Numbered from the stretch's first letter, positions 1 to 64,000 are shown. The stretch: DNA of 64,000 nucleotides from a candidate division WOR-3 bacterium (GCA_039803205.1 JBDRYB010000008.1:8506-72505), one strand, 5' to 3'. Translations and numbers: made by a program. The notes: generated by a model not told the origin, from the sequence alone.

Positions 1-393
1 AGGGCGGATAAGCTAATGAAGGATGTTGATACCCTCGCTCTGGAGGCAAGGAGCGCGATAAAGGGTGTATCCGAGAGAACCCAGGCGCTTGAGGCGCAGG
101 TAACATCAACCCTGACGGAAATAGAAGCCCTGTCAAAGGAGCTGAGGGTCTCGGTCAGAAAAGCGAGCGAGAGAACCGACACATCATTTGCCAGGTTTGA
201 TAGCCTCATAGTCCACCTTGATTCGGTCTCCGTGGCCCTCAGAGCACTGGTTGAATCCGAGGGAACAGCTCAGCGCCTCGCGAAGGACGACAAGCTCTAC
301 AAGGACCTTGAAAAGACGATAAGGTCAGCCCAGGACCTCATAGAGGACATAAGGGCAAACCCCAAGAGATATTTCACCATAGAGATATTCTAG
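1..393 (+). CDS. MCE/MlaD family protein, C-terminal part (5' truncated by window edge)
   Basis: Frame is open from base 1; long amphipathic helical region ending LYKDL...DLIEDIRANPKRYF, typical of MlaD/MCE C-termini. Confidence 0.75.
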   Translation, partial: RADKLMKDVDTLALEARSAIKGVSERTQALEAQVTSTLTEIEALSKELRVSVRKASERTDTSFARFDSLIVHLDSVSVALRALVESEGTAQRLAKDDKLYKDLEKTIRSAQDLIEDIRANPKRYFTIEIF

Positions 394-525
394 GTCTCCT
401 GGTTCCGGTTTCTGATTACTCACTGAGTTGAACTCAACAGAGGGTAAGTGATCCCCGATATAGGGCCTGTCTACCATTGGAGGGACAGGGGGGATAGAGG
501 CCAATGAGCCTCAGCGACAGAGCTC

Positions 526-1233
526 TCAGTTTTTCATCTCCCTCCCCACCCTCTCCTCAGCGAACCGGACATACTCCGGCACTATTTCAAACCCAAGAAA
601 CCGCCTTCCGGTCCTCAGCGCGGCAACAGCGGTCGTTCCAGAACCCATAAAAGGGTCAAGGACCATGTCGTTTGGATCGGTTGTGTAGAGTATGAGCCTC
701 TCAACCAGCGCGAGAGGCAGTTTTGTCGGGGTTTTTATCTTGCCGCTCCAATACTCCCTCTTTATGATGATCACATCCTCAGGATACCTTTCTATCTTGT
801 GGAACTTGTATTTCTTCGGATTCTTGGCCGCGAATACTATGTGATAATGGCTGGTGACGAACCTCCTTCTGGTATAGACACCGAACTGATACTTCCATAT
901 CAGGTGATTTACGGGCACGAGGCCAGATTCATCAATAGCAATTAGGACATCCTTGAGGTTGTTCCAGCCAGAAAAGATGAAGGCAGAGCCTGTTTCTTTT
1001 AGCACAGCGGGAAGCTTTGAGATCCAAGACCTGCTGAAATTTAGGTAATCGCCCATCTCATCAGCGTATCCATCAAGAACCCTCTCCGCTGTCCGGTTGT
1101 AGTTGCTGGGTTTTCCCTTGAAATCTATGCCAAAAGGAGGGTCAGCAATAACGAGGTCTACGCTTTCGGCCGGAACATATCCAATGAGCTTTCTACAATC
1201 TCCCTGATATATTCGGTTATCCGCGAGGATCAT
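526..1233 (-). CDS. Orphan site-specific DNA methyltransferase (N4-C/N6-A, beta class)
   Basis: Catalytic motif IV ADPPF precedes SAM-binding motif DPFMGSGTT; no adjacent endonuclease. Confidence 0.9.
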   Translation of the reverse strand: MILADNRIYQGDCRKLIGYVPAESVDLVIADPPFGIDFKGKPSNYNRTAERVLDGYADEMGDYLNFSRSWISKLPAVLKETGSAFIFSGWNNLKDVLIAIDESGLVPVNHLIWKYQFGVYTRRRFVTSHYHIVFAAKNPKKYKFHKIERYPEDVIIIKREYWSGKIKTPTKLPLALVERLILYTTDPNDMVLDPFMGSGTTAVAALRTGRRFLGFEIVPEYVRFAEERVGREMKN

Positions 1234-2072
1234 AGCCTATAGAAAAGCCCCCTTCCTGCTCCTACTGCCCAATTGAAGAAATTGAGGATTGGGTTAAGAG
1301 GGTTACCTCGCTCGTGCTTGCTGAAATACCTGGTAAGACCAATAGACCATTCCAAGGCCATCCTGCTCCTCGCTTTTCTCGTTGAGAGCCCCATCACATG
1401 TATGACCTTCATTCCCGGGTGAAGGACCACCCTGTAGCCCTTTGCTTTTACCCTCCTTAGCAGGTCAACATCAGAGAAGAACATTCTGAGCCTCGGGTCA
1501 AAGGCCCCTATTTCAAGAAAGACCATCCTCCGCATGAGAAGAGCGGCTCCCATGGGCTGGTCAACCTCGGTTGGCTCAGACACGGGCCTTGGGTTCAGCT
1601 TCCATCTTGAGAGGTTGGGGAAAATCCTGGATATTCCCGTCATCTCAAGGATTATTCCAATGTGATCCGGAAAAGCACGCACCGATGGCTGGAGCTCCCC
1701 GTCTGGATAGAACATCTGGGGTGCTAGAACAGCCACATCCGGATTCTCTCTCATGTAATCAAGCCCAACCAGGAGAGCATCCTCGTGCAGCTGGGCATCA
1801 GGGTTGAGAAGGAAGACATACTCCCCTTTGGCCTTGCGGATCCCCATGTTGTTTGCCTTTGAATAGCCTATGTTCCTTGAGACCCTGATGAGTCTCAGGC
1901 TAACAAAGGCATTTCTCCTGACCCTTTCAACGGTGTCATCCTCTGAGGCGTTATCAACGATCAGGACCTCAACATTCAGGCCCCGGGAAGCCCTTGCCAC
2001 GCTCCTGAGCAGATCTTCAACGCAATCAGCGGAATTCCAGGTCACAGATACAACAGAGACATCAGGCTTCAC
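1230..2072 (-). CDS. Glycosyltransferase family 2 (WbbL-like)
   Basis: VDNASED, NIGYSKANN, FLLNPDA, FFSDVD motifs. Confidence 0.9.
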   Translation of the reverse strand: MKPDVSVVSVTWNSADCVEDLLRSVARASRGLNVEVLIVDNASEDDTVERVRRNAFVSLRLIRVSRNIGYSKANNMGIRKAKGEYVFLLNPDAQLHEDALLVGLDYMRENPDVAVLAPQMFYPDGELQPSVRAFPDHIGIILEMTGISRIFPNLSRWKLNPRPVSEPTEVDQPMGAALLMRRMVFLEIGAFDPRLRMFFSDVDLLRRVKAKGYRVVLHPGMKVIHVMGLSTRKARSRMALEWSIGLTRYFSKHERGNPLNPILNFFNWAVGAGRGLFYRL

Positions 2073-3003
2073 GGATTCCCTCCTCGGTTATGTAGGCACT
2101 CACGAGCTCACGAGGAGTTATATCAAAAGCATAATTAAGGGCATGGGCTTCATGGGGGGTGACCCTGACTCCCCTGAACGAGAGGACTTCTTCCTCCGGC
2201 CTCTCTTCTATGGGTATGCAAGAGCCGTCTGGCAGATCCGGATCGAAACTCGTGCTCGGCGCCGCGACATAGAAAGGTATTCCGAAATGCCTCGCGGATA
2301 TCGCGAGGGCAAGAGTTCCAACCTTGTTCGCGAAATCGCCGTTTCTCGCAACCCTATCAGCACCAACTATGACCGCGTCAACCTCCCCTTTTGACATCAG
2401 GAAGGATGCGAGGCTATCAACGATCAGGGTGTGGGGAACCCCAACCCTGCCCAGCTCCCAGCATGTCAGACGGGCGCCCTGAAGCCATGGCCTTGTTTCA
2501 TCAACCCAGACCATCCGGACCCTTCCCAGCCTCCACGATTCGTATATCACCCCCAGAGCTGTTCCGAGGCCTCCGGTGGCCAGGGCACCGGTGTTGCAGT
2601 GCGTTAGAACCGCAGAGCCTTGCTTTATGAGGCTCGCGCCATGCTTCGCTATCATGAGGCAACGAGCCTTTTCCTCCTCGTGTATGGTAATGGCCTCCCT
2701 GATGGGATCCGCTGAGCCATAAACCCTTTCTATTGCCTTGAAGAGGTTGACGGCCGTGGGCCTTGAATTCGCCAAGGCATTTTTGGCAGAAGCGGGATCC
2801 TCTCCTCTCAGGAAAGCCAGAGCCATTCCATATCCTCCCGCGATTCCGATCAGAGGCGCGCCTCTGACCGCCATTTCCCTTATCCCCTCCGCGACATCAG
2901 CGGGGGTCCTGGCCTCCATGTATCTCTCCTCGCCAGGCAGAGCTCTCTGATCGAGTATTTTTATGGAATCTCCTGTCCAGGCTATCGGCTCAGGCAGGTT
3001 CAC
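2062..3003 (-). CDS. mtnA: S-methyl-5-thioribose-1-phosphate isomerase
   Basis: LDQRALP, MAVRGAPLIG, SRPTAVNL, THCNTGALAT, ETRPWLQGARLT, NYAFDITP; start placed at GTG 6 nt after a TATAAT. Confidence 0.93.
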   Translation of the reverse strand: MNLPEPIAWTGDSIKILDQRALPGEERYMEARTPADVAEGIREMAVRGAPLIGIAGGYGMALAFLRGEDPASAKNALANSRPTAVNLFKAIERVYGSADPIREAITIHEEEKARCLMIAKHGASLIKQGSAVLTHCNTGALATGGLGTALGVIYESWRLGRVRMVWVDETRPWLQGARLTCWELGRVGVPHTLIVDSLASFLMSKGEVDAVIVGADRVARNGDFANKVGTLALAISARHFGIPFYVAAPSTSFDPDLPDGSCIPIEERPEEEVLSFRGVRVTPHEAHALNYAFDITPRELVSAYITEEGIREA

Positions 3004-3086
3004 ACGAAGATTATAATGGATTCTAATACGAGCAATCAGCATGGCGGAGTTTGCATCCGGAGCGCTGATGGCTTAATAATTATACC

Positions 3087-4160
3087 GTGCCAAGGACCGG
3101 TAAGGCGGACCTACCCCTCCACCCTGGAAAGGCTCCGAGGTGGCTTTTTTCCCGAATGAAAAGGCTTTCGGGTGCCATAATTGAGGCGATAGTCTCGGAA
3201 TTCGGCACAGCCGAGCTCCTGAGGAGATTGTCCGACCCGTATTGGTTCCAATCCCTTGGGTGTCTTCTTGGGTTTGACTGGCACTCGTCTGGCCTAACGA
3301 CTACGCTCACCGGAGCCATAAAGCTTGCCCTCTCAGGAGGCCTTGACCGGGAGCTCGGGTTCTTCGCGGCTGGAGGAAAAGGGTCCGCGTCCCGGAGGAC
3401 CCCTCTGGAAATTAAGATGATATGCGATTTAACCGGCGCTGATCCCGCTCCCCTTATCTACTCATCTCGCATGAGCGCGAAGGTTGATTCTGCCGCTCTA
3501 CAGGATGGATACCAGCTCTATCACCACGCTTTTTTCTTTGACGCCGGAGGCTCCTGGTGCGTGATCCAGCAGGGGATGAACGAGAAGACCCGATACGCCA
3601 GGCGATACCATTGGCTCTCGGAGAAGATCAGGGATTTCGTGGAGGAACCGCATGCCGCGATCGCATCGGAGCGAACCGGGTTTGCTTTGGACATGACCGC
3701 AAGGGAATCGGGCCCAGCGAGGCACGCATCGGCCATCCTTGCCGCTAGGGAGCCGGACGCGAACGCGCGCGATCTCATCCGCATGCGTGAGCTGAACCTT
3801 CCCAGGGAGCACAGGGTTCTGATTAGCTCAATCAACCCGCTTTACATAAGGAAGACCCTCGTTTCGCTCTATGAGAACCCACCTCGGGATTTTGAGGCCC
3901 TCTTGAGCCAGGAGGGGGTCGGCCCCAAAACCATAAGGGCCCTAGCTTTGCTCTCGGATGTGATTTACGGCGCTAGGCCATCGTTCCACGACCCCATGGT
4001 TTATTCCTTCGCTCATGGCGGCAAAGACGGCCATCCCTATCCCGTGAACCGGGAGGTCTACGACAGGACAATAGCCATCCTTGAGAGGGCAATAAGAAAG
4101 GCGCGGCTTGGTCAACGGGAGGAAACAGAGGCGCTGAGAAGGCTAAGCAGGTATTTTTGA
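3087..4160 (+). CDS. DUF763 family protein
   Basis: ADLPLHPGKAPRWL, DWHSSGLTT, AKVDSAALQDGYQLYHH, FAHGGKDGHPYPV. Confidence 0.88.
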   Translation: MPRTGKADLPLHPGKAPRWLFSRMKRLSGAIIEAIVSEFGTAELLRRLSDPYWFQSLGCLLGFDWHSSGLTTTLTGAIKLALSGGLDRELGFFAAGGKGSASRRTPLEIKMICDLTGADPAPLIYSSRMSAKVDSAALQDGYQLYHHAFFFDAGGSWCVIQQGMNEKTRYARRYHWLSEKIRDFVEEPHAAIASERTGFALDMTARESGPARHASAILAAREPDANARDLIRMRELNLPREHRVLISSINPLYIRKTLVSLYENPPRDFEALLSQEGVGPKTIRALALLSDVIYGARPSFHDPMVYSFAHGGKDGHPYPVNREVYDRTIAILERAIRKARLGQREETEALRRLSRYF

Positions 4161-4212
4161 TCCCTTTAGTGCGCTTGAAATCTGCCGGGCCTTGTGTCAT
4201 AATTTGGCCCTT

Positions 4213-4929
4213 ATGAAAAGGTTTGCCCTTGCAATTGTGTTGGCGTTTCTCCTCGTCTCCTGCGAGGAGACCATAGAGAAGATACCGAGGACAACCGTGG
4301 TTGTCTCGGTTGGCTCTGCAGGCCCCGCGCTGAACGCGCTCCTGCAACTTCTTCCCAGCGGGCTTCAGATCAATCCCCCTGCTGACTGGGATACCCTCAG
4401 CCTTGAAACAGCCATGGCGGGAGTTCTGGTTGATGGGGTGCCTTGTGATTCGGCAACAGTGAATGTAGCCGGAACCGTCCTGCCGTATGACTCAACGACC
4501 GGACTCTATGCGCCCATAGACACGAATGGATTGCCCATCTTCCTGCAACTAGGCGCTGGCGACCCCATAACCGTCTATTCACCGCACGACACGGTGACTG
4601 GCGTTGTCCCGGAATGCCCGGATATCGTGAGCCTTTCTGTTCCGGATTCCCATCAGGTCAATACTGCCATGAATGTCAGCTGGTCATACAGCGCGGGGAA
4701 TCCGGACTCCGTGATGATCACCTTCAAGATACACGGTAGGAACACCTACACCAAGATAATAGGCGGACAGAACACATCCTATGTGATACCCTCGGATGTG
4801 ATAGATACGACGGGCCTGGCTTCGGTCTCCGTATCCTCCCTGGTCATAGAAACGGATCTTGCTGGTGCGACCCCTGGCAGTTTCATCATCTACAACAAAT
4901 CCGACTTCTCCCCAGTTGTGATATACTAG
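4213..4929 (+). CDS. Hypothetical lipoprotein
   Basis: Lipobox MKRFALAIVLAFLLVS-C; beta-rich mature region. Confidence 0.75.
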   Translation: MKRFALAIVLAFLLVSCEETIEKIPRTTVVVSVGSAGPALNALLQLLPSGLQINPPADWDTLSLETAMAGVLVDGVPCDSATVNVAGTVLPYDSTTGLYAPIDTNGLPIFLQLGAGDPITVYSPHDTVTGVVPECPDIVSLSVPDSHQVNTAMNVSWSYSAGNPDSVMITFKIHGRNTYTKIIGGQNTSYVIPSDVIDTTGLASVSVSSLVIETDLAGATPGSFIIYNKSDFSPVVIY

Positions 4930-4953
4930 CTCCTGATTTCTAAGAAAAGCCAA

Positions 4954-6378
4954 ATGAGAGAGGATGATGGCCCTGTAATAGGCCTTGAGATACACATCCA
5001 GCTTGGCACCAGAACCAAGCTGTTTTGTTCGTGTCCAATTGACCCATCCGCGGAGCCAAACACATTGACATGCCCGGTCTGCCTCGGCCATCCAGGTTCT
5101 CTGCCGGTCCTGAACCGAGAAGCCGTGAAGGCAGGGGTAATGTTGGGCATTGCCCTGGGCGCTGAAATAAGGCGAAGAACCGTATTCTACAGAAAAAACT
5201 ATTTTTACCCTGATCTAGCGAAGGGCTATCAGATAACCCAACACATCTCCCAGATAGCGTTTGGGGGTGAGGTGAAGTTTCAGAGCAATAGGGAGAGGAG
5301 CGTCCGGATAACCGGGATAGCCATAGAGGAGGAGGCCGCTAAGACTGTGTATACCGAGGACGGGTTCGCTCTCCTTGACTTCAACAGGTCAGGCATCCCT
5401 CTACTTGAGGTGGTCACTGAGCCTGACCTGCGGAGCGCTTCCGAGGCTAGGGGGTTTCTTGAGGCTCTGAGGCTCATTGTCCGTTATCTGGGAATATCCG
5501 AGGGGGATATGGAGCGCGGGCACCTCCGAGTTGATACGAATGTCTCCTATGTGCTTGATGGGGTTCAGGGCAATCGGGTTGAGATAAAGAACATAAACAC
5601 ATTCAAGGCGGTTGAGGATGCCATAAATTACGAATCCGAGAGGCAGAAGAACCTCCTTTTGGCAGGTAGGCCGGTTCCCAAAGAAACAAGGGCCTGGGAC
5701 GAACACATCGGGGAGACCCTCCCCATGAGGATGAAGGAGGAGGCCTCGGACTACAGGTTCTTCCCTGAGCCGGATCTCCTTCATTTGGTTGTTGATGATG
5801 CTTTATATGAGGAGGCCGCTGAGGCGGTTCCGGAGCTGCCGGAAGCCCGGCTTCGGAGGTATGTTCAGGATTATGGGCTTGCCGAACAGACAGCGAGAGC
5901 CCTCATCTCCTCAAGGGAGCTCTCGGACTACTTTGACCGGGTCGCCTCATTGGTGAAGGACAAAAGGAGAGCGGGGAATTTTATCGCCGTTGATCTCGTT
6001 GGGATCATGAGGATGAGGGGAGAATCGGCAGAAGGTTTATCCGTGAAACCTGAGAGCCTATCGGAGCTCCTCCTAGCGGTTGAGGACGGAAGCCTTCCCC
6101 TCTCAGGGGCAAAGATCGCGCTCGTCAAGGCTTTAGAAACAGGGAAGCCGCCGGTTGAGGTTGCAAAAGAGGAAGGCCTGTTTTCCGTTTCCGCTGATGA
6201 GGAGCTCTTGGCTTGGATCGAGGAGGTGATAACCTCTCATCCAGATGAGGTTGATAGGTTCCGGAAGGGCAAGGAGGGGGTTCTTGGCTTTCTCGTTGGC
6301 CAAGTCATGAAGCGATCCGGCGGAAGGGCTGATCCGAGAAGGGTTAGGGAGATGATGGAAAAGAGGATCAGGGGATAG
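4954..6378 (+). CDS. gatB: Asp-tRNA(Asn)/Glu-tRNA(Gln) amidotransferase subunit B
   Basis: PVIGLEIHIQL, RKNYFYPDLAKGYQITQ, DFNRSGIPLLEVV, KEEASDYRFFPEPDL. Confidence 0.96.
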   Translation: MREDDGPVIGLEIHIQLGTRTKLFCSCPIDPSAEPNTLTCPVCLGHPGSLPVLNREAVKAGVMLGIALGAEIRRRTVFYRKNYFYPDLAKGYQITQHISQIAFGGEVKFQSNRERSVRITGIAIEEEAAKTVYTEDGFALLDFNRSGIPLLEVVTEPDLRSASEARGFLEALRLIVRYLGISEGDMERGHLRVDTNVSYVLDGVQGNRVEIKNINTFKAVEDAINYESERQKNLLLAGRPVPKETRAWDEHIGETLPMRMKEEASDYRFFPEPDLLHLVVDDALYEEAAEAVPELPEARLRRYVQDYGLAEQTARALISSRELSDYFDRVASLVKDKRRAGNFIAVDLVGIMRMRGESAEGLSVKPESLSELLLAVEDGSLPLSGAKIALVKALETGKPPVEVAKEEGLFSVSADEELLAWIEEVITSHPDEVDRFRKGKEGVLGFLVGQVMKRSGGRADPRRVREMMEKRIRG

Positions 6379-6451
6379 GCAGAAGCCCATTCGTCACAGA
6401 AATCCCCAATAACCCATTGGCTCAGCCCCTACCTTTAACCCAATCGGACTG

Positions 6452-9400
6452 CTAGTATTCCAACAGGGTTCTGTAATAAGCCTTTATGAGCTTCTGCATC
6501 TCAGGCGGGTATCGCCAAAACTCTTCCTGCCTAGCGGCTTCTAGGAGGGACTTTCTTATCTCTTCCTTGGCTATGGGAGGCGGCGGAACCGGAGTATAAG
6601 GCCTCGCGGTCTCGGATTCCCTCTTTGGATTGTAGTCCTGCTTTCTGATGGATTCCTGCGCCTCAAGGAGACGGGTGTAGATGTTCTGCTGTTTCTTCAA
6701 TAATTCCTCGTCCAGACTCTTCTGCCTCATCAGGTCCTCAACCTCCTTCATCTCCTCCTTCGCTCCCTCAAGGGCCCTCTCAAGGCCCGTGGCCTCGGGG
6801 CTGTTCTGGATGGCCTTCTCAAGGGCCTCCAACTGCCTCCGAAGGGCCTCCTGCTCAGCCGCAAGAGCGAGTAGTCTCTGGCCGGCGAGATCCGGGGTGA
6901 TCCCTCCCTGTTGGAGCATTTGAAGGAGGCTCTGGGTCTGCGCGTTGAGCTCAGCCTGCGCCTTCGCCATCTCAGCGAGGCGCTTCATGGCCTCTGCCAT
7001 CCCAGTCGAGCTACCAGCGCACTGGCACTCCTGTTGTGCCTCAAAAAGAGCAAGCGCGGCCAGGTTCAGCTCCGCCATTGCCTCATCGGGGTTGACCCTC
7101 TGGCCCTCAGATAGAAACTCAAAAAGCCTCTCGGCCGAAAGAAGGTAAGCGTATATCCTGGGAGGGATGAGCGCGGTCTTCTTCGCTATCTCGTCAAGTC
7201 TGGACCTGAGGGCCCGGACCGCATCGGCGAAAACCCTTGCCCTCACCATGAGCTCTTTGGGATCCTTTATATCATGCATATCGGGAACCTGAGCCGCGGT
7301 GAATATGACCTCCTGCCTCAACCCGGATATCGCTCTTAGGAGCTCCTCCTTTCTCCTGCCCGTTAATGAGCATGACATTGAACCGAGCGAGGAAGCGGCC
7401 CTTCTGAGGGCTTGAGCCGATGCTTCTTGGCTCTTCGTGGCTTTTGTCTTGTTTCCGCTTGAGAGCTGAGCAGTCGCCTCCTGGGACTCTTCCAATGCCT
7501 CTGAGAGCTCCTGTTCGGATAGCTCTTCAAGAGCCTTGCCCTCGTCTTCTCCGGACTCCTCCAGCTCCTTCCCAAGATCCATAGCCCTCTCCTTCAGGTT
7601 TCCTATCTGCTCCGAAAGTTCCTGCTGTTTCCGAGCCAGCTCCGCAGAGGGACCCCTTGCCTCAGCCTCTTTTTGTAGAGCCTCCTGCTCTGCCGCGAGC
7701 CTCTCTGCCTCAGCGGCCAGTTCCTGCAGTCGCATTTCCTGAGCGTAGCGCTTTAGGAGCTCCTCTGTTCTTTCAAGGCGCTTTTTCAGTTCCTCTTGGT
7801 TCAGCTTGAGGTTCTTCATGGCCTCCTCTACGGCCTTTTTATCCATTTTCTCTATGGCTCTCTGCAGTTCCTCAATAGCCCTCATCAGCTCCTCGTTCAT
7901 CACCTCGGCCATGAGCTTCTGGACCTCAAAAAACTTCTCTAGGAGCTCAGGGTCACAGCTCGGCAACTGAGAAAGCTCCTGGAACTGGGCCCGTGTCTCC
8001 TCAGCTGACATCGCTACCCTTTCCGCCAGTTCCTGGGCCTCTGATAGGGCACGGGCTATTCTCTCTCGCTCCTCCCAGCTCAGGTCCCGCGAGGACTTCA
8101 ATATGTCCTCTATCTCCTGCATCTTCTTAGAAAGGGCCTCGGCTTGAGACTTGAGGTCGCCGGCCCTCTCAGAGGCCCCTGCGGCTGCATCCGCTGAAAG
8201 CCCGAATATCTCCTCCATGGATGGGAACCTCACCCTTATGGAAGCCGAAAGGCTCTTTTGACCCCTGATGTCCGTGGCCTCTGCCCATATGAGCGCCTCG
8301 TCCCCAGGGGACATCTCCATGCCTCTGAATGAGGCAACGGTCTGGCCAGCCGCGTCGGAGACGCCGGGCTTAAGTGGGATATCACCAGAACCCCGTTTTC
8401 CCCTGAACTCCCAATTGACAGAGAGGGAACGCAGGCCAATATCGTCCTCGGCCTGCGCGAGAACCATAACGCGCTCATCGTCCGGAAGATAGACATCTCC
8501 TTGAGGTTGGGCTATCCTCACGGTCGGGGGATTGTCCGGAATTACGCTTATCTCAAGCCTCCGAGGGCTTTTCGTCCACAGGGGGCCCTTTCTCAGGCAT
8601 ATCTCAAGTATGCCATCCTCCTCAAGCTCAAGTATGGGATCCGAGAGAGCCCGCCCGTTCCAAACAAGCAAAGCTGAATCTCCGGTATGATCCAGGTAGA
8701 TCCGAACCGTTCCGCCCTGATGGCCGGTTATGGAAACTGGGTTGTTCATCTCCGCCTCGCGGCCGCCCATGATAGCTGGCTCCCTCAGCAAGACCTTGAT
8801 ACCCCTCAGATAAGGCCTTTCAACCGAAATGAGGGTCTTTTCGGAAAGGGTATCCTTACCCCTCACCAGGAAGGCCTTGTATGAGCCAGCAGAGAGCCTG
8901 CCCGTCTCCAGCTTGGGTTGGGCAGGGAATTCCTTCGTTTCCTGACCGGAAAGGATGACCCTGGCTCCTTCTGTCCTTCCAATGACTGAAAGCCTCGTTC
9001 CCTGATCGGAGAAGAAAGTGGTCCTCTCCGGAAGGAGGAATCCCACAGATCCCTCTTTTCCCATGAAGTCTTGGGGGGAAAGCCCAAGCCTGAGACAGAA
9101 TAGGTTTGCGGATACGAGAAAAACAGAGAGCACGCGACGCTTTATCTTGAAGGCCCTTGCCGCCGATGGCCTCGCGGAAGTTATTCTCTCAGAGAGCCTT
9201 TCTAGCAACTCATCGCTTACCCTTCCCCTGAGCTCAACCCAAGAGACGAGGTATTCACCCATCTGAGGGTTTGCCCTCTCAAGCGCCCAAGCCAGGGCTT
9301 TATCCGACATGGTCCGGTAAAGCCTGATGATGAGCCAGGTCAATCCAACGGGCAGAGATACCGAGAGCCAGATGGGGTTTCTCCAAGGGAACAGAGCTGC

Positions 9401-9487
9401 GAAAATGAGAACCGCTGAGACTATTACGAGAATTACCTCCGCGAGACAAACCGCCAAGGCAAAAAGCCTTGCCCTCATCAGGATCAT
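6452..9487 (-). CDS. Large membrane-anchored coiled-coil protein (DUF4175-like)
   Basis: N-terminal TM helices, IPDNPPTVRI and AEDDIGL Ig-like motifs, long E/Q/L coiled coil, C-terminal IYTRLLEA...KAYYRTL. Confidence 0.7.
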   Translation of the reverse strand: MILMRARLFALAVCLAEVILVIVSAVLIFAALFPWRNPIWLSVSLPVGLTWLIIRLYRTMSDKALAWALERANPQMGEYLVSWVELRGRVSDELLERLSERITSARPSAARAFKIKRRVLSVFLVSANLFCLRLGLSPQDFMGKEGSVGFLLPERTTFFSDQGTRLSVIGRTEGARVILSGQETKEFPAQPKLETGRLSAGSYKAFLVRGKDTLSEKTLISVERPYLRGIKVLLREPAIMGGREAEMNNPVSITGHQGGTVRIYLDHTGDSALLVWNGRALSDPILELEEDGILEICLRKGPLWTKSPRRLEISVIPDNPPTVRIAQPQGDVYLPDDERVMVLAQAEDDIGLRSLSVNWEFRGKRGSGDIPLKPGVSDAAGQTVASFRGMEMSPGDEALIWAEATDIRGQKSLSASIRVRFPSMEEIFGLSADAAAGASERAGDLKSQAEALSKKMQEIEDILKSSRDLSWEERERIARALSEAQELAERVAMSAEETRAQFQELSQLPSCDPELLEKFFEVQKLMAEVMNEELMRAIEELQRAIEKMDKKAVEEAMKNLKLNQEELKKRLERTEELLKRYAQEMRLQELAAEAERLAAEQEALQKEAEARGPSAELARKQQELSEQIGNLKERAMDLGKELEESGEDEGKALEELSEQELSEALEESQEATAQLSSGNKTKATKSQEASAQALRRAASSLGSMSCSLTGRRKEELLRAISGLRQEVIFTAAQVPDMHDIKDPKELMVRARVFADAVRALRSRLDEIAKKTALIPPRIYAYLLSAERLFEFLSEGQRVNPDEAMAELNLAALALFEAQQECQCAGSSTGMAEAMKRLAEMAKAQAELNAQTQSLLQMLQQGGITPDLAGQRLLALAAEQEALRRQLEALEKAIQNSPEATGLERALEGAKEEMKEVEDLMRQKSLDEELLKKQQNIYTRLLEAQESIRKQDYNPKRESETARPYTPVPPPPIAKEEIRKSLLEAARQEEFWRYPPEMQKLIKAYYRTLLEY

Positions 9488-9996
9488 GGGGCTATCTCCG
9501 CTTCAGGAAAAACTTCCCCGAAAACCGAGAGGGCCGTATCATCAATGAGCACTATCCTGACCTCTTCTGGCCCAGCAGGCTCCCCGGCGAACGAAAGTAT
9601 CTCCTCACGCATGATCCTCGCGGCCTCGCGGAGGGGAAAGCCTCCAACCCCCGTGCCCATGGCAGGGAAGGCTATGCTCCTTATTCCCAATTCGCGCGCC
9701 CTGGCCATCGCGTTCCTTACTGCTAATCTGATCTTCCGCTCGTCCGTTTTGAAGTCAAGGCCCATCGTGGCCGCGTGAATTACATATCTCGCTGGCAGTT
9801 TGCCGGCTGTGGTTATCCAGGCCTCTCCAATAACCCCAGGGGTTCCAGCTATTGCCTCCTCCTCAATCTCTCGGCCTCCAGCCCTCTTTATTGCGCCGGC
9901 AACCCCAGCCCCCATGAACCCAGAGGTGTTCGCTGGGTTCACTATTGCGTCCGCATCCTCTTGGGTTATATCACCTTTCTTTATCAGAACCTTCAC
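9484..9996 (-). CDS. Macro domain (ADP-ribose binding/hydrolase) protein
   Basis: GDIT, DAIVNPAN, GAGVAGAI, YVIHAA, AFPAMGTGVGG; GTG start after GAGGAG. Confidence 0.92.
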   Translation of the reverse strand: MKVLIKKGDITQEDADAIVNPANTSGFMGAGVAGAIKRAGGREIEEEAIAGTPGVIGEAWITTAGKLPARYVIHAATMGLDFKTDERKIRLAVRNAMARARELGIRSIAFPAMGTGVGGFPLREAARIMREEILSFAGEPAGPEEVRIVLIDDTALSVFGEVFPEAEIAP

Positions 9997-10162
9997 CCTT
10001 CTCCTCCTCAATTCTTGCCCTCCCTAGCTTCACTCTCTTCCCTATGAGCTCTATGTAGAAGCCACAGGAAGGGTTTGAGCACACCCACGCTGAGGCCTCC
10101 TCGGTCTCAAGGGGAAGCAGTTCCCCCCTCTCGCACAGCTTGCACTTCGGATATTCTGTCAT
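9971..10162 (-). CDS. Small zinc-ribbon protein
   Basis: CKLC...CSNPSC; SD AGGAG upstream; fills gap in operon. Confidence 0.65.
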   Translation of the reverse strand: MTEYPKCKLCERGELLPLETEEASAWVCSNPSCGFYIELIGKRVKLGRARIEEEKGEGSDKER

Positions 10163-10174
10163 GGCCTTTCTCCT

Positions 10175-11101
10175 TTATTGAACATATATCCTTGCTATCT
10201 TCATCACTCCTGTGAGCATGAATCCGGACGCCCCGAGGCCAGAGAAGCTCTTCTTGTCAAATGCCGAAACGGCAACGGTTCCAAGGGGAGGCGCAACAAA
10301 GCTTCCGGGCACTATACCGGTATCCGGATCGAGAAGGTTCTCGGTGTAGAAAGAATAAACAGGTTCGTAACCAAGGACATCATGGGAATTATAATACGCC
10401 AGCTCCTTTGCCATGGGAGGCTTGCTGATGCTCCAACGAGCCATTATGTCCGTATAGGCCGATACCGAATCGCCATCCTCGGGTTGGGTTATGTAAACCC
10501 CGTATGCGGGCATGCGGACCGTGTCAACCCCGTATCTGCCGAGATACAGAACCTTTATCCTATATGTATTGCCCTCTTGGAGCGGTAGGCCAACTGCCCA
10601 GAGCGGGGACGCGCTCGTCATGGTGTCAAGAAGCGTATCGGTCCCACGGATCAGGTAAACATCTGCGCCAGGAAGGAATGGCCCGCCTGCGCTGTCCTGC
10701 CGGATCTCAAGCCTGAGCCAGCCTGTCCCCTCTGTCCTTATGAGCCTGCCTGAGATGAATATGTCGTGGGAACCAAGGGGCTCCTTGACGACGACAAACG
10801 CGGAGTCCTTTATGCTTTCGTATGAGGCCCTCAGGTAGGCATAGCCAGGGTTCCAGGCCTCAACCGCGCCGGATGAGTCCACTGTTATCACAAGAGTATC
10901 CGAGACCTCCCAATTTACCACAGCGCCCGGTATCGGGTCTCCATACTGGTCAATGACCGTGGCCTTGAAATGAGCGCCCTCGCCGGGGCTAAGGGTATCC
11001 GTCTTTGGCTCTATCCTTATGTAAGTCGGCCTCGGCTCCTCTTTCTGGCAAGCTAGAACCGCCATGATGAAGAAGGCGAAAATCCCGGCTGTCTTCCTCA
11101 T
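10175..11101 (-). CDS. Lipoprotein with Ig-like (Big_2-type) domain
   Basis: Lipobox MRKTAGIFAFFIMAVLA-C; ATVIDQYGDPI...VNWEVSD...VDSSGAVEA Ig-like motif. Confidence 0.75.
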   Translation of the reverse strand: MRKTAGIFAFFIMAVLACQKEEPRPTYIRIEPKTDTLSPGEGAHFKATVIDQYGDPIPGAVVNWEVSDTLVITVDSSGAVEAWNPGYAYLRASYESIKDSAFVVVKEPLGSHDIFISGRLIRTEGTGWLRLEIRQDSAGGPFLPGADVYLIRGTDTLLDTMTSASPLWAVGLPLQEGNTYRIKVLYLGRYGVDTVRMPAYGVYITQPEDGDSVSAYTDIMARWSISKPPMAKELAYYNSHDVLGYEPVYSFYTENLLDPDTGIVPGSFVAPPLGTVAVSAFDKKSFSGLGASGFMLTGVMKIARIYVQ

Positions 11102-11143
11102 GATAATATGATAAAGCGAGAGCGAGGGAAAGTTCAATTAGAC

Positions 11144-11175
11144 AAACAAAAAGCCCCAGGTTTGCACCCAGGGCT
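11144..11175 (-). terminator. Intrinsic terminator after the fibre/partner gene pair
   Basis: Minus strand AGCCCTGGGT-GCAA-ACCTGGGGCT followed by TTTTGTTT. Confidence 0.75.
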
Positions 11176-11194
11176 GTCCTTTGCTGTTTCCTGA

Positions 11195-11677
11195 TTACCT
11201 CGTTACCGCCACCTTCTCGGTTCTCAGATAATCCCCGGCCTCAAACCTCAGGATATAGACCCCTGATGATGGTGGATTCCAGGATAACCTGTGCGGCCCT
11301 GGCCCGAGCTTCCCTGAGACAATCTCCTTTACCCTTCTTCCGGAGGCATCGTAGGCTATTAGGGAGACATCCCTTTCACGGTCAAGGGAGAAGCTTATCT
11401 GAACCCTTCCCTTGGCAGGATTGGGATATGGAGGATAGAAGGCGAGAACCGGTTTATCCGGGGCCTTTTCCTCAAATCCTACATTACCTCCCCAGCCAGG
11501 GATGAAGAACCCTGACCACATGAGAAACCCTGATGAGGTTGAGTAAGCGTTTGGCGAGAGTCCAACCGCATCCCAGAGCAGGAAGCTCCCTGAGGTTGAG
11601 TAATCCCCGCCTCCGGTCGTCTGATCCTTGATGATCATGTAGTTCTGGGCAAGGAGGGCAATGATGATCGTTGCCAT
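11195..11677 (-). CDS. Small secreted protein with T9SS/FlgD-like C-terminal sorting domain
   Basis: Short hydrophobic N-terminus; Gly/Ser-rich repeat (YSTSGSFLLW / YSTSSGFLMW); CTD YPNPAKG...YDASGRRV...SSGVYILRF...KVAVTR. Confidence 0.85.
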   Translation of the reverse strand: MATIIIALLAQNYMIIKDQTTGGGDYSTSGSFLLWDAVGLSPNAYSTSSGFLMWSGFFIPGWGGNVGFEEKAPDKPVLAFYPPYPNPAKGRVQISFSLDRERDVSLIAYDASGRRVKEIVSGKLGPGPHRLSWNPPSSGVYILRFEAGDYLRTEKVAVTR

Positions 11678-11697
11678 GGGTTTATCCTCCGTTTATT

Positions 11698-11760
11698 GGG
11701 CAGGCACGGGGGCCTGCCCCTATCCCGGATCCGGGTAGGACTGGGCCCTTGTGCCCCGTC
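11698..11760. repeat. Inverted pair of REP-like palindromes
   Basis: GGGCAGGCACGGGGGCCTGCCCCTA, then palindrome CCCGGATCCGGG, then GTAGGACTGGGCCCTTGTGCCCCGTC. Confidence 0.5.
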
Positions 11761-11763
11761 ATA

Positions 11764-13851
11764 CTATTTGACATTGACATATATCAGGATGACACCCTTA
11801 TCCCCGGAGAAGTCCTCCATGGCTTTGCCGAGGATGGTTCCAGGCCTGTATATCTCAACGCCTCCGAGGTCAACCGGGGACGCCTTCATGGCGTAGCCAG
11901 GCGTAGATGATGTCGTGAGGAGGTCTCCCTTCTTTATTGCTCCGCCCTCTCCGGAGACCTTGCAGGGGACAAACCCTACAACGGCCATGGGCACCCCATC
12001 AGAGCCTTCTTCTGGTGAACCAGCAGTGAAGCCGGGCTGGGTGGAATAGATACCAGCAACCTTGGTAGAATAAGGCTCGGAGCATTTCTCCATGTAGACA
12101 TCAGGCTTGTCTGATATGACAAGCACATCCCCTGGTTCGTATCCTGCCCTTTCGCCCTCAACAGAGACCATCTCGGCGAAGTCCGCTCCTCCGCTATTCC
12201 AGGTGCCATCAGCGTAAGCATTTCCGTCTGTCATGAAGCGGAACTCGGCGTCACCGGGAGTAGTCCCTTCTAGAAGCAGGACCGTGTCGTTGGCATTAGT
12301 AGTGTAGCCGTAAATAGCTGTGCCAGTATTTGAGTAGCCTACGATCCCATAGTGGGTAGCATAACCAAAGACCCCGTACCAGTTACCATTGCCATAAACT
12401 CCGCAGTAGTTATTGCTCTGGCCCCAGACCCCGTAGAAACCACTACCCCAGACTCCAACATCGTTGTTGCTGGCATCTGTCACGCCCTTCACGCCCGTAT
12501 CCCCGTCTGGGGTGTATGCATAGCCATAGACGCCAATGGTGCTAGCCTGGCCGATGACACCGTATTCGCCATAGCCCCATACCCCATGGTAGCCGAAGCC
12601 ATAGACCCCGATGTCGGCCGCGCCGCCACCGCCGCTCGCCACGCCCTTCACTCCCGTATCCGCATCCGGGGTGGATACATAGCCATAGACACCCGTGTTT
12701 GTCCCTGTGCCATAAGCGCCTGTGCCATTCCCGCCTAGATACCCATAGTTGTTCGCGTCATACCGGCCAACGACACCATAGAGAGTTCCTGTGCCAAACG
12801 CGCCCACCTGGTTGCTACCCAGATACCCATAGTTGTTCGCGTCATACTGGCCATAGACCCCGTAGATGCCGCCCCAGCCAAAAACTCCGTAATTATTCCC
12901 AGACCCGAAGACCCCGGTGGAATTGCTGAAACCGCCAACTCCGTGGCCGTTCGCGCCTATGTATCCATAGTTGTTCGCGTCATACTGGCCATATACCCCA
13001 TAGTTGGCGCTGTTCAGCTCTCCGCGTTTGCCAGAGGTTGAACCCGCGCGGCCTATCCCATTTATCCAGAAATCGGCGGCCTGAGCTGAGGCTATTTGGT
13101 TCTGGATGTAGTTCCCTGGCCCGGGAACATTCCTGGCATAGTTAGCAGTATCAGAGTATATCACATGGTAGCCTTCCTGGGAATAGGCTGATGTGTCAGC
13201 GTGAGTTGCAGAGTCAGCGAGATGCGCGTGAGCTCCATCCAGAGACCAAGAGGCCGTGTCGGAATACCAGGAGAAGAGAACCGTGTCCGGTATGGTCGGC
13301 ACATTCCTGGCGTAATCCGCTGTGTCCGAGTATATCACATGGTAGCCTTCGCTTGAATACCTGGCCGTGTCAGAATACCAGGAAAACAACACGGTATCCG
13401 GGACAGGAGGGCTGTTCAGGGCATATTCCGCTGTGTCAGCCTTCTGGGCGTGGAATGCCTGGCCAACTGATACAAGGGCCTTCCTCGGCGAGAATGTTTC
13501 TGTCCCCATTACTACCTCAAGCCAGAGGGTCTGGCCCGTGTAGAAAATGGTTGGAGGAAGTGGATTGTTTATCCCAAGCCTTGTGTCAAGTATTCCCTTT
13601 ATGACCGGGACATCCGATTGGTTCTCTGTCCAAAGGAGGTTCCCTCCTGATGGAGCGTCATATATCCTGAAGGTGAAGTTCGCTGTCGTGTCCAGCGGTG
13701 TCGTATCCGACTTATGCGTTATGTATGCCTGATAGTTGATCGTGGTCGGCACGGACTTGTTGCCCTTGCCAATTGCCGGGTCGCCCGGCATCCCAAAGCC
13801 TGTTTTCGGGGCCACCCCCGCAAGGAGGAGGCCCACTATGAGTGAGTTCAT
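11764..13851 (-). CDS. Secreted fibre-like protein with Gly-rich GVYG repeats and C-terminal intramolecular chaperone (Peptidase G2-like)
   Basis: N-terminal INYQ...FTFRIYDAPSGGNLLWTE...SPRKALVSV domain, repeated SDTA stalk, GVYG/NNYGY repeats, GADFAEM then VPMAVVGFVPCKV...KGDLLTTS...ILGKAME. Confidence 0.8.
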   Translation of the reverse strand: MNSLIVGLLLAGVAPKTGFGMPGDPAIGKGNKSVPTTINYQAYITHKSDTTPLDTTANFTFRIYDAPSGGNLLWTENQSDVPVIKGILDTRLGINNPLPPTIFYTGQTLWLEVVMGTETFSPRKALVSVGQAFHAQKADTAEYALNSPPVPDTVLFSWYSDTARYSSEGYHVIYSDTADYARNVPTIPDTVLFSWYSDTASWSLDGAHAHLADSATHADTSAYSQEGYHVIYSDTANYARNVPGPGNYIQNQIASAQAADFWINGIGRAGSTSGKRGELNSANYGVYGQYDANNYGYIGANGHGVGGFSNSTGVFGSGNNYGVFGWGGIYGVYGQYDANNYGYLGSNQVGAFGTGTLYGVVGRYDANNYGYLGGNGTGAYGTGTNTGVYGYVSTPDADTGVKGVASGGGGAADIGVYGFGYHGVWGYGEYGVIGQASTIGVYGYAYTPDGDTGVKGVTDASNNDVGVWGSGFYGVWGQSNNYCGVYGNGNWYGVFGYATHYGIVGYSNTGTAIYGYTTNANDTVLLLEGTTPGDAEFRFMTDGNAYADGTWNSGGADFAEMVSVEGERAGYEPGDVLVISDKPDVYMEKCSEPYSTKVAGIYSTQPGFTAGSPEEGSDGVPMAVVGFVPCKVSGEGGAIKKGDLLTTSSTPGYAMKASPVDLGGVEIYRPGTILGKAMEDFSGDKGVILIYVNVK

Positions 13852-14047
13852 GTTGAACCTCCAAAGGGTTCACAGCTGATAAAGTATAAAGCTTCTTTTA
13901 GGGATAAATACGCCTGTTACTCACCTGCTACCATTTTGGTAATACTGCCTTAACACTGTTTCGGGTTTCGGTGATCCTATTTTTTGGGAGATAATCAAAC
14001 CTCCGCGGTAACCGGCCGCTGGCTTTGGACGCGGTGAGGGGCGCCCC

Positions 14048-14506
14048 CTACAAGGCCTCAAAAAGGCTCATCATCTCCATGAGGTGGAGCGCGGCCAGCC
14101 GGCCCTTGTTGCCCTGCTTTCCCCCTGCCCTGTCAGTGGCCTGGTCCATCGTGTCAGCTGTGATCACACCAAAGCCCAGTGGAACAGAGTGTTCAAGCAT
14201 TACCTTAGCGAGGCCCTTAGCTGTCTCAGCGGCAATGTAGTCAAAATGAGGGGTCTCGCCTCTTATTATGCAACCGAGCGCCAGGATGCCGTCATAGCCT
14301 CCCTTCTCAGCGAGCCTCTTTGCCACAAGGGGAAGCTCAAAACTGCCCGGTGTCCAGAAAACATCAAGGTCTGCCTCGGCGGCCCCGTGTTGGACGAGGG
14401 TCTCTGTCGCGCCCTCAAGGAGCCTTTTGCTTATGGCCTCGTTGAAGCGCGAGACTATTATCGCAACCCGCTTTCCCTTTGCTGAAACCTGTCCCCTCTT
14501 CTCCAT
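14048..14506 (-). CDS. ribH: 6,7-dimethyl-8-ribityllumazine synthase
   Basis: SRFNEAI, PGSFELP, ALGCIIRGETPHFDY, RAGGKQGNKG. Confidence 0.96.
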   Translation of the reverse strand: MEKRGQVSAKGKRVAIIVSRFNEAISKRLLEGATETLVQHGAAEADLDVFWTPGSFELPLVAKRLAEKGGYDGILALGCIIRGETPHFDYIAAETAKGLAKVMLEHSVPLGFGVITADTMDQATDRAGGKQGNKGRLAALHLMEMMSLFEAL

Positions 14507-14507
14507 T

Positions 14508-15698
14508 TCAGATCTCCTCTGGTTGGTCAAGTGGCCCTATGATGTGGCCCAAGTCATCCCTTTTTTTCAAAAGGTGTTCCAAGTTTTCCCTCCGGGGTCT
14601 CGGCTGAATGGGAACCCGCTCTGTTATGGTCAGGCCAAATCCCTCTATGCCCACCATCTTCCTGGGGTTGTTGGTAAGGAGCCTCATTGATGAGACCCCA
14701 AGGTCCTTTAGTATCTGCGCTCCTGTGCCTATGTAGCGCTCAGCCTCGTCTCGTTCCTTGCTGAGGTAATCCGGATCAACATGCTCAAGTATCCTGGCAA
14801 CTGTCCCGGATGAGCTTGGCTCCTGCCTAAGATAAACGAAAATCCCCCCTTCTTCGCCTATGCGAAACAGAGCCGCGTCCATCTGCTCCCTGCAATCGCA
14901 GGTTACAGAACCGAACACATCCCCGACAGGGCATTCCCTCTGGACACGAACCAGGATGTTTCCCTCTATCCTGCCAGAAACCAGCGCGAGGTGAACATCC
15001 CCCTTTATCTTGTCCTTGTATAGATACAGGACAAAGTCCCCCCACCTTGTTTTCACTGGCCTCACGAGGAGCCGTTCAACATATATCTCTCTGGCGAGAC
15101 GGAACCTTATTATCTCGTCAACAGTGATTATCCTGAGGCCGTGGGCCTTTGCGATCTCGCTGAGCCTCGGGAGCCGGGCCATACTGCCATCCTCATCCAT
15201 TATCTCGCATATGACGGCCGCGGGATAAAGCCCAGATAACCTCGCTAGGTCAACGCCCGCCTCCGTGTGGCCAGCCCGTCTCAGGACGCCGCCCTCGGAT
15301 GCTCTCAGGGTATAGAGGTGGCCAGGGCGAAGGAAATCCTCAGGGCCCCTTGTCTCATCCGCGGCCCAGCGCGCTGTCATTGCCCTCTCGTGAGCGGATG
15401 TGCCTGTTGTAACCTCCGAGGCGTCTATGGGGATACCAAAAGGGGTCCCCATCCGGGAGGTATTGGGAACAGGGAGACTGAGATCAAGCTCGTCAAACCT
15501 CGCTGGGTTGAGGGCGATGCAAACGAGACCGCCGCCTGCCCTCGCCATGAGGTTTATTATCTCAGGGGTTGCCTTCTCAGCCGCAACGACAAAATCCCCC
15601 TCGTTCTCCCTGTCCTCATCATCAACGACGATGATAGGTCTTCCCTCTCTGAGGTCTTGGATAACCTCCTCAACTGAGGAAAATATCTTCTCGTTCAT
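14508..15698 (-). CDS. ribBA: Bifunctional DHBP synthase / GTP cyclohydrolase II (second domain divergent)
   Basis: DRENEGD, RPGH, GGVLRRAGHTEA, VICEI; C-terminal EC..GDVFGS..CDC, GAQIL, LTNNPRK. Confidence 0.9.
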   Translation of the reverse strand: MNEKIFSSVEEVIQDLREGRPIIVVDDEDRENEGDFVVAAEKATPEIINLMARAGGGLVCIALNPARFDELDLSLPVPNTSRMGTPFGIPIDASEVTTGTSAHERAMTARWAADETRGPEDFLRPGHLYTLRASEGGVLRRAGHTEAGVDLARLSGLYPAAVICEIMDEDGSMARLPRLSEIAKAHGLRIITVDEIIRFRLAREIYVERLLVRPVKTRWGDFVLYLYKDKIKGDVHLALVSGRIEGNILVRVQRECPVGDVFGSVTCDCREQMDAALFRIGEEGGIFVYLRQEPSSSGTVARILEHVDPDYLSKERDEAERYIGTGAQILKDLGVSSMRLLTNNPRKMVGIEGFGLTITERVPIQPRPRRENLEHLLKKRDDLGHIIGPLDQPEEI

Positions 15699-15936
15699 AT
15701 CTATGAGACCCCTGATAAAATCCCTCTAAGTTCCTTTTTCGTTCACGGGCATAGTCTAAGGTGCTAGCTCAAACTCTTTCAACTTCTGGTTCGGTTGCAG
15801 ATCTTCCCCTCCAACCAGCTCGCGCCCTGTCTACCCCGTGGTTTGCCATCTGTATAGGAGCCTCGTGAACCTAGCGAGAAGGGGCAAAAGGCTCATGTAG
15901 TTGAAAGGCCTTGGCCTCTTGCGCCAAAATATGCGC

Positions 15937-17373
15937 ATGAAGGACTTCGTCAAAATCGTTCTCGGTTTCCTGGAGCAGGAAAGGCCGGATTACGCTGATG
16001 TAAGGGTCGTTTCCACCAAAGAGGAAAGCATAACCGTAAAAAACGGCCAGGTTGATAGCCTCTCAGTCGGAGATGATAGTGGTTTCGGGGTTCGGGTCTT
16101 CATAAATGGGTTCATGGGGTTCGCTTCCAGCAATAGGCTTACCCCAGACGAGGCTGAGAGGGTTGTCCGGCGAGCCTCAGCAATGGCGAGGGCATCGGCC
16201 ATCCCAGGGGGCAAGAGATATGAGCTCGTGCACGAGGAACCCTCGGTTGGGACATATGCCACACCGATAAAGAAGGACCCGTTCTCGGTCCCAATAGAGG
16301 AAAAGATAGGGCTCCTGGTAAAAATTGATGAGGCGCTTTCAAGGGAACCGGAGGTCAAGCTCCGCGTCTCTCATCTTCGTTTCATAAGGGACTACAAGTT
16401 ATTCGCTGATACGAGAGGCAGTTTCACCGAGCAGACGATATATCACGCTGGCTCTGGCTACACAGCGTTTGCGATGGATGGCGGGCTCCTCCAGCAGAGG
16501 TCTTATCCAGCGAGCCACGGAGGGAACATGCGCGCGGCAGGATGGGAGTTTGTGGAGGATCTTCAGCTCCTCGCTCACGCTGAGCGCGTCGCTTCAGAGG
16601 CCGCAGCGTTGCTCAAGGCGCAACCAGCCCCGGAGGGAGAGACGGATATCATAATAGGAACCCACCAGATGGCGCTCCAGGTTCACGAGTCCATAGGTCA
16701 CGCGCTTGAATTGGACAGGGTTCTCGGATACGAGGCCTCTTATGCTGGAACGAGCTTCGCTACCCTTGAGAAACTGGGCAGTTTCAGGTATGGTTCGGAG
16801 CTCCTAAACATAGTCGCTGATACGAGAACTCCGGGCGGCCTGGGGACATACGGTTGGGATGATGAGGGCACATCCGCGAGGACAGAGCCGCTCATAAAGG
16901 AGGGCATCCTCGTGAATTACCTCTCCTCAAAGGATACGGCTCCGGCTATCGGAAAGCCATCAACCGCCGCGGCCAGAGCCTCATCCTGGAACAGGATACC
17001 GATAGTCCGCATGGTCAATGTCAGCATGCTTCCCGGGGACAAGAGCTTTGAGGAGCTCCTGGCAATGGTTGATGATGGGCTTTTCCTTGATACAAATAGG
17101 TCCTGGTCAATAGACCAGAAACGCCTGAATTTCCAGTTCGGGACAGAGATAGGCTATCGGATAAGGAAGGGCAAGCTGGCCGAGATGGTCCGCAACCCCA
17201 TCTACACTGATATGACCCCGAAATTCTGGGCAAAGCTCACGGCACTCGGCAGGGATTGGGAGCTGTGGGGGATTCCTAACTGCGGTAAGGGCGAACCAGG
17301 CCAAACCATGCGGGTTGGCCACGGGACAAGCCCATCGCTCTTCAGGGGGGTTAGGGTTGGGAACGCGGGCTAG
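15937..17373 (+). CDS. tldD: TldD/PmbA family metalloprotease (TldD-type)
   Basis: HESIGHALE zinc motif, YGWDDEG, CGKGEPGQ. Confidence 0.88.
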   Translation: MKDFVKIVLGFLEQERPDYADVRVVSTKEESITVKNGQVDSLSVGDDSGFGVRVFINGFMGFASSNRLTPDEAERVVRRASAMARASAIPGGKRYELVHEEPSVGTYATPIKKDPFSVPIEEKIGLLVKIDEALSREPEVKLRVSHLRFIRDYKLFADTRGSFTEQTIYHAGSGYTAFAMDGGLLQQRSYPASHGGNMRAAGWEFVEDLQLLAHAERVASEAAALLKAQPAPEGETDIIIGTHQMALQVHESIGHALELDRVLGYEASYAGTSFATLEKLGSFRYGSELLNIVADTRTPGGLGTYGWDDEGTSARTEPLIKEGILVNYLSSKDTAPAIGKPSTAAARASSWNRIPIVRMVNVSMLPGDKSFEELLAMVDDGLFLDTNRSWSIDQKRLNFQFGTEIGYRIRKGKLAEMVRNPIYTDMTPKFWAKLTALGRDWELWGIPNCGKGEPGQTMRVGHGTSPSLFRGVRVGNAG

Positions 17374-18140
17374 TCAACGAGCCACCTGAGTAGGGGTTCT
17401 CTCTGCAGATAAATGTCGGCCGTGGCTGACGGGTATGTGGGATCAGCACTTTTGTATTCCGTTATCACCATCTTTCCAAAGTGATCCCCTGTTCCAACAG
17501 CATTGTCAGGGCCAGCATCAATCCAGAATATCCCTATCATACCCTCGGTGAGCCTCGAGTCGTGAGGGAGATCGGGGAAATATGAACCGGGCGGAGGGGC
17601 TATCTTTATAGCGCTCAGGCTATCCGAGCTCAGGGCAAACCGCGCGCCCAGCTGGGGGTTCCAGCCCCCCTCTCCGCTCCAGTTGGTGTAAAACCTCGCG
17701 GTGTCTGCCGCGTCATCATTCATATACCAGGCCGCGCTGAGCTTATCCTTGGAGCCAACCGGAATCGCGCTACCTGCTGTATCAAACAACACGAGCCAGG
17801 GGTGGCTTGTGTCAGGGTCCCTCTTTGACCATATCTTCACGCTGAGGCTCGGCACGAGCTCAAAACTCAGACTGGCGGAGGAATCCGTGCCAACAGCGCT
17901 CACGCTTATGCTCTTACAAGGCACTGATACCGTGTATGTGGTCTCCTTTATCCCTGCTACGGAATCCCCATCAACCTCTATCCTGTAATAATCAGCGCCC
18001 TCAATCTCGTCCCAATTGAGCTGAACCGCGCCACCATCATCTACAACCTCGTATCTGAGGTTCAGGGGGCCAGGCTCCTTCGGACTGCACGCTGTTGCCC
18101 ATGCAAGGCCGATCAAACAAGCACCGTATATCCCTCTCAT
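17370..18140 (-). CDS. Hypothetical lipoprotein with FnIII-like N-terminal segment
   Basis: Lipobox ...LAWATA-C; P.NL...LNWDEIEGADYYRI; SD GGGAGG. Confidence 0.7.
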   Translation of the reverse strand: MRGIYGACLIGLAWATACSPKEPGPLNLRYEVVDDGGAVQLNWDEIEGADYYRIEVDGDSVAGIKETTYTVSVPCKSISVSAVGTDSSASLSFELVPSLSVKIWSKRDPDTSHPWLVLFDTAGSAIPVGSKDKLSAAWYMNDDAADTARFYTNWSGEGGWNPQLGARFALSSDSLSAIKIAPPPGSYFPDLPHDSRLTEGMIGIFWIDAGPDNAVGTGDHFGKMVITEYKSADPTYPSATADIYLQREPLLRWLVD

Positions 18141-18183
18141 CTGTAAACCTCCCTGTGTTGGATCAATATGTTAAATCAGAGGC

Positions 18184-19278
18184 TCACCTGGAGGCAAGCC
18201 CTCCCTTTGCCCATATGTAGCAAGTCCCTTCAACCGAGACCATGCAAGGGCCATAGGGATTATCTGGTCTGCACGAGGACATGAAAAGGGGACAGTCCGT
18301 TGGGTATGCCCTCCCAGTGACAACCAGGCCACATGAACATCCTGGAGGCATGTCCTCCGAGTGCTCGTGATAATCAATCCCGAACCTACGCCTCGCGTCA
18401 AGCTTCTCGAACTCCTCCCTGAGGAACAAGCCGGAATCCGGAACCATGCCCAGGCCGCGCCAGAAGGTTCCCTTGAGCTCAAAGACCCTCGCCATCATGC
18501 TTTGGGCGGCCCTGTTACCCTCGTTCTTCACGACCCTCTTGTATTCATTATGAAGAAGGGCCTCCCCAGAGAGAATGTCCCTGAGCAGGATGATCACGCC
18601 AAAGAGCACATCCAGAGGCTCAAAGCCAGCTACGACCGTCGGAATGCCGTATTTCTCCGGGAAGGCGGACCAGCCGGACGCCCCTATTATTGAAGAGACA
18701 TGGCCTGGCGCGATTATCCCCCGAAGGGGCACGCCATCCTTTATCAACGCCTCAACCGCGGGAGGCGTGAGCCTGTGGGATGTGAGAACCGAGAAGTTCT
18801 CCGGCGGTTCGGAGAGAATGAGAGCCGCGGTGGGCGCGGCTGTTGTCTCAAAGCCTATTGCGAAGAAGACAACCTCCCTCTCCGGGTTCTCGCGGGCAAT
18901 CTTTACGGCATCAAGGCCAGAATAAACGATCCGGACATCAGCCCCCCGAGCCTTCGCGTCCCCGAGGGAACCATAGGGCGTGACATCCCTGATCATGTCC
19001 CCGAATGTGCAGAGAATAGCGCCACGCCCCGCTATCTCAATCGCTTCCCTGACCTCCTGGGAGGACGCGACGCAGACGGGACAGCCAGGCCCCGATACAA
19101 GCTCAATATTCTTAGGCAGAAGCGGCCTCAGTCCCCACCTGACGAGGGTGTGCTCGTGCGAGCCACACACATGCATGAGTTTTATGGGCCCCGGTAATTT
19201 CCTGGCAAGGGACTCTATTTCCCGGAGGGCCTCATCAACGCGTTCTTTTTTGCGGAACTCGGAGAGAGGGCCGCTCAT
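18184..19278 (-). CDS. hypD: [NiFe]-hydrogenase maturation protein HypD
   Basis: MHVCGSHEH, GPGCPVC, GFETT, PGHVS, C-terminal Cys cluster ...CPLF...PYGPCMVS.EGTC. Confidence 0.95.
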   Translation of the reverse strand: MSGPLSEFRKKERVDEALREIESLARKLPGPIKLMHVCGSHEHTLVRWGLRPLLPKNIELVSGPGCPVCVASSQEVREAIEIAGRGAILCTFGDMIRDVTPYGSLGDAKARGADVRIVYSGLDAVKIARENPEREVVFFAIGFETTAAPTAALILSEPPENFSVLTSHRLTPPAVEALIKDGVPLRGIIAPGHVSSIIGASGWSAFPEKYGIPTVVAGFEPLDVLFGVIILLRDILSGEALLHNEYKRVVKNEGNRAAQSMMARVFELKGTFWRGLGMVPDSGLFLREEFEKLDARRRFGIDYHEHSEDMPPGCSCGLVVTGRAYPTDCPLFMSSCRPDNPYGPCMVSVEGTCYIWAKGGLASR

Positions 19279-20642
19279 CGCTTGAACCGCCTCCTTACAG
19301 CGAGAAGGAATAGGGTGATTATAACCAAACCCAGAACACCCTCGGCGAACATGAGCGCGGCCTTCCAGGGATTCTCCGGCACGCCCAAGATCATATAGAA
19401 ACCCGGTATGAGTGATTTGAGGCTAAAGATAAACGGGTTGGCCGCAAATGTCTCGCCCCTGTCTCTGACCGTCAACCCACCTATCCAATAGAGGATGCCA
19501 CAAACAAGATAAAGCCCCATAAGCCACACGAAAGCCTTGCGATAACTTTCTCCGCAACTGCTTATTCTGTGATACCAGCTCTGCAGACTGAACACCTCAT
19601 AGCGAACCCAGCGCCAGAAATGCCCGTGCCAGACGCCATAAACCCAAAGGAGCCCAATATAAGAGCAAAAATTCTTCCAGAAATCCTTTATCAACCAGTA
19701 ATTCGGGTAAATTTCCAGTTCCCTTTTCAATTCCATTTCCCTGATGTAAAAATGCCTTGCCTCCGGGAAAAGCCCATTATCCTCATAGTTCAAGCGAAGG
19801 CCCCGATAGGCCGACAGAGCCAGCTCCAAACCGGCCTTGTTCAACCTGCCGCTGTCCGAGTAATCACCCTGTGTCTTCAAATAATCTTCCGTGTATATCC
19901 TGCCATCCCTCAGGAAATTCATGCCCACGAAGCCTATTCCTCTCAGAGTGTTCACGGATATGTTCACGAAAGCGAGGTGCTGTGCGTTCTCATCAAATAG
20001 TCTGAAATTGACCTTTTCGGGCTCGGCCATAAAAGCGGAATCAAGGATCAGGTGACCTTCGTTAAGGTCGCACCTCTCAAATACAGCACTTGCCAGGAAA
20101 TCTGTCTGTTTGAAAATACATTCGCCTTTTATTATTGTTTCACGGAATAAAAGGGGTCCTGAGAATGTGGTCCGCAAGAAACGCGCCTCCCCTGAGAATG
20201 TGGCCTCCGAGAAATGCGCCTCCCCTGAGAATCTGGCCTCCGAGAAATACGCCTTCCCTGAGAATTTGGTCCCCGAGAAATGCGCCCTCCCTGAGAATGT
20301 GGCCTCCGAGAAATACGCCCTCCCTGAGAATGTGGCCCTCAAGAAATTCGCCTCCCCTGAGAATGTGGCCTCCGAGAAATGCGCCGGCTTGACAAATTCT
20401 ATTTCGTGAAAATCCATGTCTGGAAACACAAACCCCTTAAAATTGTAATACTCGTTGCCCTTATTGTCTTTCCGAATGAATTTATTCAGGGCTACTGCTG
20501 GCCTTTCTTGCGGCTTTCCGTCCCAGAACGCTCTCCAGAACTCCTCCTTCTTGTCCTCCCGTCGCGAGTGATAAATGCAAAGCCCGTCCGGATCCTTGTC
20601 CCAGGCGTCAAATTCACAGCCCTTGTATATGCATCTGGCCAC
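19275..20642 (-). CDS. Pentapeptide-repeat protein with C-terminal membrane helices
   Basis: N-terminal C...CIYH, repeats A.F...TFSG, YRGLRLNYE...FYIREME, TM helices ending LAVRRRFKR. Confidence 0.85.
   Translation of the reverse strand: MARCIYKGCEFDAWDKDPDGLCIYHSRREDKKEEFWRAFWDGKPQERPAVALNKFIRKDNKGNEYYNFKGFVFPDMDFHEIEFVKPAHFSEATFSGEANFLRATFSGRAYFSEATFSGRAHFSGTKFSGKAYFSEARFSGEAHFSEATFSGEARFLRTTFSGPLLFRETIIKGECIFKQTDFLASAVFERCDLNEGHLILDSAFMAEPEKVNFRLFDENAQHLAFVNISVNTLRGIGFVGMNFLRDGRIYTEDYLKTQGDYSDSGRLNKAGLELALSAYRGLRLNYEDNGLFPEARHFYIREMELKRELEIYPNYWLIKDFWKNFCSYIGLLWVYGVWHGHFWRWVRYEVFSLQSWYHRISSCGESYRKAFVWLMGLYLVCGILYWIGGLTVRDRGETFAANPFIFSLKSLIPGFYMILGVPENPWKAALMFAEGVLGLVIITLFLLAVRRRFKR
20158..20388. 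repeat. Seven tandem 33-nt coding repeats
   Basis: CCTGAGAAT recurs at 20158, 20191, 20224, 20257, 20290, 20323, 20356; encodes 11-aa units. Confidence 0.92.
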
Positions 20643-20801
20643 GCCAAATTATGAACCGAGCGCCAGGGTGGGGGCAACACGGATACCCGAACCCGAAACG
20701 GGGGTTATAGGGGCCAGCCCTAAGTGTGGGAGGTGCTCATAATATGACCAGAGCCCCCAAAACTTGAATCTCTTCGTCCAAAGCCTCTATGCTCTGACCC
20801 T

Positions 20802-22706
20802 ATGAGAACGCGAATATCCCTCGTCCTCACGGTGCTCCCCTCTGTGGCTCTAGCCTATACCAAGGATTCGGTAATGGTTCCCATGAGGGATGGCACGAGA
20901 TTGAACACCAATATCTATAAGCCCACTGACACGAACGATTTCCCTCTACCGGTCATACTGATTAGGACGCCTTACGGCGCGGATGGCATTGACAACGACC
21001 CCTGGGGCATATTCTACATCACAGATGTGAAGAGATACATTCTGGTCGTCCAGGACACGAGGGGGAGGTTTGAATCAGAGGGCAGGGACTCTGTATTCCT
21101 TGATGATGGCTGGCGGGACGGGAAGCAGGATGGCTATGACTGCATTGAATGGATAGCGGGCCAGACATGGTGCAACGGAAAGATCGGCACATACGGCGGT
21201 TCCGCCTTAGGGATAACCCAATACATGGCCTCTGGCGCTGTTCCTCCCCACTTCACTTGCGGCCTGCCCGTTATGGCCGCTTGGGACTTCTACAGGCACG
21301 CGGCGGTGATCGGTGGGGAATACAGGCAATACGATTGCGATGGGTGGCTTTCGGGCCAAGGCTCTCTATACATGAGGGATTACTGGTTCTCCCATCCGGA
21401 CAAGGACACTGCCTGGGCGTGGCTTGATGTCTCGTCCAGAAAGGAGCTAGTGGATGTTCCCTTCCTGCACATAGGAGGCTGGTATGACATGTTCTCAGAG
21501 GCCACATGCGAGGCTTTCTGTGACCTTCAGTATTACGGTGCGAACGGAGCGAGGGGAAAGCAGAAGCTAATAATGGGGCCATGGTCCCACGGTTCCTTCG
21601 GGAGCAACCAGGTCGGCGAGATAACATTTCCCCAGAACGCCATCATCAGTCTTGATACAATTGCTTGGCCCTGGTTTGACTACTGGTTGAAGGGCACGGG
21701 AACGATCCAGGGCCCAGCGGTTAGGTATTACCTCATGGGGCCGGTTGACACGGCAGGCTATTGGAACTCTTGGCGGGATTCGGATACCTGGCCCGTCCCG
21801 AGCTATCCAGCCATACTCTATCTGAGAGAAAACGGCAGGCTCTCGCTTGAACCCCCGGGGTCTGAGGCACCAGAGACATACACTTATGACCCAAAGGATC
21901 CCGTTCCCACAGTAGGGGGGACAAACCTCATCCTTCCCCAAGGACCACGGCACCAGCCTGATTCTGTTTGGATGAGGCCGGATGTCCTCCTCTATGAAAC
22001 AGAACCGCTCGTATCTGACGCCATAATAACTGGTAACATCTGGCTCAGGCTATACGCTAGCTCAGACAGGTACGACACGGATTTCACCGGAAAGCTGGTT
22101 GACATTTATCCAGATGGCCGGAGAATGCTCATCGCGGACGGGATACTAATGGCAAGGCACAGGCTCGGATACGATACATCAGCCCTTCTTACCCCGGGCG
22201 AGGTCTATGAGCTCAGGATTGACCTGTGGCCCACAGCATATGTCTTTCCCGCTGGACACAGGATAGGTCTGGCTGTTTCAAGCTCAAACTGGCCCCGTTT
22301 CAGAGCAAACCCGAATGTTCCTGAGCCGCTCGGCCAGGAAACTGATACCCTAATAGCTCACAACACGGTGTATCACGATGCGGCACATCCTTCAGCCCTC
22401 TTACTGCCGGTCGTGAATGGCTGGGGAGTTGGAGAATCCGCTGGTAAAAGCGGGTTCCAGCTAATCCTCTCCCCCAATCCCTTCAGGACAACCTGTGAGG
22501 CCTCCTTCTTCCTGGCAGAGGCCGGAGAGGTTTCCCTTAAGGTCTACGATATTTCGGGAAGGCTCGTGGAATCTCTGCTATCAGGCAAATATCCTGCGGG
22601 CAGGAACACGGTCAGCTTCGGCGAAAACCTGGGGCCGGGCGTATATCACATAGTTCTAACAGGAGGAAGCAAGAGGCTCGCGGAGAGGGTAATAAAGTTC
22701 AGGTGA
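20802..22706 (+). CDS. CocE/NonD family hydrolase with T9SS-like C-terminal domain
   Basis: Signal peptide; MVPMRDGTRL, RTPY, QDTRGRFESEG, GGSALG nucleophile elbow, GGWYD, GPWSH; CTD SPNPF...YDISGRLV...GVY. Confidence 0.92.
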   Translation: MRTRISLVLTVLPSVALAYTKDSVMVPMRDGTRLNTNIYKPTDTNDFPLPVILIRTPYGADGIDNDPWGIFYITDVKRYILVVQDTRGRFESEGRDSVFLDDGWRDGKQDGYDCIEWIAGQTWCNGKIGTYGGSALGITQYMASGAVPPHFTCGLPVMAAWDFYRHAAVIGGEYRQYDCDGWLSGQGSLYMRDYWFSHPDKDTAWAWLDVSSRKELVDVPFLHIGGWYDMFSEATCEAFCDLQYYGANGARGKQKLIMGPWSHGSFGSNQVGEITFPQNAIISLDTIAWPWFDYWLKGTGTIQGPAVRYYLMGPVDTAGYWNSWRDSDTWPVPSYPAILYLRENGRLSLEPPGSEAPETYTYDPKDPVPTVGGTNLILPQGPRHQPDSVWMRPDVLLYETEPLVSDAIITGNIWLRLYASSDRYDTDFTGKLVDIYPDGRRMLIADGILMARHRLGYDTSALLTPGEVYELRIDLWPTAYVFPAGHRIGLAVSSSNWPRFRANPNVPEPLGQETDTLIAHNTVYHDAAHPSALLLPVVNGWGVGESAGKSGFQLILSPNPFRTTCEASFFLAEAGEVSLKVYDISGRLVESLLSGKYPAGRNTVSFGENLGPGVYHIVLTGGSKRLAERVIKFR

Positions 22707-23492
22707 TCACCTGAACCTAAGATACTCCTCTACCCTATTCTGGAAAGATTCTCTTGGAGCAAAGCCTTTAGACTGAGCTTTGGCAGGGGTCCCAGCATAC
22801 AAAAACAGGGTTGGCGATGCGGTGTTTATCAGGTAGAAGTTGCCCCTAATGTCCCCAGTCATGTTGGTCCTGGCACCCGGTTCCGGCATCACTCCCGCGC
22901 ATGGGTCTATGTCAAAGAGGATCTCAGAGTATCCGTAGTTGCCCGAGAAAACAATTGAATCCCTGGGCAATGTGTATGAGGTGTCCTTTGTAAAAAAGTA
23001 AATGTAGCGCTCACCGAGCTTTGTTCCCGAAGGAGTGTATCCGATTATCCCAACCCAGAAGTCATAGAAATCCGCGTCGTTAGCCTTTGTCCAGCTCACG
23101 CTGAGATCGGCCACGGCAACCGTGTCCGAATCAGGATGGGAGACAAATGAAAGGGTGTCCGGCATGTTCAGGGTTCCCTCAGAACCCCCGACATTTGACT
23201 CCACGGCGAGTTGAGCGATGTAGCCGGGGAGGAGTTCAAGCCCTGTCACGAGAACGCCGAGATAGACGGCGCCGTATGTGTTCCGGAACCACTCCCCGGG
23301 TATCTCCCAATCGTTCAGAAATGCCCTGCACTCAGAGGGGTTTGCCAGCGGGTCGGAGTAGATGAATACATCAATCTCATCAAGGTTATCAGAGATGTGG
23401 AATATGTAAGCCAGAACCATACCGGCCTCGGCCGGCTCCGTCTTGTGGCAGGCCGAAAGTCCAAGGATACCGAAAAGGAGGATCCTTCTCAT
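22707..23492 (-). CDS. Hypothetical lipoprotein
   Basis: Lipobox MRRILLFGILGLSA-C. Confidence 0.72.
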   Translation of the reverse strand: MRRILLFGILGLSACHKTEPAEAGMVLAYIFHISDNLDEIDVFIYSDPLANPSECRAFLNDWEIPGEWFRNTYGAVYLGVLVTGLELLPGYIAQLAVESNVGGSEGTLNMPDTLSFVSHPDSDTVAVADLSVSWTKANDADFYDFWVGIIGYTPSGTKLGERYIYFFTKDTSYTLPRDSIVFSGNYGYSEILFDIDPCAGVMPEPGARTNMTGDIRGNFYLINTASPTLFLYAGTPAKAQSKGFAPRESFQNRVEEYLRFR

Positions 23493-23575
23493 AGATAGAA
23501 AATATAAAACCAGCCGAGCCCGCGTTTCAAACTATAAGAGGCAGGATATCGCCGGGTTAGCTTATAATTTCAATC

Positions 23576-24478
23576 GTGATCTGGGTTGTTCTTTTCCTGT
23601 GCCCTGAGGAAAAGGATTCCCTTACCCTCAGGCTAGATAGTCTCTTTTCACGGGCGTCGCGCTGGGAGGTCGGAACAGACGCGGACACGGCTCGTGCCGC
23701 GAGGGATACCCTCATCAAGATGAGGGACACTACCCTTGACTACATCTTCAAATACAAAATAGGAACCAGCGAGAGCCTTGAGCTTCGCGCCCTTGAGGTC
23801 ATACTCAAGGGGCTTGGGCTTGAGGCAAGGCCTCGCCTCCTCGCGGCAATGACCCACGAGAACGACACAATCCGCTCAAACGCCATATACCTCGTTGGCC
23901 AAATAAAGGACACGATGCTCGCTGATACCATAGCGAACCTCCTGAGAAACGAGAGAAAACCAGGGGTAAAAAGAAGGGCTGTATACGCCCTCGGTGAGAT
24001 GGGTCTTCCTCGGAGCGCGGATGTTGTAAAACCTTATCTCTCTGATACATCGGAGCGCATGCGCCTAGCGGCAACCGTTGCCCTCGGAAAGATAAAAGCT
24101 CACCCCGATGCCCTCTGCACCGTGCTCATGGACAAAAGCGTCCTCGTCCGGGAGGCCGCGGAGACCGGGCTTGAAAACTGCGGCAGGGTTGATCCTCTTC
24201 TTGAAAGATTTGGGAAATCCTCTGGGCGTGAGAGAGTAAACTGCCTAAAGGCCATAGGCCTCGTCCTCAGGAAGTCAAAGCCAAAGGATGAGGAGGCCGC
24301 TCGCGCTCGGAGGGCCTTGTTTCCGTTCCTTGACAGCCAATCGCCCACCGAGAGGGCCTGGACTGTTTGGGCCATTTCACCCGTCTCTGACGAGGGAACC
24401 AGAATAAAGCTCAATCTGATGGCTCAGACCGAAACGGATCCCTTCGTCTTATGGTGTATAGAGGAGGCTCTGAGGTGA
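23576..24478 (+). CDS. HEAT-repeat protein
   Basis: Repeats IRSNAIYLVG, VKRRAVYALG, MRLAATVALG, VREAAETGL. Confidence 0.85.
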   Translation: MIWVVLFLCPEEKDSLTLRLDSLFSRASRWEVGTDADTARAARDTLIKMRDTTLDYIFKYKIGTSESLELRALEVILKGLGLEARPRLLAAMTHENDTIRSNAIYLVGQIKDTMLADTIANLLRNERKPGVKRRAVYALGEMGLPRSADVVKPYLSDTSERMRLAATVALGKIKAHPDALCTVLMDKSVLVREAAETGLENCGRVDPLLERFGKSSGRERVNCLKAIGLVLRKSKPKDEEAARARRALFPFLDSQSPTERAWTVWAISPVSDEGTRIKLNLMAQTETDPFVLWCIEEALR

Positions 24479-24630
24479 CAATCTTGGCAATGATCCTTTC
24501 GCCTGGCAATCGCGGTCACGAGGAGGAGAATTGCGAAGGGGACTTCAACTGGAAGCCTGGGGAGAAACCAGACCCTCAGAGAATCACCTTGATAGCTCCC
24601 GCACCGATACCCCTTCCGGAAAAGCCTTGA
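24475..24630 (+). CDS. Small ORF (51 aa), not in the ORF track
   Basis: GAGGAGG SD, GTG start overlapping the HEAT gene stop (GTGA), and TGA stop overlapping the likely murQ start (TTGA); MTILAMILSPGNRGHEEENCEGDF...PIPLPEKP. Confidence 0.5.
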   Translation: MTILAMILSPGNRGHEEENCEGDFNWKPGEKPDPQRITLIAPAPIPLPEKP

Positions 24631-25538
24631 GCCAAGAGCTCTTTGAGGAGATAGCCCGTCTCAGAACGGAGATGGAGAACCCGGTCTCACGCGACCTTGA
24701 CGCAAAACCAATAGAGGATGTCCTCCGGATAATAAACTCCGAGGATGCTCGCGTTGCCCGAGCGGTAGAGAAAGCAATTCCACATATAGCCAGGGTCATC
24801 AAGATATGCTCAGAAAGCCTCAGGCTCGGCGGCAGGGTAATATACATAGGCGCTGGGACATCCGGAAGGCTCGGTATCATTGATGCCGCAGAGACATGGC
24901 CCACATTCTCGGTTCCACCAGGGACATTCGTCGGCCTCATTGCCGGAGGCTCCGAGGCCGTTTTCAGGGCAAAGGAATTCTCCGAGGACAACAGGGATGA
25001 GGCAATAGCCCATCTCAACGAGATCAGCGTTTCGGCCAAAGATACCGTTATTGGCCTTTCGGCCTCCGGGAGGACCCCCTATGTGCTCTCTGGACTGCAA
25101 TACGCCAAAACCAAAGGCTGTCCCACAACTCTCATAACCGCTAATCCGGCCGAAAAGAGGGTGGATTTCCTAGACGAAATTATATGCGTGGACACCGGCC
25201 CTGAGGTCATAGCTGGCTCAACCAGGATGAAGGCCGCCTTGGCTGAGATGATGGTCCTTCACATGATCTCAACAGGCACGATGGTCATGACGGGCCGTGT
25301 CTACGGCAACCTCATGGTTGATGTTCACGCTACGACCGCAAAGACAACCGAGAGGGCAAAACGAATAATCATGCTCTTGACCGGCGTTGGTTACGAGGAG
25401 GCAACCAGGTTGTTGGATGAGGCTGGAGGATCAGCCAAGATCGCTATCCTGATGAAGAAAAGGGGGCTCAGTTTCCAAGAAGCCAAGAGGGCCCTTGATG
25501 ACGCCGGCGGTTTTCTCAGAAAGGCTCTCGGAGAATAA
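24627..25538 (+). CDS. murQ: N-acetylmuramic acid 6-phosphate etherase
   Basis: TEMENP, GAGTSGRLG, DAAETWPTF, SASGRTPYV, GPEVIAGSTRMKA, NLMVDV; start approximate (TTG). Confidence 0.93.
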   Translation: MSQELFEEIARLRTEMENPVSRDLDAKPIEDVLRIINSEDARVARAVEKAIPHIARVIKICSESLRLGGRVIYIGAGTSGRLGIIDAAETWPTFSVPPGTFVGLIAGGSEAVFRAKEFSEDNRDEAIAHLNEISVSAKDTVIGLSASGRTPYVLSGLQYAKTKGCPTTLITANPAEKRVDFLDEIICVDTGPEVIAGSTRMKAALAEMMVLHMISTGTMVMTGRVYGNLMVDVHATTAKTTERAKRIIMLLTGVGYEEATRLLDEAGGSAKIAILMKKRGLSFQEAKRALDDAGGFLRKALGE

Positions 25539-25565
25539 AAAGGGGGTCTTTCGGCCCCCGTTTGT
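25536..25565. terminator. Bidirectional intrinsic terminator between convergent genes
   Basis: AAAAA-GGGGGTC-TTTC-GGCCCCC-GTTTG. Confidence 0.7.
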
Positions 25566-25581
25566 CTATCATGCCTTGCTA

Positions 25582-26127
25582 TTACTTTTTGGCGCAACCT
25601 CCGCAACCCATTAGGCTCGGCTTATACTCTGCCCTGGCATTAAGGCCCTTGACCTGGAAGTCATACATGGGCATTTCCCAGATCAGGGTGTTGCCCTCCT
25701 TTTTGTTCGCGTTGTGGGTGAGTATGTTGCCCGGCAGTTTCACGGTGAGCTTGAATGTGTATCCGCTGAAGGCGCTCTTCATGGTCTCATCCTCCGAGCC
25801 AGAACCCTCGCTCGTCATCTCAAATACCCACTTGTCGCCTTCCTTCCTGACCAGAGGCTTCTGGCCCTCCTTGGCCTGGGTGAAATCGTGGTTCTTCTTC
25901 TCTATTGTGAAATACACCGTGTCTCCCTTCTCCGTGCGCTTGGCCTCAGTTCCTATCTCCTTTGCCAAGGAATCAGCCATGCCGCCGAAAAAGGACTCGT
26001 TATCCTTCAGACCATACAGGATAATGGTCTGAGTGCCCTTGCCGTTCGCGCCGATGTCAGACTTGATCTCCATGCTGAAGCATCCGACGCTTATCGCAAC
26101 AATTCCAAATATCGCTAGCCTCTTCAA
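25582..26127 (-). CDS. Lipoprotein (LppM/DUF3153-like)
   Basis: Lipobox ...AISVG-C; I..NGKG, VKLPGNILTHNA..EGNTLIW. Confidence 0.72.
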   Translation of the reverse strand: MKRLAIFGIVAISVGCFSMEIKSDIGANGKGTQTIILYGLKDNESFFGGMADSLAKEIGTEAKRTEKGDTVYFTIEKKNHDFTQAKEGQKPLVRKEGDKWVFEMTSEGSGSEDETMKSAFSGYTFKLTVKLPGNILTHNANKKEGNTLIWEMPMYDFQVKGLNARAEYKPSLMGCGGCAKK

Positions 26128-26231
26128 GGCAACCTCCTTTGGGTTGTGGCGAAATTATAACGGAGCTGGCAAACGGGGATCAAACAAAAGTAGTTGGAAA
26201 TGGGAAACCAACAACGAATATAATTTTCTCC

Positions 26232-27569
26232 TTGAGGCCCTGGATTGAGAAGCTTCTGCGTGCCCTCGGGGACGAGGTCGTCAAAACGAGCACTGAGGCC
26301 CTTGAATCCCGCTCAAGGGATGAGAGCAAGCTCGGGCCCTTTCTCCCTGAGGCCGTGGTATTGCCTCGGAATTCCTCAGAGGTCTCAATTGCTCTAAAAA
26401 TAGCACGGGAGGAAAGGGTTCCGGTCTATCCAAGGGGCGCTGGGACAGGGCTTACCGGAGGAGCCTTGGCTGTCCAGGGCGGGATGTGCGTGGATCTCAG
26501 CTGTATGGCCCGGATATCCGAAATTGACCCAGAGAACCTCGTCGCGATCGTTGAACCAGGGGTGATAACCGGCGAGCTCCAAAAAGAAGCCGAGGCAATG
26601 GGGTTATTCTATCCGCCCGATCCCGCGAGCCTCGAGACATGCTCAATGGGCGGCAACATCGCCGAGAACGCGGGCGGTCCACGCGCCCTAAAATACGGGC
26701 TTACGGTCCACTATGTCCTCGGCCTTGAAGTGGTCTTGCCAGGGGGCGATATCCTCTGGCTCGGAAGGAGAACGAAAAAGGGCGTCACAGGTTACGAGAT
26801 GGCTTTGGGAGTAGTGGGTTCTGAGGGAACGCTAGGCGTCATAACCAGGGCCGCACTGAGACTCATCCCCAAGCCTCCGGCCGTTATAACCGCCATGGCC
26901 TTCTTCCCGGACGAGCAGGATGCGTGCAAAGCAGTGGGCCAGATGATAAGGGAGGGGATATTGCCCAGGGTCATGGAGCTGGTTGATGGGGAAGGGGTGT
27001 CAGTCATCAGGGAACATGTTGGTTTTGCCCTCCCTGAGGGAACCATGCTCCTTTTGGAAACAGACGGCTCTGAAGAGGGCGCATGGGCCGATATGGAACG
27101 GGCCGCTGAGTTCGCGGAAGGCCACGGCGCGAGAGAGGTCATCGTTGCCCAGGATGATAGACGCGCCCGCGAGCTCTGGTCTGCCCGACGCTCTCTGGCA
27201 GAGGTCCTCCCAGGCTCCGCCGATGACGATGTCTGCGTTCCCAGGAGCGCTATACCGGAGGCTGTCGCCAGGATAAGGGAGGAGACCGGCAAACTGGGCT
27301 CAGAGCTCGTAATCTTTGGCCACGCTGGGGACGGTAACCTTCACTTCAAGATAAGGCAGGATGATCCGGAGAGGTTGAGATTAACCCGCGAGGCCATTTA
27401 CAAGATAGCCTTGGAGCTTGGAGGTTCGTTAACAGGGGAACACGGGGTTGGCCTCCTCAAGAAGGATTACATCTCGTGGGAACTGCCGAGGCCATCGCTT
27501 GAACTGCAGAGAAAGCTCAAGGCAATCTTTGATCCCCTGGGGATAATGAACCCGGGGAAGTTCATGTAA
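26232..27569 (+). CDS. FAD-linked oxidase (GlcD/D-lactate dehydrogenase-like)
   Basis: PRGAGTGLTGG, YPPDPAS, GGNIAENAGG, GHAGDGNLH, TGEHGVG, DPLGIMNPGK; start at TTG 7 nt after TATAAT. Confidence 0.9.
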   Translation: MRPWIEKLLRALGDEVVKTSTEALESRSRDESKLGPFLPEAVVLPRNSSEVSIALKIAREERVPVYPRGAGTGLTGGALAVQGGMCVDLSCMARISEIDPENLVAIVEPGVITGELQKEAEAMGLFYPPDPASLETCSMGGNIAENAGGPRALKYGLTVHYVLGLEVVLPGGDILWLGRRTKKGVTGYEMALGVVGSEGTLGVITRAALRLIPKPPAVITAMAFFPDEQDACKAVGQMIREGILPRVMELVDGEGVSVIREHVGFALPEGTMLLLETDGSEEGAWADMERAAEFAEGHGAREVIVAQDDRRARELWSARRSLAEVLPGSADDDVCVPRSAIPEAVARIREETGKLGSELVIFGHAGDGNLHFKIRQDDPERLRLTREAIYKIALELGGSLTGEHGVGLLKKDYISWELPRPSLELQRKLKAIFDPLGIMNPGKFM

Positions 27570-27651
27570 AGAGAAAACTCCTTGTCTGGTCTGATTATAG
27601 GAGCTAAACGCTTGGGTGCAAGGGTCCATAGCTAACCAATATAATATTCCC

Positions 27652-28614
27652 ATGAACTGGATATGGTTTGTTATCGCTCTCGTTGTCCTCGCGGGCGCGG
27701 GCTGGCTTATCTGGCGTTTCGGAACCAGGGTCGTGGTTACCGAGCGCCAGGGTGAGATAGTTACAATCAGAAAGCTCAAGCTTTCCCCTACCCTCATTAT
27801 AACCATCTCAACGGTTATCGTGCTCCTGGGCATTTTCTCAACGATAAGGGTTGTTCCTGTGGGGCATGTGATGGTTAAGTTCAATGTTGTCTCAAAGAAA
27901 TACGAGGTCTCAGGCGAGGGGGTGGCGTTCCTGCCTCCTTTGGTCTACAACATCTATATCTATGACATTCGGCGTCAGGACTACACCATGAGCTCAGGTA
28001 GCGAGGGCCAGAAAAAGCCTCCCAGGGCTGATGAAACCCTTTGGTCCCCAACAATGGAAGGCCTCTCCGTCGGCATAGACCTCACGGTTTGGTATAGATT
28101 GAACCCCGACCAGATAGTTGACATACACAAACGCATAGGGCCTGACTACGAGGAAAAGATAATCAAGCCAGCGTGCCGCTCCGTGACGAGGCATGTCATA
28201 TCCAAATATAGCATAATGGAGGTCTACTCCGCGCGGCGCAAGGCCATAGAGGACGAGATCTTCGGCACTCTGAAGGGCCTTCTTGAGCGGGATGGGTTCA
28301 TCATTGAAGGGGTCATGCTTCGTGATGTTCACTTTCCGCCTGATTTCTCAAAAGCCATAGAGCAAAAGCAGATAGCCCAACAGGAAGCCGAGCGCATGAG
28401 CTATGTCCTTGAGAAGGAACAGAAAGAGGCCGAGCGCAAGAGGATAGAGGCCGAAGGCACAGCCCAGGCGATCAGGATCGTCTCGGCGGAGCTCAAACGC
28501 AACCCGGAATACATAACCTACATGTATGTTGACAAGCTCTCTGACGATGTCCAGGTCATAATCTCGGATCAGGGAACCATCCTGAACCTCGGGGAGCTGA
28601 AGAGGGGGAAGTGA
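27652..28614 (+). CDS. Prohibitin/SPFH (band 7) family membrane protein
   Basis: Two TM helices, VVPVGHV, EGLSVGIDLTV, FSKAIEQKQIAQQEAER. Confidence 0.9.
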   Translation: MNWIWFVIALVVLAGAGWLIWRFGTRVVVTERQGEIVTIRKLKLSPTLIITISTVIVLLGIFSTIRVVPVGHVMVKFNVVSKKYEVSGEGVAFLPPLVYNIYIYDIRRQDYTMSSGSEGQKKPPRADETLWSPTMEGLSVGIDLTVWYRLNPDQIVDIHKRIGPDYEEKIIKPACRSVTRHVISKYSIMEVYSARRKAIEDEIFGTLKGLLERDGFIIEGVMLRDVHFPPDFSKAIEQKQIAQQEAERMSYVLEKEQKEAERKRIEAEGTAQAIRIVSAELKRNPEYITYMYVDKLSDDVQVIISDQGTILNLGELKRGK

Positions 28615-28649
28615 TCTCAGAGGGGCAACCACAGGGGAGGACTGAAAAA

Positions 28650-29654
28650 ATGAAGCTCTGGCTTGACCTCGCTAATTCGCCTCATGCCCTGTTTTTCGCT
28701 CCAATAGTCAAGATATTGCAGGAGCAAGGCCATGAAGTCATGGCCACCAGCAGGCATTTCGGGAACACCCTTGAGGTAGCTAGGCTAATGGGTTTTGAAC
28801 CCGTGGTGATAGGCCGGCACGCTGGCAGGGGATTCCTGAGGAAAACGGCGAACCTCGTCAGCCACGCGAGGCAGTTGGCAAAGTGGGCAAAAGATAAGGG
28901 ATTTGACCTCGCGTTGTCCCACAACTCCTACTCCCAGGCCGTCGCGGCCCGGTTGGCAAGGATCCCGTTCATAACATTCATGGACTACGAGGGACAGCCC
29001 GCGAACAGGATAGCGTTCAGCCTCGCGAGAACAGTTTTCGTGCCTGAGGCTTTCCCCTCTGAGGCCGCCAAAAAGCAGGGGGCCAGAAGGGTAATCCATT
29101 ATCCCGGCTTCAAGGAGGAGGTTTATCTGGCTGATTACAGACCCGGCCCTTCGCCATACGAGGAGATGGGCCTTGGCCCTGATGAGATAGTTGCTCTGGC
29201 CAGGGGCCCAGCGACCTACGCCGCATACGGGAAGGAAAACAGGGTTTTCGTCTCTGTGGTTGAGGGGCTCATCTCAAAGGGGATAAGGGTCGTGCTTTTG
29301 CCGAGAACGCCGGAGCAGGCTGATTGGGGAGCTAGGAGAGGGGCCCTCATACCGAAAGTTGCCTACTATGGCCCTGATCTCGTCTGGCACGCGGACATGG
29401 TCATAGGCGCTGGAGGAACGATAACGAGGGAGGCGGCCCTGCTAGGGGTTCCATCATACACGGTTTTCTCAGGCAAGTTGGGGGCGGTGGATGCGAGGCT
29501 CGTGGAGATGGGCCTCCTTGCTGATTTGAGAGATGGGGATGCTTCGCGTATCCGGCAGGAAAAGAAGGGTATCGCCTATCCGAGGCAATTAAACCAGGCC
29601 CTTAAAACCCTTGTTGCCGAAATGCTCATAGAGGTGGCAAGCGAGTTCACCTAG
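28650..29654 (+). CDS. DUF354 family (GT-B fold) protein
   Basis: MKLWLDLANSPH, DYE, YPGFKEEVYL, GAGGTITREAALLGVP. Confidence 0.85.
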   Translation: MKLWLDLANSPHALFFAPIVKILQEQGHEVMATSRHFGNTLEVARLMGFEPVVIGRHAGRGFLRKTANLVSHARQLAKWAKDKGFDLALSHNSYSQAVAARLARIPFITFMDYEGQPANRIAFSLARTVFVPEAFPSEAAKKQGARRVIHYPGFKEEVYLADYRPGPSPYEEMGLGPDEIVALARGPATYAAYGKENRVFVSVVEGLISKGIRVVLLPRTPEQADWGARRGALIPKVAYYGPDLVWHADMVIGAGGTITREAALLGVPSYTVFSGKLGAVDARLVEMGLLADLRDGDASRIRQEKKGIAYPRQLNQALKTLVAEMLIEVASEFT

Positions 29655-30520
29655 TATATCCTCTTCGGTTGAACCCCTGCTGGAAGCCAGGAGCCTATGC
29701 CTATGAAATCCCCATCTGGGCCGTAGACCCTGACACGCTCAAATGCCTTCACCCGGGGGGGCCTCTCTTTTATGCCCGAGGATGAAACCCTGTTCCCCTT
29801 TATGAAAACAGCCGCACCAGCTTGGGTAAGGTGAACTGGCGGGTAATGCGCTAGAGCGTGATCGGGTGGCAGAATAGCCTTTGCTAGGTTTGGATCCTCT
29901 GGGCTCACGGCGTTCTCAATAGTGAAGTGTCCAACCCTTGTCCTAACCAAGCTTTCAACTATACCAAGGGTTCCGAGCCTCTCCGCGAGGTCCCTAGCGA
30001 GGGCCCTTATGTATGTTCCCTTTGATACAATGGCCCTCAGAACGAATCCTTCCTTCTTCATCTCAATCAAATCTAGCTCGTGGACGAAAACCCTCTTCGG
30101 TTTCGTGTGAACCCTTATTCCATCCCTCGCCAGATCGTATAACCTCTCTCCCTTAATCTTCACCGCTGAGAAGGGGGGCGGAACCTGCTGTATCTCTCCC
30201 GTGAACTCTGAAAGAGCGTTGGTTATATCTTCCTCCGTGATGGGTGGAACTTCCTTTTTTGCCAGGACCTCGCCTTCCCCATCAAGGGTATCCGTTGAAA
30301 TTCCGAGCCTTATTGTCGCGATGTATTCCTTTTCCAGCTCGGATACAAAGCCTATTAGCTTAGTAGCCCTTCCCAACCCAACGACCAAAACGCCCGTCGC
30401 GTGCGGATCAAGGGTCCCGGCATGGCCAGCCTTTTTAACTCCAAGGGACCTCCTTATCGCATCTACAACCTGGAATGATGAGGGGCCTCGGGGCTTGTTG
30501 ATGTTAAGGAACCCTTCCAT
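29651..30520 (-). CDS. truB: tRNA pseudouridine(55) synthase
   Basis: NKPRGPSS, GHAGTLDP, QVPPPFSAVK, SKGTYIRALARD. Confidence 0.96.
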   Translation of the reverse strand: MEGFLNINKPRGPSSFQVVDAIRRSLGVKKAGHAGTLDPHATGVLVVGLGRATKLIGFVSELEKEYIATIRLGISTDTLDGEGEVLAKKEVPPITEEDITNALSEFTGEIQQVPPPFSAVKIKGERLYDLARDGIRVHTKPKRVFVHELDLIEMKKEGFVLRAIVSKGTYIRALARDLAERLGTLGIVESLVRTRVGHFTIENAVSPEDPNLAKAILPPDHALAHYPPVHLTQAGAAVFIKGNRVSSSGIKERPPRVKAFERVRVYGPDGDFIGIGSWLPAGVQPKRIY

Positions 30521-30554
30521 AAAGTGTTGATTGCTCGCAAAGGGCATAAACCGT

Positions 30555-30839
30555 TTAAGTCTCCTCCGGGACAAAGGTGAGCCTCGGAACCCATCTGAGC
30601 CTTATCTCTTGTGCGATTCGCGATCTCAGAAAGCCCTTCGCGCGCTCAAGCGCTGAGGCCGCTCCCTCCCAATCTGCCGCGGCTGAATAATAAACGATCG
30701 CCTCCTGGCCCCTGTTCACGAGCTCAACCCTGAGGATAGTGACCACAGAAAGCCCTTCATCCTTTGCCTCGTATAGAATGGTCTCTGAGAGAACTCTCGC
30801 TATCTCGTGCGCTAGCCGGCCTGATTGGATAGGGTTCAT
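30555..30839 (-). CDS. rbfA: Ribosome-binding factor A
   Basis: AKGFLRSRIAQEIRLRWVPRLTF; directly upstream of truB. Confidence 0.88.
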   Translation of the reverse strand: MNPIQSGRLAHEIARVLSETILYEAKDEGLSVVTILRVELVNRGQEAIVYYSAAADWEGAASALERAKGFLRSRIAQEIRLRWVPRLTFVPEET

Positions 30840-30865
30840 GAAGGGCGATATTATAATCCGAACTG

Positions 30866-31642
30866 TTAGCGTGTATCACAGATCTCTTTGAGCCACTTTA
30901 TAGCACCCTTGGTCTTCTTCCAAATGCCCTTCTGGAGATGAGCCACATCCGCGGCTTCATCCTCTCCGCCCACAACAACTTTATCCGGAACGGTGCGCGG
31001 TATTCGCTTTTCACCCGTGAGATACGGTGGAACATGGGGATTGTATTTCAGTGCCTTCCTCAGGGCTTTCCTTGATTCTTGCGAGTCTCCCCAACGCTTG
31101 AACGCCCACAAGGCCTTTCCATAGAGCAGATCGGGCGTTATGTCGTCCGGATACCTCTTAAAGAGCTCCTCAAGCTCTTCGTCCCTTTCGAGGAGGTGAA
31201 GGCAAACGACCAATAGGCACCTTACACCCTGATTATCTGACGGATTAAGCCTGAGCATCTCCCAAAATATCTCAGCGGCCGCGGCCGTATCCCCTTTTTC
31301 CCAGAAGCATATCCCGAGACCCTTGAGAGCGCGCATAAATGGTCTCGTCTCCAGGACTCCCCAAAAGCCTCCGACGAGGCTATCAAAGTCATACATCCTC
31401 TCTATGCTTCGGCGTCCTGCTTTAACCCCCTTTTTGAACATTTCAATTTTTTCCTCGAGATTCCTCGCCTCACTCGTGGCAAGAATCACATAAGCGTCCG
31501 CGCAATCAGGGTATATCTTGAGAGCCCTCTTGGCCAGCCTCACCCTTGTTTCTGTGTCGGGCGCGTCCCATGCCTCATAAATAAGCTCCTGCGCCATTTC
31601 CATGCGCTCCATCCAACCAGCAAAATCCTCCGAATTCTTCAT
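30866..31642 (-). CDS. Helical repeat (TPR-like) hypothetical protein
   Basis: AQELIYEAW, CADAYV, FWGVLETRPFMRA, LNPSDNQGVR motifs of a conserved uncharacterised family. Confidence 0.75.
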   Translation of the reverse strand: MKNSEDFAGWMERMEMAQELIYEAWDAPDTETRVRLAKRALKIYPDCADAYVILATSEARNLEEKIEMFKKGVKAGRRSIERMYDFDSLVGGFWGVLETRPFMRALKGLGICFWEKGDTAAAAEIFWEMLRLNPSDNQGVRCLLVVCLHLLERDEELEELFKRYPDDITPDLLYGKALWAFKRWGDSQESRKALRKALKYNPHVPPYLTGEKRIPRTVPDKVVVGGEDEAADVAHLQKGIWKKTKGAIKWLKEICDTR

Positions 31643-31752
31643 GCTAGCGAGATCATAACCGATCTTCTGCTAATGATACCCCATCGGGTTTTCTTGGCCC
31701 CAGCGAATGAGAATCCGCTAAATTGATGAGATCAATTGAGAATCGCTCGGGC

Positions 31753-32643
31753 CTACCACCCTCTCGTCTGCAGGAGCTCGTCCTCCTTCATCCTGGAAAC
31801 ATCAAGGCCAGGCATGGCGGAACCGAGGCCCCTTGAAACCTCCGCTATCTTCTTCGGGTCATCATAGTATGTAGTTGCTATTACTATGGCCCTCGCCATC
31901 TTCGCCGGGTTCTCTGACTTGAATATTCCTGAACCAACGAAGACGGACTCAGCTCCGAGCTGGCGCATGAGCGCCGCGTCCGCCGGGGTTGCTATGCCGC
32001 CTGCCGCGAAATTCGGGACCGGAAGCCTGCCGTGCTCGTGAACATATTTGACGAGCTCGTAAGGGGCCTGGAGCTCCTTTGCCGCGGCCATTAGCTCGTC
32101 CGGCCTCAGCTGGGTCAAGGCCTTTATTCCCTTCATGACCATGCGCATGTGCCTCACCGCTTCAACCACATTCCCTGTCCCAGCCTCGCCTTTTGTCCTT
32201 ATCATTGCCGCGCCTTCGCCTATGCGCCGAAGGGCCTCACCTAGGTTTCTGCATCCGCAGACAAAAGGCACATCAAAAGCGTGCTTGTCTATGTGGTGTT
32301 CCTCGTCAGCAGGGGTTAGAACCTCGCTCTCGTCTATGAAGTCAACCCCAAGGGCCTCAAGAACTTGGGCCTCCACGAAGTGGCCTATCCTGACCTTTGC
32401 CATTACTGGGATTGAGACCGCATCCATGATCTTCAGGATGATCTCAGGGTCAGCCATCCTCGCGACGCCACCCTCCTTCCTTATGTCAGCAGGAACCCTC
32501 TCAAGCGCCATGACCGCGACAGCACCAGCATCCTCGGCGATCCTGGCCTGCTCAGGTGTTGTCACATCCATTATGACCCCGCCTTTTAGCATCTCAGCGA
32601 GGCCTACCTTAACCTCCCAGGTGTTCTTCTTTTTCTCGGCCAT
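31753..32643 (-). CDS. pdxS: Pyridoxal 5'-phosphate synthase lyase subunit
   Basis: [52 protein letters not shown]. Confidence 0.97.
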
Positions 32644-32749
32644 GGTTATTCTCCTCTTTAGGGTTATATTATAATGGATGCGCAGAAGCTTTTGCACCTC
32701 GCATAGGATAGTGGTGGCAGGAGGAGTCAAAGAGCTATAATTTGGGCTT

Positions 32750-33292
32750 ATGAGGATTGAGATCAAGGAAAGCACGACTATATTCAAGGGAGGATTGCTC
32801 ACCCTCAAGAGGGACAAGATAGCGGTTCCAGGAGGCAGGGAGGCGGACAGGGAATATGTAGTCTTCGGACGTTCTGTGCTCGTAATCCCGGCCCTTGACC
32901 AAGATAAGCTTGTCCTCGTCAATCAGTATCGCCATCCAACAGGGGATTTCCTCCTTGAGCTCCCAGCAGGAAAGGTTGACGAGGGCGAGAGCCCTGAGAG
33001 CGCCGCGGCGCGAGAGCTTTTGGAGGAAACGGGATTCAGGCCAGAGAAACTCACTCGCTTCGGAGAATTTTACCTCGCGCCAGGCTATTCGACGGAGCTT
33101 ATGACCGGGTTCCTGGCAGAGGGTCTAGTTCGTGCCGACGGTAATCCCGATCCGGATGAGATCCTTTCAAATGTGATTTTGACCAGAGATGAGGTCATAT
33201 CAGGCCTCAGAGAAGCCAGGTTCCGGGACGCGAAAACAATACTTGGATTGCTATGGTGGGTTGCGAAGGATTTTCTTCCCACTAAGACATAA
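32750..33292 (+). CDS. NUDIX hydrolase (ADP-ribose pyrophosphatase-like)
   Basis: QYRHP, Nudix box [30 protein letters not shown]. Confidence 0.92.
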
Positions 33293-33305
33293 AGGAATCC
33301 GCTTA

Positions 33306-35321
33306 TCAGTAACCACCTATCTCTTCAACCCATTTCTGGCGCCCTGGCCTCTCCCCGTCCCAATACCACCAGTCCTCGTCCGAAAGCCTCTCTGATACTG
33401 GGTGTTTGAACTCGTAGTAGCTGAAGCACGCGCCCTCCGCGATATATGGTTTCCCGTCTATGAGAACGAGAACCCCTATCCAGGCCGGGTCCCCTACCCC
33501 GACCTCAAGGCACATCATAGAGTTCGGGTCAGTGAGGACATCGGCTATCACCGGAAATCTTTCATCACGATCGCTTATCTTGTCCATTGCATCCCAATCG
33601 TAACGGGATGCCGTCCTGAGCCTGCTGGGAATGTCCCACAGCCAGAGGTGATCCTCCTCGCTGAGGCCCTTTTTCTGCTTATCCGCTATCTTCGCCAGGG
33701 AATCCGACAAAGCGGAGAACTCCTTGCACTTTTCTTTTACCTTTGGCATATCGGGGAAGGCCTTGCTCAACTCCAAAGCGAACCTCGCGCCAGCGGAGTA
33801 AAGCCCCCCCGCATCCTCTAAATAAGCCAACTTGAGCTTCTGCTTTCTGGGTGGAGGGCCTTCAAATGGCTCGGCTGAACCCGCTTGTGCTCCGTATGGC
33901 TGTTTCGCGTATAGGATGTAATCGTGCTTGATCTGCGCCCAGCTTCCGAGGGATGTAAGAAGGATCTTCAACTCCCATGCTTTTGGGTTCACGGTTGACG
34001 GCGGATTGTCTTCCCTCAGGTATTCCGAGATCATGGTGAGCCAGAGGAGATAATTGTTCCCCTCTTTCCGTTCATTTGCCCACCACTGCCTCATTTTCGC
34101 CATCTGCTCCTGATAGTTTGCATAATCCGCGTCCCCCTCGGCCTTTATTATCTCCAGGGCCCTTTCATTTCCTAGAGCGGCCATGACATCAAGTCCCCTC
34201 GCGAAACAGCGCTGGGGCCCGAGTGGGGTTTCCACTAATGTAAAGGGTTTGTCCTTGCCCGTGTAGTCTTTGACCCTGTCGTAGATGAGCTCTTGCAGGA
34301 TGTAGGCATCCGGAACGGATCGCTGGCCCATGAACCTGTATGTCACGGGTATCTCCATGGGCTTGCCGGGGAGTGAATATGCGAGGCCCGAGAGTATCTT
34401 CGGCGGCTTCATCCTACCAGCAGAATCAGCTATGGCCCTAATATCCTTTTCCCCGAGCCTTGACGGATCCCTTTGACCCAAAATTGAAGCGATCTCAACG
34501 GGGTTCGGGTCATCCGAGGGCCCGGAGATGAATGACATGCCCCTCTCTACCTCTTGCCAGGACGAGAACAGATCCTTCCTCTGGGTTAGAGCATAAGCCT
34601 GGAGCAGGGCGGCCCTCGCTTGGATGGGATCATATGGGCTCAGGGAGAACCCCATGCTACCGAACCACATCATAGCGAGGAAATACCGTGTAAGATCCGG
34701 ACTCGCCGTGTAGTGGCCCCTCGGGATGAACTGGGAGTAGTCCGCTTTTGTCCCAAAGGCTGGGGACTCAGCAAATCCTTGGGCTGCTCCCACGAGAGAG
34801 AGCTCATCATCAACTATCTCTTTTATTTCCCTCGGCAAGCTGGGGAGTTCCCCGCCGATTAGGGCTAGGCCAACCGCGAAATAAGCCGCATTTAGAAGCC
34901 AGGCCTTCTTCCAATCCCCCTTTGCTTTTTTGTATTCCGAGAGGGAAAGCCCAAGCATTCCGCTCGCGAGCTTCTCAACCCTGGGCAGAAGGTAATCCAC
35001 CTCAGCGAGCCTCAGCGTGTAATCAAGGAGCCTGTGTAGGGAGTGAAGGTATAGATCCGCGGTTATGAATATAGGGCCATCGGCGTAAAGAACCTCCTCG
35101 TCTGCTATCCTGTCGTATATCTCGTAAATGTCCTCATCGCGAGAGGGCTTTACCAGAAACCCGTTCTCGGAAAGGAGCGCTTTGTCCTTCCCTTCTTCCA
35201 GGATGTGACTCATGTCCTTCTTGCTGAGAGCATCCTTGAGCATGGCATTTTTTCCTCCCTTTTCAGCGCAGGCCACAGCGGGCACTGCCGCCAGAAGAAT
35301 CAGGATCAGGTTCTTGTTCAT
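33306..35321 (-). CDS. DUF3160 family exported protein
   Basis: PIFITADLYLH, DYSQFIPRGHYT, YFLAMMW, LGSWAQIKHDYILYAKQ, FSYYEF, RLSDEDW. Confidence 0.85.
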   Translation of the reverse strand: MNKNLILILLAAVPAVACAEKGGKNAMLKDALSKKDMSHILEEGKDKALLSENGFLVKPSRDEDIYEIYDRIADEEVLYADGPIFITADLYLHSLHRLLDYTLRLAEVDYLLPRVEKLASGMLGLSLSEYKKAKGDWKKAWLLNAAYFAVGLALIGGELPSLPREIKEIVDDELSLVGAAQGFAESPAFGTKADYSQFIPRGHYTASPDLTRYFLAMMWFGSMGFSLSPYDPIQARAALLQAYALTQRKDLFSSWQEVERGMSFISGPSDDPNPVEIASILGQRDPSRLGEKDIRAIADSAGRMKPPKILSGLAYSLPGKPMEIPVTYRFMGQRSVPDAYILQELIYDRVKDYTGKDKPFTLVETPLGPQRCFARGLDVMAALGNERALEIIKAEGDADYANYQEQMAKMRQWWANERKEGNNYLLWLTMISEYLREDNPPSTVNPKAWELKILLTSLGSWAQIKHDYILYAKQPYGAQAGSAEPFEGPPPRKQKLKLAYLEDAGGLYSAGARFALELSKAFPDMPKVKEKCKEFSALSDSLAKIADKQKKGLSEEDHLWLWDIPSRLRTASRYDWDAMDKISDRDERFPVIADVLTDPNSMMCLEVGVGDPAWIGVLVLIDGKPYIAEGACFSYYEFKHPVSERLSDEDWWYWDGERPGRQKWVEEIGGY

Positions 35322-35742
35322 AATTAGAATTATAACACGGGAAGCCGGGAGCTTTCAAGAGATCAGGGGTTGAGAGATCATTGCAAATTTTGGCCAATCT
35401 CCGGGTATTGCGGACTGGCCCCACCATAATAGCCCTCCATGGTAAAATATGGGCGTGAAACAAACAACCAAGAGGAGCAAAAGGAGGTTCAAGGTTAAGA
35501 AAGATACTATTGCTCCAGATGTTCAATAACATTCATGGTTTATCCATAGGGAATAACCCACAGGCAATTCACGGCCAGATGGACTTCATGGTCGCTCTCC
35601 AGCAATAGAGCTCGGCTCATTCCGGCCCGGTGATCTGGGGTTATAACTCCCTAAAGATGAGAAGGGAAAGTTCTATCTCAAGCTAGCCAAAAGTTGCAGA
35701 GACCCCTGGCCTGTCCACTATAATTTGTTGATCGGAGGTTTT

Positions 35743-36087
35743 ATGCTTTTCAAGAGAACCCTCATTGCAACGATAATGGGATTCCTGACAGGCCTCTTCT
35801 GTGCCTGGGGCTATACCAGGACCCCAAACATGGAGTTTGGATTCTGGGTTCTGGCGTCTGTGATCGCGTCCAGGACCGTCGCTGGTTTCGCAATAGGCAT
35901 ATCCCGTTGGAAGATGCCCTGGTGGCTCCACGGCCCAGTTCTCGGCGCGATATTCGGCCTTCCCCTTTCCCTTCCCCCGCTCAGCACTGGCATGAACGGC
36001 TTCTACATGCTCATGGGCGCATCAATCGTCTACGGTTTCCTGATTGAGCTCGTCACGAGCGTTATCTTCAGGGCAAAGCAGAAATAG
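35743..36087 (+). CDS. Small membrane protein (four TM helices)
   Basis: SD GGAGG; hydrophobic helices; GFAIGIS, WWLHG, YGFLIE. Confidence 0.75.
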   Translation: MLFKRTLIATIMGFLTGLFCAWGYTRTPNMEFGFWVLASVIASRTVAGFAIGISRWKMPWWLHGPVLGAIFGLPLSLPPLSTGMNGFYMLMGASIVYGFLIELVTSVIFRAKQK

Positions 36088-37347
36088 CTATCGGATAACA
36101 ACTTTTCTCACAACCTCTGTGCCGCCCTTCTCCATTTGAACGAGGAAAACCCCAGCTTTCATCCCCCTTATTAAGAGCTCCTCGGCCTCGGTTTCACAGG
36201 CAAAGAGCCTTTTCCCAGTGGCATCGTAGACCCTCACAGATAGGCCAGGAGGCCCTTTGATCTTTATGGCGTTGCCGAGGCCAATAGCTGTCCATCTGGT
36301 TGTCTCCTCCTGCTTCTGGTCAGATACCAGCGCTTTGGCCCCTGTTTTCTGCCAGAATGTCGTGTAGCGGTAGGGAGGAATGGCAAAGGCTGTATCAGTG
36401 GATGTGGCATAGGCAGAGTGAGTGTGGGGAGTTTTTGCGCCACCCCCACCGAGATCATCAACCCATGCGCCTCCGCCGCTTGGTTGGACGGTAATGGAGC
36501 TGATCCCGTGGGCGTGGAAAAGTGAGCCACCGGCCGTAAGAGCGTTTGCCGGCGTGCACCCGCGCGGAAAGCGTCGGCCCGCGTTCAGTGTATCAAAGCT
36601 TTCCCATGTCCCTATCTCTGAGCTCCCTGACGGCGGAGCGTCAAACATGGCTATGGCGCCCACTGGAACATCCTCTATCCACGCCTCGTTTCTGGCGAAT
36701 ATAACATGAACATAGGGAGGGAGGTTGTCAGAGGTGGCGGTAGAACCGGTAAAATTGTGCGTATGGCAGCCAGAGACAACGGCACTTCCTGAATTAAAGA
36801 TCATGGGAGTTGGATCACCTGTGGATCCCGAGAAGGTGTGAAAATGGGTTGTGCTTCCACTCTTGGCCCAGGGCGTAAGAGAACCCCTTGGGAAGGAGTC
36901 AACCAGGATTACGGTCCAGCCAGGAGGAGGCTCCTGGGTGAACATCATCACGACTCCAGCGGGAAGCCCTGTATCCTCCTGTGGTTTTCTTATAACCACA
37001 AAATTCCGATAGGGCGGGATGTGGGATGAAGCATTTATGGTGCCGGTCGACCAGAAGCTATGCGTGTGATATGCTGGGGCCGCGAGGGTTCCACCTCCAC
37101 CTCTACCGTGTATACCAGAACCACCTGCTTCAATGGAGCCATATATCCTCGTGTGGTTGTGGGTGTTTGACCCACCTGTTATCCCGACCGAATCCCCCGG
37201 GCATCCGCGGGGAAACCTTCCCACGAAGGATGAGTCTACGACCCAGCCGTTTGGCGTGGATGGCCGAGTTGTTTGGATGATCCCAGGGTATTCCCAAAAA
37301 ACCATCATCCCATCGGGAACCGTTGAGAGAACAAAGGCTATTAACAT
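36088..37347 (-). CDS. Secreted protein with three tandem phage tail-collar/HxH fibre-tip units and T9SS-like C-terminal domain
   Basis: Three repeats of P.G...F/W...GW...FPRG...GS..HxH...HTH...PPY; CTD VRVYDATGK...AGVFLV...RKVVIR; SD GAGGAGG. Confidence 0.8.
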   Translation of the reverse strand: MLIAFVLSTVPDGMMVFWEYPGIIQTTRPSTPNGWVVDSSFVGRFPRGCPGDSVGITGGSNTHNHTRIYGSIEAGGSGIHGRGGGGTLAAPAYHTHSFWSTGTINASSHIPPYRNFVVIRKPQEDTGLPAGVVMMFTQEPPPGWTVILVDSFPRGSLTPWAKSGSTTHFHTFSGSTGDPTPMIFNSGSAVVSGCHTHNFTGSTATSDNLPPYVHVIFARNEAWIEDVPVGAIAMFDAPPSGSSEIGTWESFDTLNAGRRFPRGCTPANALTAGGSLFHAHGISSITVQPSGGGAWVDDLGGGGAKTPHTHSAYATSTDTAFAIPPYRYTTFWQKTGAKALVSDQKQEETTRWTAIGLGNAIKIKGPPGLSVRVYDATGKRLFACETEAEELLIRGMKAGVFLVQMEKGGTEVVRKVVIR

Positions 37348-37377
37348 GTCGCCCTCCTCGTGTGCAAAATTATAAAG

Positions 37378-37908
37378 CTAGGAAGAGGGCCTCATCCCCT
37401 CCGGAAGCTCATTGCCCCAGGAATTGTGGTGCGCCTTTTTGGCTTCAAACTGCGTCCTCGGCCCCTTTTCCTCATCGGGATAGCCTATTGATATGAGACA
37501 GAGAACCCTTATGCCCTCAGGAATGCCGAGGATCTCCCTCACCTCATCCTCGCATTTATCCCTCACCGCGAGCCAGCACGCGCCGAGGCCCTCCTCAACG
37601 CACTGGTTCAGGATGTTCTCGGTCATGGCTGAGGTATCCTCTATCCAGCGTTTGCCTATCCTTGGGTCTCCGCATACAACAAAGACAAGGGGTGCTCTTT
37701 TGGCCGGACTGAGACTATCATGGAGTCCCCCGAGCTTCCTGCATCTCTCCCGGTCATCAACCACTATGAGGTGCCAAGGCCTTGAGTTCACCGCTGAGGG
37801 CGCGGCGAACGCCGCGGCGAGGAGGTGTTTTATGGTTTCAGGTGGGACCGGATCCGGTTTATATTTCCTTATGCTCCTTCGGGCGAGTTGCGCTTCAAGG
37901 ACCTTCAT
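37378..37908 (-). CDS. Nitroreductase family protein
   Basis: RRSIRKY, APSAVNSRPW, GLGACW, IGYP. Confidence 0.92.
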   Translation of the reverse strand: MKVLEAQLARRSIRKYKPDPVPPETIKHLLAAAFAAPSAVNSRPWHLIVVDDRERCRKLGGLHDSLSPAKRAPLVFVVCGDPRIGKRWIEDTSAMTENILNQCVEEGLGACWLAVRDKCEDEVREILGIPEGIRVLCLISIGYPDEEKGPRTQFEAKKAHHNSWGNELPEGMRPSS

Positions 37909-38197
37909 TTATGGCCTCCCTACACTCACACGGAGATTTCCCGCACTTCGGGCATCCGGCCTCGTATTTTCCGACCGCCTCATCCATGTCAATCCCAGCC
38001 AGGTTTGCGACCGTGAAAAGCCACGCCATTGCGTCAGCGAACTCCTCCTTTATCTCGTTACGGTTCCCTTTCCTCAGAGCCTTTGCCAGCTCGCCGATCT
38101 CCTCAACCATCCACCCAAATGTGGGCCAGAGACCCCTTTTGGCATCCTTCTCCCCATAGGTTTCCAGTATTTTCCTCTGAAAATCCCTTATCTCCAT
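37895..38197 (-). CDS. MazG-like nucleotide pyrophosphohydrolase with C-terminal Cys cluster
   Basis: EEIGEL...EEFAD; CPKCGKSPCEC. Confidence 0.88.
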   Translation of the reverse strand: MEIRDFQRKILETYGEKDAKRGLWPTFGWMVEEIGELAKALRKGNRNEIKEEFADAMAWLFTVANLAGIDMDEAVGKYEAGCPKCGKSPCECREAINEGP

Positions 38198-38982
38198 AGG
38201 TTTATTATGAGGTAATAAGCAGGTATTGCAAAGAGCAAAGCGTCTATCCTGTCCAGGATCCCGCCGTGGCCAGGAAGGAGATGCGAGGAGTCCTTGACCC
38301 CAACGCTCCTCTTGACAGAGGATTCAAAGAAATCGCCGATATGGCCGACGAGTGCGATACCACCAGCTATTGCTATTGCCTTATACCAGGGCCAGCCGAG
38401 TAGCAGGTTGATGAGCGCCCCTGTAGCGCAAGCGAATATTAGGCCTCCTGCGAGCCCTTCCCAGCTCTTTTCCGGGCTTATGCGCGGGAGTATCCTGTGT
38501 TTGCGTTCTCCAAAAGCTCCGCCAACGAAGAAAGCAAATATGTCAAAAGCCCATATGACGAGGAAGGGAAAGGCAGATACCACAAAGGTCTCATTTTGTC
38601 GCAGGGAAATAGCAAGGGCGCCCGGAAGAACAGTGTAGAGGTATCCAGTGACCGAGAGGCTCGCATCTCGCCAGTCCCTTCCATCTCCCGCGAGGAACGG
38701 GTGTATTCCAAAGAGCACGAAAACCGTTGCCAGGACCAGAAGGAGCGCGCCCGGGTCCATTCCCCTGTAATGCGCGTAAACCATCAGGATAATTCCGGCG
38801 GCCATTCCCGTGAAACGATAAGGCCTTGCTCCCCCTGCTTGAGCAAGGCCGTAGAACTCCCACTGAGCGCCCAAGACGAAGAGCACGATGCCGAGGCTGA
38901 AGGCCTCACCTCCTATCCAAAGCAGAAGAGCAAAGACTATGCCCAGGGCGGCACCGACGACTATCCTCAGGAATAGGCTCAA
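38188..38982 (-). CDS. cdsA: Phosphatidate cytidylyltransferase
   Basis: ISPEKSWEG, GDFFESSVKRSVGVKDSSHLLPGHGGILDRID. Confidence 0.95.
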   Translation of the reverse strand: MSLFLRIVVGAALGIVFALLLWIGGEAFSLGIVLFVLGAQWEFYGLAQAGGARPYRFTGMAAGIILMVYAHYRGMDPGALLLVLATVFVLFGIHPFLAGDGRDWRDASLSVTGYLYTVLPGALAISLRQNETFVVSAFPFLVIWAFDIFAFFVGGAFGERKHRILPRISPEKSWEGLAGGLIFACATGALINLLLGWPWYKAIAIAGGIALVGHIGDFFESSVKRSVGVKDSSHLLPGHGGILDRIDALLFAIPAYYLIINLWR

Positions 38983-39039
38983 GAGGAAATTATATTGCAG
39001 GAGGACTGGTTGGGTAAAATTGAAACCTCAAGGCCAGGG

Positions 39040-39855
39040 CTATCCTATCTTTCCAAGCACGAGCGCGACCAGCGCCGCTAGCATGTCCGCCTTGGCGATC
39101 TTGGAGACCAGGCCGTAGTTCCTCCTGGCCCATAGATAGACGAGAAGCCCAGCCCAAACCCCATCCACGAGAAGGACTACCGCTATCAGGTAGCCAAGGC
39201 CCAGATGACCGGAGATGAACGGTAAGGGCGTGAGGCCTATCATCAAGCAGGCAGAGACGGTGGTAAGGATCAGGCCGGCTCTCTCACCCCAGAGGACCGG
39301 AACGGTCCTTCTCCCCGAAACCTTGTCAGCGCTCGCGTCCTCAAGGGATTTGACCCCTTCTCTGGCCATGTGAAATAGAAAGGCGAGGAGGAACGCCCAC
39401 AGCGGCCCCCCAGTATTTTCCCCCGTAAAGCCGCCAAAGAGAAACCCCAGGGCCGCTGCTGTAGAGACCGCCGTGTTGGAGATCAAAGGAATCCGTTTTA
39501 GAACCCTGTTGTATGCGGTTGTCAGGATCATGGCTGATAGAAAGACGATCGTGCAAACCGGGGGGAGAAACGCGGAAAGGGCCATTCCGGGTATGAGCAG
39601 GAACCAAGAGAAGTTCCTGGCCATTTCGGGCCTCACCTCGCCTTTTGGTATGGGTCTATCAGGGTGCGCGAGCCGATCCGTTTCCAGGTCCAGGATGTCG
39701 TTGTCCACATTTGCCCAGGCTATGAGCAAGGCCCCAGAAACGCTTGCAATAGTGGCTATTTGCCAGCCGGGCCAGCCAGCTAGCCATGCTCCAACGAGAA
39801 CGACAAGGCCTGCTATCCCCGCGTTGATGGGACGAGCGAGCCTTATGTAAGCCAC
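39040..39855 (-). CDS. UbiA-family prenyltransferase, DGGGP-synthase-like
   Basis: YIRLARPIN, NDILDLETDRLAHPDRPIPKG, REGVKSLEDASAD...RTVP. Confidence 0.8.
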   Translation of the reverse strand: MAYIRLARPINAGIAGLVVLVGAWLAGWPGWQIATIASVSGALLIAWANVDNDILDLETDRLAHPDRPIPKGEVRPEMARNFSWFLLIPGMALSAFLPPVCTIVFLSAMILTTAYNRVLKRIPLISNTAVSTAAALGFLFGGFTGENTGGPLWAFLLAFLFHMAREGVKSLEDASADKVSGRRTVPVLWGERAGLILTTVSACLMIGLTPLPFISGHLGLGYLIAVVLLVDGVWAGLLVYLWARRNYGLVSKIAKADMLAALVALVLGKIG

Positions 39856-39873
39856 GATTAATTACGGCGGTCT

Positions 39874-40626
39874 CTACTTGCTCAGCAGAGGTTTTATGAG
39901 ATCAAGGGGTATCGGTAGAACCACTGTTGTGGCCTTCTCAGAGGATATTTCAACCAGGGTTTGGAGGAACCTCAACTGAACGGTTATCGGGTTCTGCGCG
40001 AGCACATCAGCGGCCTCCTTGAGCTTGCCAGCGGCCTGCTCCTCGCCAAGGGCTGAGATGACCTTTGCCCGGCGCTCCCGCTCGGCTTCAGCCTGGCGCG
40101 CCATTGCTCTCTGCATCTCCTGGGGAAGATCCACATGCTTTATTTCAACCATTGAGACCTTTACTCCCCACGGGTCAGTCTGCTTGTCAAGGATCTCCTG
40201 GAGCCTGTGGTTCAGCTTCTCCCTCTCCGCGAGGAGGTCATCCAGCTCAACCTCTCCAAGTATGCTTCTCAGGGTCGTCTGCGCTAGCTGGCTCGTCGCG
40301 TAGTAGTAGTCCTCAACCTCAAGGATGGCTTTTAGGGGCTCAACCACCCTGAAGTAGACCACAGCGTTCACCTTGACCGATACATTGTCCTTCGTTATCA
40401 CATCCTGAGGCGGCACATCCATCGTGACGGTCCGGAGGGAGACCTTGACCATCCTGTCAACTATGGGCAGTAGGATGAAAAGCCCAGGGCCTTTCTCCTT
40501 CTTAAGAACACGGCCAAGCCTAAAAACAACGGCGCGTTGATACTCAGGGAGTATCCTGACCATCCAAAGAATAAGGATGAGGATAAAGACCCCAAGAGCG
40601 ATATAGAGAATGAATCCCTCGTTCAT
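39874..40626 (-). CDS. Stomatin/slipin (SPFH) family protein
   Basis: [46 protein letters not shown]. Confidence 0.94.
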
Positions 40627-40944
40627 ATTAAGCAAACCTCCGTTACCGGACGAAATTATCAGGCCGTGGCCGCTTATAAAACAACCGCGCGCGTGTCTTG
40701 TTCAGGATGTAAATTATGGGGTTGCCCGCGCTTTTACCCGCCTTTCTCACTGAGAGATGGAAACCGCCCCATGAATGGATTTTGCTCATAGGAGAGCCTA
40801 ATTGGCCAGCGGCCTACAGGTTTGAGATGAATAAGAGGAACACGCTGGAGGCTGTGGAGCTCATGGTTGTTGGTTCCACGGAGCTATGCGGTGAGCCTTG
40901 GAAAAGGGGAAAGCTTAGCCCAGAAAAGGTCTCGGAGAGAAGAA

Positions 40945-42015
40945 TCAGGTGACTTTCTCCAAAGCCCTCTCCGCCTCTGCCTCAAGGAGCGCGTCCACGA
41001 CAGGCCTCAGCTCCCCGTCCATTATCCTCTCCAGCTGATATAGGGTAAGGCCTATCCTGTGATCGGTTAATCGGTTCTGTGGAAAGTTGTAGGTCCTTAT
41101 CTTCTCGCTCCTATCACCAGTTCCTATTGCCGAACGCCTGATGGTGCCCGTTTCGCGCTCCCGACGCTCCCTCTCCCTTTCCGCGAGCCTTGCCCGTAGT
41201 ATCCGCATGGCCCTCTCCTTGTTCTTGTGCTGGGAGCGCTCGTCCCTGCAGACAACAGTTATACCAGTGGGCTTGTGGATGATCCTAACGGCTGAGTCGG
41301 TCATGTTCTGGTGCTGGCCCCCTGGCCCGCCTGCCCTCATGGTGTCTATCTCCAGGTCCTCAGGCGCTATTTCAATCCTTATTTCTTCTGGCTCCTCAGG
41401 CAGAACAACGACAGAAGCAGAGGATGTGTGTATCCTTCCGGCGGATTCTGTCCTGGGGATCCTTTGGACGCGGTGAACCCCGGACTCGTATTTGAGCAAT
41501 CCGTATGCCCCTTCCCCCTCAGCCATGAAGATGATCTCCTTGAATCCTCCGAGGCTCGTGGGGTGAGATTCGGCGACCGTGATCCTGAGACCCTCCTTCT
41601 CAGCGAACCGCGAATACATCCTGAACAGGTCCCCAGCGAAAAGGGCGGCTTCATCTCCTCCTGTTCCAGCCCTTATCTCAACTATCGCGTCCCCATCGTC
41701 CTCCCGAGAGCGCGGGACGAGAAAACGCATTATCTCCGAACGAAGACCGCCCCATTCCTCCACGAGACTCTCTCGTTCCGAACGCAGGTATTGCTTCATC
41801 TCCTCATCGGTTTCGGTCTCAAGCAAGCCATCCGCCTCCGCTATTTCCTCTGAAACCCTCAGAAACCTTCTCACCTTTGGCTCGGCCGCTCTTATCCTCT
41901 TGTATTCCCTTATGAGCCCGGGGTCGTCTTTTCCTTCTGAGATGAGGTTTTCCAGCTCAGAGAGCCTCTCCAAAAACCCTCTTGCTAGACGCAGGATCTT
42001 TTCGCTATTGTTCAT
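40945..42015 (-). CDS. prfA: Peptide chain release factor 1
   Basis: EIRAGTGGDEAALF, GVHRVQRIPRTE (PxT), GPGGQH, IRTYNFPQNRLTDHRI. Confidence 0.96.
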   Translation of the reverse strand: MNNSEKILRLARGFLERLSELENLISEGKDDPGLIREYKRIRAAEPKVRRFLRVSEEIAEADGLLETETDEEMKQYLRSERESLVEEWGGLRSEIMRFLVPRSREDDGDAIVEIRAGTGGDEAALFAGDLFRMYSRFAEKEGLRITVAESHPTSLGGFKEIIFMAEGEGAYGLLKYESGVHRVQRIPRTESAGRIHTSSASVVVLPEEPEEIRIEIAPEDLEIDTMRAGGPGGQHQNMTDSAVRIIHKPTGITVVCRDERSQHKNKERAMRILRARLAERERERRERETGTIRRSAIGTGDRSEKIRTYNFPQNRLTDHRIGLTLYQLERIMDGELRPVVDALLEAEAERALEKVT

Positions 42016-42026
42016 GTGCTCAGAGA

Positions 42027-45000
42027 TTACCTCAGAATAAGCGATTTCGTTCCGAAGACCTCCTCGCCGAGCTCCAGTCTCAGGAAATAGACCCCGGATG
42101 GCAAGTCCTTGCCCCACGGTATCCTGTAAAGCCCTGCTGGAAGGATGCCTGAGCATGGCTCCTCGGCCACCCTTCCGGTCGGGTCATATACCCTGAATCT
42201 AACCATGCTCTTGCCCCTGAGGCTGAGGGTTATGGCCCCACTGCCTTTGATCACGGTCGGGCCCCAGCTCAGAACGGGCGGTTCGTTTTCGTTCTCGGAG
42301 GTTCTCAACCGGGCCTCTTGCTTGGCTATAACCGAATCCGCGCCTATCCAGCCCGTGCGCCAGAGGTCATGCTTGTATGTCCGCCAGTCAAGGTTTGACC
42401 ACCTTGGCGGGAACCTGTAGAAGCCGAAGGCGTATATGAACCCGTTGGCATTCCTCTGGATTATCTCTGCCCTGCCATCATTATCAAAATCGCCTAATTG
42501 GGGCACGGCCCAGTTGTAGAGGCCGAGGGGTATGGGAAATCCCTCAACATAGCCCCCCTCCCTCATCCCGTAGAGGAACCCGCCGTAATCGCCGAAGAAA
42601 TACTCGGTTTTGCCATCGCCATCAACATCTGCCGCGGACGCGGATGTGTAGTGAGCTGTCTTGAGCTTGGCACCGTATGCTGGCATTGGCGTCCCATCCC
42701 CGTCGTATACGAGAAGTTCGTGCTGCCCAACCACTATGACCTCTGGAACCCCATCGTTGTCTACATCTCCGAGGGATGGCGAGGCTTCCATGCCAAAGGA
42801 TGAGCTCACATTCCAGAGTATCTGTCCGTTAGAGCCTATGCATAACAAGGACTTCGCGCTCTGGAATATCCCGAGGAGGACTATCTCGTCCCCGAGGATG
42901 TTCGGTATTAGGTCCCCTACTGCTATGGAAGGGCTGAGACCGCTTCTCTGGAGGTAGCAGGGGAAACCAGGGAGCGGGGTCCCGTTTGCCTCAAGGGCCC
43001 ATATCTCAGAGCTTGGGGTCTTCGCGTATCCAGCAACTATCTCCAGATTTCCATCCTGATCGAGATCAGCAACAGACGGGGTAACAAACCCTCCTCCCCC
43101 TATGGGATGTCTGAAGAAGATTCCGGATTGGTCAAGGAAACCCGTCCCGTCATACCTGAAGGCATATATTATGTCTCCCTGCGCGCAGATGACCTCTAGC
43201 TTGCCGTCGCCATCAAGGTCAGCGAGGCTCGGGGTTTGAGTGTAGTCCTGGGCCCAGCCAACCCACTTTGGCCACCCAGGCATAATTGTGCCGTTGCTCC
43301 TCAGAACGAAGAGCCGGTCATCAAAGAAGACCCTTATGGCTATTTCTATCTTCCCGTCCCCGTCAATGTCCCCAGCCGCGATATCGTCAGCGATCCAGGC
43401 CTTCTTATCCGTTGAGGGTATGTTGACCGGCCACCCGTTCACCGGAGTCCCATCGTAGTGGTAGGCGAAAACCCTCACGAATGAGCTGTCCTGGATGCGG
43501 TCCACGCCAGCAACGACCATCTCGTTTCCGGGATATTGAGGGTCAAGGTCGCACATCACGGGGCAGGAGTGCTCACCCCCGAGAACCACTATGGGCCAGT
43601 ATGGTTCCTTCTTGAGGTATGTTGCGAGCAGAACGGGTTCTGAAAGGGGCCCGGGATTGAAGGAGGAATCAACAGCGCAGACCCTGTAGTAATATATCTT
43701 GTATGGTTGGACCGTGTAATCGGTGAATGTAGCGGGATGAGGCGGCTCATAGCTGATGAGCCTGTAGGGCCCCAGGACATCCTCAGCGCGATAGACCAGG
43801 TAGGCGTTAGGCGTTCCTCCCAAAGGCGGCTCCCAGAACACGGTCACGGCCGCGCTGTCCGGGGCCCCCCATAGCCTTCCTGTTGCGGGCAGGTTCCTGT
43901 GAATCGTATAGCGCAGGGTATCAAAGGGCCCTGAGGGGTCAGAGACTATGACGCTCAGTTCCGCTCCCTCGAGAGCGTTGATGTCAGAGAGCCTGAATGT
44001 GAAACCATCAGGGGTGTTCCAGGGTTCAAGGTATCCCCTCTTTGGTATCCTATCCACGGACGCGGATCCATCTATTATGGTTATTCCTGGGGATGGGCTT
44101 TGTAGGCTGAGGGTTATCCCCTCGGCATCAGCCCAACCCCTGTTGGATATTCCTGGCTTGAACCTCACCAGAAGCGAGAGGCTGTCAACATCCATCTGGC
44201 GGACCCACTTCCTGAGAACCGGGGAAAATACATCAAAGCCAGCCGTGTCAAAGCCAACCGTGTCGTTTGGTATTATAAGGGGAATGAATGTGAAATTGAT
44301 GAGGATGTGCTCCTGGCTATCCGGCAGGGGAGAGGCCACCTTCATGCTGAAGCCAAGTGTCCTCAGGGAAGAGTTTGGCCCTATTTTGGGGAGGATCATC
44401 TGGGAATCCAGAATGGTTATGTAAGGGGATGCAGAGGATATTTTCGCTAGAACGCCCGTTGCCGGCGCTGATCCGCCGTTCTTGATCACATACGATAGCC
44501 TCAAGGTTTCACCAGCCTCAGCGTAGCCGTCCCTATCAGCGTCCTGCGGGGAGGCTGATGTAACTGTGAGCCACGGGCCGGAGGCTATGACATTTATTGT
44601 ATCAATTAATGGCGCGTAGCCGATCTTGTGAACCCCAAGGAGCAGAGGCCCTGCTGATGGTATTACCACATCGTTGAAGTGGGCCTCTCCGAGGGCATCT
44701 GTTTGCCTTATCTCGTATATCTCGCCCTTTTTGTATACGACAACGCTCGCGCCCTGGATGTCGTTGCCCAAGAAATCCTCAACCTTGACCGTGAAGCTCT
44801 GGGGCCCAACACTCAGGCTTGCCGGGGCAGTAATATGAAATCTCCCTATGGTGCATCCATATGGGAATAGGCCCGGATCTCCAAGCGTGGTGTAGGAAAG
44901 GAAGAGATACCGTGTCATTGAGCGGCAATACTGCGCGCCAGGAGCCATCGTTATCCTTGAACCAGCATCGTGCCCCCCTATTCCGAGGCCCGGGTTAGCG

Positions 45001-46562
45001 AAGAGGCACTTGTAAAAGCTAGAATCGAAGTTCTGACACTCAATATATCCGTTCCTGGAAACCGAACGCGATGTGATGAAGCCCCCGCGCGGCGCTGTGG
45101 CGAAATTGGTCATTAGGGCCCCCTTGTCAAAAGCGCCGACGAGGCAGCTTATGACCGAAGCAACCGGCATGTAGTCCCAATTGGAGAGGGTATCAACTGT
45201 CTCGGGGAATATGCCAGTGCCAATGTGCAGGATGTCATATGAACCGTGGCTTACAGAAACCCAGAAACCCGTTCCCCTCCGGAGCTCAGCGAATATGGTG
45301 TCAAGATATATGTTTCCGAACCGGTGATAGAACTCAATGGTATCAATGCAGTCCGGAAATTGCTTCTGTATGGCCTCGCACACCAGCTCGCCGTCCTGGG
45401 GGGAATACTCCCATAGTTGTGGGCCTATGAATATTGCCCTCTTGACATTTGGCCCTGGCCTGAACTGATACTGGAAGAACTTATCGGAAAAGAGCTCGGC
45501 TTCCTTGAGGTTCCTCGCGTAGGCCCTTCCTATGAAGACCTCGGGGAGGTAGTCCGTGCTATCGGTCGGGCACTCGCCATAGTAAGCATCCCCGTCCGCG
45601 TTCCAGCTCCCGTCAAGGCCAGCGTAATACCACTCGCACGGGACAACGGATTCGCCCTCTGATGAGAACCCTGTCTCAACATAGCGGGTAGGAACATGTT
45701 CAGGGGAGCCGCCGAGAAGGACCCAAACCACTCCCCATTCCTGGTATGCTTCCCGTATAAAGTTCCTTATCTTGTCCGAAAGGTCAACTCCATCGTAGTG
45801 AGAAGAGATCCACTCCGTCGTAGCAACAGCAGTCCTTATTCCCATGAGGTTCTTATAAAGGAGGAGCGGGGCAAACCCAGGAAGAAGCGCTTGATCCGTT
45901 ATCAGTAGGTAGTCCACGGCAGTTGAGAGATCGCGAGGCCTGGTGTTCTCAGGGGGCAGGGGGCCGTTGGTTATGGCTGGGCGCAGGATATATGCCTCAG
46001 GGTTGACGAAGACAGCGCTCGCGAGGTCCTCCCTGACGCTGGCTCCGAGAGCGGTCATCCGCTTTGGATAGACCCCGGCGTAAGGGGTTGGCTCTGTCTC
46101 TATCTCAACCTCTATTCGGCTGTAAAACCTAACCTTGCCCTCTGCTGGAGAATACTGGACCGGATAAAGCCTCAGCATGGCAACTGCCTGGCCGCAGAAC
46201 CAGCCCACTCCTGAGAGCTCGGCCAGAGGGCCTGGCAGAAAACCCTTGAACGAATAGTATTCCTTGGACTCAGGTATGAATCCGTCATCCCCTATTTTCA
46301 CGGCTGATTGAGATGGCATGAGCCTCGCGCGCTCGGCTATCACATCCCCTCCCTGGGCTTTGACCCTTATGCCCTTAGCGGTCATCCCAAGGGGTAGCAG
46401 GATGAGCCTCTCGTATGCGGGTATGCTCGGCGCGCCGGAGTCCGCTGTCCACTCGGTTTCCCCTGAGATGACCGTGTATTTCCCCTCCGTCTTTAACGCA
46501 GGGGGGGTGAAATCAAAGCTGAAGCTCATCCCCCCAGCAATAGCGATGTTCAATAGGATCAT
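42027..46562 (-). CDS. Gingipain-like C25 cysteine peptidase with propeptide, Ig/FnIII domains, FG-GAP repeats and T9SS-like C-terminal domain
   Basis: GAPSIP propeptide, IRNFIREAY, EVFIGR, catalytic SHG and SC, TLGDP, multiple D.DGDG..E repeats, CTD YDPTGR...SGVYFLRL. Confidence 0.88.
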   Translation of the reverse strand: MILLNIAIAGGMSFSFDFTPPALKTEGKYTVISGETEWTADSGAPSIPAYERLILLPLGMTAKGIRVKAQGGDVIAERARLMPSQSAVKIGDDGFIPESKEYYSFKGFLPGPLAELSGVGWFCGQAVAMLRLYPVQYSPAEGKVRFYSRIEVEIETEPTPYAGVYPKRMTALGASVREDLASAVFVNPEAYILRPAITNGPLPPENTRPRDLSTAVDYLLITDQALLPGFAPLLLYKNLMGIRTAVATTEWISSHYDGVDLSDKIRNFIREAYQEWGVVWVLLGGSPEHVPTRYVETGFSSEGESVVPCEWYYAGLDGSWNADGDAYYGECPTDSTDYLPEVFIGRAYARNLKEAELFSDKFFQYQFRPGPNVKRAIFIGPQLWEYSPQDGELVCEAIQKQFPDCIDTIEFYHRFGNIYLDTIFAELRRGTGFWVSVSHGSYDILHIGTGIFPETVDTLSNWDYMPVASVISCLVGAFDKGALMTNFATAPRGGFITSRSVSRNGYIECQNFDSSFYKCLFANPGLGIGGHDAGSRITMAPGAQYCRSMTRYLFLSYTTLGDPGLFPYGCTIGRFHITAPASLSVGPQSFTVKVEDFLGNDIQGASVVVYKKGEIYEIRQTDALGEAHFNDVVIPSAGPLLLGVHKIGYAPLIDTINVIASGPWLTVTSASPQDADRDGYAEAGETLRLSYVIKNGGSAPATGVLAKISSASPYITILDSQMILPKIGPNSSLRTLGFSMKVASPLPDSQEHILINFTFIPLIIPNDTVGFDTAGFDVFSPVLRKWVRQMDVDSLSLLVRFKPGISNRGWADAEGITLSLQSPSPGITIIDGSASVDRIPKRGYLEPWNTPDGFTFRLSDINALEGAELSVIVSDPSGPFDTLRYTIHRNLPATGRLWGAPDSAAVTVFWEPPLGGTPNAYLVYRAEDVLGPYRLISYEPPHPATFTDYTVQPYKIYYYRVCAVDSSFNPGPLSEPVLLATYLKKEPYWPIVVLGGEHSCPVMCDLDPQYPGNEMVVAGVDRIQDSSFVRVFAYHYDGTPVNGWPVNIPSTDKKAWIADDIAAGDIDGDGKIEIAIRVFFDDRLFVLRSNGTIMPGWPKWVGWAQDYTQTPSLADLDGDGKLEVICAQGDIIYAFRYDGTGFLDQSGIFFRHPIGGGGFVTPSVADLDQDGNLEIVAGYAKTPSSEIWALEANGTPLPGFPCYLQRSGLSPSIAVGDLIPNILGDEIVLLGIFQSAKSLLCIGSNGQILWNVSSSFGMEASPSLGDVDNDGVPEVIVVGQHELLVYDGDGTPMPAYGAKLKTAHYTSASAADVDGDGKTEYFFGDYGGFLYGMREGGYVEGFPIPLGLYNWAVPQLGDFDNDGRAEIIQRNANGFIYAFGFYRFPPRWSNLDWRTYKHDLWRTGWIGADSVIAKQEARLRTSENENEPPVLSWGPTVIKGSGAITLSLRGKSMVRFRVYDPTGRVAEEPCSGILPAGLYRIPWGKDLPSGVYFLRLELGEEVFGTKSLILR

Positions 46563-46563
46563 G

Positions 46564-46887
46564 TTATATCCCCGTAAGCTCTTTTATGAGGAGGCTCGTT
46601 TTGGCTTGCCGATGCCCCAGTTTCCTCCTTGAGGATCTCGTCCTCCTTTTATACTTGAAAGCCCTTATTTTTCCGGATTTTCCCACATCCTCTACGCTCG
46701 CGAGCACGGATGCCCCCTCTATGTAAGGCTTCCCAGCCAGAATGCTTTTTCCATCCGATACGGCCAGAACGCTCTTTATGGTTATCTCCTGGCCCTTCTC
46801 TCCGAGGGCCGCATCCACGCTTATTCTGTCTCCTTCTGAGACCCTGAACTGCTTCCCAGCTAGCTCTATCACTGCAAAGCGCTTCAT
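46564..46887 (-). CDS. rplU: 50S ribosomal protein L21
   Basis: FAVIELAGKQFRV, GKPYIEGA, FKYKRR, GHRQ. Confidence 0.95.
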   Translation of the reverse strand: MKRFAVIELAGKQFRVSEGDRISVDAALGEKGQEITIKSVLAVSDGKSILAGKPYIEGASVLASVEDVGKSGKIRAFKYKRRTRSSRRKLGHRQAKTSLLIKELTGI

Positions 46888-46889
46888 AT

Positions 46890-47228
46890 CTATCTCCTCT
46901 CCTCAGAGCTGGGGACGAGCGGAGCGAGCTTCTTGTATAGCTCGCCGCTCTTGACTTCCCGCTCTATGGTTGTTGATCCCTGGATGGTTTTCCCGCTCAC
47001 CAGGGAGAGAACCAGCGAAAGGACCATGTAAAGCCCGCCCATTACCCATGTCGCCTTCATGAAGAAGGTGGGTGCTCCGCGGGCGCCCAAGAAGCTCTCA
47101 AGCCCCCCGCCTCCTCCGAGGCTCGCGGCAAGGCCGCCTGACTTCGGTTCCTGTATGAGTATTACCCCTGTCAGAATGAAGACCATGAGGAGAAAGAGGG
47201 CCAGCAGGATAAAGTAAAACCATGTCAT
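46890..47228 (-). CDS. secG: Preprotein translocase subunit SecG
   Basis: ILIQEPKSGGLAASLGG, two TM helices, downstream of tpiA. Confidence 0.9.
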   Translation of the reverse strand: MTWFYFILLALFLLMVFILTGVILIQEPKSGGLAASLGGGGGLESFLGARGAPTFFMKATWVMGGLYMVLSLVLSLVSGKTIQGSTTIEREVKSGELYKKLAPLVPSSEERR

Positions 47229-47950
47229 TTCTGAACCTCACTTTTCTCAACCTCAGAAACTATCCTGGAGAACTTTTCCGGTAGGAGGCTCGCTCCACCA
47301 ACCAGGAATCCGTCAACGCCTTTGGTTCTCGCGAGCTCCCCGGCGTTCTCCGGGCTAACGGATCCACCGTATAGAACAGGGACATCCCCGAGGATCCCCT
47401 TTATCAGCGCGTGCATTTCCCCGGCCTGTGCTGGGGTCGCGTTCACTCCAGTTCCTATTGCCCAAACGGGTTCGTAGGCCAAGAGGATTCTCCCGGCAAC
47501 TCCCGCTAGGCCTTTTTCAATCTGGCGCTTGACTACCTCAGAGGCCCTTCCGGCCTCCCGTTCCTCCAGGGTTTCGCCTATGCAGACCAGGGGGGTAAGT
47601 CCGACCTCCAGCGCGGCGCGGATCTTCTTGTTGACCATCTCGTCAGTTTCTCCGAAATGCTTTCTGCGTTCGGAATGTCCTATTATAACGAAATCTACGC
47701 CTAGGCTCCTCAGCATGGGCCCAGAAACCTCGCCCGTGAATGCCCCCTTATCTTCCCAGAACAGGTTCTGCGCCCCAACCATTACTCTGGCTGGAACCGC
47801 GTCCCTAACCGTTTTCAGGAACGGAAATGGGGGCGCTATCCCGATCTTTACGGGTGAACCAGCGGTAAAATCAGCTATCTGCCTGGCCGCTGACTCTGCT
47901 TCAGTCAAGCTAAAATGCATCTTCCAATTGGCAATAACCCACTTTGCCAT
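47225..47950 (-). CDS. tpiA: Triosephosphate isomerase
   Basis: NWKM, GAFTGE, IGHSERR, AYEPVWAIGTG, LYGGSV, LVGGASL. Confidence 0.97.
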   Translation of the reverse strand: MAKWVIANWKMHFSLTEAESAARQIADFTAGSPVKIGIAPPFPFLKTVRDAVPARVMVGAQNLFWEDKGAFTGEVSGPMLRSLGVDFVIIGHSERRKHFGETDEMVNKKIRAALEVGLTPLVCIGETLEEREAGRASEVVKRQIEKGLAGVAGRILLAYEPVWAIGTGVNATPAQAGEMHALIKGILGDVPVLYGGSVSPENAGELARTKGVDGFLVGGASLLPEKFSRIVSEVEKSEVQK

Positions 47951-48036
47951 GGCCTATATGATATAGCAAGCGTCTGGCCCATTTCAAGCTTTCGCCTGGA
48001 AAATCCTGGCCCTTGCCCTTTATAATCTTCAGGCTT

Positions 48037-48339
48037 ATGGCACAGGATGAATTTACATACGAGAAGGAGGGCCCGGAACCCATCCTGAGGGCTTTTTTGT
48101 CTGTCCTCAGGGGTATTTTGGAGAAGAAGGGTTTTCAGGAGACTTTTGAACACATAGACCCTGAGAACCCGGATACCTACCTTTACGAGAAGGGCGATCA
48201 AAAGGTATCCCTGACCCTTGCCCACAGCGCCCCCGGAACCCTGACGATAACCGCGACCTCAGGCCTCCCCATGAGAGAGACCCTGAATGAGGCTGTAGAA
48301 GCGTTCATAGAGGGGATAAGGATCCTTCTCAGACCTTAA
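48037..48339 (+). CDS. Hypothetical protein
   Basis: ORF abutting phoH, preceded by TATAAT. Confidence 0.6.
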   Translation: MAQDEFTYEKEGPEPILRAFLSVLRGILEKKGFQETFEHIDPENPDTYLYEKGDQKVSLTLAHSAPGTLTITATSGLPMRETLNEAVEAFIEGIRILLRP

Positions 48340-49287
48340 ATGACGCCAGGAGAGACCAAGAGACTAACCCTTGAGATAGGGGATCTGGATCCCCTATCTG
48401 TTTTTGGCCTTCAGGATGCGAACCTAAAGGCTCTCAGAAGGCACTTTCCGGATGTCGCAGTATCCGCGAGGGATAGGGAGATCATCCTTGAGGGCCCAGC
48501 TGAGAGGGCAGAGGAAGCCCTATCGGTTTTAAGGAAGATAATGGCCCTCTCCGCGGCCGGAGAAAGGCCGGATGACCTTGATGTGGATGAGGCAGTGGCC
48601 GAGGTCCACGCGGTATCGGGTGGGCTTGAGATAATAACGCCCAAGAGAAAGGTCTTTCCCCGTAGCCCGAACCAGGAGCACTACATAAGGGAAATAGCGG
48701 AGCACGATATCGTGTTCGCTATAGGGCCTGCTGGGACAGGCAAAACATACCTCGCTGTGGCCATGGCAATACGGTTCCTGCTTGAGGGAAGGGTTGAGAG
48801 GCTCATATTCACCAGGCCAGCGGTTGAGGCAGGGGAGTCCCTCGGGTTCCTTCCGGGAACATACACGGAGAAGATATTTCCGTATCTGGTTCCCCTATAC
48901 GATGCCCTCTATGCCCTCATGCCCCCACAGCGCGTTCAACGCCTTGAGGAGAAGCGCATACTTGAGATAGCGCCCCTTGCTTACATGAGAGGGAGAACCC
49001 TCTCAGATGCTTTCATAATACTTGATGAGGCTCAGAACACGCGCCCCGTCCAGATGAAGATGTTCCTGACGAGGCTCGGGCCGAGATCGCGGGTTGTGGT
49101 CACCGGCGATATAACCCAGATTGACCTTCCCAAAGGGGTCCCTTCGGGGCTAGTGGAGGCAGAGAGGATACTCCGGGGGATAAGGGGTATATCCTTCGTC
49201 TACTTCTCATCAGAGGATGTGGTGAGGCACAGGCTGGTGAAGGACATCGTTGAGGCATACGAGTCAAGGGAGCTCAAAGAGGAATGA
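48340..49287 (+). CDS. phoH: PhoH-like ATPase (YbeZ type)
   Basis: GPAGTGKTYLA, RPAVEAGESLGFLPG, LAYMRGRTL, DEAQN, GDITQIDL. Confidence 0.94.
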   Translation: MTPGETKRLTLEIGDLDPLSVFGLQDANLKALRRHFPDVAVSARDREIILEGPAERAEEALSVLRKIMALSAAGERPDDLDVDEAVAEVHAVSGGLEIITPKRKVFPRSPNQEHYIREIAEHDIVFAIGPAGTGKTYLAVAMAIRFLLEGRVERLIFTRPAVEAGESLGFLPGTYTEKIFPYLVPLYDALYALMPPQRVQRLEEKRILEIAPLAYMRGRTLSDAFIILDEAQNTRPVQMKMFLTRLGPRSRVVVTGDITQIDLPKGVPSGLVEAERILRGIRGISFVYFSSEDVVRHRLVKDIVEAYESRELKEE

Positions 49288-51350
49288 GGGAGCAAGAAGA
49301 CAAGCGAGCCGTCGTGGACAGGATAGTCCACAACACCCTCAAGCTCGCGACTTTCCTAGCCTTGCTCGCTGGAACCCTGGTGCTCTTGCCCCGAGGGAGG
49401 TTTCTTGAGGATTTTGAGCCAGGTAGGCCAGCTCCATCTGACCTCTACGCCCCTTTTGATTTCAGGGTGAGAAAATCGCCGGCCCAGCTGGAGAGGGAGA
49501 GGGAGGAGGCCGCGGCCAGGGTTGCCCCGATACTGGAATATGACAACGAGAGCAAAAAAAGGCTCTCTGCTCGCCTTGATAGCCTCAGAGCATCCCTCTC
49601 TGACACAGGGGTTCTGGTGATAAGCCCCACCGCAACCGGCGTCCTTCGGGGAAGCCCCAGCATCCTGGATGAGGCTTTTGCTCTGGCTGTGAGTTTGTCA
49701 GAGCGAGGCCTTGTTCAGGATAAGAACCAACTGCCCCCTTCTTCAACCCGTGAGTACATAATAATAAGAGAGGATGAGGAGCGAAGGGTTTCAGATACCC
49801 TTATAAAGGATACCCGTTCAGCCCTTGAGCGAGCGAGGGCGTTTGCGGTCTCAAGGTATGCCCTTGAGCCCGACAAGGCAGAGGCTTTTACTGAGGCTTT
49901 CGGGTATCTCCTTTCCCCAACACTCGTGTATGATGAGTCGGCAACCCAGAAGAGGAGAGAGGCGGCCGCGGCAGGGGTTTCGGAGATCTCAGAGGAGTTT
50001 CTAAAGGGCCAGCTGGTTTTCACCAAGGGTGAGATAATAGATTCCGTCGGGGCCATGCGCCTTGCAGAGATAAGGAAGGCAATGGGCACAGGAGGGAGAA
50101 CCCGTTGGGGGGTTATGCTCGGTATAATCATAGTTTTTGGCCTCGCTCTCGCTTTCTTTCTCGTCTACAGGAGGATGGTTCCGCGCTGGACAACCGTACT
50201 CGCTGTTGTCATAGGATACGGGCTTTTCTTCGGGACAGCGCACATGGTTTCCATCATAAATTCCGAGACCCTTACCCCATACCTTACGCTTCTGCCATTT
50301 CTCCCGATCATAGTTAGTATAGTCCTTGATTCTGAGGCAGGCGTATTCCTCGGTTTCCTTGAGGCGATAATCCTCTCGGTGCTTTTCGGAGGGGATTTTG
50401 GCTTGCTCCTCTACGGGGTGACTGTTGCTGGGGCCGCGGGCCTGTCCTCGCGCATATTCAAAACGAGGTATCAGATGTATCTTCTCATACTCGTTCTCTT
50501 CCTGGCGGGCGCTGTTTCCGCTACCGGAGCCTTTCTCCTCAACGAGATGAGCCCAAAAACCCTCGCCTTCAACTGCCTCTGGGCAATGGTCTCAGGCTTT
50601 GCCTCGGTTCTCCTCGTCTTTGCCGCTCTCCCCATATTTGAGAAGGTTTTCAGGCTCTCAACGGACTTTCTCCTTTCGGAGCTGGCATCCCTTCAGCACC
50701 CCCTTCTCCGGGAGCTGGCGGAGAAGGCCCCAGGAACATTCACCCATACTATCCTCGTCGGAAACCTCTGCGAGGCTGGAGCCAGGGCAATAGGGGCATC
50801 GCCATTGTTGGCGAGGGTTGGGGCCTATTATCATGATATTGGGAAACTCTTCTCCCCGGACCACTTCATAGAGAACCAAAAGGGCCAAAACCCGCACGAC
50901 GCGCTCGCGCCCGCTGATAGCGCTAATATCCTTCGTTCCCACATCACTGAGGGAGAGAGGCTCGCGGACGCCAAGGGGCTTCCAAAGGACATAAAGAGGT
51001 TCATATCAACCCACCATGGGACGAGCCTCATGCGGCAGTTTTACCTTAAGGCAAAGGAGGCTGACCCCGGCGCTCCTGAGTCCGCTTTCAGATACCCTGG
51101 CCCAAAACCGATTACCCCTGAGGAGGGGATATGCATGCTGGCGGATGCGTGCGAGGCGGCTGTCAGGGCCCTTGATGAACCCTCTGAGGCCGCTATAATT
51201 AGGGTTGTGGAGGAGGTTTTCGGGAGACAGGTAGCAGATGGCCAGCTCTCCGAGGTCCGGTTCACCGCGAGCCAGCTTGAGGCCCTCAAGAAAGCGTTTA
51301 TTCCCGTGCTCGTGGGAACATTTCACGAGAGGATCCCATACCCTGAGTAG
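49284..51350 (+). CDS. 7TM-HD (HDIG) phosphohydrolase, PgpH-like
   Basis: Extracellular domain, TM bundle, APGTFTH, YYHDIGK, HHGT, YPGPKP, LAD. Confidence 0.9.
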   Translation: MREQEDKRAVVDRIVHNTLKLATFLALLAGTLVLLPRGRFLEDFEPGRPAPSDLYAPFDFRVRKSPAQLEREREEAAARVAPILEYDNESKKRLSARLDSLRASLSDTGVLVISPTATGVLRGSPSILDEAFALAVSLSERGLVQDKNQLPPSSTREYIIIREDEERRVSDTLIKDTRSALERARAFAVSRYALEPDKAEAFTEAFGYLLSPTLVYDESATQKRREAAAAGVSEISEEFLKGQLVFTKGEIIDSVGAMRLAEIRKAMGTGGRTRWGVMLGIIIVFGLALAFFLVYRRMVPRWTTVLAVVIGYGLFFGTAHMVSIINSETLTPYLTLLPFLPIIVSIVLDSEAGVFLGFLEAIILSVLFGGDFGLLLYGVTVAGAAGLSSRIFKTRYQMYLLILVLFLAGAVSATGAFLLNEMSPKTLAFNCLWAMVSGFASVLLVFAALPIFEKVFRLSTDFLLSELASLQHPLLRELAEKAPGTFTHTILVGNLCEAGARAIGASPLLARVGAYYHDIGKLFSPDHFIENQKGQNPHDALAPADSANILRSHITEGERLADAKGLPKDIKRFISTHHGTSLMRQFYLKAKEADPGAPESAFRYPGPKPITPEEGICMLADACEAAVRALDEPSEAAIIRVVEEVFGRQVADGQLSEVRFTASQLEALKKAFIPVLVGTFHERIPYPE

Positions 51351-51506
51351 CATCAAACCAGTTTCTTTTGGTATGATCCTGCATCCAGAGGGGCTTGAAG
51401 TCGTTCAACTTAAGGATAGTTGCGGCACATTGAAGCCAGACTGAGAAGGGCTCTCAAGGGATGTCGGTCATGGAATCCCGCGCAGAAAATGGGTTATAAT
51501 ATTACC

Positions 51507-52379
51507 ATGCTTAAGGGAACCTTAACTGCTTTGGTTACCCCCTTCACGGAGAGAGGGGAGTTGGACCTAGAGGGGGCCCGGAGGCTTGTTGAGCATCAGC
51601 TAGAGGCCGGGATTGACGGCTTCGTTGTCCTCGGGACAACGGGTGAGGCTCCTGCTCTTTCGGATGGGGAGCGAAAGACCTTTCTGGGTGCTGTGAAGCA
51701 GATGGTAGGCGATAGGGCGATTCTCATTGCCGGAACAGGCACTAACAACACCTCAAAGACCATAGCCCAAACAGCGGAGGCCTTGGAGATGGGCTATGGG
51801 TTCGCGCTGGTTGTTACCCCTTACTACAACAAGCCAACTCAGGATGGGCTTTACCTTCATTACTCCCTCATCTGCTCCGAGCTCCCAAGAGCGAGGATCA
51901 TCGTCTATAATGTGCCTGGCAGGACAGGGGTTTCAATTGCTCCTGAGACCGTGGCTCGGCTCAGGGCTGATTTTCCTGAGAACATCGTTGCTGTCAAGGA
52001 GGCATCCGGCTCCCTTGATAACGCCTCGGCTCTGGTTAAGAGTGGCATAACCGTTCTCTCAGGGGACGACTCGCTTACGGTTCCTATGATGGCGATAGGC
52101 GCAAAGGGCGTCATCTCCGTTGCGTCAAACCCAGCTCCGAAGCTGGTCTCTGATATGGTAAACGCGGCGCTATCCGATGACTTCAAGAAGGCCTCAGAGC
52201 TGCACCTGAGGCTCTGGCCCCTTTTCAAGGTTCTTTTTATTGAAACCAGCCCGGGCCCCGTGAAGGCACTTTTGGGTGAAATGGGACTTGTAAAGCCCCA
52301 CTTGAGGCCCCCTTTAGCTCCGGTCTCGCAGAAAACCATAGAGGAGATAAGAAGGCTCAAGAAGGAGCTTTCGCTTTGA
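51507..52379 (+). CDS. dapA: 4-hydroxy-tetrahydrodipicolinate synthase
   Basis: ALVTPF, GTTGE, PYYNKP, YNVPGRT, KEASG, SGDD. Confidence 0.95.
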   Translation: MLKGTLTALVTPFTERGELDLEGARRLVEHQLEAGIDGFVVLGTTGEAPALSDGERKTFLGAVKQMVGDRAILIAGTGTNNTSKTIAQTAEALEMGYGFALVVTPYYNKPTQDGLYLHYSLICSELPRARIIVYNVPGRTGVSIAPETVARLRADFPENIVAVKEASGSLDNASALVKSGITVLSGDDSLTVPMMAIGAKGVISVASNPAPKLVSDMVNAALSDDFKKASELHLRLWPLFKVLFIETSPGPVKALLGEMGLVKPHLRPPLAPVSQKTIEEIRRLKKELSL

Positions 52380-53953
52380 GGAGAGTTCCTTTAACCCTCC
52401 TTCTTTTCCTGGCGTGCGGGCTCGGCCACAAAAGCAAAGAGCCTTGCTCCTCGCTGGCCGCTGATATGGCGTGGAGGGAGGCGATGGGTTCCTCTGGCGA
52501 AGCGCTCAGACAGGCGGTTGACGGAAATGCGGCCCTGGCCACCCTATATGAGAAGAGGGCTTGGGAATGGCTTCTTTTCTCACCCCCTCAGCTCAACGAT
52601 TACGGCATCTTCGTTCTCACAACCGTGGAGAACAGGTTCTTTGATGGGCTTGAACCCGATCCGATGGCAGATTCAGCCCTTTTAGCTATCGCGAGGGCAG
52701 AGAGCCTTAGGCTTTTAGCCTGCGAGATGGTTGATCGGAGCGAGATGGTCTTGGTTTACAAGAGATGTATAAGCGAGATCGCGAGGGCCGAGGTCTTTCT
52801 GATAAGAGCCTGGAAAAAGTGGGCAACGGACATGGGCGGAGATTCAGCGGCAATAGAGGCCCTCTTCTCGGACCCTATCGCGGCCACCATGAACCTATTC
52901 CCGCGCTTTTCGGAATACAAGGTTCTGAGGGCTACCCTGTCCACCTACACATACATGCCGGATTGGAAGCCTTTGTCCTTCAGCCTTGAAAAGGGCAAAA
53001 AGATAATGCCCGGGGACACGGGCCAGAGGGTATCCGGGATCCAGGAGAGGCTCAGGGCCGAGGGATTCTATACAGGGCCAACAACAGGCATATACGACAG
53101 CGCGACAGCTGAGGCGGTCAAGCAGTTCCAGAAGTGGCACTACCTTGAGGAGGATGGGGTTGTTGGCCACGGAACACTGAGAGCCATGAACATCCCCAGG
53201 TCTCAGCTCATCTCTCGGATCAGGGGAGGGCTCTCATATTGGAGGAAACCCAGTTTCTCGGAAGCGGTTGCCAAAGGGGGATGGGTCTTCAGGATAAACA
53301 TACCCGAGTTCACCCTGTATGTGTATAAGGATGGCTCGCTACTTCAGAAGAACAAGGTCGCGGTTGGTTCAGCCTCTCAGGACACGAACTTCACCCCTAC
53401 CCTCAGGGATACAGTTGAGTTCATTGTGATAAATCCGAAGTGGAATGTTCCGGACAGGATATTTGAGGAGGAGCTCTTGGAGGAGATATACGAGACAGGG
53501 GATGCGTTCAAGTACATAGAGAAAAAGAATTTCAAGGTGGCTTCAAAGAAGGGCAAGATATGGCTTGTTAGGGACCCAGGAGAGGGAAACGCCCTTGGAA
53601 GGGTGAAGTTCCTTTTCCCGAACCGATACAACATATACCTTCACGACACCCCGATAAAGAGCACATTTCAGTGGAAGATGCGAGCGGTTTCCCACGGGTG
53701 CATAAGGCTTGACGGAGCTATAGAGCTCGCCATTGCTGTCCTGACCCAGAGCGAGGGGTGGACAGAGCAAGGTTTCTGGACCGCCTATAACAAGACCGAA
53801 AAAGAGAGGGGCAAGACCGTGTTTAAGGAGACCTGGGTTCCCCTGAGGCACAAGATCCCCATATTCATTGATTATGTCCTGGTCGCGCCGGACACCTCCG
53901 AGGGAAGGGTTGTTTTTCTGCCGGATATATACAACGGCTACAGGAAGAGGTAA
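52376..53953 (+). CDS. L,D-transpeptidase with peptidoglycan-binding domain (lipoprotein)
   Basis: Lipobox; AVKQFQ...DGVVG PG-binding motif; INIPEF, NPKWNVP, NALGRVKF, YLHDTP, SHGCIRL. Confidence 0.92.
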   Translation: MRRVPLTLLLFLACGLGHKSKEPCSSLAADMAWREAMGSSGEALRQAVDGNAALATLYEKRAWEWLLFSPPQLNDYGIFVLTTVENRFFDGLEPDPMADSALLAIARAESLRLLACEMVDRSEMVLVYKRCISEIARAEVFLIRAWKKWATDMGGDSAAIEALFSDPIAATMNLFPRFSEYKVLRATLSTYTYMPDWKPLSFSLEKGKKIMPGDTGQRVSGIQERLRAEGFYTGPTTGIYDSATAEAVKQFQKWHYLEEDGVVGHGTLRAMNIPRSQLISRIRGGLSYWRKPSFSEAVAKGGWVFRINIPEFTLYVYKDGSLLQKNKVAVGSASQDTNFTPTLRDTVEFIVINPKWNVPDRIFEEELLEEIYETGDAFKYIEKKNFKVASKKGKIWLVRDPGEGNALGRVKFLFPNRYNIYLHDTPIKSTFQWKMRAVSHGCIRLDGAIELAIAVLTQSEGWTEQGFWTAYNKTEKERGKTVFKETWVPLRHKIPIFIDYVLVAPDTSEGRVVFLPDIYNGYRKR

Positions 53954-53956
53954 TCT

Positions 53957-54691
53957 TTACTGCATTCCGCCCAGCCCTGCTCCCAAAAGGTTCAGACAGC
54001 CAAGAGCAGAACCCCCAACAAACCCGAGGCCTATTGTGAATATGGGATAGTAGCTCCCGTTGCCGGAATACTTGAAATAGCTCCCGCCGAGCTCAAGCCT
54101 GAACCCGTAGTCCGTTTTCCCCTTGAGGCCAACGAACTCACCGGACCCCTTATACTTGAAGTCAAGGCCGAAAGCCGCGTGCTGATAGAAGCCGGGCGCG
54201 ATCTCCCCCCAGAGCTCCTCGCCCGATGTGGCGCCTTGGGGCGCGTAGATCCCCTGCCATGATAAATACCACATCCAGTTCTTGTGAGGCCTGTATCCGA
54301 GCATCAGGTTCACGCCAGGGGTTATCAGGTATGTTTCGGAGATTATATCATACAGAAGGTATGGTTGAACGGCGAAGCTCATAACCCTCGTGGGTCGCTT
54401 GGAAGATTTCAAAAGCCTTATCTTAGCGTATGGCCCTACCCCCATGCCGTTCATCATCACCCCTATATCCGCCTCCTTGGCAACGCCAAACCCAACGGCT
54501 CCACCCATGTTCCAGCTCCTGTATATGTTCTCGTCGGCCGCAGCCTTCCCGTGGTCAGGGTGGACAAAGCCGGGGAAGGAAGCGAATATTTGGCCATCAA
54601 CCTTTCCAGAGCCAGTTGGCTCTGGGGTCTGGAATGTGCCAAAGAAGCAACCTGTCACGATCAGCAAAAAGAGAACAAAGAGCTTTTTCAT
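53957..54691 (-). CDS. Hypothetical lipoprotein / outer-membrane beta-strand protein
   Basis: Lipobox ...LIVTG-C, FQTPEP, alternating amphipathic strands. Confidence 0.65.
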   Translation of the reverse strand: MKKLFVLFLLIVTGCFFGTFQTPEPTGSGKVDGQIFASFPGFVHPDHGKAAADENIYRSWNMGGAVGFGVAKEADIGVMMNGMGVGPYAKIRLLKSSKRPTRVMSFAVQPYLLYDIISETYLITPGVNLMLGYRPHKNWMWYLSWQGIYAPQGATSGEELWGEIAPGFYQHAAFGLDFKYKGSGEFVGLKGKTDYGFRLELGGSYFKYSGNGSYYPIFTIGLGFVGGSALGCLNLLGAGLGGMQ

Positions 54692-54745
54692 GGCGAAAGT
54701 CTAATGCAAGAGGAGGGGCCGTGGCAAACAGACGCGGTAACCCAA

Positions 54746-55900
54746 TTACAACTGCCCTTTCCTTACCAGGTGCGCGGCCAGAAGCAGACGCTGTATCTGG
54801 TTTGTCCCCTCGTATATCTGGGTTATTTTGGCATCCCGCATGTATTTCTCAACTATATACTCTGTGGTGTAACCGTATCCACCGAAGATCTGAACAGCAT
54901 CAACCGTTACCTCCATGGCCACATCCGCTGGGAAGTATTTCGCCATGGCTGAGAGGTGGCCGACCTCCTTTGCCCCTGAGTCTATGTATCTCGCTATGGA
55001 GTAGAGAAGTGCCCTTGAGGCCTCTATCTTGGTTGCCATGTCAGCGAGCATTATCTGTATTGCTTGGAAGGAGGCTATTGGCTGGCCGAACTGCTTGCGC
55101 TCACGGGCGTATTTGAGCGCCTCCTCAAAAGCGCCCTGCGCTATGCCAAGGGCCTGTGCGCCAACCGCTGGCCTCGTCCTGTCAAATGTCCTGGCGACAT
55201 GAATGAACCCAAGTCCCTCTTTGCCTCCCAGGAGGTTCTCCTCAGGGACCTCGCAGTCCTCAAAGTATATCTCGCGTTTGACCGATGCCCTTATGCCGAG
55301 GGTCTCCTCAACCTTTCCGAAAGACACGCCCGGATAATCCTTCTCAACTATGAAAATGGAAAGCCCCCTCGCGCCCCTGGTTGGATCCGTTGACGCCACG
55401 ACGGTCATTATGTCCGCTTCCCCCGCGTTGGTGATGAAGCGCTTCGTTCCGTTCAGGATATACCTGTCCCCCTTCTTGACGGCCCTTGTTTTTACCGAGC
55501 CAGCATCAGAACCAGCATCCGGTTCGGTCAGCGCGAAGGCCGCATACTTCTTCCCCTCGGCAACGGGCGGGAGGTATTTCCTCTTCTGCTCCTCGGTCCC
55601 GGCTACGATTATCGGGGTGGTCCCAAGCCCGTTCGCGCCGAAAGCGATCGCGGTTCCGGCCTCAGCGCGAGAAAGCTCCTCTATGACGAGGACCGTATAC
55701 ATTATCTTGTCCCCGAAGCCCCCGTATTCCTCGGGTATCAGTATCCTGAAGAAATCCAGCCTAGCCATCTCTTCCAGGATGTCTCGTGGATACTCGTGGC
55801 GCTCGTCCAGCTCGCGGCGCCGGGGCATGAGGTAGCGCTCCGCGAAGTCCCTAGCCAGGGCTTTTATTTCCCTTTCATCGTCCGAGAGAAAGTAGTCCAT
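54746..55900 (-). CDS. Acyl-CoA dehydrogenase
   Basis: FALTEPDAGSD, NGTKRFITN, RKQFGQPI, QIFGGYGY, RDAKITQIYEGTNQIQR. Confidence 0.96.
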   Translation of the reverse strand: MDYFLSDDEREIKALARDFAERYLMPRRRELDERHEYPRDILEEMARLDFFRILIPEEYGGFGDKIMYTVLVIEELSRAEAGTAIAFGANGLGTTPIIVAGTEEQKRKYLPPVAEGKKYAAFALTEPDAGSDAGSVKTRAVKKGDRYILNGTKRFITNAGEADIMTVVASTDPTRGARGLSIFIVEKDYPGVSFGKVEETLGIRASVKREIYFEDCEVPEENLLGGKEGLGFIHVARTFDRTRPAVGAQALGIAQGAFEEALKYARERKQFGQPIASFQAIQIMLADMATKIEASRALLYSIARYIDSGAKEVGHLSAMAKYFPADVAMEVTVDAVQIFGGYGYTTEYIVEKYMRDAKITQIYEGTNQIQRLLLAAHLVRKGQL

Positions 55901-55927
55901 TATTTGCTCCTTTTTCAGTGGGAAATC

Positions 55928-56668
55928 TTAATGATTGCCTTTGTCCTCCTGCAACATAGTTAGACGGACTTCCTCCATTTCTGCCAGGAGCCTCATCTCC
56001 TCCATGGCTTTAATGAGTTCCTGGTTTTTCTCTATCTTTCCGGCTCTCACGCACTCCGATATGGCTTCGTATCTGATTATATAGGAATCTATCGCCCTAA
56101 GCGCTTTGAAGAAAGGCTCTCGTTCCTGCGCTTCCCGCCCCGCGAGACGGGCCTGCTTTCGCATTTGCTTTGTTTTCCCCATGGCCAAGAAATTTACAGC
56201 CATGAAAAACCTCGCCATCATTCTGGAAAACCAGTCAACCTTGCCCTCTGATTTGACGGAGAAGACCCTCTCAAACTCCTCGTTCGCCTCTTTATTTCTC
56301 CCAGTATGCAATTTCACTAAACCAAAGAATAGGTGATAACTGGGGGATCTGTTCCTGAGATCCGAGAACTTCAGGAGGGCCTCTTCGGCCTCCTGGTATC
56401 TTTCTAGTTCAACGAGACAATCCACAACAAAAAGCTTGGACTCGTCGTCTCCCTCACGGGCAACGAGAAACCGAGCATCCTCAAGCGCGTCCTCGTAATA
56501 CCCTGCATCGTGTGCCAACCTTAGCGCATTTTTCCTGAATTCTATGTCTTCTTGATGCTTGTCCCTGAGAGCCCTGAGCTTCCTCAGCGCTTTTTGTTTC
56601 CTCCCTTGCCGGAGGAGTTCCTTCACTTTCTCCAACTCATCTGACAAACCTTCGGCGTTCCTCTCCAA
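55928..56668 (-). CDS. TPR-like hypothetical protein
   Basis: Helical repeats; co-oriented ORF between plsY and the acyl-CoA dehydrogenase. Confidence 0.65.
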   Translation of the reverse strand: MERNAEGLSDELEKVKELLRQGRKQKALRKLRALRDKHQEDIEFRKNALRLAHDAGYYEDALEDARFLVAREGDDESKLFVVDCLVELERYQEAEEALLKFSDLRNRSPSYHLFFGLVKLHTGRNKEANEEFERVFSVKSEGKVDWFSRMMARFFMAVNFLAMGKTKQMRKQARLAGREAQEREPFFKALRAIDSYIIRYEAISECVRAGKIEKNQELIKAMEEMRLLAEMEEVRLTMLQEDKGNH

Positions 56669-56671
56669 AGC

Positions 56672-57292
56672 TCACTCTCCTTTTCGTTTCCTTTTGAATG
56701 ACACCCTGTTCTCTGTCCCCTCCAGGAGCCTCTTCATGTTTGAGCGGTGGGTGAACCACACGGTTATAGCGGCCGCGCCAGAGAGTATTGACAGAGGAAG
56801 GGAGCCCTGAGCGAATGTCACGAAAAGGAATACTGAGAGCGCGGCTATCACGGATGCCAGGGATACATATCGGCCTATCAGGAACACTATGAGCCATGCC
56901 CCCACCCCCACGGCCATGGCAATGGGATCAAGCGCCAGGAATGCCCCGAGGCCTGTCGCGACGCCCTTGCCCCCACGAAAACCGAGCCAAGGGGTGAATA
57001 TGTGGCCGAGGAAAGCGCCGCAAAAAGCGGCAATTCCCGGATATATTCCGAAAAGCAACACTGCGGCCCCGGTCGGCAGAAAGCCCTTCAGCGCGTCCAG
57101 GAGGAGGACCAGCGCGAACCCCCACTTTCCCAGGACCCTTCCGACATTGGTCGCTCCTATGTTGCCCGAGCCGGTCTTTCGGATGTCAATGCCCTTTGTT
57201 GCTTTAACCATTAGATAGCCGGTTGGAATGCTCCCCAGCAGGAAGGCGACCGCGAGGGCCCCGGCTATTTTGGTGATCTCGGCCCAGCTCAT
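56672..57292 (-). CDS. plsY: Glycerol-3-phosphate acyltransferase
   Basis: LLGSIPTG, GSGNIGATN, DALKG, GH...FRGGKGVAT, HRSN. Confidence 0.96.
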   Translation of the reverse strand: MSWAEITKIAGALAVAFLLGSIPTGYLMVKATKGIDIRKTGSGNIGATNVGRVLGKWGFALVLLLDALKGFLPTGAAVLLFGIYPGIAAFCGAFLGHIFTPWLGFRGGKGVATGLGAFLALDPIAMAVGVGAWLIVFLIGRYVSLASVIAALSVFLFVTFAQGSLPLSILSGAAAITVWFTHRSNMKRLLEGTENRVSFKRKRKGE

Positions 57293-58566
57293 TTCGGCAA
57301 CTCCTCAAGAAGTTCCTTTGTCCTTTTTGCCTTTTCGTAATCTCCCTGCTTTTCGTAAATCTCTATGGCTTTTTGAAGCTCGGCTCTGGCATCCTCGTAT
57401 TTTCCCTGCTTTTTAAGCAGAACCCCCAGGTTATTGTGAACCTGGGCGTCATTCGGATTTATCCTTATTGCTTCCCTGTATTCTTTCTCTGCCTCTGAGA
57501 GCTTGCCTTGGTTATAGAGCAAATTCCCCAGGCTATAGTGCGCCTCAGCAAGGTTCGGATTTATCCTTATTGCTTCCCTGTATTCTTTCTCTGCCTCTGA
57601 GAGCTTGCCTTGGTTATAGAGCAAATTCCCCAGGTTATTGTGTGCCTCAGGAAGGTTCGGATTTATCCTTATTGCTTCCCTGTATTCCCTCTCGGCTTCT
57701 GAGAGCCTGCCTTGGCTCTTGAGCAAAAGCCCCAGGTTATTGTGTGCCCCAGCATCGTTCGGATTTATCCTTATTGCTTCCCTGTATTCTTTCTCTGCCT
57801 CTGAGAGCTTGCCTTGGTCATAGAGCAAAAACCCCAGGTTATAGTGAACTAAGGCAATAGGGGGGTTCATGCTCGCGGATTCCCTGAGATAGGCAATAGC
57901 GGATGTGGTATCTCCGATCCGGGCCTTGCAATTCGCGAAATTTATTAATCCCCAAGGTGTTTCAGCATAGCTAGCGTGAGCCTTGCGAAGAGTAATGGGT
58001 CTTGCGTTAGAGAGAAGAAGCTTCAGAAGCAAAGAGGGGACAAAATTATCCGTGCGGGTAACGATCCCTATGACCTCGTTGCCCGAGAGCACAGGCGAGC
58101 CGGAGTATCCTGGTTCCAAAGGAGCGTTCAGATAGCCGTATTCGTAGCCGTGTTCGTCCTTGTGAAGCCCAGAAAAGACGGTCCTTATCTCCGGATCCCC
58201 CGGTATAATTACCGAGTCCCCCGGATTCAGACTATCGGCCAATCTGAGATAATCACTATTGGAGAAATTCACTTTCACTATACAGATGTCCATGGGTATG
58301 TTCATACCCAAGACGCTAGTGACTTTGTATCTTTTGCCTGCGTTGGTTATCACTACGACCGAGTCGGGATAATCATCCGGCTCTTCTCCAACTATAACAT
58401 GCAGGGCTGTCGCTACAACTCCACCCGTGTCCACGAAGAACCCAGTGCCAGAGGTGTGGCTCTTTCCGTATGCATGGATCTTGACTAAGGCTGATGGATA
58501 AGAGGAGGACGGAGGCTCGTATGAGATCGAAAAACCAAGCAGGGTGATGACTGATAAGCTTCTCAT
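57289..58566 (-). CDS. Trypsin-like serine protease with TPR repeats
   Basis: GTGFF, TALHV (His), DICIV (Asp), GYSGSPV (Ser); tandem TPRs. Confidence 0.88.
   Translation of the reverse strand: MRSLSVITLLGFSISYEPPSSSYPSALVKIHAYGKSHTSGTGFFVDTGGVVATALHVIVGEEPDDYPDSVVVITNAGKRYKVTSVLGMNIPMDICIVKVNFSNSDYLRLADSLNPGDSVIIPGDPEIRTVFSGLHKDEHGYEYGYLNAPLEPGYSGSPVLSGNEVIGIVTRTDNFVPSLLLKLLLSNARPITLRKAHASYAETPWGLINFANCKARIGDTTSAIAYLRESASMNPPIALVHYNLGFLLYDQGKLSEAEKEYREAIRINPNDAGAHNNLGLLLKSQGRLSEAEREYREAIRINPNLPEAHNNLGNLLYNQGKLSEAEKEYREAIRINPNLAEAHYSLGNLLYNQGKLSEAEKEYREAIRINPNDAQVHNNLGVLLKKQGKYEDARAELQKAIEIYEKQGDYEKAKRTKELLEELPK
57425..57845. repeat. Four near-identical 102-nt TPR-coding repeats plus a partial copy
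   Basis: CCCAGG recurs at 57425, 57527, 57629, 57731, 57833; unit encodes NLG.LL..QGKLSEAEKEYREAIRINPN. Confidence 0.92.
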
Positions 58567-58641
58567 GTTAAACCCTGACCCGGGTGTTTTTGGCCGAGGG
58601 GTTCTAGATATTTAAATGGCAAAACCTTGAGCCAGGAACCC

Positions 58642-59106
58642 TCAAGCGTATCCTTCCGGAGGCCCCTCATCCAGATCCTCCTCCTCAGGTGGCAGTTCGT
58701 CCATGTCCACTCCCGCTTTTTCCATAACCTGCGCGCCGACGAATATGGGGCAACCCCAGAGAGTCGCTATGCATATGGAATCCGAGGGCCTCGCGTCGAG
58801 CGAGAGGATCTCTCCGTTTTTCCTTATTATTAACCTCGCGTAGAAGACATTATCCTTTAAGTCGTTTATTATTACCTTCTCAAGGGTTCCTCCCATTTCC
58901 TTTATCAGGTTCTTTATGAGGTCGTGGGTTAGCGGCCTCTCAAATGTTATTCCGTGAAGGGCACGGGCTATTGCCTCGGCCTCAAAGATGCCTATGGAAA
59001 CAGGCAGGATGCGCTGGCCCTCGATCTCCTTTAGGAGAACCAGATTGGTCTTCGTGTTGGGTTCGTATAGGACCCTGAATATCTCCACCTGTATCAGGTT
59101 CTTCAC
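58642..59106 (-). CDS. Bifunctional nuclease family protein (DUF151)
   Basis: LPVSIGIFEAEAI, RPLTHDL, DARPSD. Confidence 0.92.
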   Translation of the reverse strand: MKNLIQVEIFRVLYEPNTKTNLVLLKEIEGQRILPVSIGIFEAEAIARALHGITFERPLTHDLIKNLIKEMGGTLEKVIINDLKDNVFYARLIIRKNGEILSLDARPSDSICIATLWGCPIFVGAQVMEKAGVDMDELPPEEEDLDEGPPEGYA

Positions 59107-59107
59107 C

Positions 59108-59563
59108 TCACTCCTTTGGAACGACTCGGACCTTGAGGGGCACGGTTATCTCGGGCCCAAGCCTCACCTCAACCGTGTGATCCCCTATGGTCTTTATCGG
59201 GTTATCAAGCCTTATCGCGCCCTTTTCCAACTCAATCCCAGCCCCAGCGAGCCATTCTGCTATATCCGAGGCCTTCACGGAGCCAAACGCTTTTCCTTCT
59301 TCTCCGACCAGGAGGCTCAGCTCAACGGTCAGATCTGAGAGCCTCTTTGCCAGCTCCTGTGCGGCCTCAGCCAACCTCTTGGCGCGGGCCTCCCTGAGCC
59401 TCTTCATCTCCTCGTATCTATTTAGATTCTCAGGGGTAGCAAGCAAAGCGAGCCCCCTTGGCAGGAGGAAGTTCCTGGCGTAGCCGCCCTTGACGGTTTT
59501 GATTTCGCCTGGTCCGCCAAGGCCCCTTACCTCTTTGATGAGAATAACCTTGACCGTGTTCAT
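59108..59563 (-). CDS. rplI: 50S ribosomal protein L9
   Basis: [24 protein letters not shown]. Confidence 0.96.
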
Positions 59564-59781
59564 GTGTAGTAGGATTGCACGAACGGCAAGAGCGCCATTA
59601 TCCGCGCCCTTTTTATGGCCACCGAGAGACGCCTCTGATGGTAAGCACAAAGGCCCGTTGAGCGCCTTGAGAGCATTTTGCCCCTCTGGGTGATGTAGCG
59701 CCTCAGGGTCTCGGTATCCTTATAGTCTATTACCCTGATATCCAGCTTACAGAACTCGCATGTTTTCTTTTTCTTTGGCAT
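59560..59781 (-). CDS. rpsR: 30S ribosomal protein S18 (Zn-binding type)
   Basis: [27 protein letters not shown]. Confidence 0.96.
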
Positions 59782-59790
59782 CCCAATACC

Positions 59791-60222
59791 TCAAAACGGA
59801 AGTTCCTCCTCGGGCAGACCCTCTTCAAAGTCGGGCAAAACATCTGGTCTTGCTGATTCTTCGGCCTCCTCGGCCTCAGAGACCGCTTTGTCAAGGGCCT
59901 GAACCCTCATGGCCTGTATCTCTATGGTGTTCCTCTTCTGTCCCTCGCTTTCCCACTGACGATAAACGAGTCTTCCCTCTACCACTACCGCGGAGCCTTT
60001 GACGAGCTTGCCGCCAAGGCGTTCGGCGTGGGGACCCCAAAGGACAGCCCTGATATAAACCACATCCTTTCTCCATTCATCTCCGACGAGATATTGTCTG
60101 TCAGATGCTATTTGCATGTTGAGAACAGGCCTGCCGCTTGGTGTGTATCTCAGCTCAGGGTCATGAGTGAGCCGCCCAGAGAGTATCACATAGTTTATGC
60201 TTGGTAAACGGAGCTCTGGCAT
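59791..60222 (-). CDS. ssb: Single-stranded DNA-binding protein
   Basis: GRLTHDPELRYTPSG, KGSAVVVEGRL, acidic tail EEELPF. Confidence 0.96.
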   Translation of the reverse strand: MPELRLPSINYVILSGRLTHDPELRYTPSGRPVLNMQIASDRQYLVGDEWRKDVVYIRAVLWGPHAERLGGKLVKGSAVVVEGRLVYRQWESEGQKRNTIEIQAMRVQALDKAVSEAEEAEESARPDVLPDFEEGLPEEELPF

Positions 60223-60223
60223 G

Positions 60224-60505
60224 TCATTCCTCCCTTATCACGATTCCTCGGATTATATCCGGGTTCATCCTGAACTCACTGTAGAGTTCAGCCGGGACAC
60301 TGGGCGGTGCATCAAATTGTATGACCATGTAAAAACCCTCCTTGTGCCCCTTTATCTCGTAGGCCATCTCGCGCCTTCCCCATTCCTCTATGCTCAAAAC
60401 CTCTCCTTCCTTTGAGATCATCTTCTTTATCCTCTCACCCAGCTTGGCTATGGCCTCCTCATCCAAGGCCGGGTTGAGGATGACCATGGTCTCGTATTTC
60501 CTCAT
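60224..60505 (-). CDS. rpsF: 30S ribosomal protein S6
   Basis: MRKYETMVIL, WGRREMAYEI, GFY. Confidence 0.95.
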   Translation of the reverse strand: MRKYETMVILNPALDEEAIAKLGERIKKMISKEGEVLSIEEWGRREMAYEIKGHKEGFYMVIQFDAPPSVPAELYSEFRMNPDIIRGIVIREE

Positions 60506-60559
60506 GTCCTCTCTCCTCGGTCCCATATTTAGGGGGTCGGTTATTCCGACCGGTTTTTA

Positions 60560-60642
60560 TGGAGGGAGGAGGATTCGAACCTCCGTAGGCTTCAGCCAGC
60601 GGGTTTACAGCCCGCCCCCTTTGGCCGCTTGGGTATCCCTCC
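60560..60642 (-). tRNA. tRNA-Tyr (GTA), CCA not encoded
   Basis: GGAGGGATACCCAAGCGGCCAAAGGGGGCGGGCT-GTA-AACCCGC, long variable arm, GGTTCGAATCC, CCCTCCA. Confidence 0.95.
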
Positions 60643-60655
60643 AGGTCCTAACCAG

Positions 60656-60729
60656 AGCTGGTGGTGGGACTTGAACCCACGACCTGCTGATTACAAATCA
60701 GCTGCTCTGCCGGATTGAGCTACACCAGC
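60656..60729 (-). tRNA. tRNA-Thr (TGT), CCA not encoded
   Basis: GCTGGTGTAGCTCAATCCGGCAGAGCAGCTGATT-TGT-AATCAGCAGGTCGTGGGTTCAAGTCCCACCACCAGCT. Confidence 0.95.
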
Positions 60730-60796
60730 GGGATCAAATTATAAGGCAAGTGATTGATCCCGCGCCAACTCAGTAAGCATTTGCTTTGGGGTGGTG

Positions 60797-61453
60797 CTAA
60801 AGGGCGGAGAGGCTGATTTTTCTGGTGAATAGGCCCCCAAGCTCAGAATCCTCGTGGCTTACAGCGACTACTGTCTTTCCTGATGACCTGAATCTTTCCA
60901 GGACATCCAGGAGGGTTCTCTTTCCTCTGGTATCCAAACCAGCCATCGGCTCATCAAGAAGGAGGACATCGTGATCCATGGAGAGGAGGGTTGCCATTGC
61001 GGCTCTGCGCTTCTGCCCCCAGCTGAGGTGATACGGGGGCCTTCCCAATAAATCTGTGATGTCCATTAGATCAGCGGCTCTCATCACCCTACCCTGAACA
61101 TCGTCAAGCCCGGTTCTCGCTGGTCCGAACGCGATGTCCTCCCCAACGGTCGGAGAGAAAAGCTGGACATCAGGCTCCTGGAAAAGAATGCCAACCCTCC
61201 GCCTGAACCAGAGTGAGAATTTCTCGTCCTCAAGGGCCCTTTCGGTAAGAGGTTTTCCCTCAAAAAGAACGATTCCCTGTTGCGGAAAGATGAGCCCTGC
61301 CATGAGCCACAGGAGGGTTGTCTTTCCGGAGCCATTCTCGCCGGTTATGAGCAGGAAATCCCCCTCATTAACCGAGAGGGAGACATCCTTCAGGGCCTGA
61401 ATCCCATTCGGGTAGGTGAATGATACATTCTCAATACGGATCAGGATACCCAT
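60797..61453 (-). CDS. ECF transporter ATPase (NikO/CbiO)
   Basis: GENGSGKTT, FQEPDVQLF, LSWGQKRR, LLDEP. Confidence 0.92.
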   Translation of the reverse strand: MGILIRIENVSFTYPNGIQALKDVSLSVNEGDFLLITGENGSGKTTLLWLMAGLIFPQQGIVLFEGKPLTERALEDEKFSLWFRRRVGILFQEPDVQLFSPTVGEDIAFGPARTGLDDVQGRVMRAADLMDITDLLGRPPYHLSWGQKRRAAMATLLSMDHDVLLLDEPMAGLDTRGKRTLLDVLERFRSSGKTVVAVSHEDSELGGLFTRKISLSAL

Positions 61454-62205
61454 AGGATAACGGCGAGGGCCAGAAGGAAAACAGCGAACCAAACCATATC
61501 ACCCAAAGCAAAATGCCACCCGATTCTCCTTTGGTTTAGTCCAGGATAGCCCCTCGCTTTCATTGCTATATAAACCTTTTCTCCTGTCTCAGCCGAGCGC
61601 GCGAAAAGCGATCCAGCCCTTGAGGCCAGGAAGCACAAGTTGGTACTGAAATCTTCCTTCGGGTCCCTCGCGAGCCTGCCCAGGAACATCTCCCAAGCCT
61701 CCCTCGCTAGGAGCGAGATGTATCTGTGCGCGCCCAGGATCATCTCAGCAAAAACCGATGGTAGCGGCAAGGCAGAAAGCAAGGCGTGTGGTTCCTCGGT
61801 TAGGGAGCCGGCCCCTGCCCAGCATATTGCCGCTGTGGTTCTGAGAGAGAGCGTGAGGGCAGAGCTCAGCCCCCCTGGGTAGATCTGAAAAAACCAAAAG
61901 CGCAAAGGCTCTCCGGAGCCGGCTGGAACGAGGAGCGCGGGGAGGGGAAGGATCAGGCCGAAAAGGAGGACCGGAGGCCCGAGCCTCGGCAACAGGGATA
62001 GGGGCCTAGCGTTCCACATCAGGGCAAAGCTCAGGGCGAGCCCGACCAAAAGGGCTAGGGACACCCTATTGTTTATTAGCGAGGAAGCGATTATACCGGA
62101 CAGAATAATCAATATCTTGATAAAAGGAGATGGCCCTCCCCGGTTCAAGGGCTTGGGGAAGGCCAGACGACCTATGGTTTTCAGGTTCTTTCTGGAGAAG
62201 CCCAA
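61441..62205 (-). CDS. ECF transporter transmembrane component (NikQ/CbiQ)
   Basis: TM helices, RYI, LAR and AMKARG motifs; start approximate (TTG). Confidence 0.82.
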   Translation of the reverse strand: MGFSRKNLKTIGRLAFPKPLNRGGPSPFIKILIILSGIIASSLINNRVSLALLVGLALSFALMWNARPLSLLPRLGPPVLLFGLILPLPALLVPAGSGEPLRFWFFQIYPGGLSSALTLSLRTTAAICWAGAGSLTEEPHALLSALPLPSVFAEMILGAHRYISLLAREAWEMFLGRLARDPKEDFSTNLCFLASRAGSLFARSAETGEKVYIAMKARGYPGLNQRRIGWHFALGDMVWFAVFLLALAVILWVS

Positions 62206-62206
62206 A

Positions 62207-62518
62207 TTATTTGCCCTGCTCCTTTTTCCCAAGCACAAGTAGGTAGACGAGGACGACGCACATGCCCATGCCAACCAATCCGGAAACGATGTAGATGACG
62301 GCCTGGCTCCAGAAGCTCTCGCCCAGCTGGGGCAAGGAGTAGTCCGGGATCAGGACGAAAGGATGAAGCTCAGAAAACCTCTGTAGCCCAGCCGGAATAG
62401 TAATGCCCATCTCCTCAAGCTCCTCTAGCCCCCATTCGCCCCAAGCGGTTCCGGGCGCGAGCATTCCGAGGGGAGAGAGAAGCACCAGTATCCCGAGGGT
62501 TATCCATAGCCTTTTCAT
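62207..62518 (-). CDS. ECF accessory component (NikN/PDGLE-like)
   Basis: SPLG, AWGEWG, PDY, two TM helices. Confidence 0.82.
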   Translation of the reverse strand: MKRLWITLGILVLLSPLGMLAPGTAWGEWGLEELEEMGITIPAGLQRFSELHPFVLIPDYSLPQLGESFWSQAVIYIVSGLVGMGMCVVLVYLLVLGKKEQGK

Positions 62519-62521
62519 TTC

Positions 62522-63196
62522 TCAGCTCCCCCTTATCCTATCTGGAAAGCTCCTGGCCACGAACCAGAAGGCCGCTCCGGTGAAGAGGGCCTCAGCGACC
62601 CCAGCAACAGCCAGATGGCCGATCATCATGGCCGGAATTGCCACGCTTAGCCCATAGGGACAATACAGCGGTGCTCCTGTCGCATCCTTGAACAGAGCGG
62701 GTTGGATCCCGAACTCCACAGCCGCAACCAGGGCGGCTAGGTTTATGGCTATATACGAGGCAACAGCAACCGATGTGATTCTCCTGGCAGATGCTATTCC
62801 AGAATTCCCGGCCATGAGCCTGTAAAGCCAGTAACCCACTAAAGGCAGTATCACGGCCATGTTCAGGATGTTGGCACCCAGGGACAGGATCCCTCCGTCT
62901 CCGAATATGAGCGCCTGGATTATCAGGACAACCGAGACCGCTATAACCGCTGGCCACGGCCCCACCAGAGCGGTTATGAGGGTTCCGCCAACAGCGTGGC
63001 CGGTTGTCCCTCCTGGTAGGGGTATGTTGAACATCTGGATGACGAAACTCATGGCAGTGGTGAGCGCGAGGATAGGAATGGCTTTTGAAGACAGTTGCCT
63101 TCTGATCCAGATGAAGGCCCTTATGAGAAACGGGGCCGATCCCCCAGCGAGAACAGCGCAAGTTTGTGGGCTCAGGTATCCGTCAGGTATGTGCAT
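62522..63196 (-). CDS. ECF substrate component NikM/CbiM (probably nickel)
   Basis: Metal-binding N-terminus MHIPDGYL, PGGTTGH, QALIFGDGG. Confidence 0.93.
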   Translation of the reverse strand: MHIPDGYLSPQTCAVLAGGSAPFLIRAFIWIRRQLSSKAIPILALTTAMSFVIQMFNIPLPGGTTGHAVGGTLITALVGPWPAVIAVSVVLIIQALIFGDGGILSLGANILNMAVILPLVGYWLYRLMAGNSGIASARRITSVAVASYIAINLAALVAAVEFGIQPALFKDATGAPLYCPYGLSVAIPAMMIGHLAVAGVAEALFTGAAFWFVARSFPDRIRGS

Positions 63197-63204
63197 ATTG
63201 CCCC

Positions 63205-63792
63205 CTAGAAGTCAAAGGTGAACCCTGTGCTGAGATCGTGCCCATGGCCCTTTGTCCAGTGATAACCAAGATCGAGCAAGAGGTTGTTCGCCGGGAAAAA
63301 CCGGATCCCACCGCCGAGTGAGGTTTCTTCCGACGAGAAGACATCCGCGCAGAGCCCCAGCTTCTCGTGCGGATAATATACCCCGGCGCTCCCGAACGAG
63401 AGCCTAGGATTCCCGTATTCGTAGACCAGGTTCGTGAGGAGCTCTACAGGTCCCAGCTCTTTTCCGAGGATGGCCCAGAGATCGTATGACCCATCTCCAG
63501 GAGCCCAGCAGGCTATGAGCCCTATGTCCGGAATGTATCCCTTATGGGAAAGAAATCCCCATTTGGTTGAGAGCTCAAAGCCTCCCAGTTCCCGAGGTTC
63601 GCTCGCTGTCCACGGAAAACCCATGTCCAGCTCAAACTTACCCCAGCCGTATTTCCACTGAAAGTAGCCCTCTCTCGCGTTCAGGAGGCCCTGGCCTCCC
63701 TCCAGCTCAAAAACCCCAGCGTCAACCGGCCAAGGATCATCCGTGTATAGGGGCCTCGTGCTAAGAAGTGCCAAGGACAGTAGCGTTATCAT
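63205..63792 (-). CDS. Putative outer-membrane beta-barrel leading the Ni ECF operon
   Basis: RPLYTDD..PV..G.FELE N-terminus, amphipathic strands, terminal FTFDF. Confidence 0.7.
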   Translation of the reverse strand: MITLLSLALLSTRPLYTDDPWPVDAGVFELEGGQGLLNAREGYFQWKYGWGKFELDMGFPWTASEPRELGGFELSTKWGFLSHKGYIPDIGLIACWAPGDGSYDLWAILGKELGPVELLTNLVYEYGNPRLSFGSAGVYYPHEKLGLCADVFSSEETSLGGGIRFFPANNLLLDLGYHWTKGHGHDLSTGFTFDF

Positions 63793-63808
63793 CAGTTCTC
63801 TCCTTTTG

Positions 63809-63836
63809 GTGTTACGAATTTAGAAAATTATAACAC
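63809..63836. promoter_or_regulatory. NikR-type operator overlapping the -10 box of the Ni ECF operon
   Basis: Perfect GTGTTA-N16-TAACAC with AT-rich spacer; minus-strand TATAAT lies within it. Confidence 0.85.
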
Positions 63837-64000
63837 TAAGCCTTGCCCCGGATCAACCCCGTGATCTTTGCAAGGTTCAGTCCGGTTTTCCGGGCACAGC
63901 TGGCCCGGATTCGGCCTTTGGATTAGAATATGGGCCACCTCCTCTGAGAGGTATGGAAAAAAATGGAAAGATGAAAGGAGATGGCCCATGAACATCACGA

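Follow-up and report, generated by a model that had tools for sequence, protein, structure and literature searches.

A single-chain triple collar-needle module with a T9SS-like tail in a WOR-3 bacterium: a probable exported binding head akin to phage fibre tips

We analysed a window of 64,000 nucleotides from a candidate division WOR-3 bacterium (GCA_039803205.1, JBDRYB010000008.1:8506-72505), in which an ORF called on the minus strand with an ATG start (36088..37347) encodes a protein of 419 aa, hereafter P0001. An RBS-like GAGGAGG is located 6 bases 5' of the ATG (37353..37359, minus strand), and a scan for promoters and terminators near the gene returned matches at chance level only. Among the neighbours, a nitroreductase, a DUF3160 protein and a C25 peptidase have family matches in Pfam, and from their translations we take others to be MazG-like, CdsA, prfA, pdxS, rbfA and truB. 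P0001 has no match to PHROG, and a single-unit profile finds three matches in the whole genome, all of them inside this ORF. With its housekeeping neighbours, no PHROG match and a single copy in the genome, the gene is not part of a phage or tailocin cluster, which agrees with an earlier note on this DNA stating that a phage context is missing. The GC3 of the gene is 0.56 versus 0.59-0.69 in six neighbours (pdxS left out), a difference too weak to call horizontal transfer. The window DNA occurs in hot-spring metagenome runs, all from one study, and no RNA run is listed as containing it. At 35608-35702 of the window there is a short element that is repeated elsewhere in the genome and is also present in a second contig, one end of which is loose; contigs from all four runs end there. 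The site of the P0001 gene is variable: in the same-genus genomes G053 (L038:47-3887) and G052 (L039), other genes follow the nitroreductase or MazG-like gene, a 1072-aa ORF in the case of G053.

P0001 starts with a short hydrophobic leader lacking K and R (aa 1-9, 37321..37347), which is probably an export signal, followed by three tandem units, a linker and a C-terminal domain (CTD), all encoded on the minus strand. Unit 1 (aa 10-121, 36985..37320; 76 bits against the unit profile) comprises a short collar and a needle hairpin with HxH motifs at H63/65 and H94/96; unit 2 (aa 128-221, 36685..36966; 82 bits) has them at H168/170 and H195/197, and unit 3 (aa 227-335, 36343..36669; 65 bits) at H278/280 and H308/310. 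There are exactly six HxH motifs in the protein, three more histidines (80, 109 and 214) lying outside them, while FPRG occurs at 45, 152 and 260, and PPY at 111, 210 and 324. Local alignments between the units give z = 10.3, 12.3 and 7.7, and 0 of 1000 shuffles match the score in any pair. The motif positions and these z-scores (7.7-12.3) bear out the earlier description of three related units in tandem with two HxH motifs apiece. The linker (aa 336-351, 36295..36342) is predicted with low confidence (pLDDT <50 at 342-345) and is altered in a second allele described below.

The CTD (aa 352-419, 36091..36294, minus strand) resembles the type A sorting domain of T9SS substrates in both profile and fold. 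It scores 22.9 bits against TIGR04183, where the cut-off is 23, and 26.5 bits, above the cut-off, in the genome scan; its match to Pfam Por_Secre_tail (E 0.004) is below the cut-off. It superposes on the CTD of RgpB with Z 10.7 (rmsd 1.4, 65 residues) and on that of RemA with Z 9.5, Fn3 domains scoring nearly level with these T9SS domains (Z 9.4). What had been called a T9SS/FlgD-like domain is thus T9SS type A-like, on the borderline TIGR04183 score and the RgpB and RemA fold. One relative, WOR-3 by its NCBI name, has a CTD identical to that of P0001, which makes WOR-3 very likely as the host. P0001 differs from the known type A substrates RgpB, RemA and NucA in its host, which is WOR-3 rather than Bacteroidota, and in its unusually short leader without a basic n-region. 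Leaders of this kind are common in the genome: 36 of the 49 CTD proteins examined, with starts set by a simple ribosome-site rule, begin without K or R in the first 6 aa, which may represent an unusual signal-peptide type (for example at 37321-37347 and at the start at 46562 of the window).

The genome also encodes a SprA homologue (396.6 bits, cut-off 200; G000:C15:31399-36753), four PorV-family proteins above the cut-off and five matches to C25 peptidases, and it contains 125 CTD matches. The presence of SprA and PorV homologues speaks for a T9SS-type export route, as suggested beforehand. Models of GldM and GldN have no match in the genome, and they are likewise silent in the controls; the T9SS of WOR-3, with SprA, a PorV family, 125 CTDs and no GldM or GldN match, is possibly reduced or divergent. 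In the proposed route, the short leader would carry the chain over the inner membrane, and the CTD would then direct it through a SprA/PorV-type translocon. Export as a monomer would be a plausible reason for cells to keep the module in its fused form.

P0001 has five direct relatives, one of which (P0006) led to a set of 74. Searched against 1.84 billion representatives, a profile of 68 proteins matches 4153 clusters at E 0.001, of which the best 150 were inspected, and 640 clusters at 1e-30. The named members belong to Dehalococcoidales (Chloroflexota), Saccharibacteria and other Patescibacteria, one Woesearchaeote (archaea) and WOR-3. A strongly hydrophobic stretch lies near the N terminus in 149 of 196 Met-starting proteins, and the domains that flank the module include Ig, Fn3, DUF2341, LamG, PKD, CARDB and PEGA. 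The family is uncatalogued, in that the module matches no Pfam, PHROG or NCBIfam model except in P0265 and P0270 (Collar) and P0070 (Gp10_C). The fused triple is not peculiar to this bacterium, being found in phage tail proteins and in thousands of further proteins. In the WOR-3 phylum a match occurs in 10 of 272 genomes, and in 0 of the 2 other genomes of the window's genus. One WOR-3 genome (G062, L040:317-2891 and L041:4400-5608) has three genes for a triple with CTD, two of them forming a tandem pair whose starts are identical and whose tips differ. In the minimal members P0245 and P0207, the triple is accompanied only by a signal peptide and a membrane anchor at the C terminus.

Almost throughout the family, units occur in sets of three. 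We counted them in 211 proteins using the single-unit profile and a rule that rejoins units split by an insertion, and found 176 with three, 18 with 3+3 and five with six units (199 of 211). Of the other 12, seven are fragmentary or truncated, four are divergent proteins with long needles, which count as three units under a looser profile, and one has three dispersed units. As the 211 proteins came from triple queries, the count was repeated with a single-unit alignment as the query: 52 of 61 matches then had 3, 3+3 or 6 units, and the remaining nine are one 3+3 protein with a long insertion, two fragments, five divergent triples (by eye) and P0266, a true single-unit fibre, in a search whose scoring favours multi-unit proteins, so that single-unit ones are under-counted. 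Neither count contains a complete protein with 2, 4 or 5 units. The linkers between units have a short, fixed length (median 6 and 4 residues), and the units are specific to their position, 312 of 330 held-out units being assigned to the right one. As to the earlier question whether homologues always have three units plus a CTD, the threes are borne out by these counts, and a triple with CTD is present in every complete WOR-3 member inspected. A single triplication as the origin of all members is not established: in P0001 the position profiles suit units 1 and 2 but not unit 3, and the other WOR-3 group (L004, L007, L013) also departs from them. Long-needle triples with more HxH motifs per unit exist as well (P0265, P0268, P0270, P0271), with 12 motifs in P0268 and P0271 and 21 in P0270, the length of the needle changing jointly across the three units.

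Covariation indicates how the units pack against each other. We applied mean-field coupling analysis to 219 triplets (effective number about 200), and 30 of the top 50 couplings were between units, compared with 1 of 50 when units were permuted among proteins. The top-100 overlap was 11, 11 and 9 for the cyclic blocks (1-2, 2-3 and 3-1) versus 0, 0 and 3 for the anti-cyclic ones, where 1.2 was expected. In the cyclic blocks, the returning strand and the PPY segment of one unit couple with the FPRG segment and the outgoing strand of the next; in addition, the three units are mutually coupled through the first strands of their collars. Neither independent beads nor an open solenoid predicts the closure from unit 3 to unit 1.

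Structure prediction gives a similar picture. AlphaFold2 models the whole P0001 with a pLDDT of 85.9 and a pTM of 0.75, and aa 9-336 as one rigid body with a pLDDT of 88.9 and a pTM of 0.85, low confidence being confined to the tip loops, an insert in unit 1 and the linker. When the units were submitted as three chains with two Zn, the complex scored 0.81 against 0.28 for the best of three controls, on a scale where 116 of 157 solved pairs attain the mark, compared with 2 of 215 mismatched ones; contact agreement between runs was at least 85% and partner pLDDT at least 82. In this complex, unit 3 contacts unit 2 at its returning half and unit 1 at its outgoing half, which is the same cyclic order, although the pass may reflect a likeness to solved fibre trimers. 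The covariation, AlphaFold2 and complex tests share common alignments, and they are therefore not independent. By prediction, then, three protomers are intertwined round one axis (covariation ring, pTM 0.85, 0.81 versus 0.28); they are not separate chains as in known fibres, but three unlike, mutually coupled units in one ORF. The proposal that triplication lets one chain supply all three protomers is well supported by the unit counts, the cyclic covariation, the rigid model and the predicted reassembly, and we regard this one-chain architecture as highly probable. We saw no sign of independent beads, variable unit counts, an obligate homotrimer or a want of collar likeness, which the earlier note had named as grounds against its proposal, the assembly being judged on models of the single chain and of cut units.

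The 12 HxH histidines are each conserved in 88-100% of the 219 triplets. In T4 gp37, each of seven irons is bound by equivalent histidines contributed by all three chains, and replacing histidine by alanine is lethal (PMC6957217). By analogy, the first HxH motifs of the three units would form one six-His site and the second ones another. The putative collar-proximal layer A consists of H63/65 (37153-37161), H168/170 (36838-36846) and H278/280 (36508-36516), spanning 36508..37161, and the putative distal layer B of H94/96 (37060-37068), H195/197 (36757-36765) and H308/310 (36418-36426), spanning 36418..37068, all on the minus strand. This assignment is based on the geometry of T4 gp37 (PMC6957217) and on the coupling of H168 with H280, one of the top couplings; the strand register deduced from covariation places layer B closer to the tip. 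Layer B is intact in 201 of the 219 triplets and layer A in 135, being damaged in at least one unit in the other 84. Correlated loss of histidines between units is significant for A2-A3 (with kinship ignored), one of the three layer-A pairs, and not for the 8 other pairs. Site A by the collar and site B just below the tip would together staple the needle, with Fe or Zn, by homology, as the metal in both.

Neither P0001 nor its single units match Pfam Collar (PF07484) or Gp10_C (PF21939), and searches of PDB sequences with P0001 and with alignment A2 gave nothing useful. In alignment A2, 1 of 68 members matches Collar and 1 of 68 Gp10_C, both below the cut-off. However, Collar is matched above its cut-off by two relatives with triples, P0265 and P0270 (28.5 bits, cut-off 24), P0265 at the same time matching the unit profile at E 2e-16, and P0070 passes Gp10_C (31.5 bits, cut-off 27). 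Hence the phage tail collar domain proposed in the earlier note is not found by a direct Pfam match, but the likeness holds via these three relatives. By Atlas features, the top rank is a mostly viral cluster of 309 aa (0.95; TM 0.82 over residues 14-324), followed at 0.92 by a viral cluster with 11% Collar and at 0.91 by one of Gp10_C. The structural matches of unit 1 are weak, both to C24 (6OV6; Z 2.8, rmsd 3.5, 105 residues, 20% identity) and to the gp34 arm of A-1(L) (8KEC, residues 158-379; Z 2.3, rmsd 3.4, 97 residues, 29% identity). The single-unit profile hits the tail fibres 9QGO and 7Z47 at E 0.04-0.05, the same level as antibody noise, and it is not significant against T4 gp12 and gp10. 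It scores 11.6 bits against T4 gp37, above all 500 shuffles, largely from HxH-rich stretches, and -8.7 bits against the gp34 arm, where 825 of 1000 shuffles score as high. Foldseek found no match to the triple model in PDB at E 0.001, and in a VIA-wide fold search the best hits (Z 4.7) were generic barrels. These failures do not demonstrate a new fold, as intertwined trimers are represented in the libraries by their single chains. The kinship of P0001 with tips of the gp37/gp10C type would accordingly be a transitive one, resting on the relatives and the weak structural matches.

The comparison with T4 gp37 (2XGF; collar D10, needle D11), to which the C-terminal domains of gp12 and gp10 are related, is nevertheless instructive. 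The N- and C-terminal segments of gp37 form the collar, into which the needle is inserted out and back, and like P0001 it has HxH doublets on both arms and a variable tip, together with the intertwined protomers that are predicted for P0001 (PMC6957217). Both gp37 and gp10 follow the motif order of the unit, IP.G.I...P.GW ... RG ... HxH ... HxH ... N.PY..V, and by eye a unit of P0001 is a collar from which the helical insert is missing, near gp10-C. In contrast, gp37 is a homotrimer with seven HxH motifs, whereas P0001 is one chain of three unlike units with two HxH motifs each, lacks the helical collar insert of Pfam Collar as well as a phage or virion, and carries a T9SS-like tail. C24 (from a Bizionia prophage), the gp34 arm (from cyanophage A-1(L)), SU10 7Z47 and 9QGO are all trimers of separate chains with needles longer than those of P0001, 9QGO having short-collar motifs in common with its unit. 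The gp34 arm has been described as gp37-like and binds host cells (PMC10966104). The virophage DSLV2 has a heterotrimer, described in 2025, in which, as predicted for P0001, three unlike collar-needle protomers build one asymmetric tip; its tail protomers group by position and LPS is bound (PMC12724248). However, DSLV2 uses three genes and three chains (PMC12724248), while P0001 is a single, cell-borne chain; three adjacent one-unit genes are absent here, there being one gene and no further unit in the genome.

The best fold matches are Pas28 and Pas29 of the Actinoplanes phage phiAsp2 (Foldseek E 2e-17 and 5e-17). Like P0001, each has three tandem units per chain; unlike P0001, they have four HxH motifs per unit (12 per protein), stand in a phage tail context and are uncharacterised. 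The GenBank record, in the part available, mentions HXHY motifs, raises a receptor role of Pas29 as a possibility, and is silent there on the triple architecture. The genes pas28 and pas29 are adjacent (L002:7273-13991), and phiAsp2 is a cultured system carrying one-chain triples. A phage contig (L001:2951-7064) has three adjacent genes that each encode one C-terminal collar-needle unit, a candidate heterotrimer and a candidate intermediate before fusion. A scan of viral contigs with P0071 found nothing and one with alignment A1 a single locus; a metagenome scan with P0001 and a tblastn search of the L028 triple against phages were also without match. Viruses thus have the module in one-gene, three-gene and fused forms. 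Since one-chain triples also occur in phage tail proteins (Pas28, Pas29 and the mostly viral Atlas cluster), the notion of a domestication peculiar to this bacterium has to be abandoned.

In every unit, variability is highest at the tip (3.2-3.3 bits per column versus 1.7-2.1 in the collar). Tip loops consist mostly of small residues, with T, G, S and A at about 15% each, and in WOR-3 tips aromatic and charged residues are conserved within an allele. Compared with P0001, P0003, along with its cluster, shares the CTD (67/67) and the first 11 residues but only 23 of 78 residues (29%) between the HxH pairs, whereas P0002 shares 52 of 78 there and has a more distant CTD (36/68); these patterns are those of a mosaic. 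In run X3 of the same study, a contig of 1969 bases has near-identical flanks and CTD with all three needle segments replaced, namely segment 1 (aa 56-126, 36970..37182), segment 2 (aa 156-224, 36677..36880) and segment 3 (aa 252-307, 36427..36592; all minus strand). The same run also has short contigs of the window type, the observation resting on contigs from one study. In some relatives (P0094) a whole Gly-rich domain is inserted in unit 2 alone, an asymmetry impossible for a homotrimer. The three different loops and these unit-2-only inserts support, as a predicted architecture, the asymmetric tip that the earlier note derived from the unequal loops.

Whole payloads are exchanged as well. 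A comparison of five proteins shows that Dehalococcoidia use the scaffold formed by the N- and C-terminal parts of P0006 also with LamG plus DUF2341, Kelch or DUF2341 in place of the triple, and genes of this scaffold type adjoin SipW and TasA-like genes; a unit match is absent in 16 of 17 scaffold loci, several of them short or cut. Operons with SipW, a TasA/camelysin-like gene and a scaffold with interchangeable payloads are found at L017:4687-10004, L021:5288-7844, L022 and L025, and their gene content looks like that of an undescribed fibre with modular tips. In a Kazan (Patescibacteria) genome, a WxLIP/LysM gene precedes the gene of the triple, and WxL pili with modular tip adhesins offer a comparison for this locus (10.64898/2026.10.17.759780). 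There (L028:2058-8625), a WxLIP_PGBD match (30.9 bits, cut-off 27.3) and LysM are joined in one gene next to the triple, whereas a 2026 preprint states that the full WxL pilus system is restricted to Bacillota (10.64898/2026.10.17.759780).

Taken together, P0001 most likely presents three different tip copies on one metal-stapled needle, whose tips are exchanged between strains like a phage host-range module. Each unit would contribute one collar sector and one out-and-back hairpin, and the units would follow one another about a pseudo-three-fold axis (1>2>3>1), so that the strand returning from one unit pairs with the outgoing half of its successor. One chain would in this way be a short version of a trimeric tip of the gp37/gp10C type, and the three different loops, adjacent at the tip, would form an asymmetric, exchangeable recognition surface, the target of which is probably a cell-surface glycan or protein. 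We put the probability of this full explanation, an exported one-chain triple-tip binding head, at about 0.6. Because of the variable tips, the P0003/P0002 mosaic, the X3 allele and the swapping of payloads, a binding role is itself rather probable.

The alternative that survives best is that the one-chain needle is a passive surface knob or coat whose tip varies in order to evade phages or predators. The variability of the tip and the exchange of alleles fit evasion as well as binding, the tip loops are chiefly of small residues, and many of the 125 CTD matches in the genome are probably coat proteins. We nevertheless consider this unlikely, since the module takes the same slot as the LamG and Kelch payloads, homologous folds bind receptors (PMC6957217, PMC10966104, PMC12724248), and aromatic and charged residues are kept within WOR-3 alleles. 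Still less credible is a decoy, that is, a captured phage head secreted to shield the cell's own phage receptor, even though the fold is of phage type, phage tail genes contain one-chain triples, and both the patchy presence (10 of 272 phylum genomes) and the turnover of alleles at a variable site would suit it. Most relatives embed the module in long Ig/Fn3/DUF2341 stalks or in pilus-like operons, which suits outward reach, and by P0001 no defence genes were noticed within the window.

Very improbable, too, is a secreted metal scavenger or sequesterer with the 12 histidines as its functional sites: they are conserved and the source is a hot spring, but such histidines are axial and structural in T4 gp37 (PMC6957217), layer A is damaged in 84 of 219 triplets, adjoining transporter genes were not noticed, and it is the tip, not the histidines, that evolves fast. 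Least probable of all are independent beads or a whole-chain homotrimer pairing like units, for although the solved relatives are all separate-chain trimers (PMC6957217, PMC10966104), the directional cyclic coupling of unlike units including 3>1, their occurrence in threes, the linkers of 4-6 residues and the single-chain pTM of 0.85 speak against both.

Our preferred reading of P0001 as a binding head can be extended, tentatively, to the family. The triple tip would then be a general recognition head of uncultured prokaryotes, shared with phages, that is plugged into the display system of any lineage (WOR-3, Dehalococcoidia, Patescibacteria, DPANN archaea), be it a T9SS-like tail, a SipW/TasA fibre, a WxL-like pilus, a giant stalk protein or a membrane anchor, its tips being swapped as a cassette between strains and setting partner specificity much as phages shift host range. 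In the open-access literature we found no account of a collar-needle domain tripled within one chain, while subscription papers and supplements could mention one. What is added here is the near-bare WOR-3 form with its T9SS-like tail, the cyclic covariation, the phage triples, the payload swapping and the exchange of alleles.

Collar-needle fibre tips are classically homotrimers that require chaperones. The one-chain form completes the series of one gene, three genes and a fused gene, and it frees the tip loops from symmetry. With 419 aa, P0001 is a nearly bare module with two natural alleles that differ in their tips, and lineages about which little is known carry the module on their surface proteins. 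If the extended reading is true, the triple tip becomes a candidate for host recognition by episymbionts, and as a monomeric scaffold independent of chaperones it would offer three programmable loops.
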